Assembly: GCA_964426735.1 (NCBI GenBank)
Contig: CAYRRP010000003.1
Location: 77,378 to 141,377 of the forward strand
Direction: 5' to 3'
DNA: 64,000 bases
Source: an uncultured Candidatus Saccharibacteria bacterium
GTDB taxonomy: Bacteria > Patescibacteriota > Minisyncoccia > Phycocordibacterales > DATDWN01
A program made the position numbers and the translations under genes. The notes under the pieces were generated by a model that was given only the letters and a program-made list of their open reading frames with translations, ran no database searches and was not told where the DNA came from. Each line of letters begins with the position of its first letter. The first letter of the stretch is position 1. Positions 1 through 64,000 of this stretch are shown piece after piece.

Positions 1-1075
1 CTTTCTCTCCTGTTGTTGAGTTATAGATATATGAACCTGATTCTACAGTACCTGAGTACACACGGAAGAATGTCAGCTGTCCTACGAATGGGTCTGTCTG
101 GAGTTTGAAGGCAAGCGCAGCAAACGGTTCTTCATCAGACGCTTTTCGAGTAATCTCATCACCGGTTACTGGATCTGTTCCATGTACTGGTGGAATATCG
201 AGTGGACAAGGGAGATAGTCTACCACTGCATCAAGTACGAGCTGTACACCTTTGTTTTTAAGTGCTGAACCAGTAAATACAGGGAAAAGTTTGTTTGCAA
301 TAACCGCTTTTCGAATCACCGCTTTCAATTCATCAATTGAAAATTCTTTTCCTTCGAGATATCCAGACATCATTGCATCATCAAACTCCACTGCTTTTTC
401 TACAAGCTCTGCTCGATATTTGGTTGCGTCTGCCATGTATTCAGCAGGAATTTCTGCTTCTCTAATAGAGTTACCCATATCACCTTCAAAGTAATATGCT
501 TTCATCTTCAAAAGATCGATTACCGCTTCAAAGTTTGATTCTTCTCCAATTGGAAGCTGCATTCGCACTGCGTTTTTGTTGAGTCGCTCTACGATTGATT
601 TAAATGATCGGTCAAACGATCCTCCTGTTCGGTCAAGTTTGTTGATGAAACAGATTCGAGGTACGTGATATTTATCAGCTTGTCGCCATACAGTCTCAGA
701 CTGAGGCTCCACACCTGCCACACCGTCAAATACTACCACTCCACCGTCAAGCACCTTCAATGATCGCTCCACCTCTACGGTAAAGTCCACGTGACCAGGA
801 GTGTCGATGATATTGAATCGCTGTTTCTTTGATGTATTCGTACCCATATATGTTGGATTCCAGAAACAGGTAATAGCCGCAGCAGTGATCGTAATACCAC
901 GCTCTTTTTCCTGTTCCATCCAGTCAGTGGTTGCTGCACCATCGTGCACCTCACCGATTTTGTGAGACATACCTGTGTAATACAGGATACGTTCTGATGT
1001 AGTAGTCTTACCTGCATCAATGTGAGCAATAATACCGAAGTTTCGTACTCTCTCGAGTGGATAATCGCGATTCAT
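1..1075 (-). CDS. fusA: elongation factor G, N-terminal 358 aa; the 3' end of the gene lies beyond the window edge
   Basis: Manual translation of the minus strand from ATG at 1075..1073 gives [35 protein letters not shown]...DTPGHVDFT...NKLDR, the canonical EF-G GTPase motifs. It lies downstream of rpsL-rpsG in the str-operon order. The ORF-track hits inside it (252..494 +, 775..1029 -) are wrong-frame. Confidence 0.9.
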
Positions 1076-1185
1076 ATATAAAATGATTAATGATTAAGTT
1101 GTACCTTATAAAAATCAACACGAAAAACCGTGAGATGATTTAATACCCCAAACTATATACTAAAAGTGCCCTGTGGGCAACTTAG

Positions 1186-1220
1186 TTGACATATATTTTG
1201 TACATGTTTAAATAGTCTTC
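1186..1220 (+). promoter_or_regulatory. sigma70-like promoter TTGACA-17nt-TAAATA, antisense to the str operon
   Basis: TTGACA at 1186-1191, a 17-nt spacer, TAAATA; it sits upstream of a GC-rich terminator-bounded region. Confidence 0.35.
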
Positions 1221-1226
1221 ATGCCT

Positions 1227-1505
1227 GTTCTTTCAACAACCACCCCCTCAGAGACAGTGTCTTTCGCTACAGACGAAGAAGCTTGGTACAATGGGAATCG
1301 CGTATTCATCGTCATGGAGGTAAGTCGCCGACTCAGACCCAACGAGCCCTCTTACAAAGTCCGCAAAGGACTCACCACCTTCACGGTCTCGCACAGCGAG
1401 CTCTCCCGGACAAGGCACTAGCACCTATTTCTCCAACCTCGCCTCCCCTTTACCGGGGAGGCGTCAACTTATACAAAAAGCACCCCGAGAAGGGTGTTTT
1501 TTTAT
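1227..1505 (+). ncRNA. candidate ~280-nt structured RNA in the rpsG-fusA spacer (unclassified)
   Basis: A 550-bp spacer lies between rpsG and fusA. Its central ~280 nt is GC-rich in an AT-rich genome. It is bounded by a consensus promoter and by a hairpin plus T7 terminator (1481-1503), and contains a second hairpin CTCCCC-TTTACC-GGGGAG. No RNase P, tmRNA or SRP signature motifs were found. The ORFs 1221..1421 and 1283..1513 have no recognisable similarity. Confidence 0.3.
1476..1504. terminator. bidirectional intrinsic terminator (CACCC-CGAGAA-GGGTG plus T7; A-run on the other side)
   Basis: A 5-bp GC stem is flanked by AAAAAG upstream and TTTTTTT downstream. Confidence 0.5.
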
Positions 1506-1630
1506 CTGGGTGAGGATTTTTGTTCGAGTTCGAAGGACGGAACTTTTCTCTTGACCAAGATGTAGATTGACTACTTCGCGGGAAAGAGAAAAGTGAGTAC
1601 CGAAGAAATCGGACAAAAAGACCAGCCAGA

Positions 1631-2101
1631 TTACCAGGCGAAGTGAGCAAACGCTTTGTTGGCTTCAGCCATCTTATGAGTGTTTTCTCGTTTCTTTACT
1701 GCTTCACCTTCATTTTTAGCTGCAAGCATGATTTCTTCCGCAAGCTTTTCTGCCATAGGAGAACCTTTTTTAGATCGAGCTGCTTCTACAATCCATTTCA
1801 TTGAAAGATAGTTTCGTCGCTCAGGTCGAACTTCTCGAGGGATTTGGTAGTTTGCACCTCCCACTCGTCGTGATCGTACTTCCATCAAAGGACCTGTGTT
1901 TTTGAGTGCTGTATCAAACACTTCCATAGGATCCTCTACCTTTGCCTTTTCTTTAATATTTTCGAGTGCACCGTATACGATACCTCGCGCAGTCTCCTTC
2001 TGACCTCGTTCCATTACATAGTTAATAAACTTAGAGATTTTCTCTGAGTTATATACGTGGTCGGGAGACACCATATTTCGATTTGTTACTTTTCGTCGCA
2101 T
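1631..2101 (-). CDS. rpsG: 30S ribosomal protein S7
   Basis: 156-aa ORF with typical S7 sequence (…GALENIKEKAKVEDPMEVFDTALKN…RVGGANYQIP…). Confidence 0.95.
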   Translation of the reverse strand: MRRKVTNRNMVSPDHVYNSEKISKFINYVMERGQKETARGIVYGALENIKEKAKVEDPMEVFDTALKNTGPLMEVRSRRVGGANYQIPREVRPERRNYLSMKWIVEAARSKKGSPMAEKLAEEIMLAAKNEGEAVKKRENTHKMAEANKAFAHFAW

Positions 2102-2181
2102 GTTTGTTTAGTCATTAGTCATTAGTTGATAGTCATGAGTTATTCTTCCTATGGACTGTCTACTATTGACTGTTATCTAGT

Positions 2182-2607
2182 TTATTTTTTAGCTGCTCCA
2201 CCTTTAGCTTTCTTAGCACCGTATCGACTTCGAGATTTACCTCGTTTGTCTACACCAGTCGCATCGAGTACACCTCGAACGATCTGATATCGAAGTCCTA
2301 CGTCTTTTACCTTTCCACCTCGGAGCATTACCACTGAGTGTTCCTGAAGTGTGTGACCCATACCTGGGATGTACGCAGTAACTTCCATACCGTTTGAAAG
2401 TCTTACTCGGGCAATCTTTCGAATCGCTGAGTTAGGCTTCTTTGGAGTCTTTGTGGTTACTTTTGTACAAACCCCTCGTTTAAAAGGTGATGAATAAAAA
2501 ATAGGTCGGTTCTTAAGTACGTTAAAACCGCGAGTAAGCGCAACAGAGCGCACTTTTCGCTTTACGTTTGAACGGCTTTTCTTTACTAATTGATTTATCG
2601 TTGACAT
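2182..2607 (-). CDS. rpsL: 30S ribosomal protein S12
   Basis: 141-aa [13 protein letters not shown]…PKKPNSA(I)RK…, the canonical S12. Confidence 0.95.
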
Positions 2608-2794
2608 TGACCGTTATCCTAATACATTTGTACTAATATTGCAAGCTGTGTGCTTCTGGTACGTCCATATTTGACGAACTCCTTTATTGGACTGCAAAAA
2701 ATAATTTCCACCGTACAACGAGTACGTCTACAATTATTTTTCTGGTCCGCCTCGGATTTCAATCAAATCTGAACATCCTCCGAGTTAAACTTAT

Positions 2795-2839
2795 ACAAAA
2801 AAAGCCTTGTGCAGGAGGGAGCAAAGCTCCCTCCCACAA
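2795..2839 (-). terminator. intrinsic terminator for the M50 protease gene
   Basis: A 14-bp stem with a 2-nt bulge (TTGTG-CA-GGAGGGAGC / GCTCCCTCC-CACAA, loop AAA) is followed on the minus strand by a U-run. Confidence 0.6.
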
Positions 2840-2915
2840 CAAGACATCGATTTTTTCCGACCTTTAAGGGTCAGGCCTCCCGCAATCGTAGTTAGGAGGC
2901 TATTATAACATACAT

Positions 2916-2974
2916 AACCGAAGAACCGAAGAACCGAAGAACCGAAGAACCGAAGAACCGAAGAACCGATGAAC
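2916..2974. repeat. tandem octamer microsatellite (AACCGAAG)x6 plus a degenerate 7th copy
   Basis: A perfect 8-nt tandem repeat between the M50 gene stop and its terminator. It creates the artefactual ORF 2791..2979 (GSSVLRFF repeats). Confidence 0.9.
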
Positions 2975-3050
2975 TGCACAGTGCAGACTGAGAGCTTCAG
3001 ATGAAGCTTTCTGCAAAGAATAGTACACCCCCCTCAAAATTTGTCAAGTG

Positions 3051-3671
3051 CTACATCCCTACTCCAGTAATCATCTTAAAAAAGAAACTTACCACCGGGG
3101 AAAGGAACTGAGACAAGAAAAACACAAAGAAAATGAGGATTGTGATACTGTAAGCTTCCATAGTAGTTCTGATATGTGCCATGTTGTAAGGCAAAAAGGC
3201 AAAAAGTATCTTTGATCCATCAAGTGGTGGGATAGGTACCAGGTTAAAACACGCAAGAACAAGGTTAATTATCGTGATAGTAGCTGATATATGAATAAAA
3301 TCACTCGATAGCGTCAAAATGCCAGTAGATGCAAGTCGGATAATAAGCCCGAAAAACACTGCAATACATATATTAATGAATGGCCCCGCAAAAGCGACAA
3401 TAGCTTCGCCCCATTTTTGATTCCTCAAGTTATAGGGATTAAACGGCACAGGCTTTGCCCAGCCGATGATGAATCCCCCAAGCTGATATGACAAGAATGG
3501 GAGAATCACAGACCCAAACCACTCTAAATGCTTAAGTGGATTGAGAGTGAGGCGTCCCTGGAAGCGAGCTGTATTGTCCCCTTGCAGATACGCTGCATAC
3601 CCATGAGCTACTTCATGGGCAACCACTGAAAACATTAGTATAAGTAATGAAAAGATAAAATCGATTTGCAT
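3051..3671 (-). CDS. site-2 protease family (peptidase M50) zinc metalloprotease, membrane
   Basis: HEVAHG (HExxH) sits in the first TM helix, the protein is polytopic and hydrophobic, and there is an LDG motif. Confidence 0.8.
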   Translation of the reverse strand: MQIDFIFSLLILMFSVVAHEVAHGYAAYLQGDNTARFQGRLTLNPLKHLEWFGSVILPFLSYQLGGFIIGWAKPVPFNPYNLRNQKWGEAIVAFAGPFINICIAVFFGLIIRLASTGILTLSSDFIHISATITIINLVLACFNLVPIPPLDGSKILFAFLPYNMAHIRTTMEAYSITILIFFVFFLSQFLSPVVSFFFKMITGVGM

Positions 3672-3711
3672 ATTGGTAAAATTATGCTACCATATTCCCA
3701 CATACAAATAT

Positions 3712-3954
3712 ATGGCTAAAGCATGTCCAATAACTAAAAAGAGTTCTCAGCTCCAGGGCGGATACTCAAACCGAACTCGTGCAACCAAGTTCAACCCAAC
3801 TGGTATCGTACGAAAATACGCAAATCTTCAGAAAAAGAAGATCTATATTCCTGAACTCAAAAAGAGTATCACTATGGAGCTCTCTACTCGAGCGATCAAG
3901 ACTATGCAGAAGAATGGCGTGTATGCGACCCTCAAAAAAGCTAACTTGGTGTAG
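3712..3954 (+). CDS. rpmB: 50S ribosomal protein L28
   Basis: MAKACPITKKSSQLQGGYSNRTRATKFNPTGIVRKYANLQKKKIYIPEL… matches the L28 family pattern (C..TGK…N.SH…KR.F.PNLQ). The start is taken at the internal Met, not the ORF-track 3673. Confidence 0.8.
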   Translation: MAKACPITKKSSQLQGGYSNRTRATKFNPTGIVRKYANLQKKKIYIPELKKSITMELSTRAIKTMQKNGVYATLKKANLV

Positions 3955-4112
3955 CAAATAACGGCTCTGGTCTTTTTCTCGCATCTCATCTTCTAAAATT
4001 GTAAAAATAATTCTCACCTGCGCACTCAGGCAGGTTCAAATTATTTTTAAATTTTATAAGCGACCTGCGCGAAAAATCCTCAAAGATTCTTTATATGATA
4101 TAATATGCGCAT

Positions 4113-4349
4113 ATGAAGGAAAATAAGGCAAAAGAACAAATATTTTCTGTAATCTACGAACCTGCACCAGAAGGTGGTTTTGTTGTGTCTGTACCGAGTC
4201 TACCTGGTTGTTACTCTGAAGGAGAGACTTTAGAAGAAGCTCAGAAAAATATCCAAGAAGCTATTGAACTCTATATTGAAAATTCAAAAGAAATCACCAA
4301 CTCCCATCATATAAATCCTATTATTGGCACTGTTTCGGTATATGCCTAA
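4113..4349 (+). CDS. hicB: HicB-family antitoxin
   Basis: …YEPAPEGGFVVSVPSLPGCYSEGETLEEAQKNIQEAIELY… is the HicB/UPF0150 signature. Confidence 0.8.
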   Translation: MKENKAKEQIFSVIYEPAPEGGFVVSVPSLPGCYSEGETLEEAQKNIQEAIELYIENSKEITNSHHINPIIGTVSVYA

Positions 4350-4548
4350 AATACCTCTTCTCACAGATAAAGAGATTATTAGTTTGATTGAAAAGCAAGG
4401 TTTCGTATTCCTCCGACAAAAAGGTAGTCATAAAATCTTTCGGAAAGAAGGAAAGAGTATTGTCGTACCTTGTCACAACAAACAGCTCAAACGAGGTCTT
4501 ACAGCAAAAATCTTAAAAGATGCAGGTATTGATCCGGAAAAACTCTGA
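4342..4548 (+). CDS. hicA: HicA-family mRNA interferase toxin
   Basis: …LIEKQGFVFLRQKGSHKIF…VVPCHNKQLKRGLTAKILKDAGI… is the HicA/YcfA signature. It overlaps the hicB stop by 8 nt. Confidence 0.8.
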   Translation: MPKIPLLTDKEIISLIEKQGFVFLRQKGSHKIFRKEGKSIVVPCHNKQLKRGLTAKILKDAGIDPEKL

Positions 4549-4555
4549 AAGCACG

Positions 4556-5431
4556 CTACTTTCTTATAAATCTTTTTCCATCTGACTCAAACACAATCGT
4601 CCCCTCATCCATCGTCACTAAAATCTCCACGTTGTTACTTTTTAAGGTCTCAAGTGTGGCTTGTTTTGGATGTCCGTATGAATTATCTTTTCCAGCAGAA
4701 ATAATCGCAACCTCCGGACTGACTGCTTTTACAAACTCATCTCCTGTTGATGTGTCTGAACCATGATGCGCCACCTTGAGTATATCGGCATCTACATACT
4801 CTTTATATTGGCTTACAATATACTGCTCTATATTTTTTGTCGTATCACCTGTCAACATAATAGACGTATCTTTATACACAAGTCGTGCAACAAGAGAACC
4901 TTCGTTATGTGACACATCTTCGACATCTCTATCAGGGAAGATAATATCAATATATGCACCTCCTCCAAGCAAAATCTTTTGCCCTGTTCGCCCAATCAAC
5001 ACAGGAATCTCTTGTTCTACAAGAATACGCTTAAATTCTTGATATATTGGATTATTGTCAGCTTTCACACCAGGCTCAAGGACTGCTTCAACATCGTACC
5101 GCGACAGAAGCGGTATAAAACCTTCAAAATGATCCCTATCAGGATTAGTTACGATAATCATGTCTATACTTCTATCAATCAGTGGCATTTGTGTAGCAAC
5201 TTCAGAGACAAGCGCACTGCCTGGTCCACCATCAATCACAACCTGATTGCCTGTCGGTGACTCAATAAAAATAGCATCACCTTGTCCTACATCAAGAAAT
5301 GCAACTCGAAGTGGACGTTCTCGTGTTTGAAATACAAAAAATAATACTGCAATTACACACACAAAAAGTGTAAAGAGTGTATATATTTTCCAATAGGTAT
5401 GGATATTTTCTTTAATCCAGTTTTTATTCAT
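4556..5431 (-). CDS. ComEC/Rec2-type metallo-beta-lactamase domain protein (stand-alone, N-terminal TM anchor)
   Basis: DVGQGDA and HHGSDTST(G) motifs typical of the ComEC C-terminal MBL domain. An N-terminal hydrophobic helix is present. Confidence 0.75.
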   Translation of the reverse strand: MNKNWIKENIHTYWKIYTLFTLFVCVIAVLFFVFQTRERPLRVAFLDVGQGDAIFIESPTGNQVVIDGGPGSALVSEVATQMPLIDRSIDMIIVTNPDRDHFEGFIPLLSRYDVEAVLEPGVKADNNPIYQEFKRILVEQEIPVLIGRTGQKILLGGGAYIDIIFPDRDVEDVSHNEGSLVARLVYKDTSIMLTGDTTKNIEQYIVSQYKEYVDADILKVAHHGSDTSTGDEFVKAVSPEVAIISAGKDNSYGHPKQATLETLKSNNVEILVTMDEGTIVFESDGKRFIRK

Positions 5432-5577
5432 AGCTATGATATAGTATAACAGTTCAATTAAATTACGGAATGAATCCTGTTAGAAATCACGGAAATCAAT
5501 ATAACGGGAAATAATATATTATTAGTTTAACTTTATAGGAAACATAAACCACTTTATGATTTCCTATTTCTAATGAG

Positions 5578-6171
5578 ATGAAAACATTTGAAGAAATGAA
5601 ATTTAATATCGGCGAGCTTATCGGTATTTCTACCGACTCAGTTACCGAACACCTCAAGCTCTACGCTGGATATGTAAAACATGCCAACCTTATCATTTCT
5701 AAAATCGAAGAAATGAGTAAAGATTCAGAAACAAATGCATATGCACTTGGCGAGCTTCAACGACGTTTTGGTTTTGAATTTGATGGTATGAGAAATCACG
5801 AATATTATTTCAAATCACTCGTTGGTGGTGCAACAGCAATCACCGAAGGTGGCGCGCTTCATACTGCAATCGTTGAAGAATTCGGTTCGTTTGATGCATG
5901 GTTTGCACGTTTTAAAGCAGTAGCACTCACTCGTGGTATTGGCTGGGCAATGCTCTACTACGATAAAACAACTGGACGACTTTTAAATGCATGGGTAGAC
6001 GAACAACACCTCGGACATCTCACCGGACTCTCACCTATTCTTGCGCTTGATGTATGGGAACATGCATTTGTACCTGACTACAAAGCATCTGGGAAAAAAG
6101 CATACGTTGAAGATTTTTTCAAAAATCTCAATTGGTCTGTGATTGAAGAAAATTTCAAAAACGCACAATAG
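5578..6171 (+). CDS. sod: Fe/Mn-family superoxide dismutase (divergent)
   Basis: C-terminal motif ALDVWEHAF (the DVWEHAYY signature carrying the Asp/His ligands), NHxxYF, and an N-terminal His in EHLKLY. Confidence 0.7.
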   Translation: MKTFEEMKFNIGELIGISTDSVTEHLKLYAGYVKHANLIISKIEEMSKDSETNAYALGELQRRFGFEFDGMRNHEYYFKSLVGGATAITEGGALHTAIVEEFGSFDAWFARFKAVALTRGIGWAMLYYDKTTGRLLNAWVDEQHLGHLTGLSPILALDVWEHAFVPDYKASGKKAYVEDFFKNLNWSVIEENFKNAQ

Positions 6172-6193
6172 TTGACTTGTGGCGTGTTTATAT

Positions 6194-6214
6194 ATAGTCT
6201 CTACTATAGACTAT
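6194..6214 (+). terminator. hairpin ATAGTCT-ctactat-AGACTAT followed by a T-rich tract, probable sod terminator
   Basis: A 7-bp stem lies 23 nt after the sod stop and is followed by ttttcattttt. Confidence 0.35.
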
Positions 6215-6520
6215 GCAGGATTTTCATTTTTACAACATCTTGCTCGAGTTTATGTTGAGAGGACCGGTAAATGTCGCAGCACCTTGTACACCTGTGGTCG
6301 ACCCTTTCTCGACTATCCTCGAGGATGCAGTCTCCGCAGTAAATACGTGCATCCAAAAAACCCCTCTTAACAAACAAGAAAAACAACATAACACATCCCG
6401 TCGACGAGCATTACGCGAAAGTCGAGGGAGGGTTTACAGAAAACTCTGACACATGATGTGTTGGAGTTTTTTCTTGCATATAGAAAATATTTTGATAGTG
6501 TGTAACAAGGAGTCACTACG

Positions 6521-6754
6521 ATGAAAGATAACGGTACTGAAGACTTAGAGATGTTCCCTGAAGATCTCGAGTCAGATATTTTCTCAATTATGGGCTACTT
6601 AGCTCAGGAGCTATCGCCACACACCACGCCTGAAGGATTGGTTGAGAATTGTGCACGCGCAACAGGTGTCAGCCCACACTTTGTTCGCGAACTTCTTGTG
6701 GATTGCAGACGTGAATTTTTTAGCAAACTGGTTGTAAAAACACAAGCACCTTAA
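6521..6754 (+). CDS. small acidic hypothetical protein (77 aa)
   Basis: A good RBS AAGGAG lies 7 nt upstream of the ATG. No recognised domain. Confidence 0.5.
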   Translation: MKDNGTEDLEMFPEDLESDIFSIMGYLAQELSPHTTPEGLVENCARATGVSPHFVRELLVDCRREFFSKLVVKTQAP

Positions 6755-8307
6755 TATCCCACAACCGAATCATCCCCTGAGCGTGGCTCCGCCACACTCA
6801 GGTTTTGTTTTTTATGAAAACGATAGAGAATGAAACCAAAAACTACATAACATACAACTAACCAAAACACAGGAATGTATGGTACATGAATATTTGCAAA
6901 CGGAAGTTTTGAAACACTTTCCGCAATAAATATATCCCACGAGAGAAGAAGATATGTTGGTATTCCTGGAATCAATCCCAAAAAACGTGAGACGAAGCCA
7001 GCTATCGCCGTACAGAAACCGAGAAGCATGGTCAGTGGTACAAATGGAAGTACGACAAAGTTTGCAGGAAATGCAAACACTCCAAAATTTCCAGACATGT
7101 ACACAATATATGGAAGCACAGAAAACTGAGCTCCCAGTGTGGTTGCAGACAATTCCCTTAGTCCATATTTTTCAGTAATAAAAGAAATATGTTTTAAAAC
7201 AATCGGTGCAACATACATCACACCAATAGTTGCTAACACAGATAGATGGAATGATGGATCATATAACAATATAAATGGATTCCACATAACCATCCCCCAT
7301 ACCGCAAGCAGTAGTGCACGTGACACATTGTACGTCTTATGGAATTGCTTCCCTAAAAGCGCAATACTCGCCATAATACCTGCGCGCACTGCTGAAGCTC
7401 CACTCCCTGCCATCAATACAAAAAATATAACACCAAAAAGTGATGCTCCAAATGCAAAACGTACTGACACATATTTCATTACCACCAAAATACTTTCAGC
7501 AACAACTGTAATGTTATACCCTGACAATACGATAATATGCGAAAGTCCTGCCGTCCTAAACTGATCTGTAATAGTTTTTGGTAATGCATCAGTCCCCAAC
7601 AAAATTCCCGCCAAAAGCCCTGCTTCCGGCTCAGGAACCACATTTCTGATTGACTCTACAAATCGACGCTTTAAACCAAAAAGTATCGTAAGGATACTCT
7701 TGCCCTCTTCTCCTATTTTCTTAATTGATGCAAAAGAGAGTGTGTGCGTAATAGAGTCTTTAAATAGATACATTTGATAATCAAACATTCTTCCATCATC
7801 CGCCTCGATGCGCCCAGGCACACGAAGTGTCCCCGTAGCCACGACATAATCACCGTACGAAAATTCTGGAAATGCATGTGTACTTAAAAGAACACGAGTA
7901 TCGACTTGTTTAGTGGTGCTCCCAAAAGAAACTTTATCTACACGAAGCATGACTTTCTGCTTTTCTCCATCGGAGACCGGCTCACGCACCACCACTCCAT
8001 GAAGGGCTATATTTTTTGATTCTTGTGTAGGTAGATTTTTTATATCAGGATAGGAAATCATAAACACACGCAGCTGACCGACACACAACCCAATAAAAAA
8101 TATAATCAAAAGATGGGAAACTTTTCGGACATCTTCTGTCTTGGAAAATTTTGCATACACACCAAGTACACCCGCACACAAGAAACACGCTACACACAAA
8201 GCAACAGAGAGATGTATGAATGAAACAGCAACCCCTACCAAACTGGAAATAAAAAACAGTAACATACTGTTACCGTTTCTTAAACTCACTGATAATATTC
8301 TGCTCAT
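6751..8307 (-). CDS. comEC: ComEC/Rec2 competence channel-domain protein (DUF4131 plus Competence domain, no MBL domain)
   Basis: Polytopic membrane protein with the GLSHIIVLSGYNITVV motif (cf. GLSHLLAISGLHV) and many TM helices. The MBL domain is encoded separately at 4556..5431. Confidence 0.8.
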   Translation of the reverse strand: MSRILSVSLRNGNSMLLFFISSLVGVAVSFIHLSVALCVACFLCAGVLGVYAKFSKTEDVRKVSHLLIIFFIGLCVGQLRVFMISYPDIKNLPTQESKNIALHGVVVREPVSDGEKQKVMLRVDKVSFGSTTKQVDTRVLLSTHAFPEFSYGDYVVATGTLRVPGRIEADDGRMFDYQMYLFKDSITHTLSFASIKKIGEEGKSILTILFGLKRRFVESIRNVVPEPEAGLLAGILLGTDALPKTITDQFRTAGLSHIIVLSGYNITVVAESILVVMKYVSVRFAFGASLFGVIFFVLMAGSGASAVRAGIMASIALLGKQFHKTYNVSRALLLAVWGMVMWNPFILLYDPSFHLSVLATIGVMYVAPIVLKHISFITEKYGLRELSATTLGAQFSVLPYIVYMSGNFGVFAFPANFVVLPFVPLTMLLGFCTAIAGFVSRFLGLIPGIPTYLLLSWDIFIAESVSKLPFANIHVPYIPVFWLVVCYVVFGFILYRFHKKQNLSVAEPRSGDDSVVGY

Positions 8308-8962
8308 CCTCTGTGCTCACTGATTTTTTGAATAACGCACCTGACACACCGTTTACACGCGCTTTACACTCGTCCCAAGTTCTGTGTACCTCAACTACTC
8401 CTTTGACACAACTGACATATGAATATGCGGGGTGTGATTTTTTTGACGCACTCTTTTTTTCTTTAGACTCGATTGAACTTTCAACCTGCTCCACATCGAC
8501 ATCATACTGGTCGAGACTTCCTTCATATAGTTCCACAGGATTGTTATCTGCATATGAGGTAGCGATCACATCACATCGTTCATTTGCAGGCACACCAGCA
8601 TGCCCAGAAACTTTTCGAAACAACACTTCACGAGACGTGATTACCTGATCAAGTGCTTCCCACAAATCTCTGTTTAATACATCATCTTTAGTTTTTGTTT
8701 TCCAATTATTTTTTTTCCATCCTTCAATCCAAGAAGTGATACCTGAAATAAGGTAACTTGAATCGGTGTGCACAATCACCTCATCTGCTTTTGTGTATGT
8801 GAGTGCTTCGAGTACCGCAGTGAGTTCCATTCTGTTGTTGGTCGTATTTCCTTCACGACCACCGAGTTCGGTTACACGCTCACCTTCTACAATAACCGCA
8901 CCCCATCCCCCAAGTCCCGGATTTCCTCGTGACGAACCGTCTGTAAAAATAATTGCTTTCAT
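8270..8962 (-). CDS. rnhA: ribonuclease HI with a C-terminal hybrid-binding-domain-like extension
   Basis: MKAIIFTDGSSRGNPGLGGWGAVI…NRMELTAVLEAL…HTDSSYL…GHAGVPANERCD is the RNase H fold. The C-terminal ~70 aa (…VEVHRTWDECKARVNGVSGALFKKSVSTEDEQ…) resembles the Cauli_VI/RNase H1 HBD. The start is taken at the internal Met. It overlaps the comEC start by 38 nt. Confidence 0.8.
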   Translation of the reverse strand: MKAIIFTDGSSRGNPGLGGWGAVIVEGERVTELGGREGNTTNNRMELTAVLEALTYTKADEVIVHTDSSYLISGITSWIEGWKKNNWKTKTKDDVLNRDLWEALDQVITSREVLFRKVSGHAGVPANERCDVIATSYADNNPVELYEGSLDQYDVDVEQVESSIESKEKKSASKKSHPAYSYVSCVKGVVEVHRTWDECKARVNGVSGALFKKSVSTEDEQNIISEFKKR

Positions 8963-9001
8963 AAAGTGTATTATAGCAGAGTTTAGATATGAAACAGCAT
9001 T

Positions 9002-9118
9002 CAGAAGTTGGTGAATATTATATTTAAGCCGTGTCTCGCAGGCTGACGAGCCGAGAGTCAGCGCTGGGCGAGCACGCACAGACAGCGACGGCGAAAAGAT
9101 AATATTCACCAACTTCTG
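9002..9118. repeat. 117-nt hairpin element: a 20-bp perfect AT-rich inverted repeat enclosing a 77-nt GC-rich core
   Basis: CAGAAGTTGGTGAATATTAT (9002-9021) is the exact reverse complement of 9099-9118. The core contains an internal hairpin GCTGAC-gagccgaga-GTCAGC. It lies between the recJ stop and the rnhA start. Confidence 0.7.
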
Positions 9119-9128
9119 TTTATATGCC

Positions 9129-10874
9129 CTACTCAATCACATCCACTATTCTCAACCGCAATTCAGGGAAGTTGCGAAACATCGACTTTTCTATGTGCGC
9201 AACCAGATTGATTTTCTGTCCCGCTTCCAGTGCAACACTGTATTTACTTGGGTCAGAAAAGAATCCAATTGCTTGGATAGTTTTACCATTCTTCTTGTGA
9301 AACGTAAGTTCAAGATGATTTTTTTCTTTTCCAAATTGTTTCAAACTGCTGATTACCACATCAGAAATCAGAAAAAGAGGCTTTGGATTGTCGATACCAT
9401 ATGGTGCAAGCTTCTCGACATGAGAATAGACATTCCAATCCACATCATCGATTGATATTTCTTTATCCACCACAACAGGTACTGGTTCACTTAGTTCATT
9501 ACGAAGCGCTTTAAATGAATCATTCAATTTTTTCTCAAGCTCATGAACTGTAGCAAGTGATACCGAAAATCCACCCGCACCCGCGTGTCCACCAAAATCA
9601 AGAAATGCATCTTTTGCATGTCCCATCAACTTCATAATATTTGTATCTCCACCTGCTCGACATGAACCTTTCAAAATCACATGTCCGTCTTCATCTTTCA
9701 TTTCTTCACCTGATCGTCCCCAGAGAAATACCGGGCGATTATGTTCATCACCAAATGAATTTGCAACCAGTCCAAGAAGTGATGGTTTCCATTTTGGATT
9801 ACCGAGCACTATCACATCACCGAGCACATCTTCTCGTTCAGAAATTATTTTTTTAATTTCTTTTACCATACTTGCCACCACTCCTTTGCGTTCATTATTG
9901 ATTGTATCTAAATGTTCTGCCATGATTCCTGCTTGTACCGGATCAGTTTCTCCAAGCATCAAAAATGCATCACGAGGGACACCCATGCGAGATGCGGCAT
10001 TGATACGCGGAGTGATCATAAAACCAATATCTTCTTCAGTGAGATGTGCTTGATTCATTTTTAAAATCTGACAGAGTTTTTGAAGACCTGGTCGTGGAGA
10101 CTTTCGCATCACATACAAACCATATGATGCGAGCACGCGGTTTTCTCCACGAAGTGGCACCATGTCAGATAATGTCGCGAGACCAACCATATCAAGAAGC
10201 CACTTCTCCCACCCTTCCACCACAGAATATCTTTTTTTAAATTCTTCATGTTGCAACAGTGCACACACAACTTTCCAAATCACTCCAGACCCACATAACA
10301 TTTTTTCTGGATACTGACATCCTGGTTGTTTTGGATTTATAATTGCATATGCACTTGGAAGTACTTCGTGTGGCAAGTGGTGGTCAGTAACAATCACATT
10401 CAGACCCTCTGAGTTTGCATACTCCACTTCACTTACATCTGCAATCCCACAATCAATAGTGATCACAAGCGTCACTCCATTTTTCTTAAAGAGATCAGTT
10501 GCATCATGACTCATACCGTACCCTTCATCATTTCGATGTGGAATATAAACCTCAAAATTTTCATAACCAATTTTTTTAAAAAAATCATTCATCACCACTG
10601 CACCAGGGATACCGTCTGCATCATAATCAGAAAAGATTCCAATCCGCTCCCCTGCTTCTAGCGCCCGAAGAATTCTCTCCACCGCTTTTCCCATATCTTT
10701 CAGCAGGTAGGGATCGTGAATGTCCCGATTGAAATCAGGAGCGATAAAAAGCTCTGCATCAGCATGTTCGGTAATTCCGCGAGCATGAAGAAGTTCTTGT
10801 AATATCGGATGATACGCTTTGAGATTTTCTCTGACTGCATCCACCAGCTTCTCCCGGACAACATAGTTTTTCAT
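9129..10874 (-). CDS. recJ: single-stranded-DNA-specific exonuclease RecJ
   Basis: DHH/DHHA1 family motifs (…SDYDADG…, …DHH…), 581 aa. Confidence 0.9.
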   Translation of the reverse strand: MKNYVVREKLVDAVRENLKAYHPILQELLHARGITEHADAELFIAPDFNRDIHDPYLLKDMGKAVERILRALEAGERIGIFSDYDADGIPGAVVMNDFFKKIGYENFEVYIPHRNDEGYGMSHDATDLFKKNGVTLVITIDCGIADVSEVEYANSEGLNVIVTDHHLPHEVLPSAYAIINPKQPGCQYPEKMLCGSGVIWKVVCALLQHEEFKKRYSVVEGWEKWLLDMVGLATLSDMVPLRGENRVLASYGLYVMRKSPRPGLQKLCQILKMNQAHLTEEDIGFMITPRINAASRMGVPRDAFLMLGETDPVQAGIMAEHLDTINNERKGVVASMVKEIKKIISEREDVLGDVIVLGNPKWKPSLLGLVANSFGDEHNRPVFLWGRSGEEMKDEDGHVILKGSCRAGGDTNIMKLMGHAKDAFLDFGGHAGAGGFSVSLATVHELEKKLNDSFKALRNELSEPVPVVVDKEISIDDVDWNVYSHVEKLAPYGIDNPKPLFLISDVVISSLKQFGKEKNHLELTFHKKNGKTIQAIGFFSDPSKYSVALEAGQKINLVAHIEKSMFRNFPELRLRIVDVIE

Positions 10875-10993
10875 TGGTTAATTTTAACACAGCAATACAA
10901 ACAACCTCATTGACACACCTCTTTTAAAAGTAGTATGCATACTTTGACATATAAATATAAATATGGTTAAATTAATTTCGGAGGATCTTTTAC

Positions 10994-11731
10994 ATGCCCA
11001 ACGAACTGGTGGTACGCGAGCAACTTGCACTTACGATTACCAACCCGAGAGTGGTCCATATAGCACACCACCTCAGATGGAAACCTGTCACCACTATTGC
11101 TCGCATCGAACGAGCACTGCCATCAATCCTGGAGCAACAGATTTATCTTGCTATTGCACCAATGGTTGGTGAATCCGGACTCCTTCCGGAATCCCTCGCC
11201 AAACTCCTCAGAATATTTCTAGGGTCAAAGGAGCTTCGACTTGAAGATTTGACACCTGGATACCCAACCCAAAAAAACTTCGATGAATTTATTGAGTTTC
11301 TCGGTGAGTGCATCACCATTCTCAAAGTGATCAAGCACGAATATATAACGCTTGGTTTAAGTATAAATGATGCGGCACTGATTGTGCTTCGTTATGGAAC
11401 AAATGACCCTGAACGTCTTATTGAGATGGTAGACAACAACCTCGAGCAACTATGCGAAGTTCTTGATATCAGCAACAACATTCCGTACGGAACTCGTATG
11501 CGAGTCTGTCTGAATGTTGTCATCACAAAAGTGATACCAGGAAATCAAAAGAGCGGTGCTCCCGATCTACTCGATTTTACTGATTTCATTGAAATGGATT
11601 CCGTCAGGCGTCACCATATTCGCAAATGTGTACACCAAGAAATTGATGACCATCTTGCTTGTGATTTCCAAACTCTGAGAGGATATGATTCTCTCAAAAT
11701 ACTAAAAGAAGAAGGGATTGGTATTCTATGA
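10994..11731 (+). CDS. hypothetical protein (245 aa) in a GC-elevated cassette
   Basis: A strong RBS GGAGGA lies 8 nt upstream. The coding GC is about 50% against roughly 38% in neighbouring genes. No recognisable domain. The stop overlaps the next start (ATGA). Confidence 0.6.
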   Translation: MPNELVVREQLALTITNPRVVHIAHHLRWKPVTTIARIERALPSILEQQIYLAIAPMVGESGLLPESLAKLLRIFLGSKELRLEDLTPGYPTQKNFDEFIEFLGECITILKVIKHEYITLGLSINDAALIVLRYGTNDPERLIEMVDNNLEQLCEVLDISNNIPYGTRMRVCLNVVITKVIPGNQKSGAPDLLDFTDFIEMDSVRRHHIRKCVHQEIDDHLACDFQTLRGYDSLKILKEEGIGIL

Positions 11732-12876
11732 GTGGTTTTCTCTCTGATTTAAAGATGTCTATTGCTAAGTCGCGAGAAGGTCCAAAACCATGGGGGGATG
11801 TTAATCCCCTCCTGCTTATAGGACTTTCCGACACCATTCTTAACCTTGGCCTTGATGAACAACAGCTACACGCCGTTGTGAAAAGCTATGGTAGGCAACT
11901 AACTGCTCAGGTACACCCTGATCGTCAGACGGTCAATATCTCTGACGAAATTCGAAAGCGAATCTTTGAAGGGTTTAATGCTATTGATGACTTTGGTCAC
12001 TTTCAGCTTGCCTTGAAAGAATTCCGATCCCTTCGTGCAGAAGATCGGCGGGAAAACAGAATACTTCACGAGGCGATATCTGCATTACAGCATCGTATTT
12101 CTTCCATAGAAGGCGATGCTTCAAAAATCAAGGAGGCAGCTCTCAAGCTCGAATCTGAAAAACAAGAGTTCTTACGCCTTAAGCGAGAGGAAAGCTTGAA
12201 ATTACCTGACCTTCAGAGATACTGCGAAGTTGCTAACAAAAGAATCGACGAACTAATCAAGCAAACCGAATCAACCCGAAAAACAGGTAATGCATGGAAG
12301 AGTCGTTTTTCAACAGCAATGAAATATATGCTGAATTTAGGCAACTTAAATCAACCTCATAAACTCTTTTTTGATGCACAATGGGTTGCAGTAGTCTCTT
12401 TGTGGCACCACGAAGGAAAACCTCTTACACCAGACGACATGATGTGGCGTCTCTTACTTGCACAAGACAAGGAGGTCTGTTCATTAGGTATCCCTTTAGA
12501 GACAATCATTGATCAGTGGCGGATAGCCAAAAGTCATTTTGGCAAACCAGAATTAACAGAATCAAAAAAGCTTCCGCTTTCACTGAGTATACTTAAACTA
12601 GACAAAGGGGTTCCGAGTCTGATATCTGGCGACAGCTTGACGGTGCATGGCGGTAAAGTTATAGGTTCGATTGATGGAAACAGCCACAAAATCACACGAG
12701 AGAACCTGTTTCAAAAGATGGATATTCTAGATATTCCTCGTCTGCTTACACCAACTATCGTACCGAACGGATTACTGGTATCTGTATCGGAACTTAAGGG
12801 AGTTAAAGCTTCTTGGAGTACCACTTGCCCTGGCTACAGGTTCCATACAAAGCGAATCATTGTGGCGGCGGGATAA
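11728..12876 (+). CDS. J-domain (DnaJ-like HPD motif) protein with a coiled-coil region and an uncharacterised C-terminal domain
   Basis: The N-terminal ~70 aa …LNLGLDEQQLHAVVKSYGRQLTAQVHPDRQ…ISDEIRKRIFEGFNAIDD fit the J-domain helix II/HPD/helix III pattern. It is translationally coupled to the upstream ORF and has elevated GC. Confidence 0.6.
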   Translation: MSGFLSDLKMSIAKSREGPKPWGDVNPLLLIGLSDTILNLGLDEQQLHAVVKSYGRQLTAQVHPDRQTVNISDEIRKRIFEGFNAIDDFGHFQLALKEFRSLRAEDRRENRILHEAISALQHRISSIEGDASKIKEAALKLESEKQEFLRLKREESLKLPDLQRYCEVANKRIDELIKQTESTRKTGNAWKSRFSTAMKYMLNLGNLNQPHKLFFDAQWVAVVSLWHHEGKPLTPDDMMWRLLLAQDKEVCSLGIPLETIIDQWRIAKSHFGKPELTESKKLPLSLSILKLDKGVPSLISGDSLTVHGGKVIGSIDGNSHKITRENLFQKMDILDIPRLLTPTIVPNGLLVSVSELKGVKASWSTTCPGYRFHTKRIIVAAG

Positions 12877-12881
12877 AATTC

Positions 12882-12926
12882 ACACACGTGAAGGATGTAA
12901 ATCCTCCACGTGTGTTTTGTTTTTTA
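12882..12926 (+). terminator. intrinsic terminator (9-bp stem ACACACGTG/CACGTGTGT with a structured loop, then a T-rich tail)
   Basis: A long hairpin is followed immediately by TTTTGTTTTTT. Confidence 0.7.
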
Positions 12927-12948
12927 CAAGTGATATACTTTTACTATT

Positions 12949-13314
12949 ATGAATATGAATGATTGTATATTTTGCAAAATAGTTCGTGGAGAAATTCCTT
13001 CATACAAGGTGTATGAGGATGAACATTTTTTCGCCTTTTTGGATATTCACCCACAGTCCCCAGGACATGTACAAGTGATTCCCAAAAAGCACCACAGGTG
13101 GGTGTGGCAAGTTCCTAATGCTGGCGAGTACTTTGAGGTGGTACGGAAAATAGCTCTCGCCCAACAAAAAGCATTTAATACAGACTGGATACTTTCAAAA
13201 ATTGTCGGTGATGAAGTAGAGCATGCTCACATCTGGGTGTTTCCAAATAATGAAGTCTCTGGCGACCCGAAAGATTTTGAAGGAAACGTAAAGAAATTAA
13301 AAGATTATATATAA
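12949..13314 (+). CDS. HIT-family (histidine triad) nucleotide hydrolase
   Basis: HAHIWVFP is the HxHxHxx triad; the N-terminus has CIFCKI. Confidence 0.85.
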   Translation: MNMNDCIFCKIVRGEIPSYKVYEDEHFFAFLDIHPQSPGHVQVIPKKHHRWVWQVPNAGEYFEVVRKIALAQQKAFNTDWILSKIVGDEVEHAHIWVFPNNEVSGDPKDFEGNVKKLKDYI

Positions 13315-13339
13315 AATGCTACCCTTTTGGGGTAGCATT
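13315..13339. terminator. hairpin AATGCTACCC-ttttg-GGGTAGCATT
   Basis: A 10-bp stem immediately after the HIT stop. The A-rich tract upstream gives a U-tail on the minus strand. Confidence 0.45.
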
Positions 13340-13489
13340 GCTGGTGGAATGGTGGAGAAAGTTGAGAAGTAACAAAAGAAGAAAGAAAAGGTACACACCC
13401 CAAACTATCCTTTTAGTGCTCTTGAAAGACCTTTCCTCTTGAGGAGTCATCTTATAGACTCTTTTTTGCCACTGTAAATCGTACATATT

Positions 13490-13807
13490 CTAGTCCTTAA
13501 TACCTTTTTCCATCTTCCAGATGGCACAGTTTTCTGGGGATCGTTCAAACTCAACCACCATCTCGACAACAGGTTGAGTCCCATCAGATGCCGGTGACTT
13601 AATACCTGTAATCCGCCAGAGTCGCTTTCCATCATCGAAAAAAAGAAAAACTAGGTTACGACCGACATTATGTTTCGTGGTGAGATTGGTATTTCCACAT
13701 GGTGACCAATCCATTTTTTCTCGTTTTTTTAGCTGGGCCGAATACCATACAGATTGAGCCAAAAATAATACAGCAGCAATAACAGCGAGCGGGCCAAAAG
13801 TTTTCAC
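13490..13807 (-). CDS. small membrane-anchored/secreted hypothetical protein
   Basis: N-terminal hydrophobic helix, 105 aa, no recognised domain. Confidence 0.4.
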   Translation of the reverse strand: MKTFGPLAVIAAVLFLAQSVWYSAQLKKREKMDWSPCGNTNLTTKHNVGRNLVFLFFDDGKRLWRITGIKSPASDGTQPVVEMVVEFERSPENCAIWKMEKGIKD

Positions 13808-13842
13808 AAGGTGCCTCCACAGCTAATATAATCACCCAGGAC

Positions 13843-14973
13843 TTACTTTGTCAAAGCATCAATTCCAGGCAGAGTTTCGTTGACCAAAAAGTCGAGCATT
13901 GCTCCACCTGCAGTAGATACAAACGAAAACTTATCCATCAATCCGAGCTTTTCGATGGATGCGAGTGTGTCCCCTCCTCCGACAATACTGGTCGCCTTAC
14001 TATCTGCAATAATCTGAGCAAGCTGTTCTGTCTTATCAAAAAATCCTGCTTCATAGTTCCCAAGTGGACCATTCCAAACGATCAGTGATGCTTTTTTTAC
14101 CAACTCTTCAAGATGCGCAATGGTCTTCGGCCCCACATCGCCAATATATTCATCAGCTTCTACCTGATGTGCATCCTTTAATGAAAGTGCTCCATTTTCT
14201 TTTTTAACCGTCACATCTACTGGTGCGACAAATTTTGGATTTAGCAACATATCACCGATACCAAAATCTCCCTCTGAAACAAGTGAAGTTCCCACCTCAA
14301 ACCCTTGTGTTTTATACACATTGTTTGCAAGTGCTCCCACTACTACCACATGATCTGCTTTATCCAAATATTTTTGTATCAATGGAAGTTTTGTATCAAA
14401 CTTCGCACCACCTAAGATAAAAAGAAATGGATGTGTCGGAGTAAATGCTTTCGAGAGATTTTCTACTTCATTTAAAAAGAGTGGTCCTACATATGAAGGC
14501 AAAAGCGATGGTATACCTACCACTGATGCGTGTTTTCGATGAGATACTGAAAAAGCATCGTTCACATACACATCACCATACTGAGCAAGTTTTTTTGCAA
14601 AAGATTCGTCATTTGCCTTTTCTCCTTCATCAGAACGAAGATTTTCAAGCATCACCACATCAGCGTCTTCCATATCAGCAATCATTTTAATCGTTTCAGC
14701 AGAAAAAAGATCTTTTGCAAATTGCACTTTCACAAAACCATTTAGATAATCAAACATTGGATACAAGCTCGTATTGCCTTTTGCCTCGGTATGAGCAAGA
14801 ATAATAATCTTTGCTTTCTTAAGACGAAGCATGTCGATAGTTGGAATCGCCTGATCAATACGATACGGATCAGCAACTTTCCCATCAACGATAGGTGTAT
14901 TTAAATCCAAACGAAGGAGTACGTGTTTTCCTGAAATATCTCCTGCATCTTCTATTGTCTGTAATGTTTTCAT
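13843..14973 (-). CDS. pgk: phosphoglycerate kinase
   Basis: 376 aa with PGK N- and C-domain motifs (…VLLRLDLNTP…, …GGGDTLA…AGGAMLDFL…). Confidence 0.9.
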   Translation of the reverse strand: MKTLQTIEDAGDISGKHVLLRLDLNTPIVDGKVADPYRIDQAIPTIDMLRLKKAKIIILAHTEAKGNTSLYPMFDYLNGFVKVQFAKDLFSAETIKMIADMEDADVVMLENLRSDEGEKANDESFAKKLAQYGDVYVNDAFSVSHRKHASVVGIPSLLPSYVGPLFLNEVENLSKAFTPTHPFLFILGGAKFDTKLPLIQKYLDKADHVVVVGALANNVYKTQGFEVGTSLVSEGDFGIGDMLLNPKFVAPVDVTVKKENGALSLKDAHQVEADEYIGDVGPKTIAHLEELVKKASLIVWNGPLGNYEAGFFDKTEQLAQIIADSKATSIVGGGDTLASIEKLGLMDKFSFVSTAGGAMLDFLVNETLPGIDALTK

Positions 14974-15053
14974 GGTAAATCAATTTTTGAGTAAAGATAC
15001 GAATTAAATACTTTTAACTTTCTTATTCGTAACTATGTGTATTATTCGTATAT

Positions 15054-15824
15054 TTATTTTATAAGGTCAACGTTATTGATAATGCCTACAAAATTTTCCA
15101 CTTTAAGAGACTCTCGACCAACCAAAAGTCCGTCAACATAACCTCTTTCGACAATTTCTCGTGCATTATCTGCTGTCACTGCGCCACCGTAGAGTACTTT
15201 TGGCAATGGAGCCATTGTGCCATACATTTCCTTAATACATTTCTGAATATATAACGACATTTCATGTACCTGGTGTGAATTCATCGCTTCTTTAGCGCCG
15301 ATAGCCCACACAGGCTCATATGCAATAACTACATCGGAAATAACACTCTTTGACACTCCCGCAAGACCTGATGCAAGCTGACTTTTAATTAACCCGAGGT
15401 ATTCTCCGTGTTCATCTCGAACTGACTCACCGATACATAATACAGGAATAAGCTTATTCTCAAGTGCTCGACTCACCTTTTTAGATACAGACGTGTCGCT
15501 TTCCCCACGAACTCGTCTTTCAGAATGCCCGATAATAACGTATGCAACTTTAAACTGAGAAAGATGTTGCGCTGAAACCTCACCTGTATATGACCCGGAT
15601 GTTTCTTCATGTATATTTTGTACACCCAACGCAACTTTTTTAGAGACCAATCCTTTAAGTTCAGAAACATATACAAATGGCGGACATACAACAACATCAG
15701 TATTTTTAGCTTTTACACTACCCTTTTTAATACCCTCAACTAACTTTTTAGCTTCCTTCGTGGTAAAAATATTCATTTTCCAATTACCAATAACAAGTTT
15801 TTTCTTTTTTAGTGCCATACGCAC
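15054..15824 (-). CDS. tpiA: triosephosphate isomerase
   Basis: GNWKMN, IIGHSERR and YEPVWAIG motifs. Confidence 0.95.
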   Translation of the reverse strand: MRMALKKKKLVIGNWKMNIFTTKEAKKLVEGIKKGSVKAKNTDVVVCPPFVYVSELKGLVSKKVALGVQNIHEETSGSYTGEVSAQHLSQFKVAYVIIGHSERRVRGESDTSVSKKVSRALENKLIPVLCIGESVRDEHGEYLGLIKSQLASGLAGVSKSVISDVVIAYEPVWAIGAKEAMNSHQVHEMSLYIQKCIKEMYGTMAPLPKVLYGGAVTADNAREIVERGYVDGLLVGRESLKVENFVGIINNVDLIK

Positions 15825-15829
15825 ATAAT

Positions 15830-15896
15830 ATCATAAAATACATAAGCATCACGAATGGACGTCCAACAAAAAAGTAGATGAAGTGATTTTACTGAT
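15830..15896. repeat. short member (copy D) of the conserved intergenic structured-element family
   Basis: It shares the 3' consensus AAAAGTAGATGAAGTGATTTTA with copies A, B and C. The outer stem is ATCATAAAAT / ATTTTAcTGAT, and the inner palindrome is GGACGTCC. Confidence 0.5.
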
Positions 15897-15897
15897 G

Positions 15898-17379
15898 TTA
15901 TCTTGTCTCTTCCCAAGAAATGATTTGGTATTGATCTGATGTCAATGGAAAACTCGGAGGCGGCCCGTACAATAAGTTGGCATCATAAATAATATCTCGA
16001 CTGTCGTATCCTGTACCGTCTGTGTATGCAAAACCGTATCGTAAACTACTTGCAATCATTCCGTACAGTGTCAATGAAGCTTTACTGTCATCCGAACATG
16101 ATGTTTCGTAATAATACCTTCCTGCACGTCCATTTTGTGCAACAAGTGCCGCATCTATACGAAGATTATTTGCTGAATACTGACCAACGTTTACGTTACC
16201 TTGCGATATAAGAGAGATTACATCTCGTCCATCATAATTTGTATATAATAAATTTGCATTGATTGTAATACTTGGTCGTGTTGCAGGGTTATCTGGGAAA
16301 CGTCCTACTGCAAGCGTCACACGAGCAGTATCAATCTGTCCATCTACCCACACATTATCTTCAAGGAAAATCAATCCATTCGAAGGAATCGCATAATTAC
16401 CGAGCAGTGTCTGCCCTCCTCCACCAGATGTTCGTATACTCCATGAACCCCACCCTGTTTGATTTTGCACATTAGAACAATTATTACCCACAGACTGAAG
16501 TGCAGTAACTCGATACAAATCAAACGTATCATTTGTTTTAAATACTACACGATACCCTTGATACCCTGATGCAGCAAAATATCTTCCTCCTGTTTGTGCA
16601 CCTGATTTAATTGACGCGAGATCAGTCGTCAATCCAACAAAATCAACCGCCGGAAGCGGAAATTGTCTACCTGATTCAAATACATCAGGTCGAGCAGGTA
16701 CACTATTTGGTGGTGCTTCGGCAGAACGAAACGTATCATTCACAGTACCACCTGGCAATGTTACGTGAGTATGCACTCCAAACTCATTGTTTCCTGAATG
16801 ATCAGGGTCATCATATACATCTCGCGAAGACGAAATAACGTTGTGAGCAAGTCCGTCAAAACGAATTCCACCGTTTGAGTGAATAGGGCCATAGACTTCA
16901 GTACCCTCTCCAAATCGAAGACTGTCATTGCTTACCACTGCATATTTTGCGAGAGATGGAATTGCAAAACGAGCAGTAATTGACCGCGCAACAGAAGGAT
17001 CATCGGTGATACGTCCAGTTGATTTTACAGTCACAATAGTAAACCCTGGTTGTGGTGGAGTAATCTCAAGAGTAAAGGAGCCAATCTGATTTCCATCTTT
17101 ATCATAAAATGGACGCACAGAAGGTGTGCTTGTACCAGTACCATCCTGATAGTCAGTCGGTGCATGTGCAAGATGCCATCGATAATAATCGACTCCAGAT
17201 TCTGCAATTTGAAGGGCTTGCTCTCTATACAATGCAAGACGTGACGCTTTAATATTTAATCCTGCCCAAGAAACCAGTCCTCCAATAATCACAACTGCAA
17301 TACTTCCAAACACAAGTGCTTGAACAAGAAGAGAACCTTTTTGTAGTTGGTATCCAGTAGTGGTGTGTATCTTTTTCAT
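15898..17379 (-). CDS. type IV pilus assembly protein, PilX-like (N-terminal PilX_N-type hydrophobic segment)
   Basis: N-terminus QKGSLLVQALVFGSIAVVIIGGLV. It is a large Gly/Thr/Asn-rich extracellular protein in a cluster with prepilins, pilC and pilB. Confidence 0.6.
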   Translation of the reverse strand: MKKIHTTTGYQLQKGSLLVQALVFGSIAVVIIGGLVSWAGLNIKASRLALYREQALQIAESGVDYYRWHLAHAPTDYQDGTGTSTPSVRPFYDKDGNQIGSFTLEITPPQPGFTIVTVKSTGRITDDPSVARSITARFAIPSLAKYAVVSNDSLRFGEGTEVYGPIHSNGGIRFDGLAHNVISSSRDVYDDPDHSGNNEFGVHTHVTLPGGTVNDTFRSAEAPPNSVPARPDVFESGRQFPLPAVDFVGLTTDLASIKSGAQTGGRYFAASGYQGYRVVFKTNDTFDLYRVTALQSVGNNCSNVQNQTGWGSWSIRTSGGGGQTLLGNYAIPSNGLIFLEDNVWVDGQIDTARVTLAVGRFPDNPATRPSITINANLLYTNYDGRDVISLISQGNVNVGQYSANNLRIDAALVAQNGRAGRYYYETSCSDDSKASLTLYGMIASSLRYGFAYTDGTGYDSRDIIYDANLLYGPPPSFPLTSDQYQIISWEETR

Positions 17380-17990
17380 AAATTATCTTTAAGATTACGC
17401 AGTGTTGCTGTGGTAGTCACTATAAGTGGTATTGGTGTTTTATTTGGATCTTTCTCAATAACCAACGTGATCTTTACCATGCGAATATTTGAAATCACTA
17501 CAGGTTGAGTAAGTGGTGATGTAGTTCCAGCAAATGTACTTGGATAATACGTAAACAAAGTTGTTGTTGCACTATTTGCAATATGCGAAACAACTGAAGA
17601 AACTTTTTCATTTGCCTCTACATATGCAAGTGGACTACCAGTTGGAGATAACTCTCCACGGCGAAGGGTTGTGCCGGACATAAAATACCGTATTCTTTCT
17701 TTATTCCCATCATTATTAATATCGCTATAAAAAGTTAACGCGGACGAACTTGCAACAGTTATAGGATATCCTCCAAGAGAAGATGGTGATGCTTCTCGCA
17801 ATTCAGCAACCATCTTTTTAATCACATGACGTGCATCAAGTTGTGCAGACAAACTATTTTGAGCAGAGAAATTTAAGGTAAAAATGTCACGCTGAAATGT
17901 TCCGACCGCAAGTGCAAGTAGGCCAATAATCGCAGAACTCACAACTATTTCAACAAGAGTGACACCTTGTGTATATTTCATATTATTCAC
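17376..17990 (-). CDS. prepilin-type N-terminal cleavage/methylation domain minor pilin
   Basis: N-terminus …TQGVTLVEIVVSSAIIGLLA. Confidence 0.75.
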   Translation of the reverse strand: MNNMKYTQGVTLVEIVVSSAIIGLLALAVGTFQRDIFTLNFSAQNSLSAQLDARHVIKKMVAELREASPSSLGGYPITVASSSALTFYSDINNDGNKERIRYFMSGTTLRRGELSPTGSPLAYVEANEKVSSVVSHIANSATTTLFTYYPSTFAGTTSPLTQPVVISNIRMVKITLVIEKDPNKTPIPLIVTTTATLRNLKDNL

Positions 17991-19782
17991 TTACCAGTAT
18001 AACATCTTGTAACTTCCAACTACTGTTAACAATGAGTGGAATCGTCTGAGTTTCATAACCTGTTTTAGTCACCCGAAGACTATATGTACCATCTGAAAGA
18101 CCTGTAAACACCACTTGACCTGGTGGAGTACATGAAGCGGTAAATGTAAATGCAATATCAGAAATATTCGGTGAACGACTCGTATCATCTGTATGGAGGT
18201 AGAGTTTGTATCTTAAATAACGTTTACCACTCGCCGATGAATGTATCGTACGGTTTGCAGTTGTGAAGTAGGTTGCATTTGTACCATCTGGCCCTACATA
18301 ATCCCATGTACCACCATCATCGTTTGTTGCAATCTGAAAACGTACAGCATTTGCACCCGTACTTGTCGCCTGATCCATCGGAGACCATACGATTTCTTGA
18401 AAATTTGAAACTCCGCCAGTATCAAAAGAAGATGATGTCAATGTTCCATCTGTTTGATACTGTCCGAGAATATATTTTAATGTTAAATCACCTGCTGGAT
18501 TATTGATTTCTATATTTCCATCACTACTTAAATACTGTGACATATTTGTTGATGTTGCTTGTCCTCCACCTGATGACCAGTTTGTTTGTACTAAAGAACC
18601 TTTACCGGTCACACGTGTTGCCAACACAGCACCACCAGAAGAAAGGAGTTCAACTGTAGCATCAGCAAGTGGTAGTGATGAAGCACTATCACGTACAGCC
18701 ACCAGTACTGTCTCTGGATCTTTTGGTGCAACAACAAGATCTACTTGTTGTGATGCGTCAGGGGAAAGCAAAAAAGAAATGAGAGGGTTTGCTCCAATCA
18801 AATCATACGTTCCTGATGTCATGGCGAGTGCGTAAGTATCCCACTCCATATTCGACAAAGAGACAGAACCTGAACCACCTGTTGAGTGACTCTGATCATA
18901 TTTAAGAATCACAGGGTTTGTTCCAATTGTTTTTGTGCCTGTTAAGGTGATTGGTATATTGGTTACTGTTGTACAGTTTGATGCGAAACTATTTACAGAT
19001 AATGTACTCAACTCATCAATAATAAAACTCTGCGCTGTTACTTGTTGCAACACCACGGTTGCATGAGGTTTGGTTGGGTTTGGGTTTGCAACCGTAATCG
19101 GATAGGTGCGTTCAGTAGAATACCCTGATTTAGTAACGGTAATTTCATATGCATTAATACCTGGAGGAGCGTCCACGATAGCGAGCAATCCATCATTATT
19201 GGTCACGTCATCAATCGAGATCGTACTTGTGGCACTATTGTTCTCTATATGCACACTTGCTTGTGGTACAGGATTGCCGTTTGCATCAAACACACGAATA
19301 AACAATGCTCCATTTGTTGATGCAGTTTCAAGACTTTTAGGAGCAACTCGTGATGTTACACTCACGGGTTTAAAATTACGACACAATACACATCCGATTT
19401 CTATTTCAACAACCTTAGAATCTGCGGGCGAAAGGTCATTTGGACTACCGCCAAGCGTTCCATCAAATGGATCATCAAAATTTCGTACTGTAGTCGTGGC
19501 GATAAATGTCGTCCCGTCTCGAACCAACGTCTGCACATGAGTCAACAAACCATCCGGAATACCTCCATCAATACCCACACTTGCATACGGAAGATTTTTT
19601 ACAATTTCCAACTGTTCGTTTGCCAAGTCGATAGCAGCAATCTTTTGTCGTGACACAGATACTGCTTGGTAAATAGAAGTATATGCATTGTATACACCAA
19701 CAATAATAATGGTAAACACAGAAACCCCCACCAGAAGCTCTATAAGCGTAAAACCTTTTTTATTTTTGATGTAATTTTGCAT
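17983..19782 (-). CDS. large type IV (pseudo)pilin with a prepilin N-terminus and a ~560-aa beta-rich C-terminal domain
   Basis: N-terminus KKGFTLIELLVGVSVFTIII is the classic class-III signal. The C-terminal domain is Thr/Ser/Gly-rich. Confidence 0.8.
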   Translation of the reverse strand: MQNYIKNKKGFTLIELLVGVSVFTIIIVGVYNAYTSIYQAVSVSRQKIAAIDLANEQLEIVKNLPYASVGIDGGIPDGLLTHVQTLVRDGTTFIATTTVRNFDDPFDGTLGGSPNDLSPADSKVVEIEIGCVLCRNFKPVSVTSRVAPKSLETASTNGALFIRVFDANGNPVPQASVHIENNSATSTISIDDVTNNDGLLAIVDAPPGINAYEITVTKSGYSTERTYPITVANPNPTKPHATVVLQQVTAQSFIIDELSTLSVNSFASNCTTVTNIPITLTGTKTIGTNPVILKYDQSHSTGGSGSVSLSNMEWDTYALAMTSGTYDLIGANPLISFLLSPDASQQVDLVVAPKDPETVLVAVRDSASSLPLADATVELLSSGGAVLATRVTGKGSLVQTNWSSGGGQATSTNMSQYLSSDGNIEINNPAGDLTLKYILGQYQTDGTLTSSSFDTGGVSNFQEIVWSPMDQATSTGANAVRFQIATNDDGGTWDYVGPDGTNATYFTTANRTIHSSASGKRYLRYKLYLHTDDTSRSPNISDIAFTFTASCTPPGQVVFTGLSDGTYSLRVTKTGYETQTIPLIVNSSWKLQDVILVSE

Positions 19783-19808
19783 TTTTATCTTCTCGAATAA
19801 TTACGAAC

Positions 19809-19921
19809 CAATAAAATTGCTTTAGGTGCGCGGCGCAAGAAGGTTTTGGAGCGAGCCTTACTTGTCGTAAGGCAAGTGGCAAAACTTGAATTGCAACAAA
19901 GCAGATGAAGTGATTTTATTG
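19809..19921. repeat. copy A of the conserved ~110-nt intergenic structured-element family
   Basis: Outer stem CAATAAAAT / ATTTTATTG. Inner stem GGTTTTG / CAAAACT. Central hairpin CCTTAC-ttgtc-GTAAGG. 3' consensus …GCAACAAAGCAGATGAAGTGATTTTA. Confidence 0.7.
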
Positions 19922-19930
19922 TGTTCGCGG

Positions 19931-21145
19931 TTAGATTGCATCAGCAAGACTATACGTAGGAGCAAGCATTGAAATAGCAAATATTCCCACCGCTGCACCG
20001 ATCACAATCATAAGCACAGGTTCAATCACAGAAGACATGTCTTTTGTCTTCTGATCTACTTCATCCTCATAAAACTGAGCTACTCCAACCAACATATCCC
20101 CTATTTTTCCTGTTTCCTCACCTACCGAAACCATTTCTCCTACGAAAATAGGGTAAAGATCTTCATGTTTTAAAAAGATTGCAGACATTAATTCTCCTTT
20201 CTGAATCACCTGCTCAATATTATCAAGCACAGCTTTATAATAGGTATTTTGAATAACCTCTTTTGTGACAGAAATAGCGACCACAATATCCACACCTGAG
20301 CTAATAAGTGACGAGAGTGTACGTGCGGTACGTGCCGAATTAACTTGTTTTACAATATCTCCAATCACGGGAGTATGTAATGCAACATAATCAGATAATC
20401 GTTTTCCTTTTGTTGTTCTTAATCCATAATATACACCTGCACACAAAGCAATTACTCCACCAATCATCACGAGAAAATAGTCTTTCATGATATCACTGAT
20501 ACCAATAATGATTCGTGTAGACAACGGGAGCTTAATACCGAGACCTTTAAACGTTTCTGTGAGTGTTGGAACCATGTATACCATCATCAATACACCGATC
20601 ACCGCCATCAGAGAAAAAATAACTGCAGGATACATCATTGCTCCTTTGATTTTCTTATTCAACTGATATGTCTTTTCCATCTGGTTTGAAATATTCTTGA
20701 GTGCAAGAATAAGGTTTCCAGATTCTTCACCTGCACGCACCATTGAAATAAACAAGGTTGAAAATACCTCTGGATAGGCCTTCATTGCTTCAGAGAGAGT
20801 AACACCTTTACTGATTTCTTCTTCAAGAGAGGTGAGGATTTTTTTAAACTGACCTTTTGACTGCCTGCCCATAATAGATATTGCTCGAGTAATCGGAAGT
20901 CCTGCCTCAATCATAGAAGAAAGATTTCGTGCAAACACGATCTTGTCATGAGTTTTTACTTTTCCTGAAAATGGCATCGAAAAAGATCCTGAGAAAAACT
21001 TTTGAGTATGTACTTCGGATGACGAAAGCACCTGTCCCCCTTCTTTTTTTATATCTCTATATAAAGAAAATTTATCGGGAGCTTCTTTTACTCCTTCATA
21101 TTCTTTACCTTCTGCATCAATTGCTTTGTATTTATATTGTGACAT
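19931..21145 (-). CDS. pilC: type IV pilus assembly inner-membrane platform protein PilC (GspF family)
   Basis: 404 aa with duplicated T2SSF domains and three TM regions. Confidence 0.9.
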   Translation of the reverse strand: MSQYKYKAIDAEGKEYEGVKEAPDKFSLYRDIKKEGGQVLSSSEVHTQKFFSGSFSMPFSGKVKTHDKIVFARNLSSMIEAGLPITRAISIMGRQSKGQFKKILTSLEEEISKGVTLSEAMKAYPEVFSTLFISMVRAGEESGNLILALKNISNQMEKTYQLNKKIKGAMMYPAVIFSLMAVIGVLMMVYMVPTLTETFKGLGIKLPLSTRIIIGISDIMKDYFLVMIGGVIALCAGVYYGLRTTKGKRLSDYVALHTPVIGDIVKQVNSARTARTLSSLISSGVDIVVAISVTKEVIQNTYYKAVLDNIEQVIQKGELMSAIFLKHEDLYPIFVGEMVSVGEETGKIGDMLVGVAQFYEDEVDQKTKDMSSVIEPVLMIVIGAAVGIFAISMLAPTYSLADAI

Positions 21146-21188
21146 ATATATTAAAACTGATGATTTACAAATTTGTAAATCATATTAT

Positions 21189-22940
21189 TTATTCTGAAAT
21201 TACACGAAGCACCTCTTCTATTGTAGTTGTACCTTGTACAGCCTGAAAAATACCATCTTCAATCATAGTGAGCATACCTTCTTTTTCTGCCTGTTTTTGT
21301 ATTTCATCTGCAGTTCCACCTTTCATAATAATTTCCTTAATCGCTGGTGATACTTTTAATATTTCATGGATACCTGCTCGTCCACCATATCCATCAGCAT
21401 CAGCAGTACCCTTCTTTGGTCTAAAGAATGGTATTTTTTCCCAATTATCACTTTTGCCAATTATTTTTTCAGCACGAAGTGCCTCGGCGATTTTATCAAG
21501 ATTTACCGACTTACCAAGAGTGTCGACTTCAGACTTTGTAAGAAAATATTTTTCTTTTGATTCTTCAGTTAACCGTCGCACCAAACGCTGCGCAATAATA
21601 ATATTGATAGTCGACACAAGCAAAAATGGCTCAACTTTCATATCGATAAGACGAGGAATAGCTCCTGCAGCACTGTTGGTGTGCAAGGTTGAGAGCACCA
21701 CGTGTCCTGTCAGTGATGCATTGATTGCTAGAGACGCTGTTTCATTATCTCGAATCTCTCCCACCATAATAATATCCGGGTCTTGTCGTACAAGTGTTCG
21801 AAGTCCTGAAGAAAACGTAAACCCTATTTCTGGACGAACCTGTGTCTGATTAATACGTTTCATCTGATATTCCACCGGGTCCTCGATAGTTGAGATGTTT
21901 ACATCAGGAGTATTGAGCATATCGAGAATAGTATAGAGAGTTGTAGTTTTACCAGATCCTGTAGGACCTGTAGTCAAAATCATTCCTGTTGTTGATTTGA
22001 TTGCTTTATGAATACGCTCAAGACCTTCTCCATGAAAATGAAGTTTCTCGAGAGTAAAGCCTGATACGGTTTCTCGAAGTAAACGCATTACGGTCTTTTC
22101 TCCATAATATGTCGGGAGTGTTGAGACACGAAAAGATACTTTCTCACCGTTCATATCAATCTTAAAACGACCATCTTGAGGAAGACGCTTTTCATCGAGC
22201 TTGAGACTTGCGAGCACTTTTATACGAGCACTAATAGACGGCGCAACATTTTTAGGTAGCACCATCGCATCATGAAGCAGACCATCAATACGGTATCGTA
22301 CCAAAAGCTCTGTTTCCATCGGCTCAATATGAATATCGGATGCATCTTGCAAGATTGCATGTTTCAAAAGCGTATCAACAATACGCACCACTGGCACATC
22401 ATCTGCCAATTTTTTCAAATCACTTTCTGAAACATCTTCCTCTAAATCCTCAACTTTTTTAAGAGAAAGGGCGTCCTTTTGAATCAGATCACCAAACTCA
22501 GCCTTCAAACTTTTTTGATACTGCAACAGTGCTGATTTCATTGATTCCCCATCAGTAAGACGTGGAAGAATTTTAAGACCTACCTTCTTTTTAACGAAAT
22601 CAATAGCTGTCAAATCTTCAGTATCAAGCATCGCTACCTCAAGTGCAGTGTCTGTTTTTTTGAATGCAACAATATTATGGTTGCGTGCGATAGGTTCTGG
22701 GATCAATGAGAGGACTTCAAAATCAAGTTTTTCACCCTTCAAGTCAACAAAGGGGATACCGAGAATATATGCTTGCATTCGACGAAGGTCATCTTCCGTT
22801 AGTTTACCTTTACTCACCAATATCTTCCCCAACCCTTCACCTGATTCTTCACCTTCTTTGGCCGCAGCAGTAACCTCAGCACGAGATACAAGACCTGAGT
22901 CAATAATGAAATCTTTAAGTTGTGTTTCTTCAATGTGCAT
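21189..22940 (-). CDS. pilB: type IV pilus assembly ATPase PilB (GspE family)
   Basis: Walker A TTGPTGSGKTTTLY, Asp/His boxes, and an N-terminal GSPII_E N domain. Confidence 0.95.
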   Translation of the reverse strand: MHIEETQLKDFIIDSGLVSRAEVTAAAKEGEESGEGLGKILVSKGKLTEDDLRRMQAYILGIPFVDLKGEKLDFEVLSLIPEPIARNHNIVAFKKTDTALEVAMLDTEDLTAIDFVKKKVGLKILPRLTDGESMKSALLQYQKSLKAEFGDLIQKDALSLKKVEDLEEDVSESDLKKLADDVPVVRIVDTLLKHAILQDASDIHIEPMETELLVRYRIDGLLHDAMVLPKNVAPSISARIKVLASLKLDEKRLPQDGRFKIDMNGEKVSFRVSTLPTYYGEKTVMRLLRETVSGFTLEKLHFHGEGLERIHKAIKSTTGMILTTGPTGSGKTTTLYTILDMLNTPDVNISTIEDPVEYQMKRINQTQVRPEIGFTFSSGLRTLVRQDPDIIMVGEIRDNETASLAINASLTGHVVLSTLHTNSAAGAIPRLIDMKVEPFLLVSTINIIIAQRLVRRLTEESKEKYFLTKSEVDTLGKSVNLDKIAEALRAEKIIGKSDNWEKIPFFRPKKGTADADGYGGRAGIHEILKVSPAIKEIIMKGGTADEIQKQAEKEGMLTMIEDGIFQAVQGTTTIEEVLRVISE

Positions 22941-22990
22941 AGGAAAGTAAAAAGTCCATAAAGTTGAAAGTCCTTAAAGTCGGAACTCAA
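22941..22990 (-). promoter_or_regulatory. pilB upstream region carrying phased GACTTT direct repeats
   Basis: The minus-strand reading is ccGACTTTaagGACTTTcaACTTTatgGACTTTTTACTTTcctATG, with repeats spaced 8-11 nt. It is the same repeat flavour as the dksA-like and comM promoter modules. Confidence 0.45.
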
Positions 22991-23057
22991 ACTTTGAATT
23001 ACATTTAGTATATCAAAAAAGTAGTTTTCTCTAGTGTAAAAATGTGTACAAGAAAAG

Positions 23058-23090
23058 CCGGCCTAACATCATTAAACCGGCTTTCAGATC
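23058..23090 (-). terminator. intrinsic terminator for the small membrane protein gene
   Basis: Stem AAGCCGG/CCGGCTT with a U-run on the minus strand. Confidence 0.5.
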
Positions 23091-23091
23091 T

Positions 23092-23382
23092 TCACCCCCA
23101 TCCAAATCCTTTGTGATTCATTAACCACAAACCTACCCCTAGAAAAATTAGCCCATCCAAGCATTTAAACCCAGTTGGCACATCAAGACCAAGTCGGTAT
23201 GCGGTCGCGGTTAGCCAAAGACAGGTGGCCACTTGGAATCCAACTTGCTGGTCGACAAAGTACACACAGACTATGGCAACCGCGGACAATAGAGCGCAGA
23301 GCTTTTCCTTCACATCTGCACCTTCTCTAAAGAAAAACCAACCCTGTAAAAACAAGGTAAAAAGCAGAACAATCTCAAGCAT
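23092..23382 (-). CDS. small integral membrane hypothetical protein (96 aa)
   Basis: Three predicted TM helices and no recognised domain. Confidence 0.45.
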   Translation of the reverse strand: MLEIVLLFTLFLQGWFFFREGADVKEKLCALLSAVAIVCVYFVDQQVGFQVATCLWLTATAYRLGLDVPTGFKCLDGLIFLGVGLWLMNHKGFGWG

Positions 23383-23426
23383 CGTAAGAACTCCTTCCTT
23401 ATATAACTATACATAATTAGGTTGAT

Positions 23427-23455
23427 TTGACAATTTTTACCACTACTGTATTATA
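23427..23455 (+). promoter_or_regulatory. sigma70-like promoter TTGACA-17-(TGt)ATTATA upstream of nusA
   Basis: A consensus -35, a 17-nt spacer, and an extended -10. Confidence 0.5.
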
Positions 23456-23473
23456 TATGTATCTGACAAGTCC

Positions 23474-23498
23474 GCCCGAAAGGCGGGCACGTTTTTTT
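23474..23498 (+). terminator. promoter-proximal hairpin GCCCG-aaagg-CGGGC plus T7 (possible attenuator in the nusA leader)
   Basis: A 5-bp GC stem with 7 U lies about 12 nt after the predicted TSS, and about 160 nt of leader remain before the nusA ATG. Confidence 0.4.
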
Positions 23499-23658
23499 AA
23501 AAAATTATCAACATTCCAATTAATCACAAGCGGTTCAGATACGCCAGATTTCGAGGCAAAATTTGAAAAATCGAGGAGTCATACTTAATAGTACAGTGAC
23601 GAGCATTTTTTAAATTTTAACAAAGAAAGCTGGCAGTATATGAGACGCGTAACATATT

Positions 23659-24870
23659 ATGTTTGATTTAAAAGTAATCCATTCAGTTTTAACACAACTC
23701 GAAGAAGAGCGAGGTATTCCTCAAGCAAAAATTATTGAGGCTATTGAGCTCGCACTCGCAACTGCATATAAAAAAGAATATGGCAAAAAAGGCCAGATTG
23801 TTCGCGCTAAATTTGATATAAACTCAGGTGCAGTTGAAATGTACCAAGTTAAAATCGTTGTTGATGAGTCAACAGTCGTTATGGAGCTTGCAGACGATGC
23901 TGATCTCCCAGAAGGCATGGAGCTCTACAACCCAGAACACCACATGTTACTCGCCGATGCCAAACTCATCAAAAAGGATGCGGTACTCGGTGAAGAAATA
24001 GTCTTTCCACTCGAAGATAAGGCTGATTATAGCCGTATCGCAGCACAAACCGCAAAACAGGTAATCATGCAGAAAATCCGTGAAGCAGAAAAAGTGTCTG
24101 TACTTGGTGAATACGGTAAACGAGAAGGTGAGATTGTCACTGGTACTGTACAACGTATTGAACGAGGAAATATCTTTGTCGACATGGGTCGTGCAACTGG
24201 TCTACTTTCATACGAAGAGCAAATCCCTGGAGAACGATATGGTCAAGGTGAACGTGTACGAGCATACATGTACAGAGTAGAAGACTCAGGAAAAGGTGTA
24301 TTTTTGCGACTTTCACGTTCACATCCAAAATTCCTCGAGAAACTCTTTGAAGCAGAAGCTCCAGAGCTTGCAACAGGTGCAGTCGTAGTAAAATCAATCG
24401 CACGTGAAGCAGGTTCACGAACCAAGATCGCTGTTGCTTCAACTGATGAACATATTGACCCTGTGGGTTCTATGGTAGGTCAGCGTGGAGTACGTGTGGC
24501 GACTGTAATGTCTGAGCTTGGTGGCGAAAAAATTGATATTATCGAATGGAATGCAGATGCGAAGAAATTTATCGAAGAAGCCCTCTCTCCTGCAAAAATC
24601 CTTTCGATTGAGATCAATGAAGCTGACAAGTCAGCTAAAGTAGCAGTATCTCCAGACCAACAGTCACTTGCTATCGGAAAAGGTGGACAAAATGTACGTT
24701 TGGCAGCAAAACTCACTGGTTGGAGAATCGACATCCAGTCAGATGGCTCTACAGAGCCATTAGTAAGCGCAAGTGCAGCTCCAGTAGAAGCAGTTGCTGA
24801 CTCAGATGAAGGTTTTGCAGATATCTCAAGCCTAAAAGCTGATGCTCAAGAGGCAGAGAAGCAAGATTAA
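23659..24870 (+). CDS. nusA: transcription termination/antitermination factor NusA
   Basis: 403 aa with NusA N-terminal, S1 and KH domains (…GERYGQGERVRAYMY…GSMVGQRGVRV…). Confidence 0.95.
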   Translation: MFDLKVIHSVLTQLEEERGIPQAKIIEAIELALATAYKKEYGKKGQIVRAKFDINSGAVEMYQVKIVVDESTVVMELADDADLPEGMELYNPEHHMLLADAKLIKKDAVLGEEIVFPLEDKADYSRIAAQTAKQVIMQKIREAEKVSVLGEYGKREGEIVTGTVQRIERGNIFVDMGRATGLLSYEEQIPGERYGQGERVRAYMYRVEDSGKGVFLRLSRSHPKFLEKLFEAEAPELATGAVVVKSIAREAGSRTKIAVASTDEHIDPVGSMVGQRGVRVATVMSELGGEKIDIIEWNADAKKFIEEALSPAKILSIEINEADKSAKVAVSPDQQSLAIGKGGQNVRLAAKLTGWRIDIQSDGSTEPLVSASAAPVEAVADSDEGFADISSLKADAQEAEKQD

Positions 24871-24892
24871 AGATTAAGGAATAACTCAAAAA

Positions 24893-24915
24893 ACCTCCCC
24901 TAAGGGAGGTTTTTG
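24893..24915 (+). terminator. intrinsic terminator CCTCCCC-taa-GGGAGG-TTTTT
   Basis: Hairpin plus U-run 23 nt after the nusA stop. Confidence 0.8.
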
Positions 24916-24973
24916 CATCAACTTATTTTTTCCTGTACTATTGACTATTATCTATTAACTAAAGACTACTCTC

Positions 24974-25483
24974 ATGAATTTAATCAAAGAAATCAGTGCG
25001 GGATCAGCCGAAGAGATGAATGTTATCGTCGAAATCCCTAAAGGCTCTAAAAATAAATACGAAATCGACAAAGAAACCGGTCTTATTGCCCTCGACCGAG
25101 TGATGCATACTTCTCAGGATATGCCCTTTGACTATGGTTTTGTACCTCAAACCCTCTGGGAAGACGGTGACCCGCTCGATGTAGTAATCCTCACTACATA
25201 CCCTCTCCATCCTGGTATTTTGGCTAAGGTTCGCCCTGTCGGTATGATGGATATGGTGGATGATGGTGAAAGTGATGTGAAAATCATCGCTGTACCAGTC
25301 AAAGACCCTCGTTTTTCTGAAATAAAAGACCTTTCTGACGTCAACAAACATACAATCAAGGAAATGGAGCACTACTTCACTACCTACAAGAAACTTCAGA
25401 ATAAAGAAGTTATAATCAAAGGTTTCGGCGACAAACAAGCAGCAATGGATGCATTCAACAAAGCGATCGCCGCATTCAAATAA
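24974..25483 (+). CDS. ppa: inorganic pyrophosphatase (family I)
   Basis: …YEIDKETG…DGDPLDVVIL… are family I PPase motifs. Confidence 0.9.
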   Translation: MNLIKEISAGSAEEMNVIVEIPKGSKNKYEIDKETGLIALDRVMHTSQDMPFDYGFVPQTLWEDGDPLDVVILTTYPLHPGILAKVRPVGMMDMVDDGESDVKIIAVPVKDPRFSEIKDLSDVNKHTIKEMEHYFTTYKKLQNKEVIIKGFGDKQAAMDAFNKAIAAFK

Positions 25484-25599
25484 TCACTTCATCACTAATC
25501 CCCAGAAAGACCTGTCTGTAAATATACAGCCAGGTCTTTTACTTATATAATATACAGATAGGTATATGTCGCATATATCTATCTAATCGTAATATACCA

Positions 25600-26361
25600 A
25601 TGAAAAAATACTTATATATATCAATCATAACCTGTGCTCTTGTCTGCGCACCATACGTGTACGCAGAAGATGGTACAACAGGAACAGCAGAAACCACTTC
25701 TGCTACCACACCGACAGGTGCACCAAAACCAAGACCACTCGCTCCTATACGAGAAGTTCGAAAAGAAATTCGAGAAGACCGTAAGGAAATGAATGAAGGG
25801 ATCAGAGAGGATAAAAAAGAGTTTAACGAACAAGTGCGTGAAGACAGAAAAGCACTTGCCTCAAGTACTGCCTCTACAACACCTGCAATGCGAAAAGAAT
25901 TTCGAGAAGGTGTAAAAGAAGATCGTAAAGAGCTTCGTGAAGAAAACAAAGATAAACGAGAAGAATTTCGTGAGGAAAACAAAGATAAACGAAAAAATGC
26001 TCGACTAGAAACTATGGTAACTATCGTAGTAAATCGTCTCAATGCAACAATTACTCGCCTTGAAAAACTTATTGAAAAGCTCGATATGCGTATCGCTAAG
26101 TTTAAAGAAAAAGGTGCTGATGTAACTACTGCAACAGCAGCTTCAACAGAAGCAAAAAATGCAATCGCAAATGCTAAAAGCAAAGTAAGTGGTATCACCG
26201 TACCGACAAGCTCAACTACCGCATCAAGTACTGCTGAAACAATCAAATCAACAGTTAAACTCGTGGAACAAGACCTCAAAATGGCTCGATCTGCTCTCGA
26301 AAAAGCATTAAAAAGTTTTAAAGGTTTAAGCTCTCAAGCAACAACCACACCAACTAATTAA
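25600..26361 (+). CDS. secreted low-complexity coiled-coil protein with R-E-D-R-K-E heptad-like repeats
   Basis: Signal peptide MKKYLYISIITCALVCAPYVYA, then repeated (K/R)E(I/F)REDRKE(M/L/F) units and a Thr/Ala-rich tail. Confidence 0.6.
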   Translation: MKKYLYISIITCALVCAPYVYAEDGTTGTAETTSATTPTGAPKPRPLAPIREVRKEIREDRKEMNEGIREDKKEFNEQVREDRKALASSTASTTPAMRKEFREGVKEDRKELREENKDKREEFREENKDKRKNARLETMVTIVVNRLNATITRLEKLIEKLDMRIAKFKEKGADVTTATAASTEAKNAIANAKSKVSGITVPTSSTTASSTAETIKSTVKLVEQDLKMARSALEKALKSFKGLSSQATTTPTN

Positions 26362-26369
26362 TAGTCTCT

Positions 26370-26693
26370 ATGGAAAACGAAACAACAAATCAATTTCAAG
26401 CACCACAAACACCTGCTGAACAGGCTCCGGTAACAATGGTGCCTGAAAAATCTTCAACTAGTGGTATCATCGGCACAATTATTATTATTGCCCTTATTAT
26501 CCTCGGTGGATTATATTTCTGGGGTAAACGTATCAGTACTCAACAAGAAACAGCATCCCTTATCAATCAAGAACAAGTTGCTGCTCAGGAAGCGGCGGCG
26601 ATCCAGGCGGTAAGTACAAGTGATGAGGTAGATACGCTTCAAGCAGAACTTGATGCAACCATCACCTCTGATCTTGGTGCCGAACTCGAATAG
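26370..26693 (+). CDS. small single-pass membrane protein (107 aa)
   Basis: Central TM segment GIIGTIIIIALIILGGLYFWG with acidic termini. Confidence 0.45.
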   Translation: MENETTNQFQAPQTPAEQAPVTMVPEKSSTSGIIGTIIIIALIILGGLYFWGKRISTQQETASLINQEQVAAQEAAAIQAVSTSDEVDTLQAELDATITSDLGAELE

Positions 26694-26721
26694 AGCACAA
26701 TCACTCTATAATACTTTTGTA

Positions 26722-26746
26722 AAAACCTCGTGTAACGAGGTTTTTA
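26722..26746 (+). terminator. intrinsic terminator AACCTCG-tgtaa-CGAGGTTTTT
   Basis: Hairpin plus U-run after the 26370..26693 gene. Confidence 0.75.
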
Positions 26747-26754
26747 CTTGCTTT

Positions 26755-26806
26755 ATTCGTAAAAATTCGTATCATTCGTATATTCGTTAATTCGTATATT
26801 TATAAC
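26755..26806 (+). promoter_or_regulatory. ATTCGTA heptamer array (5 copies) ending in the conserved TATTCGTATATTTAT box, tig promoter region
   Basis: ttATTCGTAaaaATTCGTAtcATTCGTAtATTCGTtaATTCGTATATTTATaactATG. The same module occurs upstream of 58441. Confidence 0.5.
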
Positions 26807-26807
26807 T

Positions 26808-27878
26808 ATGGCTAAAAAAGATTACACAAACATTGTAGTGCACAAACTCCCCCAACAAGAAGTAGAAATTACTGGTGAAATTACTGTAGAAAAAATGGAT
26901 TCGATGCGAAAAAAAGCAATCGAATCACTTAAGAAAGAAATCACTCTTCCTGGATTTCGAAAAGGTACTGCACCTGAAAACCTTGTAATACAGCAGATTG
27001 GTGAAGTGAAAATACTTGAGGAAGCAGGAGAGCTTGCACTCGGTGAAGTATATCCTGATATTCTCGAAGATGAGAAACTTGATCCTCTTGGTAAACCAGA
27101 GGTAACTATCACGAAGATTGGTGTTGGTAGTGCCCTTGGTTTTAAGATCAAAACAGCACTGATGCCTGAAGTGAAAATCGGTAATTATAAAAAAATCGCC
27201 CAGAAAGTCTATGCAAAAGAAGTAGCTGTAGAAGTCACAGATAAAGATATTGAGGACGTCATCCTCAATCTTCGAAAAAATGTTGCTCATGCAAAACTCC
27301 ATGAAGAAGGTGGATATGATGAACACGATCACTCTCACGGAGAAATCAAAGATGAAGATTTACCAGAAGTAAATGATGATTTCTTAAAACAGATTGGTGA
27401 GTTTGCATCAGTTGAAGATTTAAAAGAAAAAATAAAAGAAAATCTCCTTAAAGAAAAAACTTTTAAAGCAAAAGATAAAAAACGAACAGAAACACTTGAA
27501 GAAATTATTAATGCATCAACAATTGAAATTCCCCAGATCTTGATTGATGGAGAGCTTGATCGAATGAAAGCTCAGTTTGAGGATGATTTGGCACAATCAG
27601 GTATTACACTTACAAACTACCTCTCATACGCAAAGAAAACAGAGGACGACCTCAAGGCTGATTGGAAAGATACGGCAATCAAACGAGCAAAATCTCAAAT
27701 CATTCTTAATACTATTGCAAAAGAAGAGAGCATCACACCTGACGAAGCGATGATAAAAACGGAAATGGAAAAAATCCTCGCACACCACAAAGATGCAGAA
27801 CGTTTCCGTGTACGAATGTATGTGGAAACATTTCTCACCAATGATTTGGTGTTTAAGTTTCTTGAGGAGCAGAAATAG
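26808..27878 (+). CDS. tig: trigger factor (short form; no FKBP-type PPIase domain recognised)
   Basis: N-terminal ribosome-binding signature LPGFRKGTAP. It is 356 aa against about 430 for the canonical protein. clpP follows downstream. Confidence 0.75.
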   Translation: MAKKDYTNIVVHKLPQQEVEITGEITVEKMDSMRKKAIESLKKEITLPGFRKGTAPENLVIQQIGEVKILEEAGELALGEVYPDILEDEKLDPLGKPEVTITKIGVGSALGFKIKTALMPEVKIGNYKKIAQKVYAKEVAVEVTDKDIEDVILNLRKNVAHAKLHEEGGYDEHDHSHGEIKDEDLPEVNDDFLKQIGEFASVEDLKEKIKENLLKEKTFKAKDKKRTETLEEIINASTIEIPQILIDGELDRMKAQFEDDLAQSGITLTNYLSYAKKTEDDLKADWKDTAIKRAKSQIILNTIAKEESITPDEAMIKTEMEKILAHHKDAERFRVRMYVETFLTNDLVFKFLEEQK

Positions 27879-28091
27879 TTGACGAAAAAGTAAGAGTATC
27901 TTATTCTTAGTTTAGACTTGCTCCCGCAGAGTAAGACCGCTTGATTCAGGAGGTGAAGAGGAAGAGACGCAAAAATAGCGAGCCCCTATTGGACGTGGGG
28001 GTGAAAAAGCGAAGGATGTTATGAACCCTTCGCTTTTTATATTGACTTATTTTTACCACTCGAGTAACCCTGGAGCTTACTACCTTTTATA

Positions 28092-28799
28092 TTACATTCC
28101 CAAAAGCACAGCTCCAGCGATTGCTGCTGTCTCTGCTCGCAAAATACGAGGTCCAAGTGCAAACCCTGCAACATTGTATTGTCTAAAGAGTGCGATTTCT
28201 TCATCACTAAAACCTCCTTCTGGACCAATAAAATAAGCAAATGAATACTGGTTTGTGTGTGCAGATAGATATTGCTGTATCGGAGGAAACTCGGGATGAA
28301 AAAATATTTTTTCTTGAGGAAGCACACCACGTTCAAACAGTTTTGGTAGTGTAGTCAGTTCATGTACTGTGAGCAATTCCCCTCTTCCCGACTGTTCTGT
28401 TGCCTCTTGAACAATCTTTTGCAATCGCTCCATATTGAGTTTTTTCTTTTCACTTCGTTCACCAACAATAGGAACAATATGACTCACACCGAGCTCCACT
28501 GCTTTTTGTACCACCAATTCAACATTATCTTTTTTAATAAGCGAAAGGCATAGCCAAATATTTTTTATAGGCGCTGCGATTTCTTTTGTTTCAAGGATTG
28601 AAAGTTCTGCTTCAGACGGAGAAACTTTTGCAATCACTGCTCGACACTCAATACCTGAACCATCAAATACAATCACCTGACTTCCTACATTATATCGAAA
28701 GACCTTTCGCCATTGGTGAATCAGGTCTCTGTTAGAGATATGTATACTTTTTTCCTTTTCAACTATTTTTTCAGTTATATAAAATCGATGGAGTCTCAT
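28092..28799 (-). CDS. rsmE: 16S rRNA (uracil1498-N3)-methyltransferase RsmE
   Basis: MRLHRFY… start and C-terminal GPEGGFS…LGPRILRAETA motifs. The start is taken at the internal Met of the longer track ORF. Confidence 0.8.
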   Translation of the reverse strand: MRLHRFYITEKIVEKEKSIHISNRDLIHQWRKVFRYNVGSQVIVFDGSGIECRAVIAKVSPSEAELSILETKEIAAPIKNIWLCLSLIKKDNVELVVQKAVELGVSHIVPIVGERSEKKKLNMERLQKIVQEATEQSGRGELLTVHELTTLPKLFERGVLPQEKIFFHPEFPPIQQYLSAHTNQYSFAYFIGPEGGFSDEEIALFRQYNVAGFALGPRILRAETAAIAGAVLLGM

Positions 28800-28899
28800 A
28801 TACCAATATTGTGCAACAAAGAGTGTAAAAATGAAAGGTCTAGCATAATTCGTTTCTTTTGCTATAATAGTTAACACATTAACAATCAATATTGAATAT

Positions 28900-29475
28900 A
28901 TGAGCTATTTAGTACCAACAGTAATTGAAAAAACAAACATGGGTGAGCGAGCATACGATATCTACTCTCGCCTACTCAAAGACAATATTATCTTTTTAGG
29001 TGGGCCGATTGACGACACCGTTGCAAACCTCGTCATTGCCCAGCTTCTTTTCCTCCAGTCTGAGGATCCAAAAAAGGATATCTCTATTTATATCAACTCA
29101 CCAGGAGGGTCCGCTTCTGCTACGTTGGCGATGATTGACACAATGAATCATATTAAAAATGATGTTTCTACTGTATGTATCGGTATGGCCGCTTCAGGTG
29201 GTGCATGGATGCTCTCTGCAGGGACAAAAGGTAAACGTTTTGCACTTCCTAATGCTGAGATTATGATTCACCAGCCACTCGGAGGTGCTGAGGGTCAGGC
29301 TACCGATATTGAGATTCGAGCAAAACAAATCCTCAAACTCCGTGAAAACCTCACAAAAATCATGGCAAAAAATACTGGTCAAACTGTAGCAAAAGTGGCT
29401 CAAGACATTGACCGTGACTTCTGGATGAATTCTGAAGAAGCCAAAAAATACGGAATTATTGACAAAGTGTTGTAA
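28900..29475 (+). CDS. clpP: ATP-dependent Clp protease proteolytic subunit
   Basis: Catalytic Ser-His-Asp context, …[14 protein letters not shown]…IMIHQPLGG…. Confidence 0.95.
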
Positions 29476-29507
29476 TAAAATATAGTAATTACAGAAAGGG
29501 CATTTAT

Positions 29508-29717
29508 ATGGTAATCATCGTAGTTGTAGGTCATTTGGGTGAAGAAAAATTGTTCTACGCCAAAACAACAGAAGAGGCGGAAAACACTTTACTCTTAAAA
29601 GGTTTTACGCTCTCAACAAAAAATGAGTCGGTTTTTTGGGAAGACACCTATCGTGGATGCCGAGCGAAAATCAAAAGACCTGAGGCATCTATCCCGCACA
29701 TCTCGGATCTTTGTTAA
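29508..29717 (+). CDS. small hypothetical protein (69 aa) co-transcribed with clpP
   Basis: The ORF lies between the clpP stop and an intrinsic terminator. The RBS is weak and there is no similarity. Confidence 0.3.
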   Translation: MVIIVVVGHLGEEKLFYAKTTEEAENTLLLKGFTLSTKNESVFWEDTYRGCRAKIKRPEASIPHISDLC

Positions 29718-29718
29718 A

Positions 29719-29750
29719 CCACCACCGAATACCACGGGTGGTGGTTTTTC
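29719..29750 (+). terminator. intrinsic terminator CCACCACCG-aatacca-CGGGTGGTGG-TTTTT
   Basis: A 9-10-bp GC-rich stem plus U-run. Confidence 0.8.
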
Positions 29751-29927
29751 GGTTAAATTAGACAAAGTTAAGTAATTAATGTATCGTGTAAGTATTACCC
29801 ATTTAAATTTGTGTAACTGACTGCTCCACCACTACTGCCCTGACCGACAACCAGCAATTCCCCCTTGTACTGACACCATAAAACTTTTTTAGGCTTCCGT
29901 GTAAGGCAGTAAGTTACTGCGTATAAT

Positions 29928-31457
29928 ATGTCATTAAAAATAGTAGCAGCCCTTTTGGCTGGAGCATCCGTCATCGGACTTGCTTTAGGTTATTACCTAC
30001 GACTGATCATTTCTCTCGGAAAACGTGGCTCTATGGAGCTTGAGCTCAAACAAATGGAGCTTGCCGCAAAAGACCGTGAAAAAGAAATCATCGAAGGTGC
30101 AGAACAAAAAGCAGAAAAAATCCTTGAAGAAGCTCGAAGTGAAATAAAAGAGAAAGAAGAAAAAGCAAAGAAAACAGAGGAGCGTTTGATCAAAAAAGAA
30201 GAAATGCTCGACAAACGGCAGATCGATATCGACTCTGAAGTTGATATGATTAAGGAAAAGATTGCTGAAGTGAAAGAAGTGCGAGATAAGGCGGATAAAC
30301 TTAAAGAGGAACGCCAAAAAGAACTCGAGCGTGTCAGCAGACTTACTCCAGAGGAAGCAAAGAAGGAAATTCTTGAAAATACCGAACGTACATATGAGGC
30401 GGATATTTTGGCGCGTATGCAAAAGCTCGAACGCAATGGTGAGGAGCAACTTTTGAAGAAGGCTCAGGATATTCTCGCTACATCGATTCAACGTCTTGCA
30501 AACTCAGTAACCGCAGACATGCTCACTACAAACGTACCGATTCCTTCAGATGAAATCAAAGGAAAGATCATCGGTAAAGAGGGGCGAAATATCAAAGCGT
30601 TTGAACGTATGAGCGGTGTGGAAATTATCGTAGATGACACCCCAGGCTCTATTACCATCTCATCATTTGACCCTGTACGCCGACAAGTTGCGAAAGTAGC
30701 TTTGGAAAAACTCATCGCCGATGGACGTATTCAACCTGCAAAAATCGAGGAGATGATCCAAAAAGCTCAAGAAGATATCAATAAAATGATAAAAGAAAAA
30801 GGTGAAGAAGCGGTGTATGAGTGTGGAATTTTGAACCTTGATCCAAAAGTTGTTGCTATTCTTGGTCGTCTCCACTATAGAACAAGCTACGGACAAAACG
30901 TCCTTGCTCACTCAGTAGAGATGGCACATATTGCAGGAATGCTTGCAGAAGAGCTCGGTGCAAATGTACAAGTAGCGAAAGCTGGTGCACTCCTCCATGA
31001 CCTCGGAAAAGCACTCGACCACGAAGTAGCAGGAACTCATGTAGAAATCGGACGCCGAATCTTGCAGAAATTCAATGTTGATGAAGCGGTAATCAAGGCA
31101 ATGCAGGCACACCATGAAGAATACCCATATGAAACTATCGAATCTATTATCGTGCAGTGTGCTGACGCTATTTCAGGAAGCCGTCCTGGTGCTCGCCGAG
31201 ACTCAGTAGAAAACTACTTGAAACGACTCGCAGACCTCGAAGGTGTCGCAACATCATTTAAAGGTGTTGAGAAAGCATATGCACTTCAGGCAGGACGAGA
31301 AATCAGAATCTTTGTGACTCCACAAGAAGTGACTGACTTGGAAGCAAAGAAAATGGCTCGTGATATAGCGACTCGTATTGAAAATGAATTGAAATACCCA
31401 GGAGAAATAAAAGTAAACGTAATTCGCGAAAGCAGAACGATTGAATACGCCCGATAA
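29928..31457 (+). CDS. rny: ribonuclease Y
   Basis: N-terminal TM, a Lys/Glu-rich coiled coil, a KH domain (…IIGKEGRNIK…) and an HD domain (…LLHDLGKA…). Confidence 0.95.
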   Translation: MSLKIVAALLAGASVIGLALGYYLRLIISLGKRGSMELELKQMELAAKDREKEIIEGAEQKAEKILEEARSEIKEKEEKAKKTEERLIKKEEMLDKRQIDIDSEVDMIKEKIAEVKEVRDKADKLKEERQKELERVSRLTPEEAKKEILENTERTYEADILARMQKLERNGEEQLLKKAQDILATSIQRLANSVTADMLTTNVPIPSDEIKGKIIGKEGRNIKAFERMSGVEIIVDDTPGSITISSFDPVRRQVAKVALEKLIADGRIQPAKIEEMIQKAQEDINKMIKEKGEEAVYECGILNLDPKVVAILGRLHYRTSYGQNVLAHSVEMAHIAGMLAEELGANVQVAKAGALLHDLGKALDHEVAGTHVEIGRRILQKFNVDEAVIKAMQAHHEEYPYETIESIIVQCADAISGSRPGARRDSVENYLKRLADLEGVATSFKGVEKAYALQAGREIRIFVTPQEVTDLEAKKMARDIATRIENELKYPGEIKVNVIRESRTIEYAR

Positions 31458-31495
31458 TAGTTAACAGTAGACAGTCAATAGTCTTTAGTAAAAAC

Positions 31496-31523
31496 AAAAA
31501 ATCACCTTTCGGTGATTTTTTGT
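31496..31523 (+). terminator. intrinsic terminator ATCACC-tttc-GGTGAT-TTTTTT, nested inside an 11-bp inverted repeat (31466-31476 / 31534-31544)
   Basis: Hairpin plus U6. The flanking AGTAGACAGTC / GACTGTCTACT inverted repeat is exact. Confidence 0.75.
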
Positions 31524-31669
31524 TAATAACTTCGACTGTCTACTCATGACTTATGACTACACACTTCCTTGTCCGTCAACCCCTTGCACTCGAAAACCCT
31601 TGGTATATAATAGCTATATAGTAGATAGGGTGAGTCTTGAAAGATTACAAATTTAGTTTTACAACATCC

Positions 31670-31942
31670 ATGAATAAAGCATCATTGGTAGACGCAGTAT
31701 ATGCAGAGCTCGGTGGTACAAAAGTACAGGCTGAGAAAGTGGTTGATATTATTATCGACAACATTGTTGCTACTTTGAAAAAAGGTGGTGAAGTGTCTAT
31801 CGCGGGTCTTGGTATCTTTTCAACAAAAACTCGAGCGGCTCGACAGGCTCGAAACCCACGAACAGGTGAATCAATCTCTGTTCCTGCAATGAAAGTTCCT
31901 AAATTCCGCGCAGCTAAGGGTCTTAAGGACGCCGTAAAATAA
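31670..31942 (+). CDS. hup: DNA-binding protein HU
   Basis: MNKASLVDAV…GGEVSIAGLGIFSTKTRAARQARNPRTGESI… is the HU/IHF fold signature. The start is at the internal Met. Confidence 0.9.
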   Translation: MNKASLVDAVYAELGGTKVQAEKVVDIIIDNIVATLKKGGEVSIAGLGIFSTKTRAARQARNPRTGESISVPAMKVPKFRAAKGLKDAVK

Positions 31943-32097
31943 TAAAATCCATATTTGGTGAATTTCTTTGTTGCTTCACCTTTTTCTCTCCCGCGCAGTA
32001 CTCTTGTACAACTTGGTCAAGAAAAAGGTTTGTGCCTCAAACTTCACTCAAATCTGAAATTTTCTTACGTTTTATTCTCTAGAGAATATCAAAAAAC

Positions 32098-32122
32098 ACT
32101 CCAACCGGGGTGTTTTTTGATT
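32098..32122. terminator. bidirectional terminator (ACTCC-aacc-GGGGT flanked by an A-run and a T-run)
   Basis: aaaaaacACTCCaaccGGGGTgtttttt serves both strands. Confidence 0.5.
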
Positions 32123-32158
32123 ACAAAAAGCCCACCAACATGGCTCTTTGTTGGTGGG

Positions 32159-32512
32159 TTATACATTGTAATGTGCCCTGATGTCTGCGACTACTGTGTC
32201 TATGTACGACACTGGGTAATCCTGTCTGGTATTAACACAATAGACATACTCGACCACCAAAAACCACTGCCCTAGTTTTTTCTCAAGCGTGACCATGCAC
32301 AAACAGGTTGTTTTCCCATAGAGATACAGGGGAAATTTTTCACCTCTGTAAATACTCACGCCTCGCATGCCGCGCTGCGTCCAAAAATCATTCTCAAGAT
32401 CAAAAATGCAAAGCTCTTCATGGAGTTCGGATAGAGTATCATGGACAAAATTATTTTCTTCATGATTCTCTTTCCACCACGCCTCAATCCATTGCAATAT
32501 TCTGGACATCAA
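32159..32512 (-). CDS. hypothetical protein (117 aa), probably co-transcribed with the upstream amidotransferase
   Basis: Same orientation as the GATase gene, with a terminator just downstream. Preferred over the overlapping + strand ORF 31955..32275. Confidence 0.4.
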   Translation of the reverse strand: MMSRILQWIEAWWKENHEENNFVHDTLSELHEELCIFDLENDFWTQRGMRGVSIYRGEKFPLYLYGKTTCLCMVTLEKKLGQWFLVVEYVYCVNTRQDYPVSYIDTVVADIRAHYNV

Positions 32513-32545
32513 TCCTCCTTCTTCCAGACTACCATAGGTAAAAAA

Positions 32546-33094
32546 CTAATCAATAGAACTATTCAATATTTTCAAAAATAACTCATCCCCCTCAGATTCC
32601 TCAACAAAATTCTCCGGATGAAATTGAAAACCATATAGAGGTAAATTTTTATGTTTAATAATTTCAGGACCATCATTTGATATACCCAATACATCAAAAG
32701 TCTCTGGCAACATATCTACTACCCATCGATGACTCTCAAATACCCGTACTATCCCCTCTCCCAAACTTTTATCTAAAAGTCGAACTTCATACATTCCCTT
32801 TTTGTCCTGTGATAGTTCCTTTAGAGTACCTCCAAACGCAGTAACGATAAGTTCATACCCAAAACAAATCCCAATGACCGGAATTTTTGCATTTTTAATA
32901 AAATCTATTTCTTTTTTAAATATGTCCTCATTACCCACCAATTGATATTTACTTCCTCCCGACAAAATAACCACATCAAAATCTGTCGTATCTGTATCAA
33001 AATCAGCAAAAGAATGCACTATTTCTTTTCCAGGAATAAGTACTTTAAGTTTATTTAAAAGGGTTGTTCCATTGTCGATAAGTAAAATTTTCAT
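32546..33094 (-). CDS. class I glutamine amidotransferase-like protein
   Basis: GICFGYE (nucleophile Cys) and FQFHPE (His/Glu), a GATase1 fold with 182 aa. Confidence 0.75.
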   Translation of the reverse strand: MKILLIDNGTTLLNKLKVLIPGKEIVHSFADFDTDTTDFDVVILSGGSKYQLVGNEDIFKKEIDFIKNAKIPVIGICFGYELIVTAFGGTLKELSQDKKGMYEVRLLDKSLGEGIVRVFESHRWVVDMLPETFDVLGISNDGPEIIKHKNLPLYGFQFHPENFVEESEGDELFLKILNSSID

Positions 33095-33156
33095 GTGGTA
33101 AGTATACCAAATTATTTAGCCAAATTAGTAGGAAGAAAGTTAGAAATTTCCACTGG

Positions 33157-33301
33157 TGCGGGTGGGGAGAATCGGTCACGAGTAATTCTGGTTCCGTCGA
33201 ACCAGAATTCTCTCGACCCCGACTCGCGACCCACTCTGGTGAGCGGGTGCCCCCGCTCCGTCTTTCGATTCCCCATGCAAAGCTCTGCTTTGCTCACCCG
33301 C
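33157..33301 (-). ncRNA. GC-rich tRNA-like structured element (copy 1 of the tRNA-Gly-associated RNA motif)
   Basis: It begins GCGGGTG and ends CGATTCTCCCCACCCGCA, identical to the tRNA-Gly(TCC) acceptor 5' strand and last 18 nt. The core (GGGGAATCGAAAG…CGGAGCG…CGCGAG…GGGTCG…TGACCGATTC) is conserved with 37372..37496, and the stems are compensatory. Confidence 0.55.
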
Positions 33302-33347
33302 ACACATATCAAAAAACCGGCATAAAACCGGTTTTTTGATATGTGTG
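33301..33347. repeat. perfect 20-bp palindrome CACACATATCAAAAAACCGG-cataaaa-CCGGTTTTTTGATATGTGTG (bidirectional terminator-like)
   Basis: Exact inverted repeat between tRNA-Gly(TCC) and the tRNA-like element. Confidence 0.85.
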
Positions 33348-33416
33348 CGGGTGGGGAGAATCGAACTCCCGTATACTGCTTGGAAGGCAGTCATTCTACC
33401 ACTAAATTACACCCGC
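33346..33416 (-). tRNA. tRNA-Gly (anticodon TCC)
   Basis: GCGGGTG acceptor, anticodon arm ACTGC-CTTCCAA-GCAGT, T-arm GGGAG-TTCGATT-CTCCC, 71 nt. Confidence 0.9.
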
Positions 33417-33479
33417 GATTGAAATACTCTAGCAGAAAAACAAGTATTCGGCAATTAAAAATGTTATATACTTATACGT

Positions 33480-34607
33480 ATGCTCAGACATCTTTTTACA
33501 AAAATCATTCTTTTCCTTAGCCTGTCTTTCTTTATACACCCCAACCCGGTAGTTATTTCAAACATGCCCACACTTCCCCATTCCACAACCACATCAGAAG
33601 CGAAAGCAACTTCCACTCAATCTGCGATCACATCAACGCCGTCAACACCAAAAAAAGAAACAACAAAGCCAACTGGTACAAAAAATACCTCAAAAGTCAG
33701 CGAAACACAGTCTGTAGCATCATCCACTACTCCCGTAGTAGTCCCAGAACCAACTATTCCCTTTGAGACAATCAACGAAAATGCTCGTAAAGCAGTGGTA
33801 AATATTTTATGTACTGTACAAAACTCTAGCTCACTTTCGACGATTACTGGAAGCGGTATTGTTTTAAGTAGTGATGGTTTGATTTTGACCAACGCTCATG
33901 TAGCACAATATTTCCTCTTTAAAAACTTTAACAATCAAAAAGATTTTATCTCATGCGTAATCCGTACTGGAAACCCTGCCTACCCTACGTATACCGCAGA
34001 GCTCGCATACATTTCTCCACAATGGATAGCGGAACACAAAGGCGATATTGTCCTTGAGAGTCCAAAAGGTACCGGTGAATATGATTATGCTTTTTTACGT
34101 ATTACCGGAAAAACAGATGGCACTATAGCACCCACAACACTTCCGTTTATTCCCATAAATCTGATTGAATTTACAGAAATAGGTACACCAGCAGTACTCG
34201 TCTCATATCCTGCTGGTTTTCTCGGAGGGCAAAGTATTATTCAAAATCTGTATCAAAGTAGTGCAGTGATCAATGTTACTGATCGATTTACATTTGGTGA
34301 GAATACTGTAGACCGACTGTCTCTCGGAGGAAGTGTGGTGGCACAAAAAGGCTCTTCAGGAGGAGCTGTGGTAGATAGCAGAGGTACCCTCATTGGATTG
34401 ATTTCTATTAGCTCAGACGGAAATACCACGGGAGAACGAGACCTTAGTGCCATTACCCTCTCCTACATCAACCGCGATCTTATTAAAAATGCAAACACTA
34501 CTATTTCCTCTATCGCTTCGAATAGCGCTGTCTTTGCCGCAACATTTAATGAAAAATTAGCTCCTGGACTGACTAAAGCATTGAGTGATGTGATTTTGAA
34601 GAAATAA
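33480..34607 (+). CDS. secreted trypsin-like (S1C/HtrA-type) serine protease without a PDZ domain
   Basis: Signal/TM N-terminus and a Thr/Ser-rich linker. Catalytic motifs are TNAHV (His) and GSSGGAVVD (Ser). Confidence 0.75.
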   Translation: MLRHLFTKIILFLSLSFFIHPNPVVISNMPTLPHSTTTSEAKATSTQSAITSTPSTPKKETTKPTGTKNTSKVSETQSVASSTTPVVVPEPTIPFETINENARKAVVNILCTVQNSSSLSTITGSGIVLSSDGLILTNAHVAQYFLFKNFNNQKDFISCVIRTGNPAYPTYTAELAYISPQWIAEHKGDIVLESPKGTGEYDYAFLRITGKTDGTIAPTTLPFIPINLIEFTEIGTPAVLVSYPAGFLGGQSIIQNLYQSSAVINVTDRFTFGENTVDRLSLGGSVVAQKGSSGGAVVDSRGTLIGLISISSDGNTTGERDLSAITLSYINRDLIKNANTTISSIASNSAVFAATFNEKLAPGLTKALSDVILKK

Positions 34608-34632
34608 AAGGTATTGTTACAATATACAGATT

Positions 34633-35145
34633 ATGAAAAAAATCTGGAACTCTTTTTGGAATTGGTACGATAGTCACCCAACACTCACCCTTGGTATAAC
34701 CCTCGGGCTCTTTAGTTTACAAATTATTCACCTGATTTGGCTCTTAACTAGTGTTATTTGGACTAAAGCATTTGGTCACGCACTCTTTGCACCACATGAA
34801 GCTTTTGAGCGCATTCTTGTTCTTGTAGATTATACTGAAATACCAGCACTCATCAGTGCCTCTCTTGTATATATTGACGATTTACGTAAAAAAATAAGCC
34901 CAAAAGCTATCATGTACCTCATCTTCCTCAACACTCAATGGCTTCACCTTTTCTGGATCACTGATGAATATGTAGTAAGTCAATTTACACAAACTGTTCT
35001 TATCCCCTCATGGCTCGCATGGATTGCTATTCTTATAGACTATCTCGAACTTCCAGTGATACTTGATACGCTCAAAAAATTTATTTCATCGCTTCATAAA
35101 GGAGAAGTGAAGCAGGCTTTCCAAGCTATTTCTGAACGAGACTAG
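34633..35145 (+). CDS. integral membrane hypothetical protein (170 aa)
   Basis: Four predicted TM helices. It is Trp-rich and has no recognised domain. Confidence 0.45.
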   Translation: MKKIWNSFWNWYDSHPTLTLGITLGLFSLQIIHLIWLLTSVIWTKAFGHALFAPHEAFERILVLVDYTEIPALISASLVYIDDLRKKISPKAIMYLIFLNTQWLHLFWITDEYVVSQFTQTVLIPSWLAWIAILIDYLELPVILDTLKKFISSLHKGEVKQAFQAISERD

Positions 35146-35202
35146 TTACCCTAAAACATTCTTCCTGAAGAATGTTCGGGCGAACATTTTAGTAAAAATG
35201 TT

Positions 35203-35499
35203 TTAGCCGGCTTTTTCAGCAGCAATTTGTAACACCATATCAAAATTATCTTCTTTTTGTGCTTTATTCGCTCGTGTAAAACCACACTTTTCACATACTT
35301 GAATAATATTGTATTCACTCCCCTTCTTTTGTATTTCCGTTGGACGCATCAGTCCTCCACATGTTTCCGCTCGATCACCTGGGTCAATATCAACATGTTT
35401 AGACCACAAACACTGTGGGCAATGATTCGTAAAACCATTCCCTACCACAGTTTCTCCGCAGTGTTCACAGACAAAATCTTCAATAGTTCGTTTGAACAT
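35203..35499 (-). CDS. RNHCP-domain zinc-ribbon protein
   Basis: TNHCPQCLWSKHVD is the RNHCP signature, and CEHCGE/CEKCG are additional Cys pairs. Confidence 0.7.
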   Translation of the reverse strand: MFKRTIEDFVCEHCGETVVGNGFTNHCPQCLWSKHVDIDPGDRAETCGGLMRPTEIQKKGSEYNIIQVCEKCGFTRANKAQKEDNFDMVLQIAAEKAG

Positions 35500-35539
35500 A
35501 CACCATGTATAGTAACACAATCAATCCAAAAAAAGCCCC

Positions 35540-36109
35540 TCACAAGGAGGGGACTTCTAGTGTCTGTACATCAAATGAAAGTGGATGTCCTGCAGGTGTA
35601 GAAAACACCGCACAGGGAACTGCCAGAAATTGATAGCTGCGCATTGGCGTGTAAACGGGGTCAGAATAAGCATGGTTAAATAAAACAACATAACGCACCT
35701 TTTCATAATCTACTTCCCTACCTACACCAACAGAAGATTGCATGAACTTTTTTTCCGCTTGATTAATCCATGTAGGAAAACTGATAGCAGTTCCTACATG
35801 AAAACCAATAACATCAAAAAGGAAGTATGGAACCGGATAGTTTGCTAAAAATGAGTCAAGTACATGATTTAGCATCCTTCCTTGAAACATCTCGACAGCA
35901 CGCTCTTTGGTGATAATTTTTGGACAATCTGATGTGAAGTATTCAGAAAAACCATTCTGATACAAACCTCTCAACAGTTTCACGTCACCCGAACACAAAA
36001 CAATCTTCAATGAACTCCTCGGTGGATCCTCTAAAACTTTTTTCCAATTTACATACATCATCACAACACCTCCTCGTCTAAATACTAAACTTATTGAATT
36101 AATTGTCAA
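35540..36109 (-). CDS. hypothetical protein (probable start at the internal MMYVNWKK)
   Basis: ORF with no recognised motif. Confidence 0.4.
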   Translation of the reverse strand: MTINSISLVFRRGGVVMMYVNWKKVLEDPPRSSLKIVLCSGDVKLLRGLYQNGFSEYFTSDCPKIITKERAVEMFQGRMLNHVLDSFLANYPVPYFLFDVIGFHVGTAISFPTWINQAEKKFMQSSVGVGREVDYEKVRYVVLFNHAYSDPVYTPMRSYQFLAVPCAVFSTPAGHPLSFDVQTLEVPSL

Positions 36110-36153
36110 AATTGTAATTTAGCACTTTTATGTTACACTAGTTGAGTATTATA

Positions 36154-36226
36154 CGGGGTGTGGTGTAACGGCTAACATGCTTGATTTGGGATCAAGTGAC
36201 TCCGGGTTCGAATCCCGGCACCCCGA
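36154..36226 (+). tRNA. tRNA-Pro (anticodon TGG)
   Basis: CGGGGTG/CACCCCG acceptor, anticodon loop TTTGGGA, T-arm CCGGG-TTCGAAT-CCCGG. Confidence 0.9.
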
Positions 36227-36247
36227 CAATAGATTTTCTAAATACAC

Positions 36248-36673
36248 CTAAAGTATTATATCTTCCAGCATCTTTACCCTACATACTCGTTTTTCTTGAT
36301 CCACATACACCGTAGCTACATCAAACTGCCACTCCGTATCATCTGAGACATTTTTATCAAGCAAATACGACTGTATAGTCCGAGCAAGCCTCTGGAGTTT
36401 CCATGGGTGCATATTATCCTCTGGCCGATACCTATTATTCGTTTCACGTGGCACATCTTCAAACTTTCTCGATACACTCTTCACCTCAACAAAGTGAATT
36501 TTTTTGTCCTTTATAGCTACCACATCCAATTCTCCCCACTTTTTTAAATAGTTACGATCAGTCACCTTAAAACCTTTTCTCTTAAGATACGTACACACCG
36601 CTTCTTCCCCAATTGCACCCAATATCTGTTTTTGGGTTTTAGTATGAACCTTCAATGCAGCTTTTTCTCTCAT
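36248..36673 (-). CDS. yraN: YraN-family (UPF0102) predicted endonuclease
   Basis: …ILGAIGEEAVCTYLKRKGFKV…GELDVVA…IHFVEVKS… The start is at the internal Met MREKAAL. Confidence 0.75.
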   Translation of the reverse strand: MREKAALKVHTKTQKQILGAIGEEAVCTYLKRKGFKVTDRNYLKKWGELDVVAIKDKKIHFVEVKSVSRKFEDVPRETNNRYRPEDNMHPWKLQRLARTIQSYLLDKNVSDDTEWQFDVATVYVDQEKRVCRVKMLEDIIL

Positions 36674-36718
36674 ACATATATAGTATACAAGCTTAATCCT
36701 TTCACGTGTAACTATATT

Positions 36719-36740
36719 ATATGTTACATATGTAACATAT
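36719..36740. promoter_or_regulatory. perfect 22-nt palindrome ATATGTTACAT|ATGTAACATAT upstream of yraN (candidate operator)
   Basis: Exact dyad symmetry 46-67 nt upstream of the yraN start. Confidence 0.5.
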
Positions 36741-37027
36741 AATATTTGAGTAGGTACAGGAGGATTCGTAGTATAAAGTACACAATTTCCTTTGTATAAA
36801 GCCATTTTTGGAGACTTTTGGACACAAAGTCTTATACTTTGAAGCCTGTCAAAGACTGTCTCTAATACACATGTCCACAGACTTATCCACAGTTTTCAAC
36901 ATATTTTGTGTAAAACTGACTTTAATTTAAAGACTTTGTCCCACAGAATAGGGGTTTAATGGAGACAGTCCGTGATCAAATAGACAAAACTTGGCAAAAG
37001 CTAGAAAAAAGGTATGATACATATATT

Positions 37028-37101
37028 GCACCCGTAGCTCAATTGGATAGAGTATTTGTCTTCGGAACAAAGGGTTGCAGGTTCGAGTCCTGCCGGGTGC
37101 A
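37028..37101 (+). tRNA. tRNA-Arg (anticodon TCG)
   Basis: GCACCCG/CGGGTGC acceptor, anticodon loop CTTCGGA, T-arm GCAGG-TTCGAGT-CCTGC. Confidence 0.9.
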
Positions 37102-37107
37102 CACGAC

Positions 37108-37136
37108 AAAAAATCCCAACTGCTTGGGATTTTTTG
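37108..37136 (+). terminator. intrinsic terminator ATCCCAA-ctgc-TTGGGAT-TTTTT
   Basis: Hairpin plus U-run immediately after tRNA-Arg. Confidence 0.7.
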
Positions 37137-37296
37137 CTACGTGTGCACAACGGAGACATGTTTTTTCAGCAGAAAAAAAGGTCGAGTTGTGGACCGAAGG
37201 AAATTTCAATTCGACGGAATTGAAATTATCCGAAGTGTACAAGACAAAACCCTATGTATTTGAATTTCTCCCCACTTTGTGTAAAATGAAGGGGAA

Positions 37297-37367
37297 GCGG
37301 CTATGGTTTAGTGGTAGAACACGTCCTTGCCAAGGATGAGATTCGGGTTCGATTCCCGGTAGCCGCA
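37297..37367 (+). tRNA. tRNA-Gly (anticodon GCC)
   Basis: GCGGCTA/TAGCCGC acceptor, anticodon loop TTGCCAA, T-arm CGGG-TTCGATT-CCCG. Confidence 0.9.
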
Positions 37368-37371
37368 CAGA

Positions 37372-37496
37372 AAAATCGGAGATTTTTATCCGGGAATCGA
37401 AAGCCGGAGCGAGGGTTCCCGTCAGCAGACGGGACCGCGAGGCCGGGTCGGGAAATTTTACGAGTGGCGACGAGTAAAATATTCCTGACCGATTCC
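37372..37496 (+). ncRNA. GC-rich structured element (copy 2 of the tRNA-Gly-associated RNA motif) in the cca leader
   Basis: Small hairpin AAAATC-gga-GATTTT, then CCGGGAATCGAAAGCCGGAGCG…TCCCGTC-agca-GACGGGA…CGCGAG…GGGTCG…variable hairpin…TGACCGATTCC. It aligns with 33157..33301 (-) and shows compensatory stem changes. Confidence 0.55.
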
Positions 37497-37545
37497 AGTG
37501 CCCATACTCATAAATAAGGCCTCCAAAAGCCTTAAAATCACTCAT

Positions 37546-39018
37546 ATGAATACAAACTTCACTATCCCTGTCGAAGTGTCACGTGTAACACAAACCCTCG
37601 AAAATGCCGGTTTTGAGGCTTTTTTGGTTGGTGGATGTGTACGAGATCTTATCCTCAACAAAAAACCAAAAGATTGGGATGTTACTACCAACGCAACACC
37701 TGAGCAAATCATTGCTTTGTTTCCACATACCTTTTACGAAAACAACTTTGGAACAGTTGGTGTTGTTTCAGATGAAACAGAAGATGACACTCTTAAAACT
37801 ATTGAAGTTACGCCATACCGTCTTGAATCAGAGTATTCTGACAATCGACGCCCAGACGCTGTTACTTTTTCACAAAATCTCACAGATGACTTAAGGCGAC
37901 GCGACTTCACCATTAACGCCCTTGCATACTCAGTATCTAAAGGACAACTCACTGATGTCTTTAATGGACAAGCTGATATTTCTGCTCAAACTATACAAAC
38001 AGTAGGGAATGCGGTCGAAAGACTCACTGAAGATGCCCTTCGTATCATGCGAGCAGTGCGGTTTCATGTGGAACTTGGCTTTATCCTTTCACGTGAAACG
38101 GAAAAAGCGGTACTTGAACACGGTCATTTACTACAAAACATCTCAAAGGAACGCATTCGTGACGAATTTACAAAGATTATTATGTCTCCGCAGCCAATGA
38201 ATGGCTTACTCATGCTGAAAAAGCTGAATTTACTTCAGTATATTGTACCAGAACTGGAAAAAACTATTGGGGTAGAGCAGAACCGGGCACATTCATACGA
38301 TGTATGGGAACATTTACTTCGAAGCCTCCAGACTGCAGCAGATAAGAACTGGCCTCTTGATATTAGACTTACCGCTTTATTTCACGATATTTCAAAACCT
38401 GAGACACGTCGATGGGGAAAAGAGCAGAATACGTGGACATTTTACGGTCATGAAGTAGTTGGTTCACGTGTAACACGGAAAATACTTACTGATTTGCGAT
38501 ATCCGAATAAACTAATTGATAAAGTGGTGACAATGGTGCGATGGCATATGTTTTTTTCTGACACAGAACAGATAAGCCTCTCTGCGGTCCGTAGAATGAT
38601 CGTAAATGTTGGACGAGAGAATATCTGGGATTTGATGAATGTACGCATCTGCGACCGTGTAGGAACTGGTAGACCCAAAGAAGATCCGTACCGCCTCCGC
38701 AAATACCATGCAATGATAGAGGAGGCTCTTCGTGACCCGATTACTGTAGGAATGTTGAAAATAGATGGTAAACGTTTAATCGATGTTACACAGGGAACAC
38801 CTGGTCCTAAAATAGGGTATACACTTCATGCATTACTCGAAGAGGTACTCGAAGATCCAACTAAAAACACTGTGGAATATTTAGAAAAACGCTCTGTTGA
38901 GCTCTATACTATGGATGAGATCGAATTAAAAAAGCTCGGTGAACAAGGTAAACAAACGAAAGAAGAAATAGATCAGCAGGAAATCTCAAAAATTCGTAAA
39001 GGACACAAAGTAAAGTAG
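37546..39018 (+). CDS. cca: CCA-adding tRNA nucleotidyltransferase (Pol-beta head plus HD domain)
   Basis: …GFEAFLVGGCVRDLIL…DWDV… head domain and an HD-domain C-terminus. The start is taken at MNTNFTIP, not the track start 37498. Confidence 0.85.
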   Translation: MNTNFTIPVEVSRVTQTLENAGFEAFLVGGCVRDLILNKKPKDWDVTTNATPEQIIALFPHTFYENNFGTVGVVSDETEDDTLKTIEVTPYRLESEYSDNRRPDAVTFSQNLTDDLRRRDFTINALAYSVSKGQLTDVFNGQADISAQTIQTVGNAVERLTEDALRIMRAVRFHVELGFILSRETEKAVLEHGHLLQNISKERIRDEFTKIIMSPQPMNGLLMLKKLNLLQYIVPELEKTIGVEQNRAHSYDVWEHLLRSLQTAADKNWPLDIRLTALFHDISKPETRRWGKEQNTWTFYGHEVVGSRVTRKILTDLRYPNKLIDKVVTMVRWHMFFSDTEQISLSAVRRMIVNVGRENIWDLMNVRICDRVGTGRPKEDPYRLRKYHAMIEEALRDPITVGMLKIDGKRLIDVTQGTPGPKIGYTLHALLEEVLEDPTKNTVEYLEKRSVELYTMDEIELKKLGEQGKQTKEEIDQQEISKIRKGHKVK

Positions 39019-39028
39019 TTCTGCAAAT

Positions 39029-39141
39029 AAGTTAAACTGCTTCAGATGCTAGGCGCGAGAGAATTTGTGAGTGAGTTGTACTTGTCGTACGGTGAGCGAA
39101 CAAATTTGAATCGCAACAACGCAGATGGAGTAATTTAACTT
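39029..39141. repeat. copy B of the conserved ~110-nt intergenic structured-element family
   Basis: Outer stem AAGTTAAA / TTTAACTT. Inner stem AATTTGT / ACAAATT. Central hairpin TTGTAC-ttgtc-GTACGG with G-U pairs. 3' consensus …GCAACAACGCAGATGGAGTAATTTA. Confidence 0.7.
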
Positions 39142-39497
39142 ATTTAACAACAAAAAACCGCCCAAGGTGGCGTCATTTGTCGCAAAGACGGCTCACGGGC
39201 GGCTAAAGAAGTATTTCCCAGCAAGAATAAGGATTTGATAAATATCTCAATCTTAAAATATATAGTAGATAGTGTAGATATGTATATCTCTTGTCCTATC
39301 GAACCAAGAAACCTTCATGGGGGAGAACCTGCAGATTCTCAAATGTACAAACGCACAACTTTATGTGTAAAGAACTTTAAACGACAGAATTGTTTGTTTC
39401 TTTTTTGATGAAACTCTCGATCCTGTTCTGGAGTAACTATATCAGACAGATAAAAGTCATGTAAAGGACTATGCTGTGGATAACTTTGTCTTATTAA

Positions 39498-40268
39498 TTA
39501 TATAGCAATGTCCAATTGAAGAGGACAGTGGTCTGACCCTAAAATATCATTGTGTATAGTCATATTTTTCACATTTGAAAGAAGTGATGTGTCAACAAAA
39601 AAATAATCGATTCTCCATCCAACATTTCTACTTCGTGCAAATGTTTTCATATCCCAGTATGTGTATATATCTTTTGCATCAGGATTTTTTTCTCTCCATA
39701 CATCAACAAAATTATTTTGCACCACTTCATCAATCCATGCTCGTTCGATAGGGAGGAAGCCTGTATTTTTCTCATTTTCTTTTGGTCGAGCAAGATCAAC
39801 AGCGGTATGTGCAGTATTTACATCTCCACAGAAAATCACCTTCATACCTTTTTTACGAAGCTTAAGAATAAACACAAGAAAGTGTTTATAAAACTCGAGT
39901 TTATATGCAAGACGCTCTGGACCACCTCCTCCGTTAGGGAAATAGCAGTTCAGTAACACAAATTCATCAAAATACGCAACGATGAGACGCCCTTCTTGAT
40001 CCATTTCGGGAATACCCATACCATACTCGACTTTATTTGGTTCAATCTTTGAGTAAATAGCGACACCGCTGTACCCCTTACGTGTTTTTGAGGAATTAAA
40101 ATATGAAAAATACCCTAAAGGAGAGCGTACTTCATCTGGAAGTTGATGTGATTCTGATTTAGTTTCCTGTATACAAAAAATATCCGGACTTTGGTCAATA
40201 AGCCACTGAAACGCACCTTTTTTAAAAGATGCCCGTGCACCATTTACATTCCATGAGATTATTTTCAT
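39498..40268 (-). CDS. exoA: exodeoxyribonuclease III (AP endonuclease)
   Basis: MKIISWNVNG…CIQETK… is the EEP-family ExoIII/Xth signature. Confidence 0.9.
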   Translation of the reverse strand: MKIISWNVNGARASFKKGAFQWLIDQSPDIFCIQETKSESHQLPDEVRSPLGYFSYFNSSKTRKGYSGVAIYSKIEPNKVEYGMGIPEMDQEGRLIVAYFDEFVLLNCYFPNGGGGPERLAYKLEFYKHFLVFILKLRKKGMKVIFCGDVNTAHTAVDLARPKENEKNTGFLPIERAWIDEVVQNNFVDVWREKNPDAKDIYTYWDMKTFARSRNVGWRIDYFFVDTSLLSNVKNMTIHNDILGSDHCPLQLDIAI

Positions 40269-40296
40269 TACTAAAAGATATTACCACACCTTGAAT

Positions 40297-40416
40297 GAAG
40301 AAGTTAAATTGCTCCAGATGCTAGGCGCGAGAAAATTTATGAGTGAACCGTACTTGTAGTACGGTGAATGAATAAATTTGAATCGTAACAACGCAGATGG
40401 AGTAATTTACTTCTTT
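40297..40416. repeat. copy C of the conserved ~110-nt intergenic structured-element family
   Basis: About 85% identical to copy B. Outer stem GAAGAAGTTAAATT / AATTTAcTTCTT. Inner stem AATTTAT / ATAAATT. Central hairpin CCGTAC-ttgta-GTACGG. Its 3' arm overlaps the xerC-like stop. Confidence 0.7.
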
Positions 40417-41393
40417 CCGTGAAATTTCTTGTGAATGTCACGCAGGTGCTTGTCGGTTACGTGTGTATAAATCTGGGTCGTAATAATGCTCGAATGACCC
40501 AACAAAGCCTGAACTGAGCGAATATCTGCTCCGTTTGAAAGTAAATCAGTCGCAAAGAGATGACGCATGGTGTGCGGTGTTACACGTTTTGAAATACCTG
40601 CTTTGATTGCATATTGTTTGATGATGCGCTCTATTGTCCGTTTGGTCAGGGGACTTGCTTCTTTACTAGTAATTTCTCGCCCTACCTGCACAAAAAGAGC
40701 ATCATTCATATCTTTACGGAGAGACAAGTACGCCTTGAGACAATTTTTTGCAGTATCTGAAAGAAATACTACTCGCACCTTTCCTCCTTTTCCTCGAATA
40801 GAAAGTTCATCGGAAGTCAGATCAATATCAGACGTGAGGGAACAGAGCTCAGAAACACGCAAACCTGTTGAAAATAATAATTCGAGAATTGCTTTGTCAC
40901 GAACTGTCTTCAAATCACTACCTTTAGGAGCATCGAGAAGGCGAGCGAGCTCATTTTCTGTAATAAGATCAAGAAGACGCTCTCCAGTTTTTGCAAGGTC
41001 GATACGCTCAGGCGCAAGAGAAGTGACACCTTCTCGAGCAAGAAACTTGAGAAACGCCCGGAGTGCAATCAGGTGATAGTTTTGAGTTTTTTTAGAAAGA
41101 GTATTTTTTTTGGCTTTATCAAGTCCTGAAAGTTGTCTGTTGAGCCACAAACGAAACTCTCGTACCACCATATCGGTGATATCTCCTGGTTTTGAAGCTT
41201 TTGTTTGCTCAAGAAAGCGTACAAGGTAATGTAAATAGTTTTGCCGAGTCTGGATAGATCGCCCTCTTTCTATTTCAAGATAGTTGAGAAAATCACGAAG
41301 AAAACGCCCTAAGGGGGTTTTCGGTATTCTTTCTTCTTCTGTCAAAGCAGGTTTGCGTTTAGACGTCTCTTTTTTAATCTTTTCCTCTGCCAT
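40407..41393 (-). CDS. tyrosine site-specific recombinase (XerC/XerD family)
   Basis: C-terminal catalytic motifs …HTMRHLFATDLL…LLGHSSIITTQIYTHV…. Confidence 0.85.
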   Translation of the reverse strand: MAEEKIKKETSKRKPALTEEERIPKTPLGRFLRDFLNYLEIERGRSIQTRQNYLHYLVRFLEQTKASKPGDITDMVVREFRLWLNRQLSGLDKAKKNTLSKKTQNYHLIALRAFLKFLAREGVTSLAPERIDLAKTGERLLDLITENELARLLDAPKGSDLKTVRDKAILELLFSTGLRVSELCSLTSDIDLTSDELSIRGKGGKVRVVFLSDTAKNCLKAYLSLRKDMNDALFVQVGREITSKEASPLTKRTIERIIKQYAIKAGISKRVTPHTMRHLFATDLLSNGADIRSVQALLGHSSIITTQIYTHVTDKHLRDIHKKFHGKK

Positions 41394-41492
41394 TTGTATA
41401 ATTCTAACATAGCTTCACGTCGCACAATAACAGAACAATCGCGCGCTAAAGCACTTGCATTATGGTTTTATTTGTGATATCTTATAAAAACA

Positions 41493-41759
41493 ATGTTAAC
41501 CAAGACAAAAAAGGCAAAAGTTATCGATACCGTGAAAATTCACGATACAGACACTGGATCTCCAGAGGTTCAGATTTCTATACTCTCAAAACGAATCGAC
41601 GAGCTTGCTTCACACCTCAAGAAAAACAATAAAGATAACCACTCACGACGTGGACTTCTCCAGATGGTGGCTGACCGAAAAGCTCACATGAAATACCTCG
41701 AGAAGAAATCTCCAAAACGATACGCTTCACTCATCAAAAAACTCGGTTTGAAAAAATAG
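41493..41759 (+). CDS. rpsO: 30S ribosomal protein S15
   Basis: 88 aa, …TGSPEVQISIL…HLKKN.KD.HSRRGLL.MV..R… is the S15 signature. Confidence 0.9.
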   Translation: MLTKTKKAKVIDTVKIHDTDTGSPEVQISILSKRIDELASHLKKNNKDNHSRRGLLQMVADRKAHMKYLEKKSPKRYASLIKKLGLKK

Positions 41760-41858
41760 CAAACAGAAAAACTACCCGAAAGGGTATTTTTCTTATGCTA
41801 TACTTAGTATGTTCCATTTTTTCATAAAGCATTGCAATTAATTTTTTAATACAAAAAC

Positions 41859-42455
41859 ATGTCAGTCATTAAACATAAAAATCAACGAGTCGGTATCTTC
41901 ATCGACACCCAAAATCTTTATCACACCGCTAAAAACCTCTATGGTTGCAAAGTAAATTTTGACCAAGTGGTCAAAGACGGTCTTGCAGGACGTTCTCTTA
42001 TCCGTGCTGTGGCATATGTCATCACCACTGAAGCAGGAGATGAAAAGGGTTTTTTTGATGCGCTTGAAAAAGTAGGTATCGAAACAAAAACAAAAAATCT
42101 CCAAATTTTCTCTGGCGGAGCAAAGAAAGGGGACTGGGATGTAGGGATGGCGGTAGATGCTATCAAGCTTGCACCAAAGCTTGATGCGGTAATCCTTGTT
42201 ACCGGAGACGGGGATTTTGTACCACTTGCAGAGTATCTCCGTACAAACCAAGGTTGTCAGGTAGAAGCAATCTCTTTTGGAAAATCTTCATCTTCAAAAC
42301 TTATTGAAGCTGTGGATGACTTTATCGATCTCGACACAAACCCAGCAAAATACCTGATCGGATATCGATCGAGACGACCTCATGCTCGAAATTTTCGTAA
42401 ACAATCCAGAGTAGACCAGGCGCCAGATCAATCAGTTGACAATCAGACTGAATAA
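41859..42455 (+). CDS. NYN-domain (LabA-like) protein
   Basis: …VGIFIDTQNLYH…AVILVTGDGDFVPL… is the PIN-like NYN signature. Confidence 0.75.
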   Translation: MSVIKHKNQRVGIFIDTQNLYHTAKNLYGCKVNFDQVVKDGLAGRSLIRAVAYVITTEAGDEKGFFDALEKVGIETKTKNLQIFSGGAKKGDWDVGMAVDAIKLAPKLDAVILVTGDGDFVPLAEYLRTNQGCQVEAISFGKSSSSKLIEAVDDFIDLDTNPAKYLIGYRSRRPHARNFRKQSRVDQAPDQSVDNQTE

Positions 42456-42698
42456 TTCTATTCTAAGAACAGAGTCTTGTGTGTACTTCCGCATCCCCCC
42501 GACACATAAGAACACCTCATGAGGGGCCATAGGGCGGAGCCCCTCCTGCACTTATTCATATATTGTTTTTTAGACTGTCTCTATCTTCTCCAGTGGTGGA
42601 AATGTATCGAGATAGTCCTTATGAGGATCCATGCTCTGCACAGCATTGTATTGATCCTCTTTTTTTATATACAGAAATACTGATATACTTATATACAA

Positions 42699-43649
42699 AT
42701 GCCCCCTCTCCCTGACAACAAAAAAAATAGTTTGCAGTCTGTGGTTGACACGATTCAATCACAAATAAGCTCTTCTTCTAAAAACCAGCCGACACCGGGA
42801 TACATTCCAAACCCTCAATTAAAATCACTGCGAACATTTCAAGGTGATGTGCAGGAACATATCGAAACAAAAAAAGAAACAATAGCCACCATCGCACTAG
42901 CTGAACAGAAGAAGAAAATTGAACATAATGAACCTACATACACCGAACGCCCAACGCATTCTTTTACTGCAGGTATTTTGGTTACCATTAGTATTATTTT
43001 TCTTGCAGTAGGCGGAATGATTATAGGGGGAATATATTTTTTTAAAACCACCGCCGAACCCACCTCTTCTCTTACTACTGAACAAACAATAATCACATAC
43101 ACTGATAAAAAAGATGTTGTTCTTCCTGGAATAACACATGAATATTTGGCAGCAGCACTACGGAATGAAAAAACATCATTTACTACAGAAGTAGATCGTA
43201 TTCTCCATACAACTTTTTCATATGGAACAAGCAGTCTCACCACAACTGAGCTGATACCTCTTATCGCACCAAACGCGGGAGATGCATTGCAAAGAAATAT
43301 CACTTCTGTGATGGTTGGTGTCTACTCATATGACACTCATGAGGTATTTTTCTTATTACGTCCCGATGATTTTGGTATTGTATATTCTGGAATGTTGAAT
43401 TGGGAAAGTGCACTTGGAAATGATATGGCTGATTTTTTCCCAGCACTACAAAACCATCTCATCACAAACCCTTCAATCTTTACTGACGAAACATATAAAA
43501 ACAAAGATGTACGTGTAATCAAAGATACAAATGGAAATGTTGTTCTTCTGTATGGATTTATTGATAAAAACACACTCGTGATCACTGCTAATGAGAAAAT
43601 ATTTGAAGCTATTTTGAATCGCTACCTACAAAGTAAACTCTCTCGCTAG
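42699..43649 (+). CDS. membrane-anchored hypothetical protein (316 aa)
   Basis: Single TM (ILVTISIIFLAVGGMIIGGIYFF) and no recognised domain. Confidence 0.45.
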   Translation: MPPLPDNKKNSLQSVVDTIQSQISSSSKNQPTPGYIPNPQLKSLRTFQGDVQEHIETKKETIATIALAEQKKKIEHNEPTYTERPTHSFTAGILVTISIIFLAVGGMIIGGIYFFKTTAEPTSSLTTEQTIITYTDKKDVVLPGITHEYLAAALRNEKTSFTTEVDRILHTTFSYGTSSLTTTELIPLIAPNAGDALQRNITSVMVGVYSYDTHEVFFLLRPDDFGIVYSGMLNWESALGNDMADFFPALQNHLITNPSIFTDETYKNKDVRVIKDTNGNVVLLYGFIDKNTLVITANEKIFEAILNRYLQSKLSR

Positions 43650-43695
43650 TAAAAATTTATCAAGTTCGCAATGTTGAATGTACATACTTGATATA

Positions 43696-43749
43696 TTTCT
43701 GACTTGATAGGCTTTTGACTTGATGGACTTGATGGACTATCATGTACAT
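43696..43749 (+). promoter_or_regulatory. promoter module 1 with GACTTGAT(A/G)G direct repeats (TTGACT-17-TATCAT); the ATG follows directly
   Basis: tttctGACTTGATAGgcttttGACTTGATGGACTTGATGGACTatcatgtacatATG. It is near-identical in layout to 44147..44201. Confidence 0.5.
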
Positions 43750-44109
43750 ATGATTAATACTGAATATTTTAAAGAAAAACTTGAGGCAGAATTAAAAACC
43801 GTCGAGGCTGAATTGCATACAGTGGGAAGAAAAAACCCATCAAACCCTTTGGATTGGGAAGCAAAAGAGGGTGAAATGAACACCGATACTGCAGAGGAAG
43901 CTGAAGTTGCAGAAGGTATTGAAGAGTATGAAAATAACTCAGCAATCTTGAAGCAACTAGAAATTCGATATAATGAAATAAAAGACGCTCTCGCAAAGAT
44001 AGATATGGGTACATATGGTATCTGTGAAGTTTCTGGCTTGCCGATTGAAGAAGATAGACTTGAAGCCAACCCCGCAGCACGCACCTGCAAAGCTCACATG
44101 AATTCATAA
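43750..44109 (+). CDS. DksA/TraR-family C4-type zinc-finger-like protein
   Basis: C-terminus …GICEVSGLPIEEDRLEANPAARTCKAH resembles the DksA/TraR zinc-finger region, preceded by a coiled coil. The start is assigned by alignment of the two promoter modules. Confidence 0.55.
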   Translation: MINTEYFKEKLEAELKTVEAELHTVGRKNPSNPLDWEAKEGEMNTDTAEEAEVAEGIEEYENNSAILKQLEIRYNEIKDALAKIDMGTYGICEVSGLPIEEDRLEANPAARTCKAHMNS

Positions 44110-44146
44110 CCACAAACCCATCAGAGCTACTGTAAATACGAAAAGC

Positions 44147-44201
44147 ATTTCTGACTTGATAGACTTTGGACTTTATAGACTTGATGGACTAAAATAGACA
44201 T
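44147..44201 (+). promoter_or_regulatory. promoter module 2 (duplicate of module 1) directly abutting the comM start codon
   Basis: tttctGACTTGATAGactttgGACTTTatagACTTGATGGACTaaaatagacatATG; -10 TAAAAT ends 9 nt before the ATG, so the mRNA would be near-leaderless. Confidence 0.5.
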
Positions 44202-45758
44202 ATGTCTATTTCTCAAATATACAGCGCTCAGACAAACCTCCTCGATGCCTCCATAGTGACTATAGAAGTGGACCTCTCAAAGGGGCTCCACTCTTTTTCT
44301 ATAGTAGGACTTGCAGGGAAAGCGGTGGATGAAGCAAAAGACCGCGTATCTTCTGCAATTAAAAATACCGGTTTTACTTCACCAAAAAGTAAAAACCAAA
44401 AAGTTGTTGTATCACTTGCTCCCGCTGATATCAAAAAAGAAGGACCTGCATTTGATCTCGGTATTGCTGTCGGATATTTGTGTGCCTCAGGAGACATTCA
44501 AGCGGATATGAAGAAGACTGTGTGTATTGGTGAACTTTCACTCGATGGAAGTATTCGAAAAGTGAAGGGTATTATCCCGATGATTATCGAGGCTCGAAAA
44601 AGAGGTTTTACTGATTGTATTATTCCAAAAGAAAATAGTATTGAGGCATCAGTGATACCTGACATCACCATATATCCCGCAGAAACATTACGTGAAGTGA
44701 TTGGTCATATTCACACAAACCCTCATGGAGAAAAATGGCCTGGAATAGAAAGTACTCCTATACCAACTCTTGAAATACACACTCCTGAAATCCACCTCGC
44801 GCACAATGATGTCGATATGCAGGATGTCGCGGGACAAGAGGTAGCAAAGCGCGCACTCGAAATAGCGGCGGCAGGTGGACATAATATTATTATGTATGGC
44901 CCACCAGGAACAGGAAAAACGATGCTCGCTAAAGCATGCAAAGGATTACTTCCTGAACTTTCTTTTGATGATATGCTCGAAGTTACATCGATTCACTCAC
45001 TTCACAATGGAGGAGGGGATTTGATAACCGCTGCACCGTTTCGTGCACCACACCATACTGCATCATATGTATCAGTGGTCGGAGGTGGTTCAAGCCCACG
45101 ACCAGGAGAAGTAACTCTGGCGCACAAAGGAGTACTTTTTTTGGATGAGATGCCCGAGTTTAGTACACAAGTACTCGAAACACTTCGTGAACCACTCGAA
45201 GAAAAGAAGGTGCGTATCAGTCGAGCAAAAGGAAGTGTAGTATACCCTGCACAATTTATCCTCGTGGGAGCAATGAATCCGTGTCCCTGTGGATACTATG
45301 GAGTGAAGGGAAAGGAATGTATTTGTTCACCGATTCATATTCAAAAATACAAACGAAAACTTTCGGGACCAATCGCTGATCGTATTGATATATGGGTTGA
45401 AGTAAATACAGTCGAACACTCAGAGCTTACAAAAAAGGGGACAGGTGAAACAACGGCCGATATTAAAAAACGTGTTCAAGCAGCTCGAAATATCCAAAAA
45501 AATCGATATATCGAAAAAGGAATCAGTCTCAACAGCGAACTCTCCGGCAAACAGCTTGTTGAAATGATTCACCTCTCTCCTGAAGCAAAAGGAATACTGG
45601 AAGCATCAGCAAAAAAGTTTGATATTTCAGCACGTGCATATCATCGAATCATCAAAACCGCACAAACAATTGCCGACCTTGCAGAAAGTGTACATATCCA
45701 ACCAGAGCATATTCTCGAAGCATTACAATATCGCCCAAAAGCGTATCAGATTATTTAA
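44202..45758 (+). CDS. comM: YifB/ComM-family Mg-chelatase-like AAA+ ATPase
   Basis: N-terminal Lon-like domain, Walker A GPPGTGKT, and a C-terminal Mg_chelatase_C region. Confidence 0.9.
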   Translation: MSISQIYSAQTNLLDASIVTIEVDLSKGLHSFSIVGLAGKAVDEAKDRVSSAIKNTGFTSPKSKNQKVVVSLAPADIKKEGPAFDLGIAVGYLCASGDIQADMKKTVCIGELSLDGSIRKVKGIIPMIIEARKRGFTDCIIPKENSIEASVIPDITIYPAETLREVIGHIHTNPHGEKWPGIESTPIPTLEIHTPEIHLAHNDVDMQDVAGQEVAKRALEIAAAGGHNIIMYGPPGTGKTMLAKACKGLLPELSFDDMLEVTSIHSLHNGGGDLITAAPFRAPHHTASYVSVVGGGSSPRPGEVTLAHKGVLFLDEMPEFSTQVLETLREPLEEKKVRISRAKGSVVYPAQFILVGAMNPCPCGYYGVKGKECICSPIHIQKYKRKLSGPIADRIDIWVEVNTVEHSELTKKGTGETTADIKKRVQAARNIQKNRYIEKGISLNSELSGKQLVEMIHLSPEAKGILEASAKKFDISARAYHRIIKTAQTIADLAESVHIQPEHILEALQYRPKAYQII

Positions 45759-45796
45759 ATTGATACTGGATTAAAAGATTAAGGATTAAAGGAAAA

Positions 45797-45823
45797 GGCG
45801 CATCCACAGGATGCGCCTCTTTA
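45797..45823. terminator. bidirectional intrinsic terminator GGCGCATCC-acag-GGATGCGCC
   Basis: A 9-bp GC stem between convergent genes, with T-rich flanks. Confidence 0.7.
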
Positions 45824-45837
45824 GAACACATAATCTG

Positions 45838-46131
45838 TCAGCCAGCAGGGAAGTAGCGAGCAAGTACAGCACCCACTGTCACACAGGTCATGTATATCCC
45901 CACAAACCCAGGAACCCCTAAGGTAATCTTCCATTTCTGGAGACCTTGAGAATAGTTATGGTAAGTGACAAGCACTCCCAACATCTGGTTGAAAGCCAAC
46001 ATCAAAAGCAAAACAAACACCGCTCCGAGAACATTGGCAGATGTTAGTGGTATGGAAAAAAAGACCCATGCCCCTAAAACAACAATAACCCACAGCACAA
46101 CCGAGATCTGATAGAACCGAGATACTTTCAT
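45838..46131 (-). CDS. small integral membrane hypothetical protein (97 aa)
   Basis: Three TM helices. Confidence 0.4.
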   Translation of the reverse strand: MKVSRFYQISVVLWVIVVLGAWVFFSIPLTSANVLGAVFVLLLMLAFNQMLGVLVTYHNYSQGLQKWKITLGVPGFVGIYMTCVTVGAVLARYFPAG

Positions 46132-46327
46132 TGGTTACTCCTAAGTAACATTATACAATAATTATGTAAATTAAGCAATAAAAATGTTTTTGGCTTTTAA
46201 AAGTATAAAACTTTCACAATTTCGCCAAGGTCGCTTATGAAATTTTAAAATATTCCTCACCTTACAACGAGTAAGGTTCGTCATATTTTAAAATTTCAGA
46301 AGATGAGATTGGTGAAATTTGGAAGTT

Positions 46328-47506
46328 TTAGAATGGGTTTCGGGCACCTCGTACTTCGAAATGGAGATGAGTCCCCGTCGACTTTCCTGTCGATCCCATG
46401 TTTCCAATTACCTGACCTTGAGATACATTTTGCCCTACTGAGACTTGCACACCTGAAAGGTGAGCATAGAGGGTTTGTGTACCATTTCCATGTTTAATAA
46501 CCACATACGAACCGTATCCTCCATTGTACCCACTACTTTTAGCAACAATCACTTCTCCATCTGCAGCAGCAAGAATATCTGAACCAAAATGAGAAACGAG
46601 GTCAACACCATTGTGTCCATGTATACCCTGACTCTTCACTCCACCCACAATCGGACGAATATAATATCCACTATATGAAGGTGCAGAAAGATACTGTTGA
46701 ACTTTCTTCACAGATGTTGATGTGGTTGTTTTTGTCGTAGAATGCCCAGAGAACATTTCTCCATCAGGGATAATAACAACATCACCCACTGAAAGTTTTT
46801 CACCGGCAGTAAGATCATTAAACTGAGTGATTTCTTCAAGATCCCCACTGTATTTCTTGGCGATAGATTGTAGCGTATCTCCTTTTTTAACCACATGACG
46901 TACTCCAGAAACAGGAAGAATAACCAATCGATCACCAGGGGATACTGTATTTCCTGAAATATCGTTTGACCATACAATTGTATTTGTTGTCACATTAAAC
47001 ATCTTGGCGATTCCAGAAAGAGTGTCTCCTTTTCGTACCACATAAATAGTAATCTGATCTGACGACAGATGATCTTTTGCTGTTGCAGCAACACCAGAAG
47101 TCTCAGCAAGCAATGATGAGTCATCAACAATAGCAATATCACCACCACCAAGAGGTTGGTTTGATGGTGCAGTAGCCGCTTGAAGTAAAGCCATATTTTG
47201 TGAATTTTGGACAAATTCAACATCAGCCGATGCATCTTTAAACATACCAAACACAAAAGATCTGATCCCTGCAGAGGCAACAAAAGGGATAGCGATAAGC
47301 AGACATGCAAAAATAAACTTTGTGAAAAGTTTTATTATAGATTCTTTGTCCGCACCCTTATCGTATGACCCAACTCGACTTCTCCGTACTTTACGGACTG
47401 TCTTGTTTTTTAGACCATTTTGATGAGGAGCTTCTTGTGAGTTTCCCCTAATACGCGTTATGTTAGTTTCAATTCTGCATTTCTGTAAATGGCTCTGTTG
47501 AGCCAT
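46328..47506 (-). CDS. LysM-domain peptidoglycan DD-metalloendopeptidase (peptidase M23)
   Basis: Two LysM repeats (GDTLSGIAKMF, GDTLQSIAKKY) and M23 motifs HGHNGVD…HLHFEV. Confidence 0.85.
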   Translation of the reverse strand: MAQQSHLQKCRIETNITRIRGNSQEAPHQNGLKNKTVRKVRRSRVGSYDKGADKESIIKLFTKFIFACLLIAIPFVASAGIRSFVFGMFKDASADVEFVQNSQNMALLQAATAPSNQPLGGGDIAIVDDSSLLAETSGVAATAKDHLSSDQITIYVVRKGDTLSGIAKMFNVTTNTIVWSNDISGNTVSPGDRLVILPVSGVRHVVKKGDTLQSIAKKYSGDLEEITQFNDLTAGEKLSVGDVVIIPDGEMFSGHSTTKTTTSTSVKKVQQYLSAPSYSGYYIRPIVGGVKSQGIHGHNGVDLVSHFGSDILAAADGEVIVAKSSGYNGGYGSYVVIKHGNGTQTLYAHLSGVQVSVGQNVSQGQVIGNMGSTGKSTGTHLHFEVRGARNPF

Positions 47507-47587
47507 TTTTTACGACTGTATTTCTGAAGAACTTCTTAAGTATACCTAAAGGGATACATCGGTCAACTAGACCTATCCACACAAACT

Positions 47588-49585
47588 ATGGTCAGACTTT
47601 ATGATATAGTAAGCCCCATGGACGCAACGAAAGACTACCTTTCAGGATTGAATGCTAAACAAAAATCTGCGGTACTTACCACAGAAGGCCCGGTACTTAT
47701 CGTAGCAGGCGCAGGAGCAGGGAAAACCAAGACTATAACTCACAGAATACTCCATCTTATAAAAAACGGGGTACACCCCCACAATATTCTCGCGATTACG
47801 TTTACAAATAAAGCAGGAAAGGAAATGCGTGAGCGAGTGGAGCATTTACTTGCCGCTGACCCTATGCTCCGTGCCCAGCACCACAATGCAGCACCTTTTG
47901 TGAGCACGTTCCACTCACTCGGGGTATTTATCATCAAACAATGGGCTGACCGATTGGGACTTCCGAGACATTTTGGTATTTTTGATAAAACAGATTCAAA
48001 AAAAGCACTGAAAAAGGCACTCGAATCACTGAATGTAGAACCAAAAGAACATCTCGATAAAGTAGCAAGTATTATCTCTCGAGAAAAAGGACTTGGAGTA
48101 TCGTACCAAGAATTTGCTTCACGTCAGAGTTATGATTTTACATCTGATATCACTGCTCGTGCATGGAATATATATGAATCAACACTCAAGAAAGAAAAAG
48201 CTCTCGATTTTGATGACCTGCTTCTCAAATCACTCGAACTTCTTGAACAACACCTTGACATACGTACGTATTATCAAAACCTGTGGCACTATGTACATAT
48301 TGATGAATACCAAGATACAAATAAAGTACAAAATAAAATTGCCGAACTGATCTCTGAAAAACATCGTAATATTTGTGTAGTAGGGGATACAGATCAAAAT
48401 ATTTATAGTTGGCGAGGAGCTGAGATCAAGAACATGCTCTCGTTTGAAAAAAAATATACTGATGCTCACGTCATACTGCTTGAGCAAAATTATCGTTCAA
48501 CAAAAATGATTTTGGATGTTGCAAATGATATTATTTCAAAAAATAAATGGCGTATTCCCAAAAAACTTTTCACTGAAAACACCAAAGGGGAAAAGGTGAG
48601 TGTGTATGAAGCATTCAATGAAGTAGACGAGGCTCATTTCATAGCACAAAAAAGTAAAGAGTTAATCGACCAAGGAACATCATCAGATGAAATCGCTGTT
48701 CTTTTTCGCGCGAACTTCCAATCACGAATCCTTGAAGAAGCATTTCTCGCATATGGAGTGTCGTACCAAATGCTTGGGACAAAATTCTTTGAACGTAAAG
48801 AAATTAAAGATATGCTTTCGTATATTAAATCCGCACTCAACCCAGAAAGTAGTATTGATTTGGCACGCATTATCAATGTGCCGCCACGTGGTATTGGTAA
48901 AGTCACACTTGATAAAATAGAAGCTGGCGAATTTGATTCTCTTCCCACTAAAACTCAGGAAAAAATAAGATTATTTAAAGAAATGCTTGCTCGTATTAAA
49001 GATTTTATCCTGAGTCATAAAACCTCCGAATCAATTCGTTTTATTGTGGAAATTTCAGGAATAGCGAAAGCGTACACAGAAGGAAATGACGAGGATCAGG
49101 AACGTCTCGAAAACATTATGGAGCTTGTCACACTTGCAACAGGATATGATGAATTACTTCCAGAAGAAGGTATCGAGATGCTCCTTACTGATGCTGCGCT
49201 TGTATCGGATCAAGACTCTCTTAAAAAAGAAACTTCTGGGGTTAAACTTATGACTGTCCACTCATCCAAAGGACTTGAATTTGATACTGTGTTCATTTCA
49301 GGTATGGAGGAAGGTTTATTTCCTCATCAACGCCTTGGCGAAAAGAAAAAAGAAGGTGAGGATAGCGAAGAAGAACGACGCCTCTTTTATGTAGCAGTCA
49401 CCCGTGCTCGAAAAAAACTCTATCTCACACTCGCTCAAATGCGTACGATTTTTGGAAACAAACAGATTAACACCCCATCTCATTTTATCGGAGATATCAA
49501 TGAAGATTTTCTTGATCATGAAAAGAAAAGTATGCTGGGGCCTATGGGTAATGCAGGCGGGAAGTATTTTAGTATTGATTTCTAG
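47588..49585 (+). CDS. pcrA: ATP-dependent DNA helicase PcrA/UvrD
   Basis: Walker A AGAGAGKT, and UvrD-family motifs throughout the 665 aa. Confidence 0.9.
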   Translation: MVRLYDIVSPMDATKDYLSGLNAKQKSAVLTTEGPVLIVAGAGAGKTKTITHRILHLIKNGVHPHNILAITFTNKAGKEMRERVEHLLAADPMLRAQHHNAAPFVSTFHSLGVFIIKQWADRLGLPRHFGIFDKTDSKKALKKALESLNVEPKEHLDKVASIISREKGLGVSYQEFASRQSYDFTSDITARAWNIYESTLKKEKALDFDDLLLKSLELLEQHLDIRTYYQNLWHYVHIDEYQDTNKVQNKIAELISEKHRNICVVGDTDQNIYSWRGAEIKNMLSFEKKYTDAHVILLEQNYRSTKMILDVANDIISKNKWRIPKKLFTENTKGEKVSVYEAFNEVDEAHFIAQKSKELIDQGTSSDEIAVLFRANFQSRILEEAFLAYGVSYQMLGTKFFERKEIKDMLSYIKSALNPESSIDLARIINVPPRGIGKVTLDKIEAGEFDSLPTKTQEKIRLFKEMLARIKDFILSHKTSESIRFIVEISGIAKAYTEGNDEDQERLENIMELVTLATGYDELLPEEGIEMLLTDAALVSDQDSLKKETSGVKLMTVHSSKGLEFDTVFISGMEEGLFPHQRLGEKKKEGEDSEEERRLFYVAVTRARKKLYLTLAQMRTIFGNKQINTPSHFIGDINEDFLDHEKKSMLGPMGNAGGKYFSIDF

Positions 49586-49664
49586 TCTACCTAGAAATTT
49601 TCTCAGATTAAGAACTCTCAAAAACTCATTCGCCAAGCTATGTATGCTGTGTTAGATTAAACTT

Positions 49665-50450
49665 ATGAAAGCTAAAAAGTCACTCGGGCAACATTTCCTC
49701 ACTTCAGAAGCAGCGGTGCATCATATAGTCACCGCATCAGGTGCTAAAAAAGGAGATACGATCCTTGAAATTGGCCCCGGGAAAGGTGTGCTCACTAAGG
49801 CATTACTCGCTACTGGTGCATCTGTCGCAGTGGTAGAAAAAGATGATCGCATGGTACCAGTTTTGTCGGAGACTTTTGTACAAGAAATCAAAGATGGTCA
49901 ACTCACTATTATTCATGGAGATATCTTAACAACCAACATTGAAAAGATACTAAGTGAACCATACTCTGTTGTGGCAAATATTCCGTATTACATTACAGGG
50001 GAAATAATGCGTCTCTTTTTGGAACACAACCACCAACCAAAAAGTATGACATTACTTGTTCAAAAAGAAGTTGCGGAGCGTATTGTTGCTCGCGACAAAA
50101 AAGAAAGTGTACTTTCACTTTCAGTAAAAGCATTTGGCGCACCATCTCTTATATCGGTAGTAAAAAAGGGATCATTTTTTCCAATACCAAACGTTGATTC
50201 TGCCATTATTCATATCGCAGATATTTCGCGAACAAAACTTGGCACAGTATCACCTGAACATTTTTTCGCTGTGGTGAAAACAGGTCTTGCGCATAAGCGA
50301 AAAATTCTTATTTCAAATCTGAAGGACTTATACACAAAAGACACGCTTTCACGTGTCTTTGCAGAACTTTCTTTATCTGAAGATGTACGGGGAGAAGACC
50401 TTGATGTTTCTACATGGATCAACCTTTCCCGTATACTCCAACAGTATTAA
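49665..50450 (+). CDS. rsmA: 16S rRNA (adenine1518/1519-N6)-dimethyltransferase
   Basis: KSLGQHFL…ILEIGPGKGVLT… is the KsgA signature. Confidence 0.9.
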   Translation: MKAKKSLGQHFLTSEAAVHHIVTASGAKKGDTILEIGPGKGVLTKALLATGASVAVVEKDDRMVPVLSETFVQEIKDGQLTIIHGDILTTNIEKILSEPYSVVANIPYYITGEIMRLFLEHNHQPKSMTLLVQKEVAERIVARDKKESVLSLSVKAFGAPSLISVVKKGSFFPIPNVDSAIIHIADISRTKLGTVSPEHFFAVVKTGLAHKRKILISNLKDLYTKDTLSRVFAELSLSEDVRGEDLDVSTWINLSRILQQY

Positions 50451-51745
50451 TTGCAAGGTTTTGTCAATGCATCCCAATCATAGTATGCATTGTTGAATGA
50501 TCCGAAAAGGTTTGCATACTCTGTGTTTCCTCCTGCTGTTCCCGGGAGAGATTGTAAATAATTAAACTTTCCTTGATTTTGCCGATTGAGGTCAAGCGCA
50601 TTTGTTGCTGTAAATGAGAAAAGTGGGGGAACATAATACGGATCACTCGGAGTACTGTATGCAAGATTGTTTAACGTAACAGTCCATGTGTTATCGCTGT
50701 TTTTCTTAAACATATATACATATTTACCATTCTTCATACCTGATCGTGGGGCAGAACATGATGAGGTTGAAGTTTGTGTGGTGGTTACTATTGCTGAAGC
50801 AGGCACAATACATGCTGAATTTAGGTATGCTCGAGTTTTTTCTCCCACTACGCCAGTACCTTGAGTAAGTCCGAGGATACTGAGTATTTCAGTTGCATGC
50901 GCCTCCTGGAATCTTTTCACTGCAGTCATTACTGTAGAGTCAAACGTTGATGTAGTTTGATTTAAAAACCCACCCTGCTTAAGCGCATAACTCAATGCAA
51001 ACACATCGTTTCCAGAATTACCAAAAGACAGGTTGTTAGAAAAAGAGTAACACTGAGAGTTTGAGGTTATGTTTATATTTGTTCCGTTTGTTTCCGAAGA
51101 AGTTGCTCTTCTTGTCACAAAACTCCCAATATCAATACCGTATGTATTTTTATACGTATTCACCAAATTAGCATAGAGAGAATTTAATGCGCTTAATAAT
51201 GCAGAAGATGCTCGCGTTGTTACATCTGCTGCAGAAGATTCTTGGTTTTTTGTTGAGCCAACAGAAGATGCTGGCACAGGAAGAGCGCCCTCTGGAGCAG
51301 TACACGTATATGCACCATTTACATAATATGGTGCTTTGCCTCCACACTGAGCAAATGCTTTTCCATAAGCAAGTTCTGTTTTTAAAATATCCCAACCAGG
51401 ATTTACACTCTGGATAATAGCATTTGAACCTGGTGCAGCTGTAAACCCAGCAAGTAAATACGCACCATGTCCTGTAGAACCATTGACTGTACATACTCCA
51501 TTAAGAATATAGTCTTTCCCTGATGTAGGGTCGACAAATCCTGCAAGACCAAGTTGTTCCACCTTACAACTCATATCATACCCAAGCGCCTCTCCCTGAG
51601 CTATAGCTTTATTAACACAATCTTGTGCTGCTACTGGATCTGTACGTATCTCACCTGTACAAGTGCCTGTTGTACTTTGTGCATTAGATAAAGATGGTGC
51701 ACACATCCATACCATTAAAAAACCAAAAAGAAGTATTTTTTTCAT
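50447..51745 (-). CDS. secreted Cys-rich protein with a peptidoglycan-binding (PG_binding_1-like) domain
   Basis: Signal peptide MKKILLFGFLMVWMCAPSLS. …ALKQGGFLNQ…TVMTAVKRFQEAH…GVVGEKTRAYL matches the PG-binding repeat pattern. Confidence 0.55.
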   Translation of the reverse strand: MKKILLFGFLMVWMCAPSLSNAQSTTGTCTGEIRTDPVAAQDCVNKAIAQGEALGYDMSCKVEQLGLAGFVDPTSGKDYILNGVCTVNGSTGHGAYLLAGFTAAPGSNAIIQSVNPGWDILKTELAYGKAFAQCGGKAPYYVNGAYTCTAPEGALPVPASSVGSTKNQESSAADVTTRASSALLSALNSLYANLVNTYKNTYGIDIGSFVTRRATSSETNGTNINITSNSQCYSFSNNLSFGNSGNDVFALSYALKQGGFLNQTTSTFDSTVMTAVKRFQEAHATEILSILGLTQGTGVVGEKTRAYLNSACIVPASAIVTTTQTSTSSCSAPRSGMKNGKYVYMFKKNSDNTWTVTLNNLAYSTPSDPYYVPPLFSFTATNALDLNRQNQGKFNYLQSLPGTAGGNTEYANLFGSFNNAYYDWDALTKPCN

Positions 51746-51802
51746 AATTTCTGTGAATAATAATTACTGTTGATTATACCACTGTGTTATACTAAAAACA
51801 CC

Positions 51803-52723
51803 ATGACACATCAAAAAGTGTTAGTAACTCTCATTCTATGTGCAGGTCTTATTACCTCTGTTTTCCTTATATCAAAAACAGAAAAATCTAATGAAAAGAG
51901 TGTAAAAAATGATTCTACTCAACAAAACATAAACCTTTTAGCTACAATTGATAAAAAAGCTGATTCTGATACTGACGGAGATGGTTTAAAGGATTGGGAG
52001 GAAAGTCTGATTAACACCAACCCTCAACTCAAAGATACTGATGATGATGGTACGTCAGACGGAGATGAAGTGGTTCAAAACCGAGATCCTCGAAAAAAAG
52101 CTCCAAATGACAAAAATATCACTCAAAACACAATAACAGAATCCACCTTAACAGATGAAACTCTTACCGAAAGGGTGTCGAGAGACTTTTTTAGTCGATA
52201 TTTAATCGCAAAACAACAAAACATAGATATTACGCCGGAGGAAGCATCTGTGATTGCACAACAAGTAGTCGCAAATATTCCAGGCACTATTGAGGTAAAA
52301 GCATACGGAATAAAAGATATTGTGATTACACCTAACAACTCAGAACAAAGCAGGCTTGCATATGCAAAACAAATGAGTGACATATTGGTTAATAACTCAC
52401 CTCAATTCACAGAAAATAGCTTGGAAATTGTCGGGCGTATCATACAAAACCCTACCGAAAACGACAAAAAGAAACTTGCAACTATCCTCGCAAGCTATAA
52501 AACAATTCTTTCTAAGACGCTTGCGATAGCTGTACCAAGTACAGTTGTACCTGAGCACCTTGTATATATCAACACATTATCTTCAATTTATTCAAACTTG
52601 GCTGAAATAGAGCAAATGACGGTTGATCCAATCAAAGGATATGTAGCATACTCACATTATTCCAATTTTCTCATCAAAATATCAATTGCATTTGAAAATC
52701 TCAAGAAAGCTTCAGGTGTCTAG
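51803..52723 (+). CDS. membrane-anchored protein with thrombospondin-type-3-like DxDxDG calcium-binding repeats
   Basis: DSDTDGDGLKDWEE and DTDDDGTSDGDEV repeats. N-terminal TM. The start is taken at MTHQKV. Confidence 0.5.
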   Translation: MTHQKVLVTLILCAGLITSVFLISKTEKSNEKSVKNDSTQQNINLLATIDKKADSDTDGDGLKDWEESLINTNPQLKDTDDDGTSDGDEVVQNRDPRKKAPNDKNITQNTITESTLTDETLTERVSRDFFSRYLIAKQQNIDITPEEASVIAQQVVANIPGTIEVKAYGIKDIVITPNNSEQSRLAYAKQMSDILVNNSPQFTENSLEIVGRIIQNPTENDKKKLATILASYKTILSKTLAIAVPSTVVPEHLVYINTLSSIYSNLAEIEQMTVDPIKGYVAYSHYSNFLIKISIAFENLKKASGV

Positions 52724-52800
52724 TACGGGTGTAATTGTTTTCAACAGATAAGAGACTAGAGGGGTAGCACCATACCTCACTCGTACTATATACTATATAT

Positions 52801-54114
52801 ATGTTGTACCCCTCATTTTTCTCAAAAAAAGTACTGTCAAGTGTTTTAATGCTCTGCCTCATATTACCCTTTGGTTTTCTCTTTAATCCAACAACAGCAA
52901 ATGCCCAATGGGTAGTATGGGATCCAGGTAATAATGCAACTGCAGTAGCAGGATGGGCATCAATGATCCCAAACACAACTGCAAACGTAATTAACACAGT
53001 CAAAGAACAAGGTCTTGATGCAATCGGGTATATTATTGCAAAGGCAGTATTAAGTAAAATGACTGCATCCACTGTAAACTGGATTAACACAGGCTTTCAA
53101 GGTAACCCAAGTTTCCTTACAGACCCCGAGAGATTTTTTGGAAATATTGGAGACCAAGTCGCTACTCAGTATTTATTAGGAGCAAATTCTCCATTAAACC
53201 AACTCTGTAGCCCTTTTAAAGCAGAGGTGCGTCTTGCATTGGTTAAAAACTATCTTCAAGAAAACACTTTTCAGTCACAATGTACCTTTTCTGCAATCGG
53301 GGCAAATTTTGAAAGTTTTACCCGAGACTTTACTCAAGGAGGGTGGGATGCTTGGTTTACCATGACCCAGCAAGATCAAAACAACCCCTATGGTGCATAT
53401 CTACAAGCAAAACAACAGCTTTCATTACAAATTGGAACTCAACAAAATAAATATCAAACACAAGTTGCAAATGGTAATGGCTTTCTTTCTTATGAACGTT
53501 GCCGTCGGGACTACATACCTCCGGCAAATGTTGCAAATAGACAATGTATAAAATATGAACCTCTTACTGTAGGAGGAGGAGAGCCAAAGTGTCTGGCATA
53601 CGAGATAGCTGATCCGAATGGTCTTGGTTATGATGACTGCCCTGCATCAGAAAAAGAAGTAGTGACCCCAGGAAGTGTAATCAATGAACAACTTGGTAAA
53701 GCTCTTGGTTCGAGTTTTGCCCAACTCGAAGCTGCAGATGAGCTTAATGAAATTGTAAATGCACTGATGGTACAACTTGTGAATAAAACATTTAGTAGTA
53801 TAGGAAATGGTCTTCGTGGTTTGAGCTCTTCAAATTCTACAAATACAAAAAGTGCAACTCAACAACTCCAAGATGCTGTTAATACTTCCAGCTCTGAACT
53901 TGGATTAGATACAGTAGTAACTACAACACAAGCACTACAGAATGCAGCTAATACAATCCCTACAGAATTTCAACCTGGATCAACTTCCCAAACTCCTGAC
54001 CCTGCAGCAATACAAAGGGCAGTAGATGAAGAGACTGAACGTTTTAGACAGCAATACTGCGCCCAAAATCCAGCAAATTGTCCCTCAAATACAAACGGTA
54101 ACGAAAATCCTTAG
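52801..54114 (+). CDS. secreted hypothetical protein (437 aa), first gene of the type IV secretion-like cluster
   Basis: Signal peptide and a Gln/Asn/Thr-rich C-terminus. No recognised domain. Confidence 0.5.
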   Translation: MLYPSFFSKKVLSSVLMLCLILPFGFLFNPTTANAQWVVWDPGNNATAVAGWASMIPNTTANVINTVKEQGLDAIGYIIAKAVLSKMTASTVNWINTGFQGNPSFLTDPERFFGNIGDQVATQYLLGANSPLNQLCSPFKAEVRLALVKNYLQENTFQSQCTFSAIGANFESFTRDFTQGGWDAWFTMTQQDQNNPYGAYLQAKQQLSLQIGTQQNKYQTQVANGNGFLSYERCRRDYIPPANVANRQCIKYEPLTVGGGEPKCLAYEIADPNGLGYDDCPASEKEVVTPGSVINEQLGKALGSSFAQLEAADELNEIVNALMVQLVNKTFSSIGNGLRGLSSSNSTNTKSATQQLQDAVNTSSSELGLDTVVTTTQALQNAANTIPTEFQPGSTSQTPDPAAIQRAVDEETERFRQQYCAQNPANCPSNTNGNENP

Positions 54115-54120
54115 TATTCC

Positions 54121-64000: not shown

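Follow-up and report, generated by a model that had tools for sequence, protein, structure and literature searches.

A structured RNA element behind tRNA genes of Patescibacteria, with arms matched to the adjacent tRNA

The attachment sites of P4-type and related tyrosine integrases in tRNA genes carry a 3' repeat that starts in the T-loop, flanks the insert and leaves the tRNA intact, and the element described here shares this layout. Unlike att sites, however, it comes without an integrase, its insert measures ~170 nt, the 5' acceptor strand of the tRNA is copied as well, the interior is a structured RNA, and it stands at 16 tRNA identities rather than one, with variable repeat length and in tandem arrays. 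A second group of relatives comprises tmRNA, YrlA, viral TLS and mascRNA, in which, as here, an acceptor-like helix formed by the two ends is stacked on a T-stem-like helix and encloses a non-tRNA domain; the copy at the present locus (copy A) even ends in A-CCA. In contrast to these tRNA-like domains, the element has no T-loop, D-loop analogue or tag reading frame, is multi-copy and mimics whichever tRNA lies upstream, the mimicry being just 3-5 bp in half of the copies.

Non-coding RNAs linked to tRNAs include plant tRNA-snoRNA dicistrons, the MHV68 tRNA-miRNA TMERs, MALAT1-mascRNA and E. coli 3'ETS-leuZ, which resemble the element in their origin from a tRNA promoter or trailer and in their separation by tRNA-processing nucleases, but which have no arms copying or complementing the tRNA 3' end and form no multi-copy family with a single core. 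We know of no tRNA-linked RNAs of these kinds in Patescibacteria. Primer-binding sites of retroviruses and LTR retrotransposons likewise complement ~18 3'-terminal nucleotides of a specific tRNA, the same segment (T-loop 3' half to 3' end) as in copy A; in the element, by contrast, the complement stands in cis, directly after the tRNA gene, with a hairpin interrupting it in extended copies, and the neighbourhood of the element holds no reverse transcriptase. REP/BIME sequences with RAYT, IS200/605-derived PATEs, MITEs and SINEs are similarly short, ORF-less, multi-copy hairpin units with tandem arrays and birth-and-death, and SINEs are also tRNA-derived. The element differs from them in that no terminal inverted repeats, fixed target duplication, or RAYT, TnpA or LINE partner were seen, and in its RNA-type G·U conservation, its three-way junction and its arms tailored to each tRNA. 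Finally, group I introns occur in Patescibacteria tRNA genes, where they lie in the anticodon loop, are ~200 nt or more in length and match Rfam group I models (PMC13011429); like the element they are structured, probably selfish, protein-independent and tRNA-linked within the same phylum, whereas the element lies outside the mature tRNA, has a core of ~100 nt and matches no Rfam model.

Repeats, palindrome and element at the tRNA-Gly(UCC) gene

The window analysed is the whole 64,000-nt stretch of DNA, in which the locus is centred on a complete and canonical tRNA-Gly(UCC) that does not encode CCA and is followed by CAC (Table 1). As the initial annotation had stated, the 19-mer GTGCGGGTGGGGAGAATCG is present twice on the + strand as exact copies (19/19 identical), with a start-to-start distance of 189 nt (initially given as ~190 bp), and the copy at the gene is the reverse complement of the tRNA 3' end. 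Specifically, this copy spans the 3' part of the T-loop, the 3' strands of the T-stem and acceptor, the discriminator and one further base. A search for the 19-mer elsewhere returned no third match at <=3 mismatches, the chance expectation being 0. The second copy is followed by CA, so that the tail reads ...CACCCGC-A-CCA.

A perfect palindrome was also claimed between the repeats. It exists, but not as 20 bp at 33301-33347: an inverted-repeat search found longer arms that are 100% complementary. In its outer 9 bp the tRNA 3' end CACCCGCAC pairs with GUGCGGGUG, the start of the second element, and its inner part is a spacer hairpin made of an A-tract, a CCGG stem and a U-tract. Two features had been missed, namely that the GC-rich segment between the repeats opens with GCGGGUG, the tRNA 5' acceptor strand, and that two further copies of the element lie 4 kb away in the window, which places three copies within 4.3 kb.

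Table 1. Coordinates of the tRNA, the repeats and the element copies in the window
Feature	Position	Strand	Basis
tRNA-Gly(UCC)	33346..33416	-	ARAGORN; Rfam RF00005, 73.7 bits
19-mer copy 1: own 3' end of tRNA-Gly(UCC), C56 to A73 plus C74	33345..33363	-	
Long hairpin H: 26-nt arms 33353..33328 and 33320..33295, 7-nt loop	33295..33353	-	inverted-repeat search
Element copy A, whole unit, ~148 nt	33154..33301	-	fold and covariance model R1
GCGGGUG, copy of the tRNA 5' acceptor strand	33295..33301	-	sequence and fold
Hairpin 2, GCAAAGC AGA GCUUUGC	33277..33293	-	fold
Anti-T segment GGGGAAUCG, P1 5' strand	33266..33274	-	fold; P1 covaries
Junction AAAG, then P2	33221..33265	-	RNAalifold and pair counts
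P3	33174..33218	-	RNAalifold and pair counts
19-mer copy 2: element 3' tail (P1 3' strand and acceptor-like 3' strand)	33156..33174	-	
Element copy D, compact, degenerate, behind tRNA-Arg(UCG) (37028-37101)	37103..37242	+	R1
Element copy B, directly behind tRNA-Gly(GCC) (37297-37367)	37369..37500	+	nhmmer; R1

Copy A consists, in order, of a 5' arm, hairpin 2, the anti-T segment, a three-way-junction core and the 3' tail ending in A-CCA. It has a GC content of ~60% (roughly 40% in the genome) and a minimum free energy of -76.9 kcal/mol (z = -6.7), which makes it far more stable than shuffled sequences, and the covariance model R1 scores it at 94.7 bits (33278..33170). GCGGGUG is predicted to pair with CACCCGC of the tail (or of the tRNA), and the anti-T segment complements CGAUUCUCC(CC) of the tail and of the 3' side of the tRNA T-arm. 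Hairpin 2, which has counterparts in other extended copies, sits where the D and anticodon arms would be. P2 combines a GAC/GUC base helix, a GGA/GA internal loop and a variable hairpin, with covariation from A:U to C:G at GMC/GKC and NNN/NNN' pairs that are all compensatory, while P3 has a GGUCG/UGACC base with a conserved G·U, an A/U-rich helix and a GACG loop. With both arms long, copy A thereby resembles a tRNA-Gly in which one hairpin replaces the D and anticodon arms and the core replaces the T-loop. The CCA of its tail was given no weight, since CCA is encoded at the tail in just 2 of 10 long-tailed copies.

Several other identities were considered for this segment. Neither ARAGORN nor Rfam calls a tRNA gene or pseudogene at 33154-33301, where acceptor-like and T-stem-like helices are the only tRNA features; ARAGORN finds no tmRNA, and by eye the element shows no T-loop and no tag-like reading frame. 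A weak match to tmRNA_permuted, at 18.7 bits where the gathering score is 47, extends over just the tRNA end and the hairpin and was therefore rejected. At gathering thresholds, Rfam 15 returns just four tRNAs in the 64-kb window and, at E up to 10, only hairpin-driven chance matches of miRNA type in 33050-33500. No known ribozyme family gave an Rfam match and, to our knowledge and by eye, none of the hammerhead, HDV-like, twister, pistol, hatchet, ZTP and RNase P motifs fits the junction sequences. Three open reading frames overlap the element (33095-33325 on the + strand; 33112-33312 and 33176-33394 on the - strand) and were treated as mechanical, the helix substitutions being compensatory rather than codon-like.

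A structured RNA family behind many tRNAs

A pattern scan and the covariance model identified ~130 copies of the element in related genomes and metagenomes. These copies were gathered via a sequence pattern that fixes part of P3, and metagenome contigs may be chimeric at the repeats; ~12 of the 104 metagenome pattern matches were chance matches in high-GC coding DNA, which were removed by eye and on which the covariance model agreed afterwards. The same scan of viral contigs gave 0 matches, and thus no sign of a phage origin.

The comparison of these copies indicates that the core is a three-way junction. Compensatory changes affect 22 of 31 pairs in a first alignment and 33 of 35 in a later one, 94.5-94.9% of cells are paired (32-45% with partners slid), and the covariation score of 0.58-0.62 compares with <=0.11 in slid controls (<=0.08 for the score of 0.62) and is reached by 0 of 500 shuffles. 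The junction nucleotides are invariant among copies, and the conserved G·U is retained in 106 of 114 copies, which indicates that the RNA is read on the tRNA strand. Compensatory change together with a strand-specific G·U is what a generic test of structured non-coding RNA under selection looks for, and the structural RNA family is almost certainly real. It is a large family, found behind many different tRNAs in CPR/Patescibacteria, with no counterpart in Rfam 15 or in the literature searched, where no description of the element was found.

Most copies keep close company with tRNA genes: 77 of 129 lie <=130 nt behind a tRNA and a further 16 behind another copy, and the non-redundant tRNA-element pairs (n=70) cover 16 amino-acid identities and 29 anticodons, with half of the tRNAs on the same contigs carrying no element. 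The two other copies in the window illustrate this range. Copy B (R1 99.5 bits, 37387-37494) has a 10-nt anti segment, CCGGGAAUCG, that is a perfect complement of the 3' side of the tRNA-Gly(GCC) T-arm, and its tail has decayed to 7 nt. Copy D (52.2 bits, 37133-37242) has a CUGC-loop hairpin in which the last tRNA-Arg bases pair with GUGCAC, and an intact orthologue exists in L180. About half of all copies are compact, with a P1 of only 3-5 bp, and degenerate copies are present in the family.

These data bear directly on the claim that the locus carries the signature of a tyrosine or serine integrase. In that reading the two 19-mers would be attL and attR of an element that had used the tRNA-Gly 3' end for integration and then shrank by deletion to ~170 bp. 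An exact direct repeat of the tRNA 3' end beginning in the T-loop, reportedly a classic sublocation for integrase crossover, does flank the insert, and the tRNA-Gly(UCC) of relatives has no element. Against this stand the neighbours, which are all housekeeping: in the window, Pfam identifies GATase, a trypsin-like protease, RNase Y, HU, YraN and the CCA-adding enzyme, with no recombinase, and the ORF clusters recurring <=4 kb from 129 copies (the ten largest being named) are housekeeping only, with no recurrent partner protein and no recombinase, integrase, reverse transcriptase, HUH transposase, TnpA(Y1), TnpB or IscB among them. No integrase lies near the locus, and what is duplicated is not the tRNA 3' part alone around unrelated cargo at one tRNA. 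The integration-scar reading fails because there is no recombinase nearby, the 5' acceptor strand is duplicated too, the interior is a conserved and covarying RNA, and one core stands behind 16 tRNA identities with arms matched to each and a repeat of 3-21 nt, with three copies in 4.3 kb. It is refuted in practice, and we give it next to no probability.

The initial annotation had named the competing possibility that a tRNA-like RNA element carries the duplication as part of its own make-up, and the conserved structure supports it. Both the repeat and the palindrome belong to a non-coding RNA element, as its own arms, and were not left behind by recombination. A conserved arrangement at orthologous loci had been put forward as what would speak against a scar; the arrangement is indeed conserved at other loci, but at strictly orthologous tRNAs the element is patchy and missing from the same tRNA in close relatives. 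The proposed synteny comparison, made via the adjacent GATase gene, showed that gene order is not conserved, leaving otherwise just two identical contigs of the same organism; the closest relatives (L001 and L002) have another tRNA or a terminator at the site, without the element.

Could the segment instead be a decaying tandem duplicate of the tRNA gene, functionless and with a structure left over from tRNA folding? Copy A keeps both acceptor strands and T-stem-like segments, and a disrupted tRNA-Arg-like paralogue exists in L137. The ~95-nt core, however, does not derive from a tRNA and, with compensatory changes, is conserved across >100 copies behind unrelated tRNAs, ARAGORN and Rfam find no tRNA in the element, and the element is GC-rich and far stabler than shuffles. 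Core covariation already contradicts this pseudogene reading, which we regard as very improbable. A MITE or IS-derived DNA transposon was likewise rejected, there being no terminal inverted repeats and a flanking repeat of 3-21 nt rather than a fixed length.

Arms, proposed trailer processing and alternative mechanisms

The link between each copy and its tRNA lies in the arms. The tail repeats the end of its own tRNA over >=7 nt in 35 of 70 pairs, and over up to 21 nt (the same score against other tRNAs has a 95th percentile of 7), and the complementarity of the 5' flank to the own tRNA end is likewise raised (median 9 vs 5). The anti arm is predicted to bind its own tRNA end at -20.8 kcal/mol, compared with -15.4 on other tRNAs. 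The repeat ranges from 3 to 21 nt across copies, and long repeats invariably start at T-loop R57 (junction C56|R57). In many copies the tail has decayed yet the anti arm still fits the tRNA, so a closed, tRNA-like scaffold cannot be a general requirement. For the precursor, two mutually exclusive folds are predicted, a swapped one at -148.9 kcal/mol and the cloverleaf plus closed element at -119.7 kcal/mol, as ViennaRNA energies that leave out tRNA tertiary structure and base modifications.

A consensus scan found no promoter-like site between the tRNA and the element, and without a promoter of its own the element is most likely made as a tRNA 3' trailer. A candidate extended -10, TGGTATACT, was read by eye for the downstream GATase gene and was not called by the scan. 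Nor did the scan call a canonical terminator in the palindrome, because, within the long stem, the U-run is paired to the A-run; the inner CCGG stem with U6 resembles a bidirectional terminator, and at related loci that lack the element plain terminator hairpins occupy the corresponding place. With its A-tract, GC stem and U-tract, the spacer hairpin resembles an intrinsic terminator, which would limit read-through into the core.

On balance, we lean towards an RNA in the tRNA trailer that pairs its arms with the tRNA end, is thereby cut off and set free, and spreads from one tRNA gene to another. The element is a ~110-190 nt unit that follows a tRNA gene directly at its 3' side, in the same orientation, and is composed of the spacer hairpin, a 5' 'anti' arm complementing the last 4-23 nt of the upstream tRNA, the three-way-junction core (P2 and P3 with its GACG loop) and a 3' tail that repeats the tRNA 3' end and closes the junction (P1). 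The anti arm may pair either with the tRNA 3' end, turning the spacer hairpin into the long duplex, or with its own tail. Such pairing could position the boundary between tRNA and element for cleavage, either by a host enzyme (RNase Z, P or III) or perhaps by the core; the cut would free the tRNA and release the three-way-junction RNA as a stable molecule. Over evolutionary time the unit would act as a dispersed repeat, selfish or domesticated, that multiplies at tRNA 3' ends; such spread is indicated by the tandem arrays, the degenerate copies, the patchy presence at orthologous tRNAs and the 95% identity of cores at tRNA-Ile and tRNA-Leu. The processing mechanism is put forward tentatively, and it is from the sequences that we infer transcription, cleavage sites and stability of the element RNA. 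The trailer explanation also offers no route by which new copies gain arms matched to a new tRNA.

A rival explanation is a self-targeting mobile RNA or ssDNA element, in which the anti arm would be a guide choosing a tRNA 3' end as insertion site, comparable to the IGS/P1 of group I introns, the EBS-IBS pairing of group II introns or the guide sequences of IS200/605. The core might then be a ribozyme or a handle for an enzyme supplied in trans, and the tail a duplicated or regenerated target permitting repeated insertion and tandem arrays. With hairpins near both ends and the core followed by ~20 nt equal to the tRNA target, the layout bears some resemblance to an IS200/IS605-type element, a PATE or the omega (guide) RNA of TnpB or IscB. 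Several observations favour self-targeting: the family is multi-copy, with degenerate copies and tandem arrays in which every unit ends ...GACC-AC(A); it is patchy at orthologous tRNAs; the nearest-relative core is usually at a different tRNA (23 vs 6 at the same one); guide-like complementarity outlasts the tail; the junction at C56|R57 is fixed and the junction nucleotides are invariant; and the disrupted tRNA-Arg paralogue in L137 carries a copy. On the other hand, there is no reverse transcriptase, HUH transposase, TnpB or integrase among the recurrent neighbours, no terminal inverted repeat, no fixed-length target duplication (3-21 nt), no match to a known ribozyme family and no match in viral contigs. 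Furthermore, a guide homes only to a tRNA that it already matches, so spread to 16 identities would need repeated retargeting. We consider self-targeting rather unlikely. Less likely still is a bolder reading, in which the core would be a new small catalytic or guide RNA whose tRNA-complementary arm finds a tRNA 3' end, self-cuts, and inserts or copies itself behind new tRNAs without an element-encoded protein. Were this true, the most reduced bacterial genomes would harbour selfish elements of a new class, guided by RNA, independent of proteins and programmable through an arm of 5-20 nt.

Alternatively, the unit might be a cis-acting switch on tRNA maturation, the anti arm toggling between the 3' quarter of the tRNA (misfolded or masked tRNA) and its own tail (free tRNA), and the three-way junction sensing a protein or ligand that sets the balance. 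The two mutually exclusive folds with their large predicted energy gap, an anti arm that tracks the adjacent tRNA and a core conserved like that of aptamers would suit a switch. But the compact copies, about half of the total, mask just the last 3-7 nt of the tRNA, close relatives have the same tRNA without the element, as do half of the tRNAs on the same contigs, and one would not expect a regulator to occur in tandem arrays or as degenerate copies. We judge a switch to be quite improbable.

Implications for tRNA genes and genome analysis

If the trailer reading holds, the ultra-small genomes of CPR/Patescibacteria hold many copies of a structured RNA tied to tRNA genes both physically and in its sequence information, the arms of each copy being rewritten to fit the tRNA ahead. 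Non-coding RNA and tRNA would then be linked in a new way, distinct from tmRNA, T-box, intron and att site, which raises the questions of how tRNA 3' ends mature in these organisms, whether the core is a ribozyme, a protein handle or a sensor, and how the arms are retargeted. Additionally, the element places long exact repeats and palindromes at tRNA genes. They can pass for integration scars, misdirect programs that predict genomic islands and prophages from repeated tRNA fragments, and cause breaks or chimaeras in metagenome assemblies. A second, unrelated core with the same tRNA-matched arms also exists, which suggests a general natural 'tRNA scaffold' for the expression of structured RNAs.

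Anatomy of the tRNA-Gly(UCC) locus

The initial annotation described two direct copies of a 19-mer, GTGCGGGTGGGGAGAATCG, about 190 bp apart and derived from the 3' end of tRNA-Gly(UCC), and the measurements bear this out. The 19-mer occurs exactly twice in the window at a spacing of 189 nt, and no third match exists in the 64 kb at up to three mismatches, with a chance expectation of none. On the minus strand, which is the relevant one, the upstream copy runs from T-loop C56 of the tRNA to one base past the discriminator. The palindrome also exists, but not as the 20 bp at 33301-33347 originally reported, since its arms are longer (Table).

Specifically, the locus reads tRNA-Gly(UCC), a spacer hairpin, GCGGGUG, a 7-bp hairpin, GGGGAAUCG, AAAG, a GC-rich core of ~90 nt terminating in GUGACC, the second 19-mer and CA, which gives the element copy behind this tRNA (copy A) the tail ...CACCCGC-A-CCA. 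GCGGGUG is identical to the 5' acceptor strand of the tRNA, GGGGAAUCG complements the 3' half of the T-loop and the 3' strand of the T-stem, and the palindrome's 9 outermost base pairs join the first 9 nt of the element to the tRNA 3' end. An integration event copies no more of a tRNA than its 3' part, so the att-like integrase scar first proposed leaves the copied 5' acceptor strand and the T-arm complement unaccounted for. The competing reading, a duplication intrinsic to an RNA element, is upheld by a conserved, covarying core and by copies behind many tRNAs. The readings as an integrase scar or as a dead duplicate of the tRNA conflict with several independent tests.

Alone, the 145-nt copy A segment is predicted to fold at -76.9 kcal/mol (z = -6.7 versus shuffles), with both tRNA-like ends pairing together. 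For the full precursor, the predicted minimum is a swapped fold (-148.9 kcal/mol) in which the anti segments of the element take the tRNA 3' quarter, the palindrome is lengthened into one long hairpin and the downstream 19-mer pairs with the 5' acceptor strand of the tRNA; the alternative, tRNA cloverleaf plus closed element, is predicted at -119.7 kcal/mol. The energy model leaves out base modification, co-transcriptional order and the tertiary contacts of the tRNA; on its terms the repeat would allow two exclusive architectures, and the energies do not tell which one forms. A cis switch on tRNA maturation is one of the two main rival explanations of the element.

The copy A tail encodes discriminator A plus CCA, and the tRNA-Gly(UCC) gene lacks CCA; this is probably a coincidence, as it is common to only 2 of 10 long-tailed copies. 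CCA is unencoded in all four tRNA genes of the window, each with CA after the discriminator, and A-C-A-A is the commonest such context among metagenomic copies. Copy B is directly followed by the gene of a CCA-adding enzyme. Mechanical ORFs of 66-76 aa run over element and tRNA, and gene callers could list such ORFs overlapping the GC-rich element as hypothetical proteins.

Table. Positions of the features discussed (L handles denote loci from related genomes and metagenomes)
Feature	Locus	Position	Strand	Remarks
tRNA-Gly(UCC)	window	33416..33346	minus	ARAGORN; Rfam 73.7 bits
19-mer copies	window	33156-33174; 33345-33363
Palindrome arms	window	33295-33320; 33328-33353		26 nt each, 7-nt loop, 100% complementarity
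Copy A, R1 match	window	33278..33170	minus	94.7 bits
Copy B, R1 match	window	37387-37494 (unit 37369-37500)	+	99.5 bits; behind tRNA-Gly(GCC)
Copy D, degenerate, R1 match	window	37133-37242 (unit 37103-37242)	+	52.2 bits; behind tRNA-Arg(UCG)
tRNA-Pro	window	36154-36227		element absent
Encoded CCA	window	33154-33157	minus	copy A tail
Contexts from the discriminator on	window	33345-33347; 36226-36229; 37101-37104; 37367-37370		ACAC; ACAA; ACAC; ACAG
CCA-adding enzyme gene	window	37498-39018
Mechanical ORFs	window	33095-33325; 33112-33312; 33176-33394	+; -; -
Second core	L180	3936-4105	+	behind tRNA-Pro
Second core, relatives	L134; L137; L144; L123	4579-4726; 2123-2246; 3293-3423; 2267-2393	-; +; -; -
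Second core, relatives	L172/L186
GGTTCGA-like stretch	L156; L107; L114; L103	~190-232; ~1090-1130; ~1230-1270; ~6510-6560
Copies with P3 insertion	L091; L095; L172	97-212; 5870-5992; 530-643
Larger variant	L007	1509-1700		behind tRNA-His
Mosaic copy	L179	123-228
Mosaic counterparts	L143; L160	4354-4459; 766-871
Copy after disrupted tRNA	L137	850-1107	+
Near-identical copies	L164	86-191; 1194-1299	-; -

A covarying three-way junction in many copies

Rfam 15 holds no match to the element. An nhmmer search with the element as query led to a second, diverged copy in the window, immediately after tRNA-Gly(GCC). It also hit a copy behind tRNA-His in the relative L005; the ends of this copy match that tRNA (GGGUGGCUA ... 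CAAC-CCCGAUAGCCACCC) while the interior is conserved. A pattern of this interior matched nothing in viral contigs and 104 places in metagenome contigs, about a dozen of them chance matches in high-GC coding DNA to which R1, a covariance model of the core, gives no score. Applied to the fetched loci, which were ascertained via one sequence pattern, R1 recovered about 130 further copies, many outside the reach of that pattern. By record labels only, the loci belong to Patescibacteria/Paceibacterota-type MAGs. Within the window, the element follows three of four tRNA genes, and the orthologue of degenerate copy D in L180 is intact (99 bits).

For 67 non-redundant cores, RNAalifold returned a three-way junction with both-side changes in 22 of 31 pairs. 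With the closing helix P1 added, 94.5% of cells are paired (33-45% with slid partners), and the covariation score of 0.579, against at most 0.111 when slid, was reached by none of 500 shuffles, the base of helix P3 (GGGUCG/UGACC) being fixed by the search pattern in this set. Among 114 distinct copies, in an alignment fitted to R1, compensatory changes occur in 33 of 35 pairs, the paired fraction of cells is 94.9% and the covariation score 0.624 versus at most 0.080 when slid. A G·U at the P3 base is retained in 106 of the 114; the opposite strand would have a mismatched C·A at this place, which assigns the RNA to the tRNA strand.

A P3 sub-group carries a ~15-nt distal insertion (..GUACUUGGUAAAUAAGGAGC..), and the larger variant in L007 is broken by a run of N. 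Metagenome contigs may be chimeric at repeats, and three have halves in common: the L179 copy shares its upstream half (tRNA-Leu, hairpin, core) with L143 and its downstream flank with L160, whose upstream tRNA is tRNA-Ile. This mosaic reflects either recombination of element copies between tRNA loci or an assembly chimera across the repeat.

The same design also surrounds another core, unrelated to the first (..AAG-CC..GUUG [insert] CAAC..GG-GUACUGA-hairpin with a CUGUAAG loop) and not matched by R1: on the 5' side, the acceptor and T-arm of the upstream tRNA are copied or complemented, and on the 3' side the tRNA 3' end is repeated. This second core often stands in tandem with copies of the first family.

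Matching to the upstream tRNA and signs of spread

By ARAGORN calls, a same-strand tRNA lies at most 130 nt before the start of 77 of 129 strong copies; another 16 follow a copy in tandem, 4 are cut by contig ends and 32 have no called tRNA, some of these showing T-arm remnants or tRNAs that ARAGORN missed. A GGTTCGA-like stretch, with ...GCAC ~20 nt on, often precedes copies without a called tRNA and, judged by sequence, looks like a tRNA 3'-part remnant. Because copies without a called tRNA often follow such stretches, the true association with tRNA sequence may exceed the counted ~60%.

Among the 70 non-redundant tRNA-element pairs, 16 amino-acid identities and 29 anticodons are represented. 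In the compact layout (34/70), the tRNA is followed by one hairpin, with a CUGC loop in 23 of 34, then by 5-7 nt complementary to the last bases of the tRNA, the core and a repeat of 3-5 nt; 28 pairs are extended like copy A and 8 intermediate. The tail repeats its own tRNA end over at least 7 nt in 35 of 70 pairs (maximum 21 nt), where 7 nt is the 95th percentile against other tRNAs, and the 5' flank complement has a median of 9 with the own tRNA versus 5. Long repeats without exception start at R57 (tRNA ...GGUUC/R57..., element ...GACC/R57...). In tandem arrays, every unit retains the complement specific to the array's tRNA (GUGCG after ...CGCAC tRNAs, GUGGA after tRNA-Ala), and single copies behind tRNA-His carry GGGUG. 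Predicted binding of the anti arm, the 5' segment complementary to the tRNA end, is -20.8 kcal/mol to its own tRNA end, -15.4 to other tRNA ends and -14.6 to its own tail; in 53 of 70 pairs the tRNA is preferred over the tail by a margin above 2 kcal/mol, and a few kcal/mol of the difference stem from the slightly longer tRNA window. In a dozen copies, copy B included, the tail is clearly decayed and the tRNA complement intact. Taken together, these data show that a conserved, multi-copy RNA element with covariation trails tRNA genes and is matched to each tRNA, and that repeat and palindrome are its arms.

The synteny comparison suggested initially, followed via the adjacent GATase gene, failed: the closest relatives have another tRNA or only a terminator hairpin before that gene, and contigs with the identical arrangement are those of the same organism only. 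Among the genomes compared, tRNA-Gly(UCC) has a copy in the window only, tRNA-Gly(GCC) in two of four and tRNA-Arg(UCG) always (two compact, two extended); at empty sites, unrelated sequence or a plain terminator follows the tRNA. In 23 cases the nearest-neighbour core belongs to a different tRNA, in 6 to the same one, and some tRNA-Ile and tRNA-Leu cores are 95% identical.

In L137, one copy comes after a 5' part resembling that of tRNA-Arg(UCG), in which D and anticodon arms can be recognised and an intact T-arm is absent; by sequence this is a disrupted tRNA paralogue, and it lies just upstream of an intact tRNA-Arg with its own copy. The contig L164 holds two near-identical extended copies with similar downstream flanks, one behind tRNA-His and one after ...GTCACCC only, the tRNA being absent, which suggests segmental duplication or transposition of a unit without its tRNA.

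The other main rival is a self-targeting mobile RNA or ssDNA element with a guide arm. Near the copies no protein family recurs (at most 7 of 88 sources); the most frequent neighbours are housekeeping genes (L19, IF-2, TsaD, SpoU, pseudouridine synthase, PilM, ABC transporter), and those in the window are RNase Y, HU, GATase, a trypsin-like protease, YraN and the CCA-adding enzyme.

Known systems and a candidate mechanism

Several known systems each resemble the element in one respect: integrase att sites by the repeat, tmRNA and other tRNA-like domains by the closing helices, tRNA-linked ncRNA expression by the position, retroviral primer-binding sites by a stretch of 18 nt complementary to the tRNA 3' end, and REP/PATE/SINE-type repeats by the dynamics. 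In each case the element fails those defining features that could be tested. Group I introns in Patescibacteria tRNA genes sit in the anticodon loop (PMC13011429), whereas the element trails the tRNA gene. The literature searched contained no description of it.

Promoter-like sites lie upstream of tRNA-Arg and tRNA-Gly(GCC), none was found between tRNA and element, and the scan around tRNA-Gly(UCC) called no site. By eye, TGGTATACT just past copy A resembles an extended -10 of the GATase gene; if so, copy A is not the leader of that gene.

The reading favored here is that the element would be transcribed through read-through from the tRNA promoter, and that the anti arm would pair with either the tRNA end or the tail, thereby positioning the tRNA/element boundary to be cut by RNase Z, P or III or else by the core. 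Cleavage would free the tRNA and a stable three-way-junction RNA. Whether selfish or domesticated, the repeat family may multiply at tRNA 3' ends.
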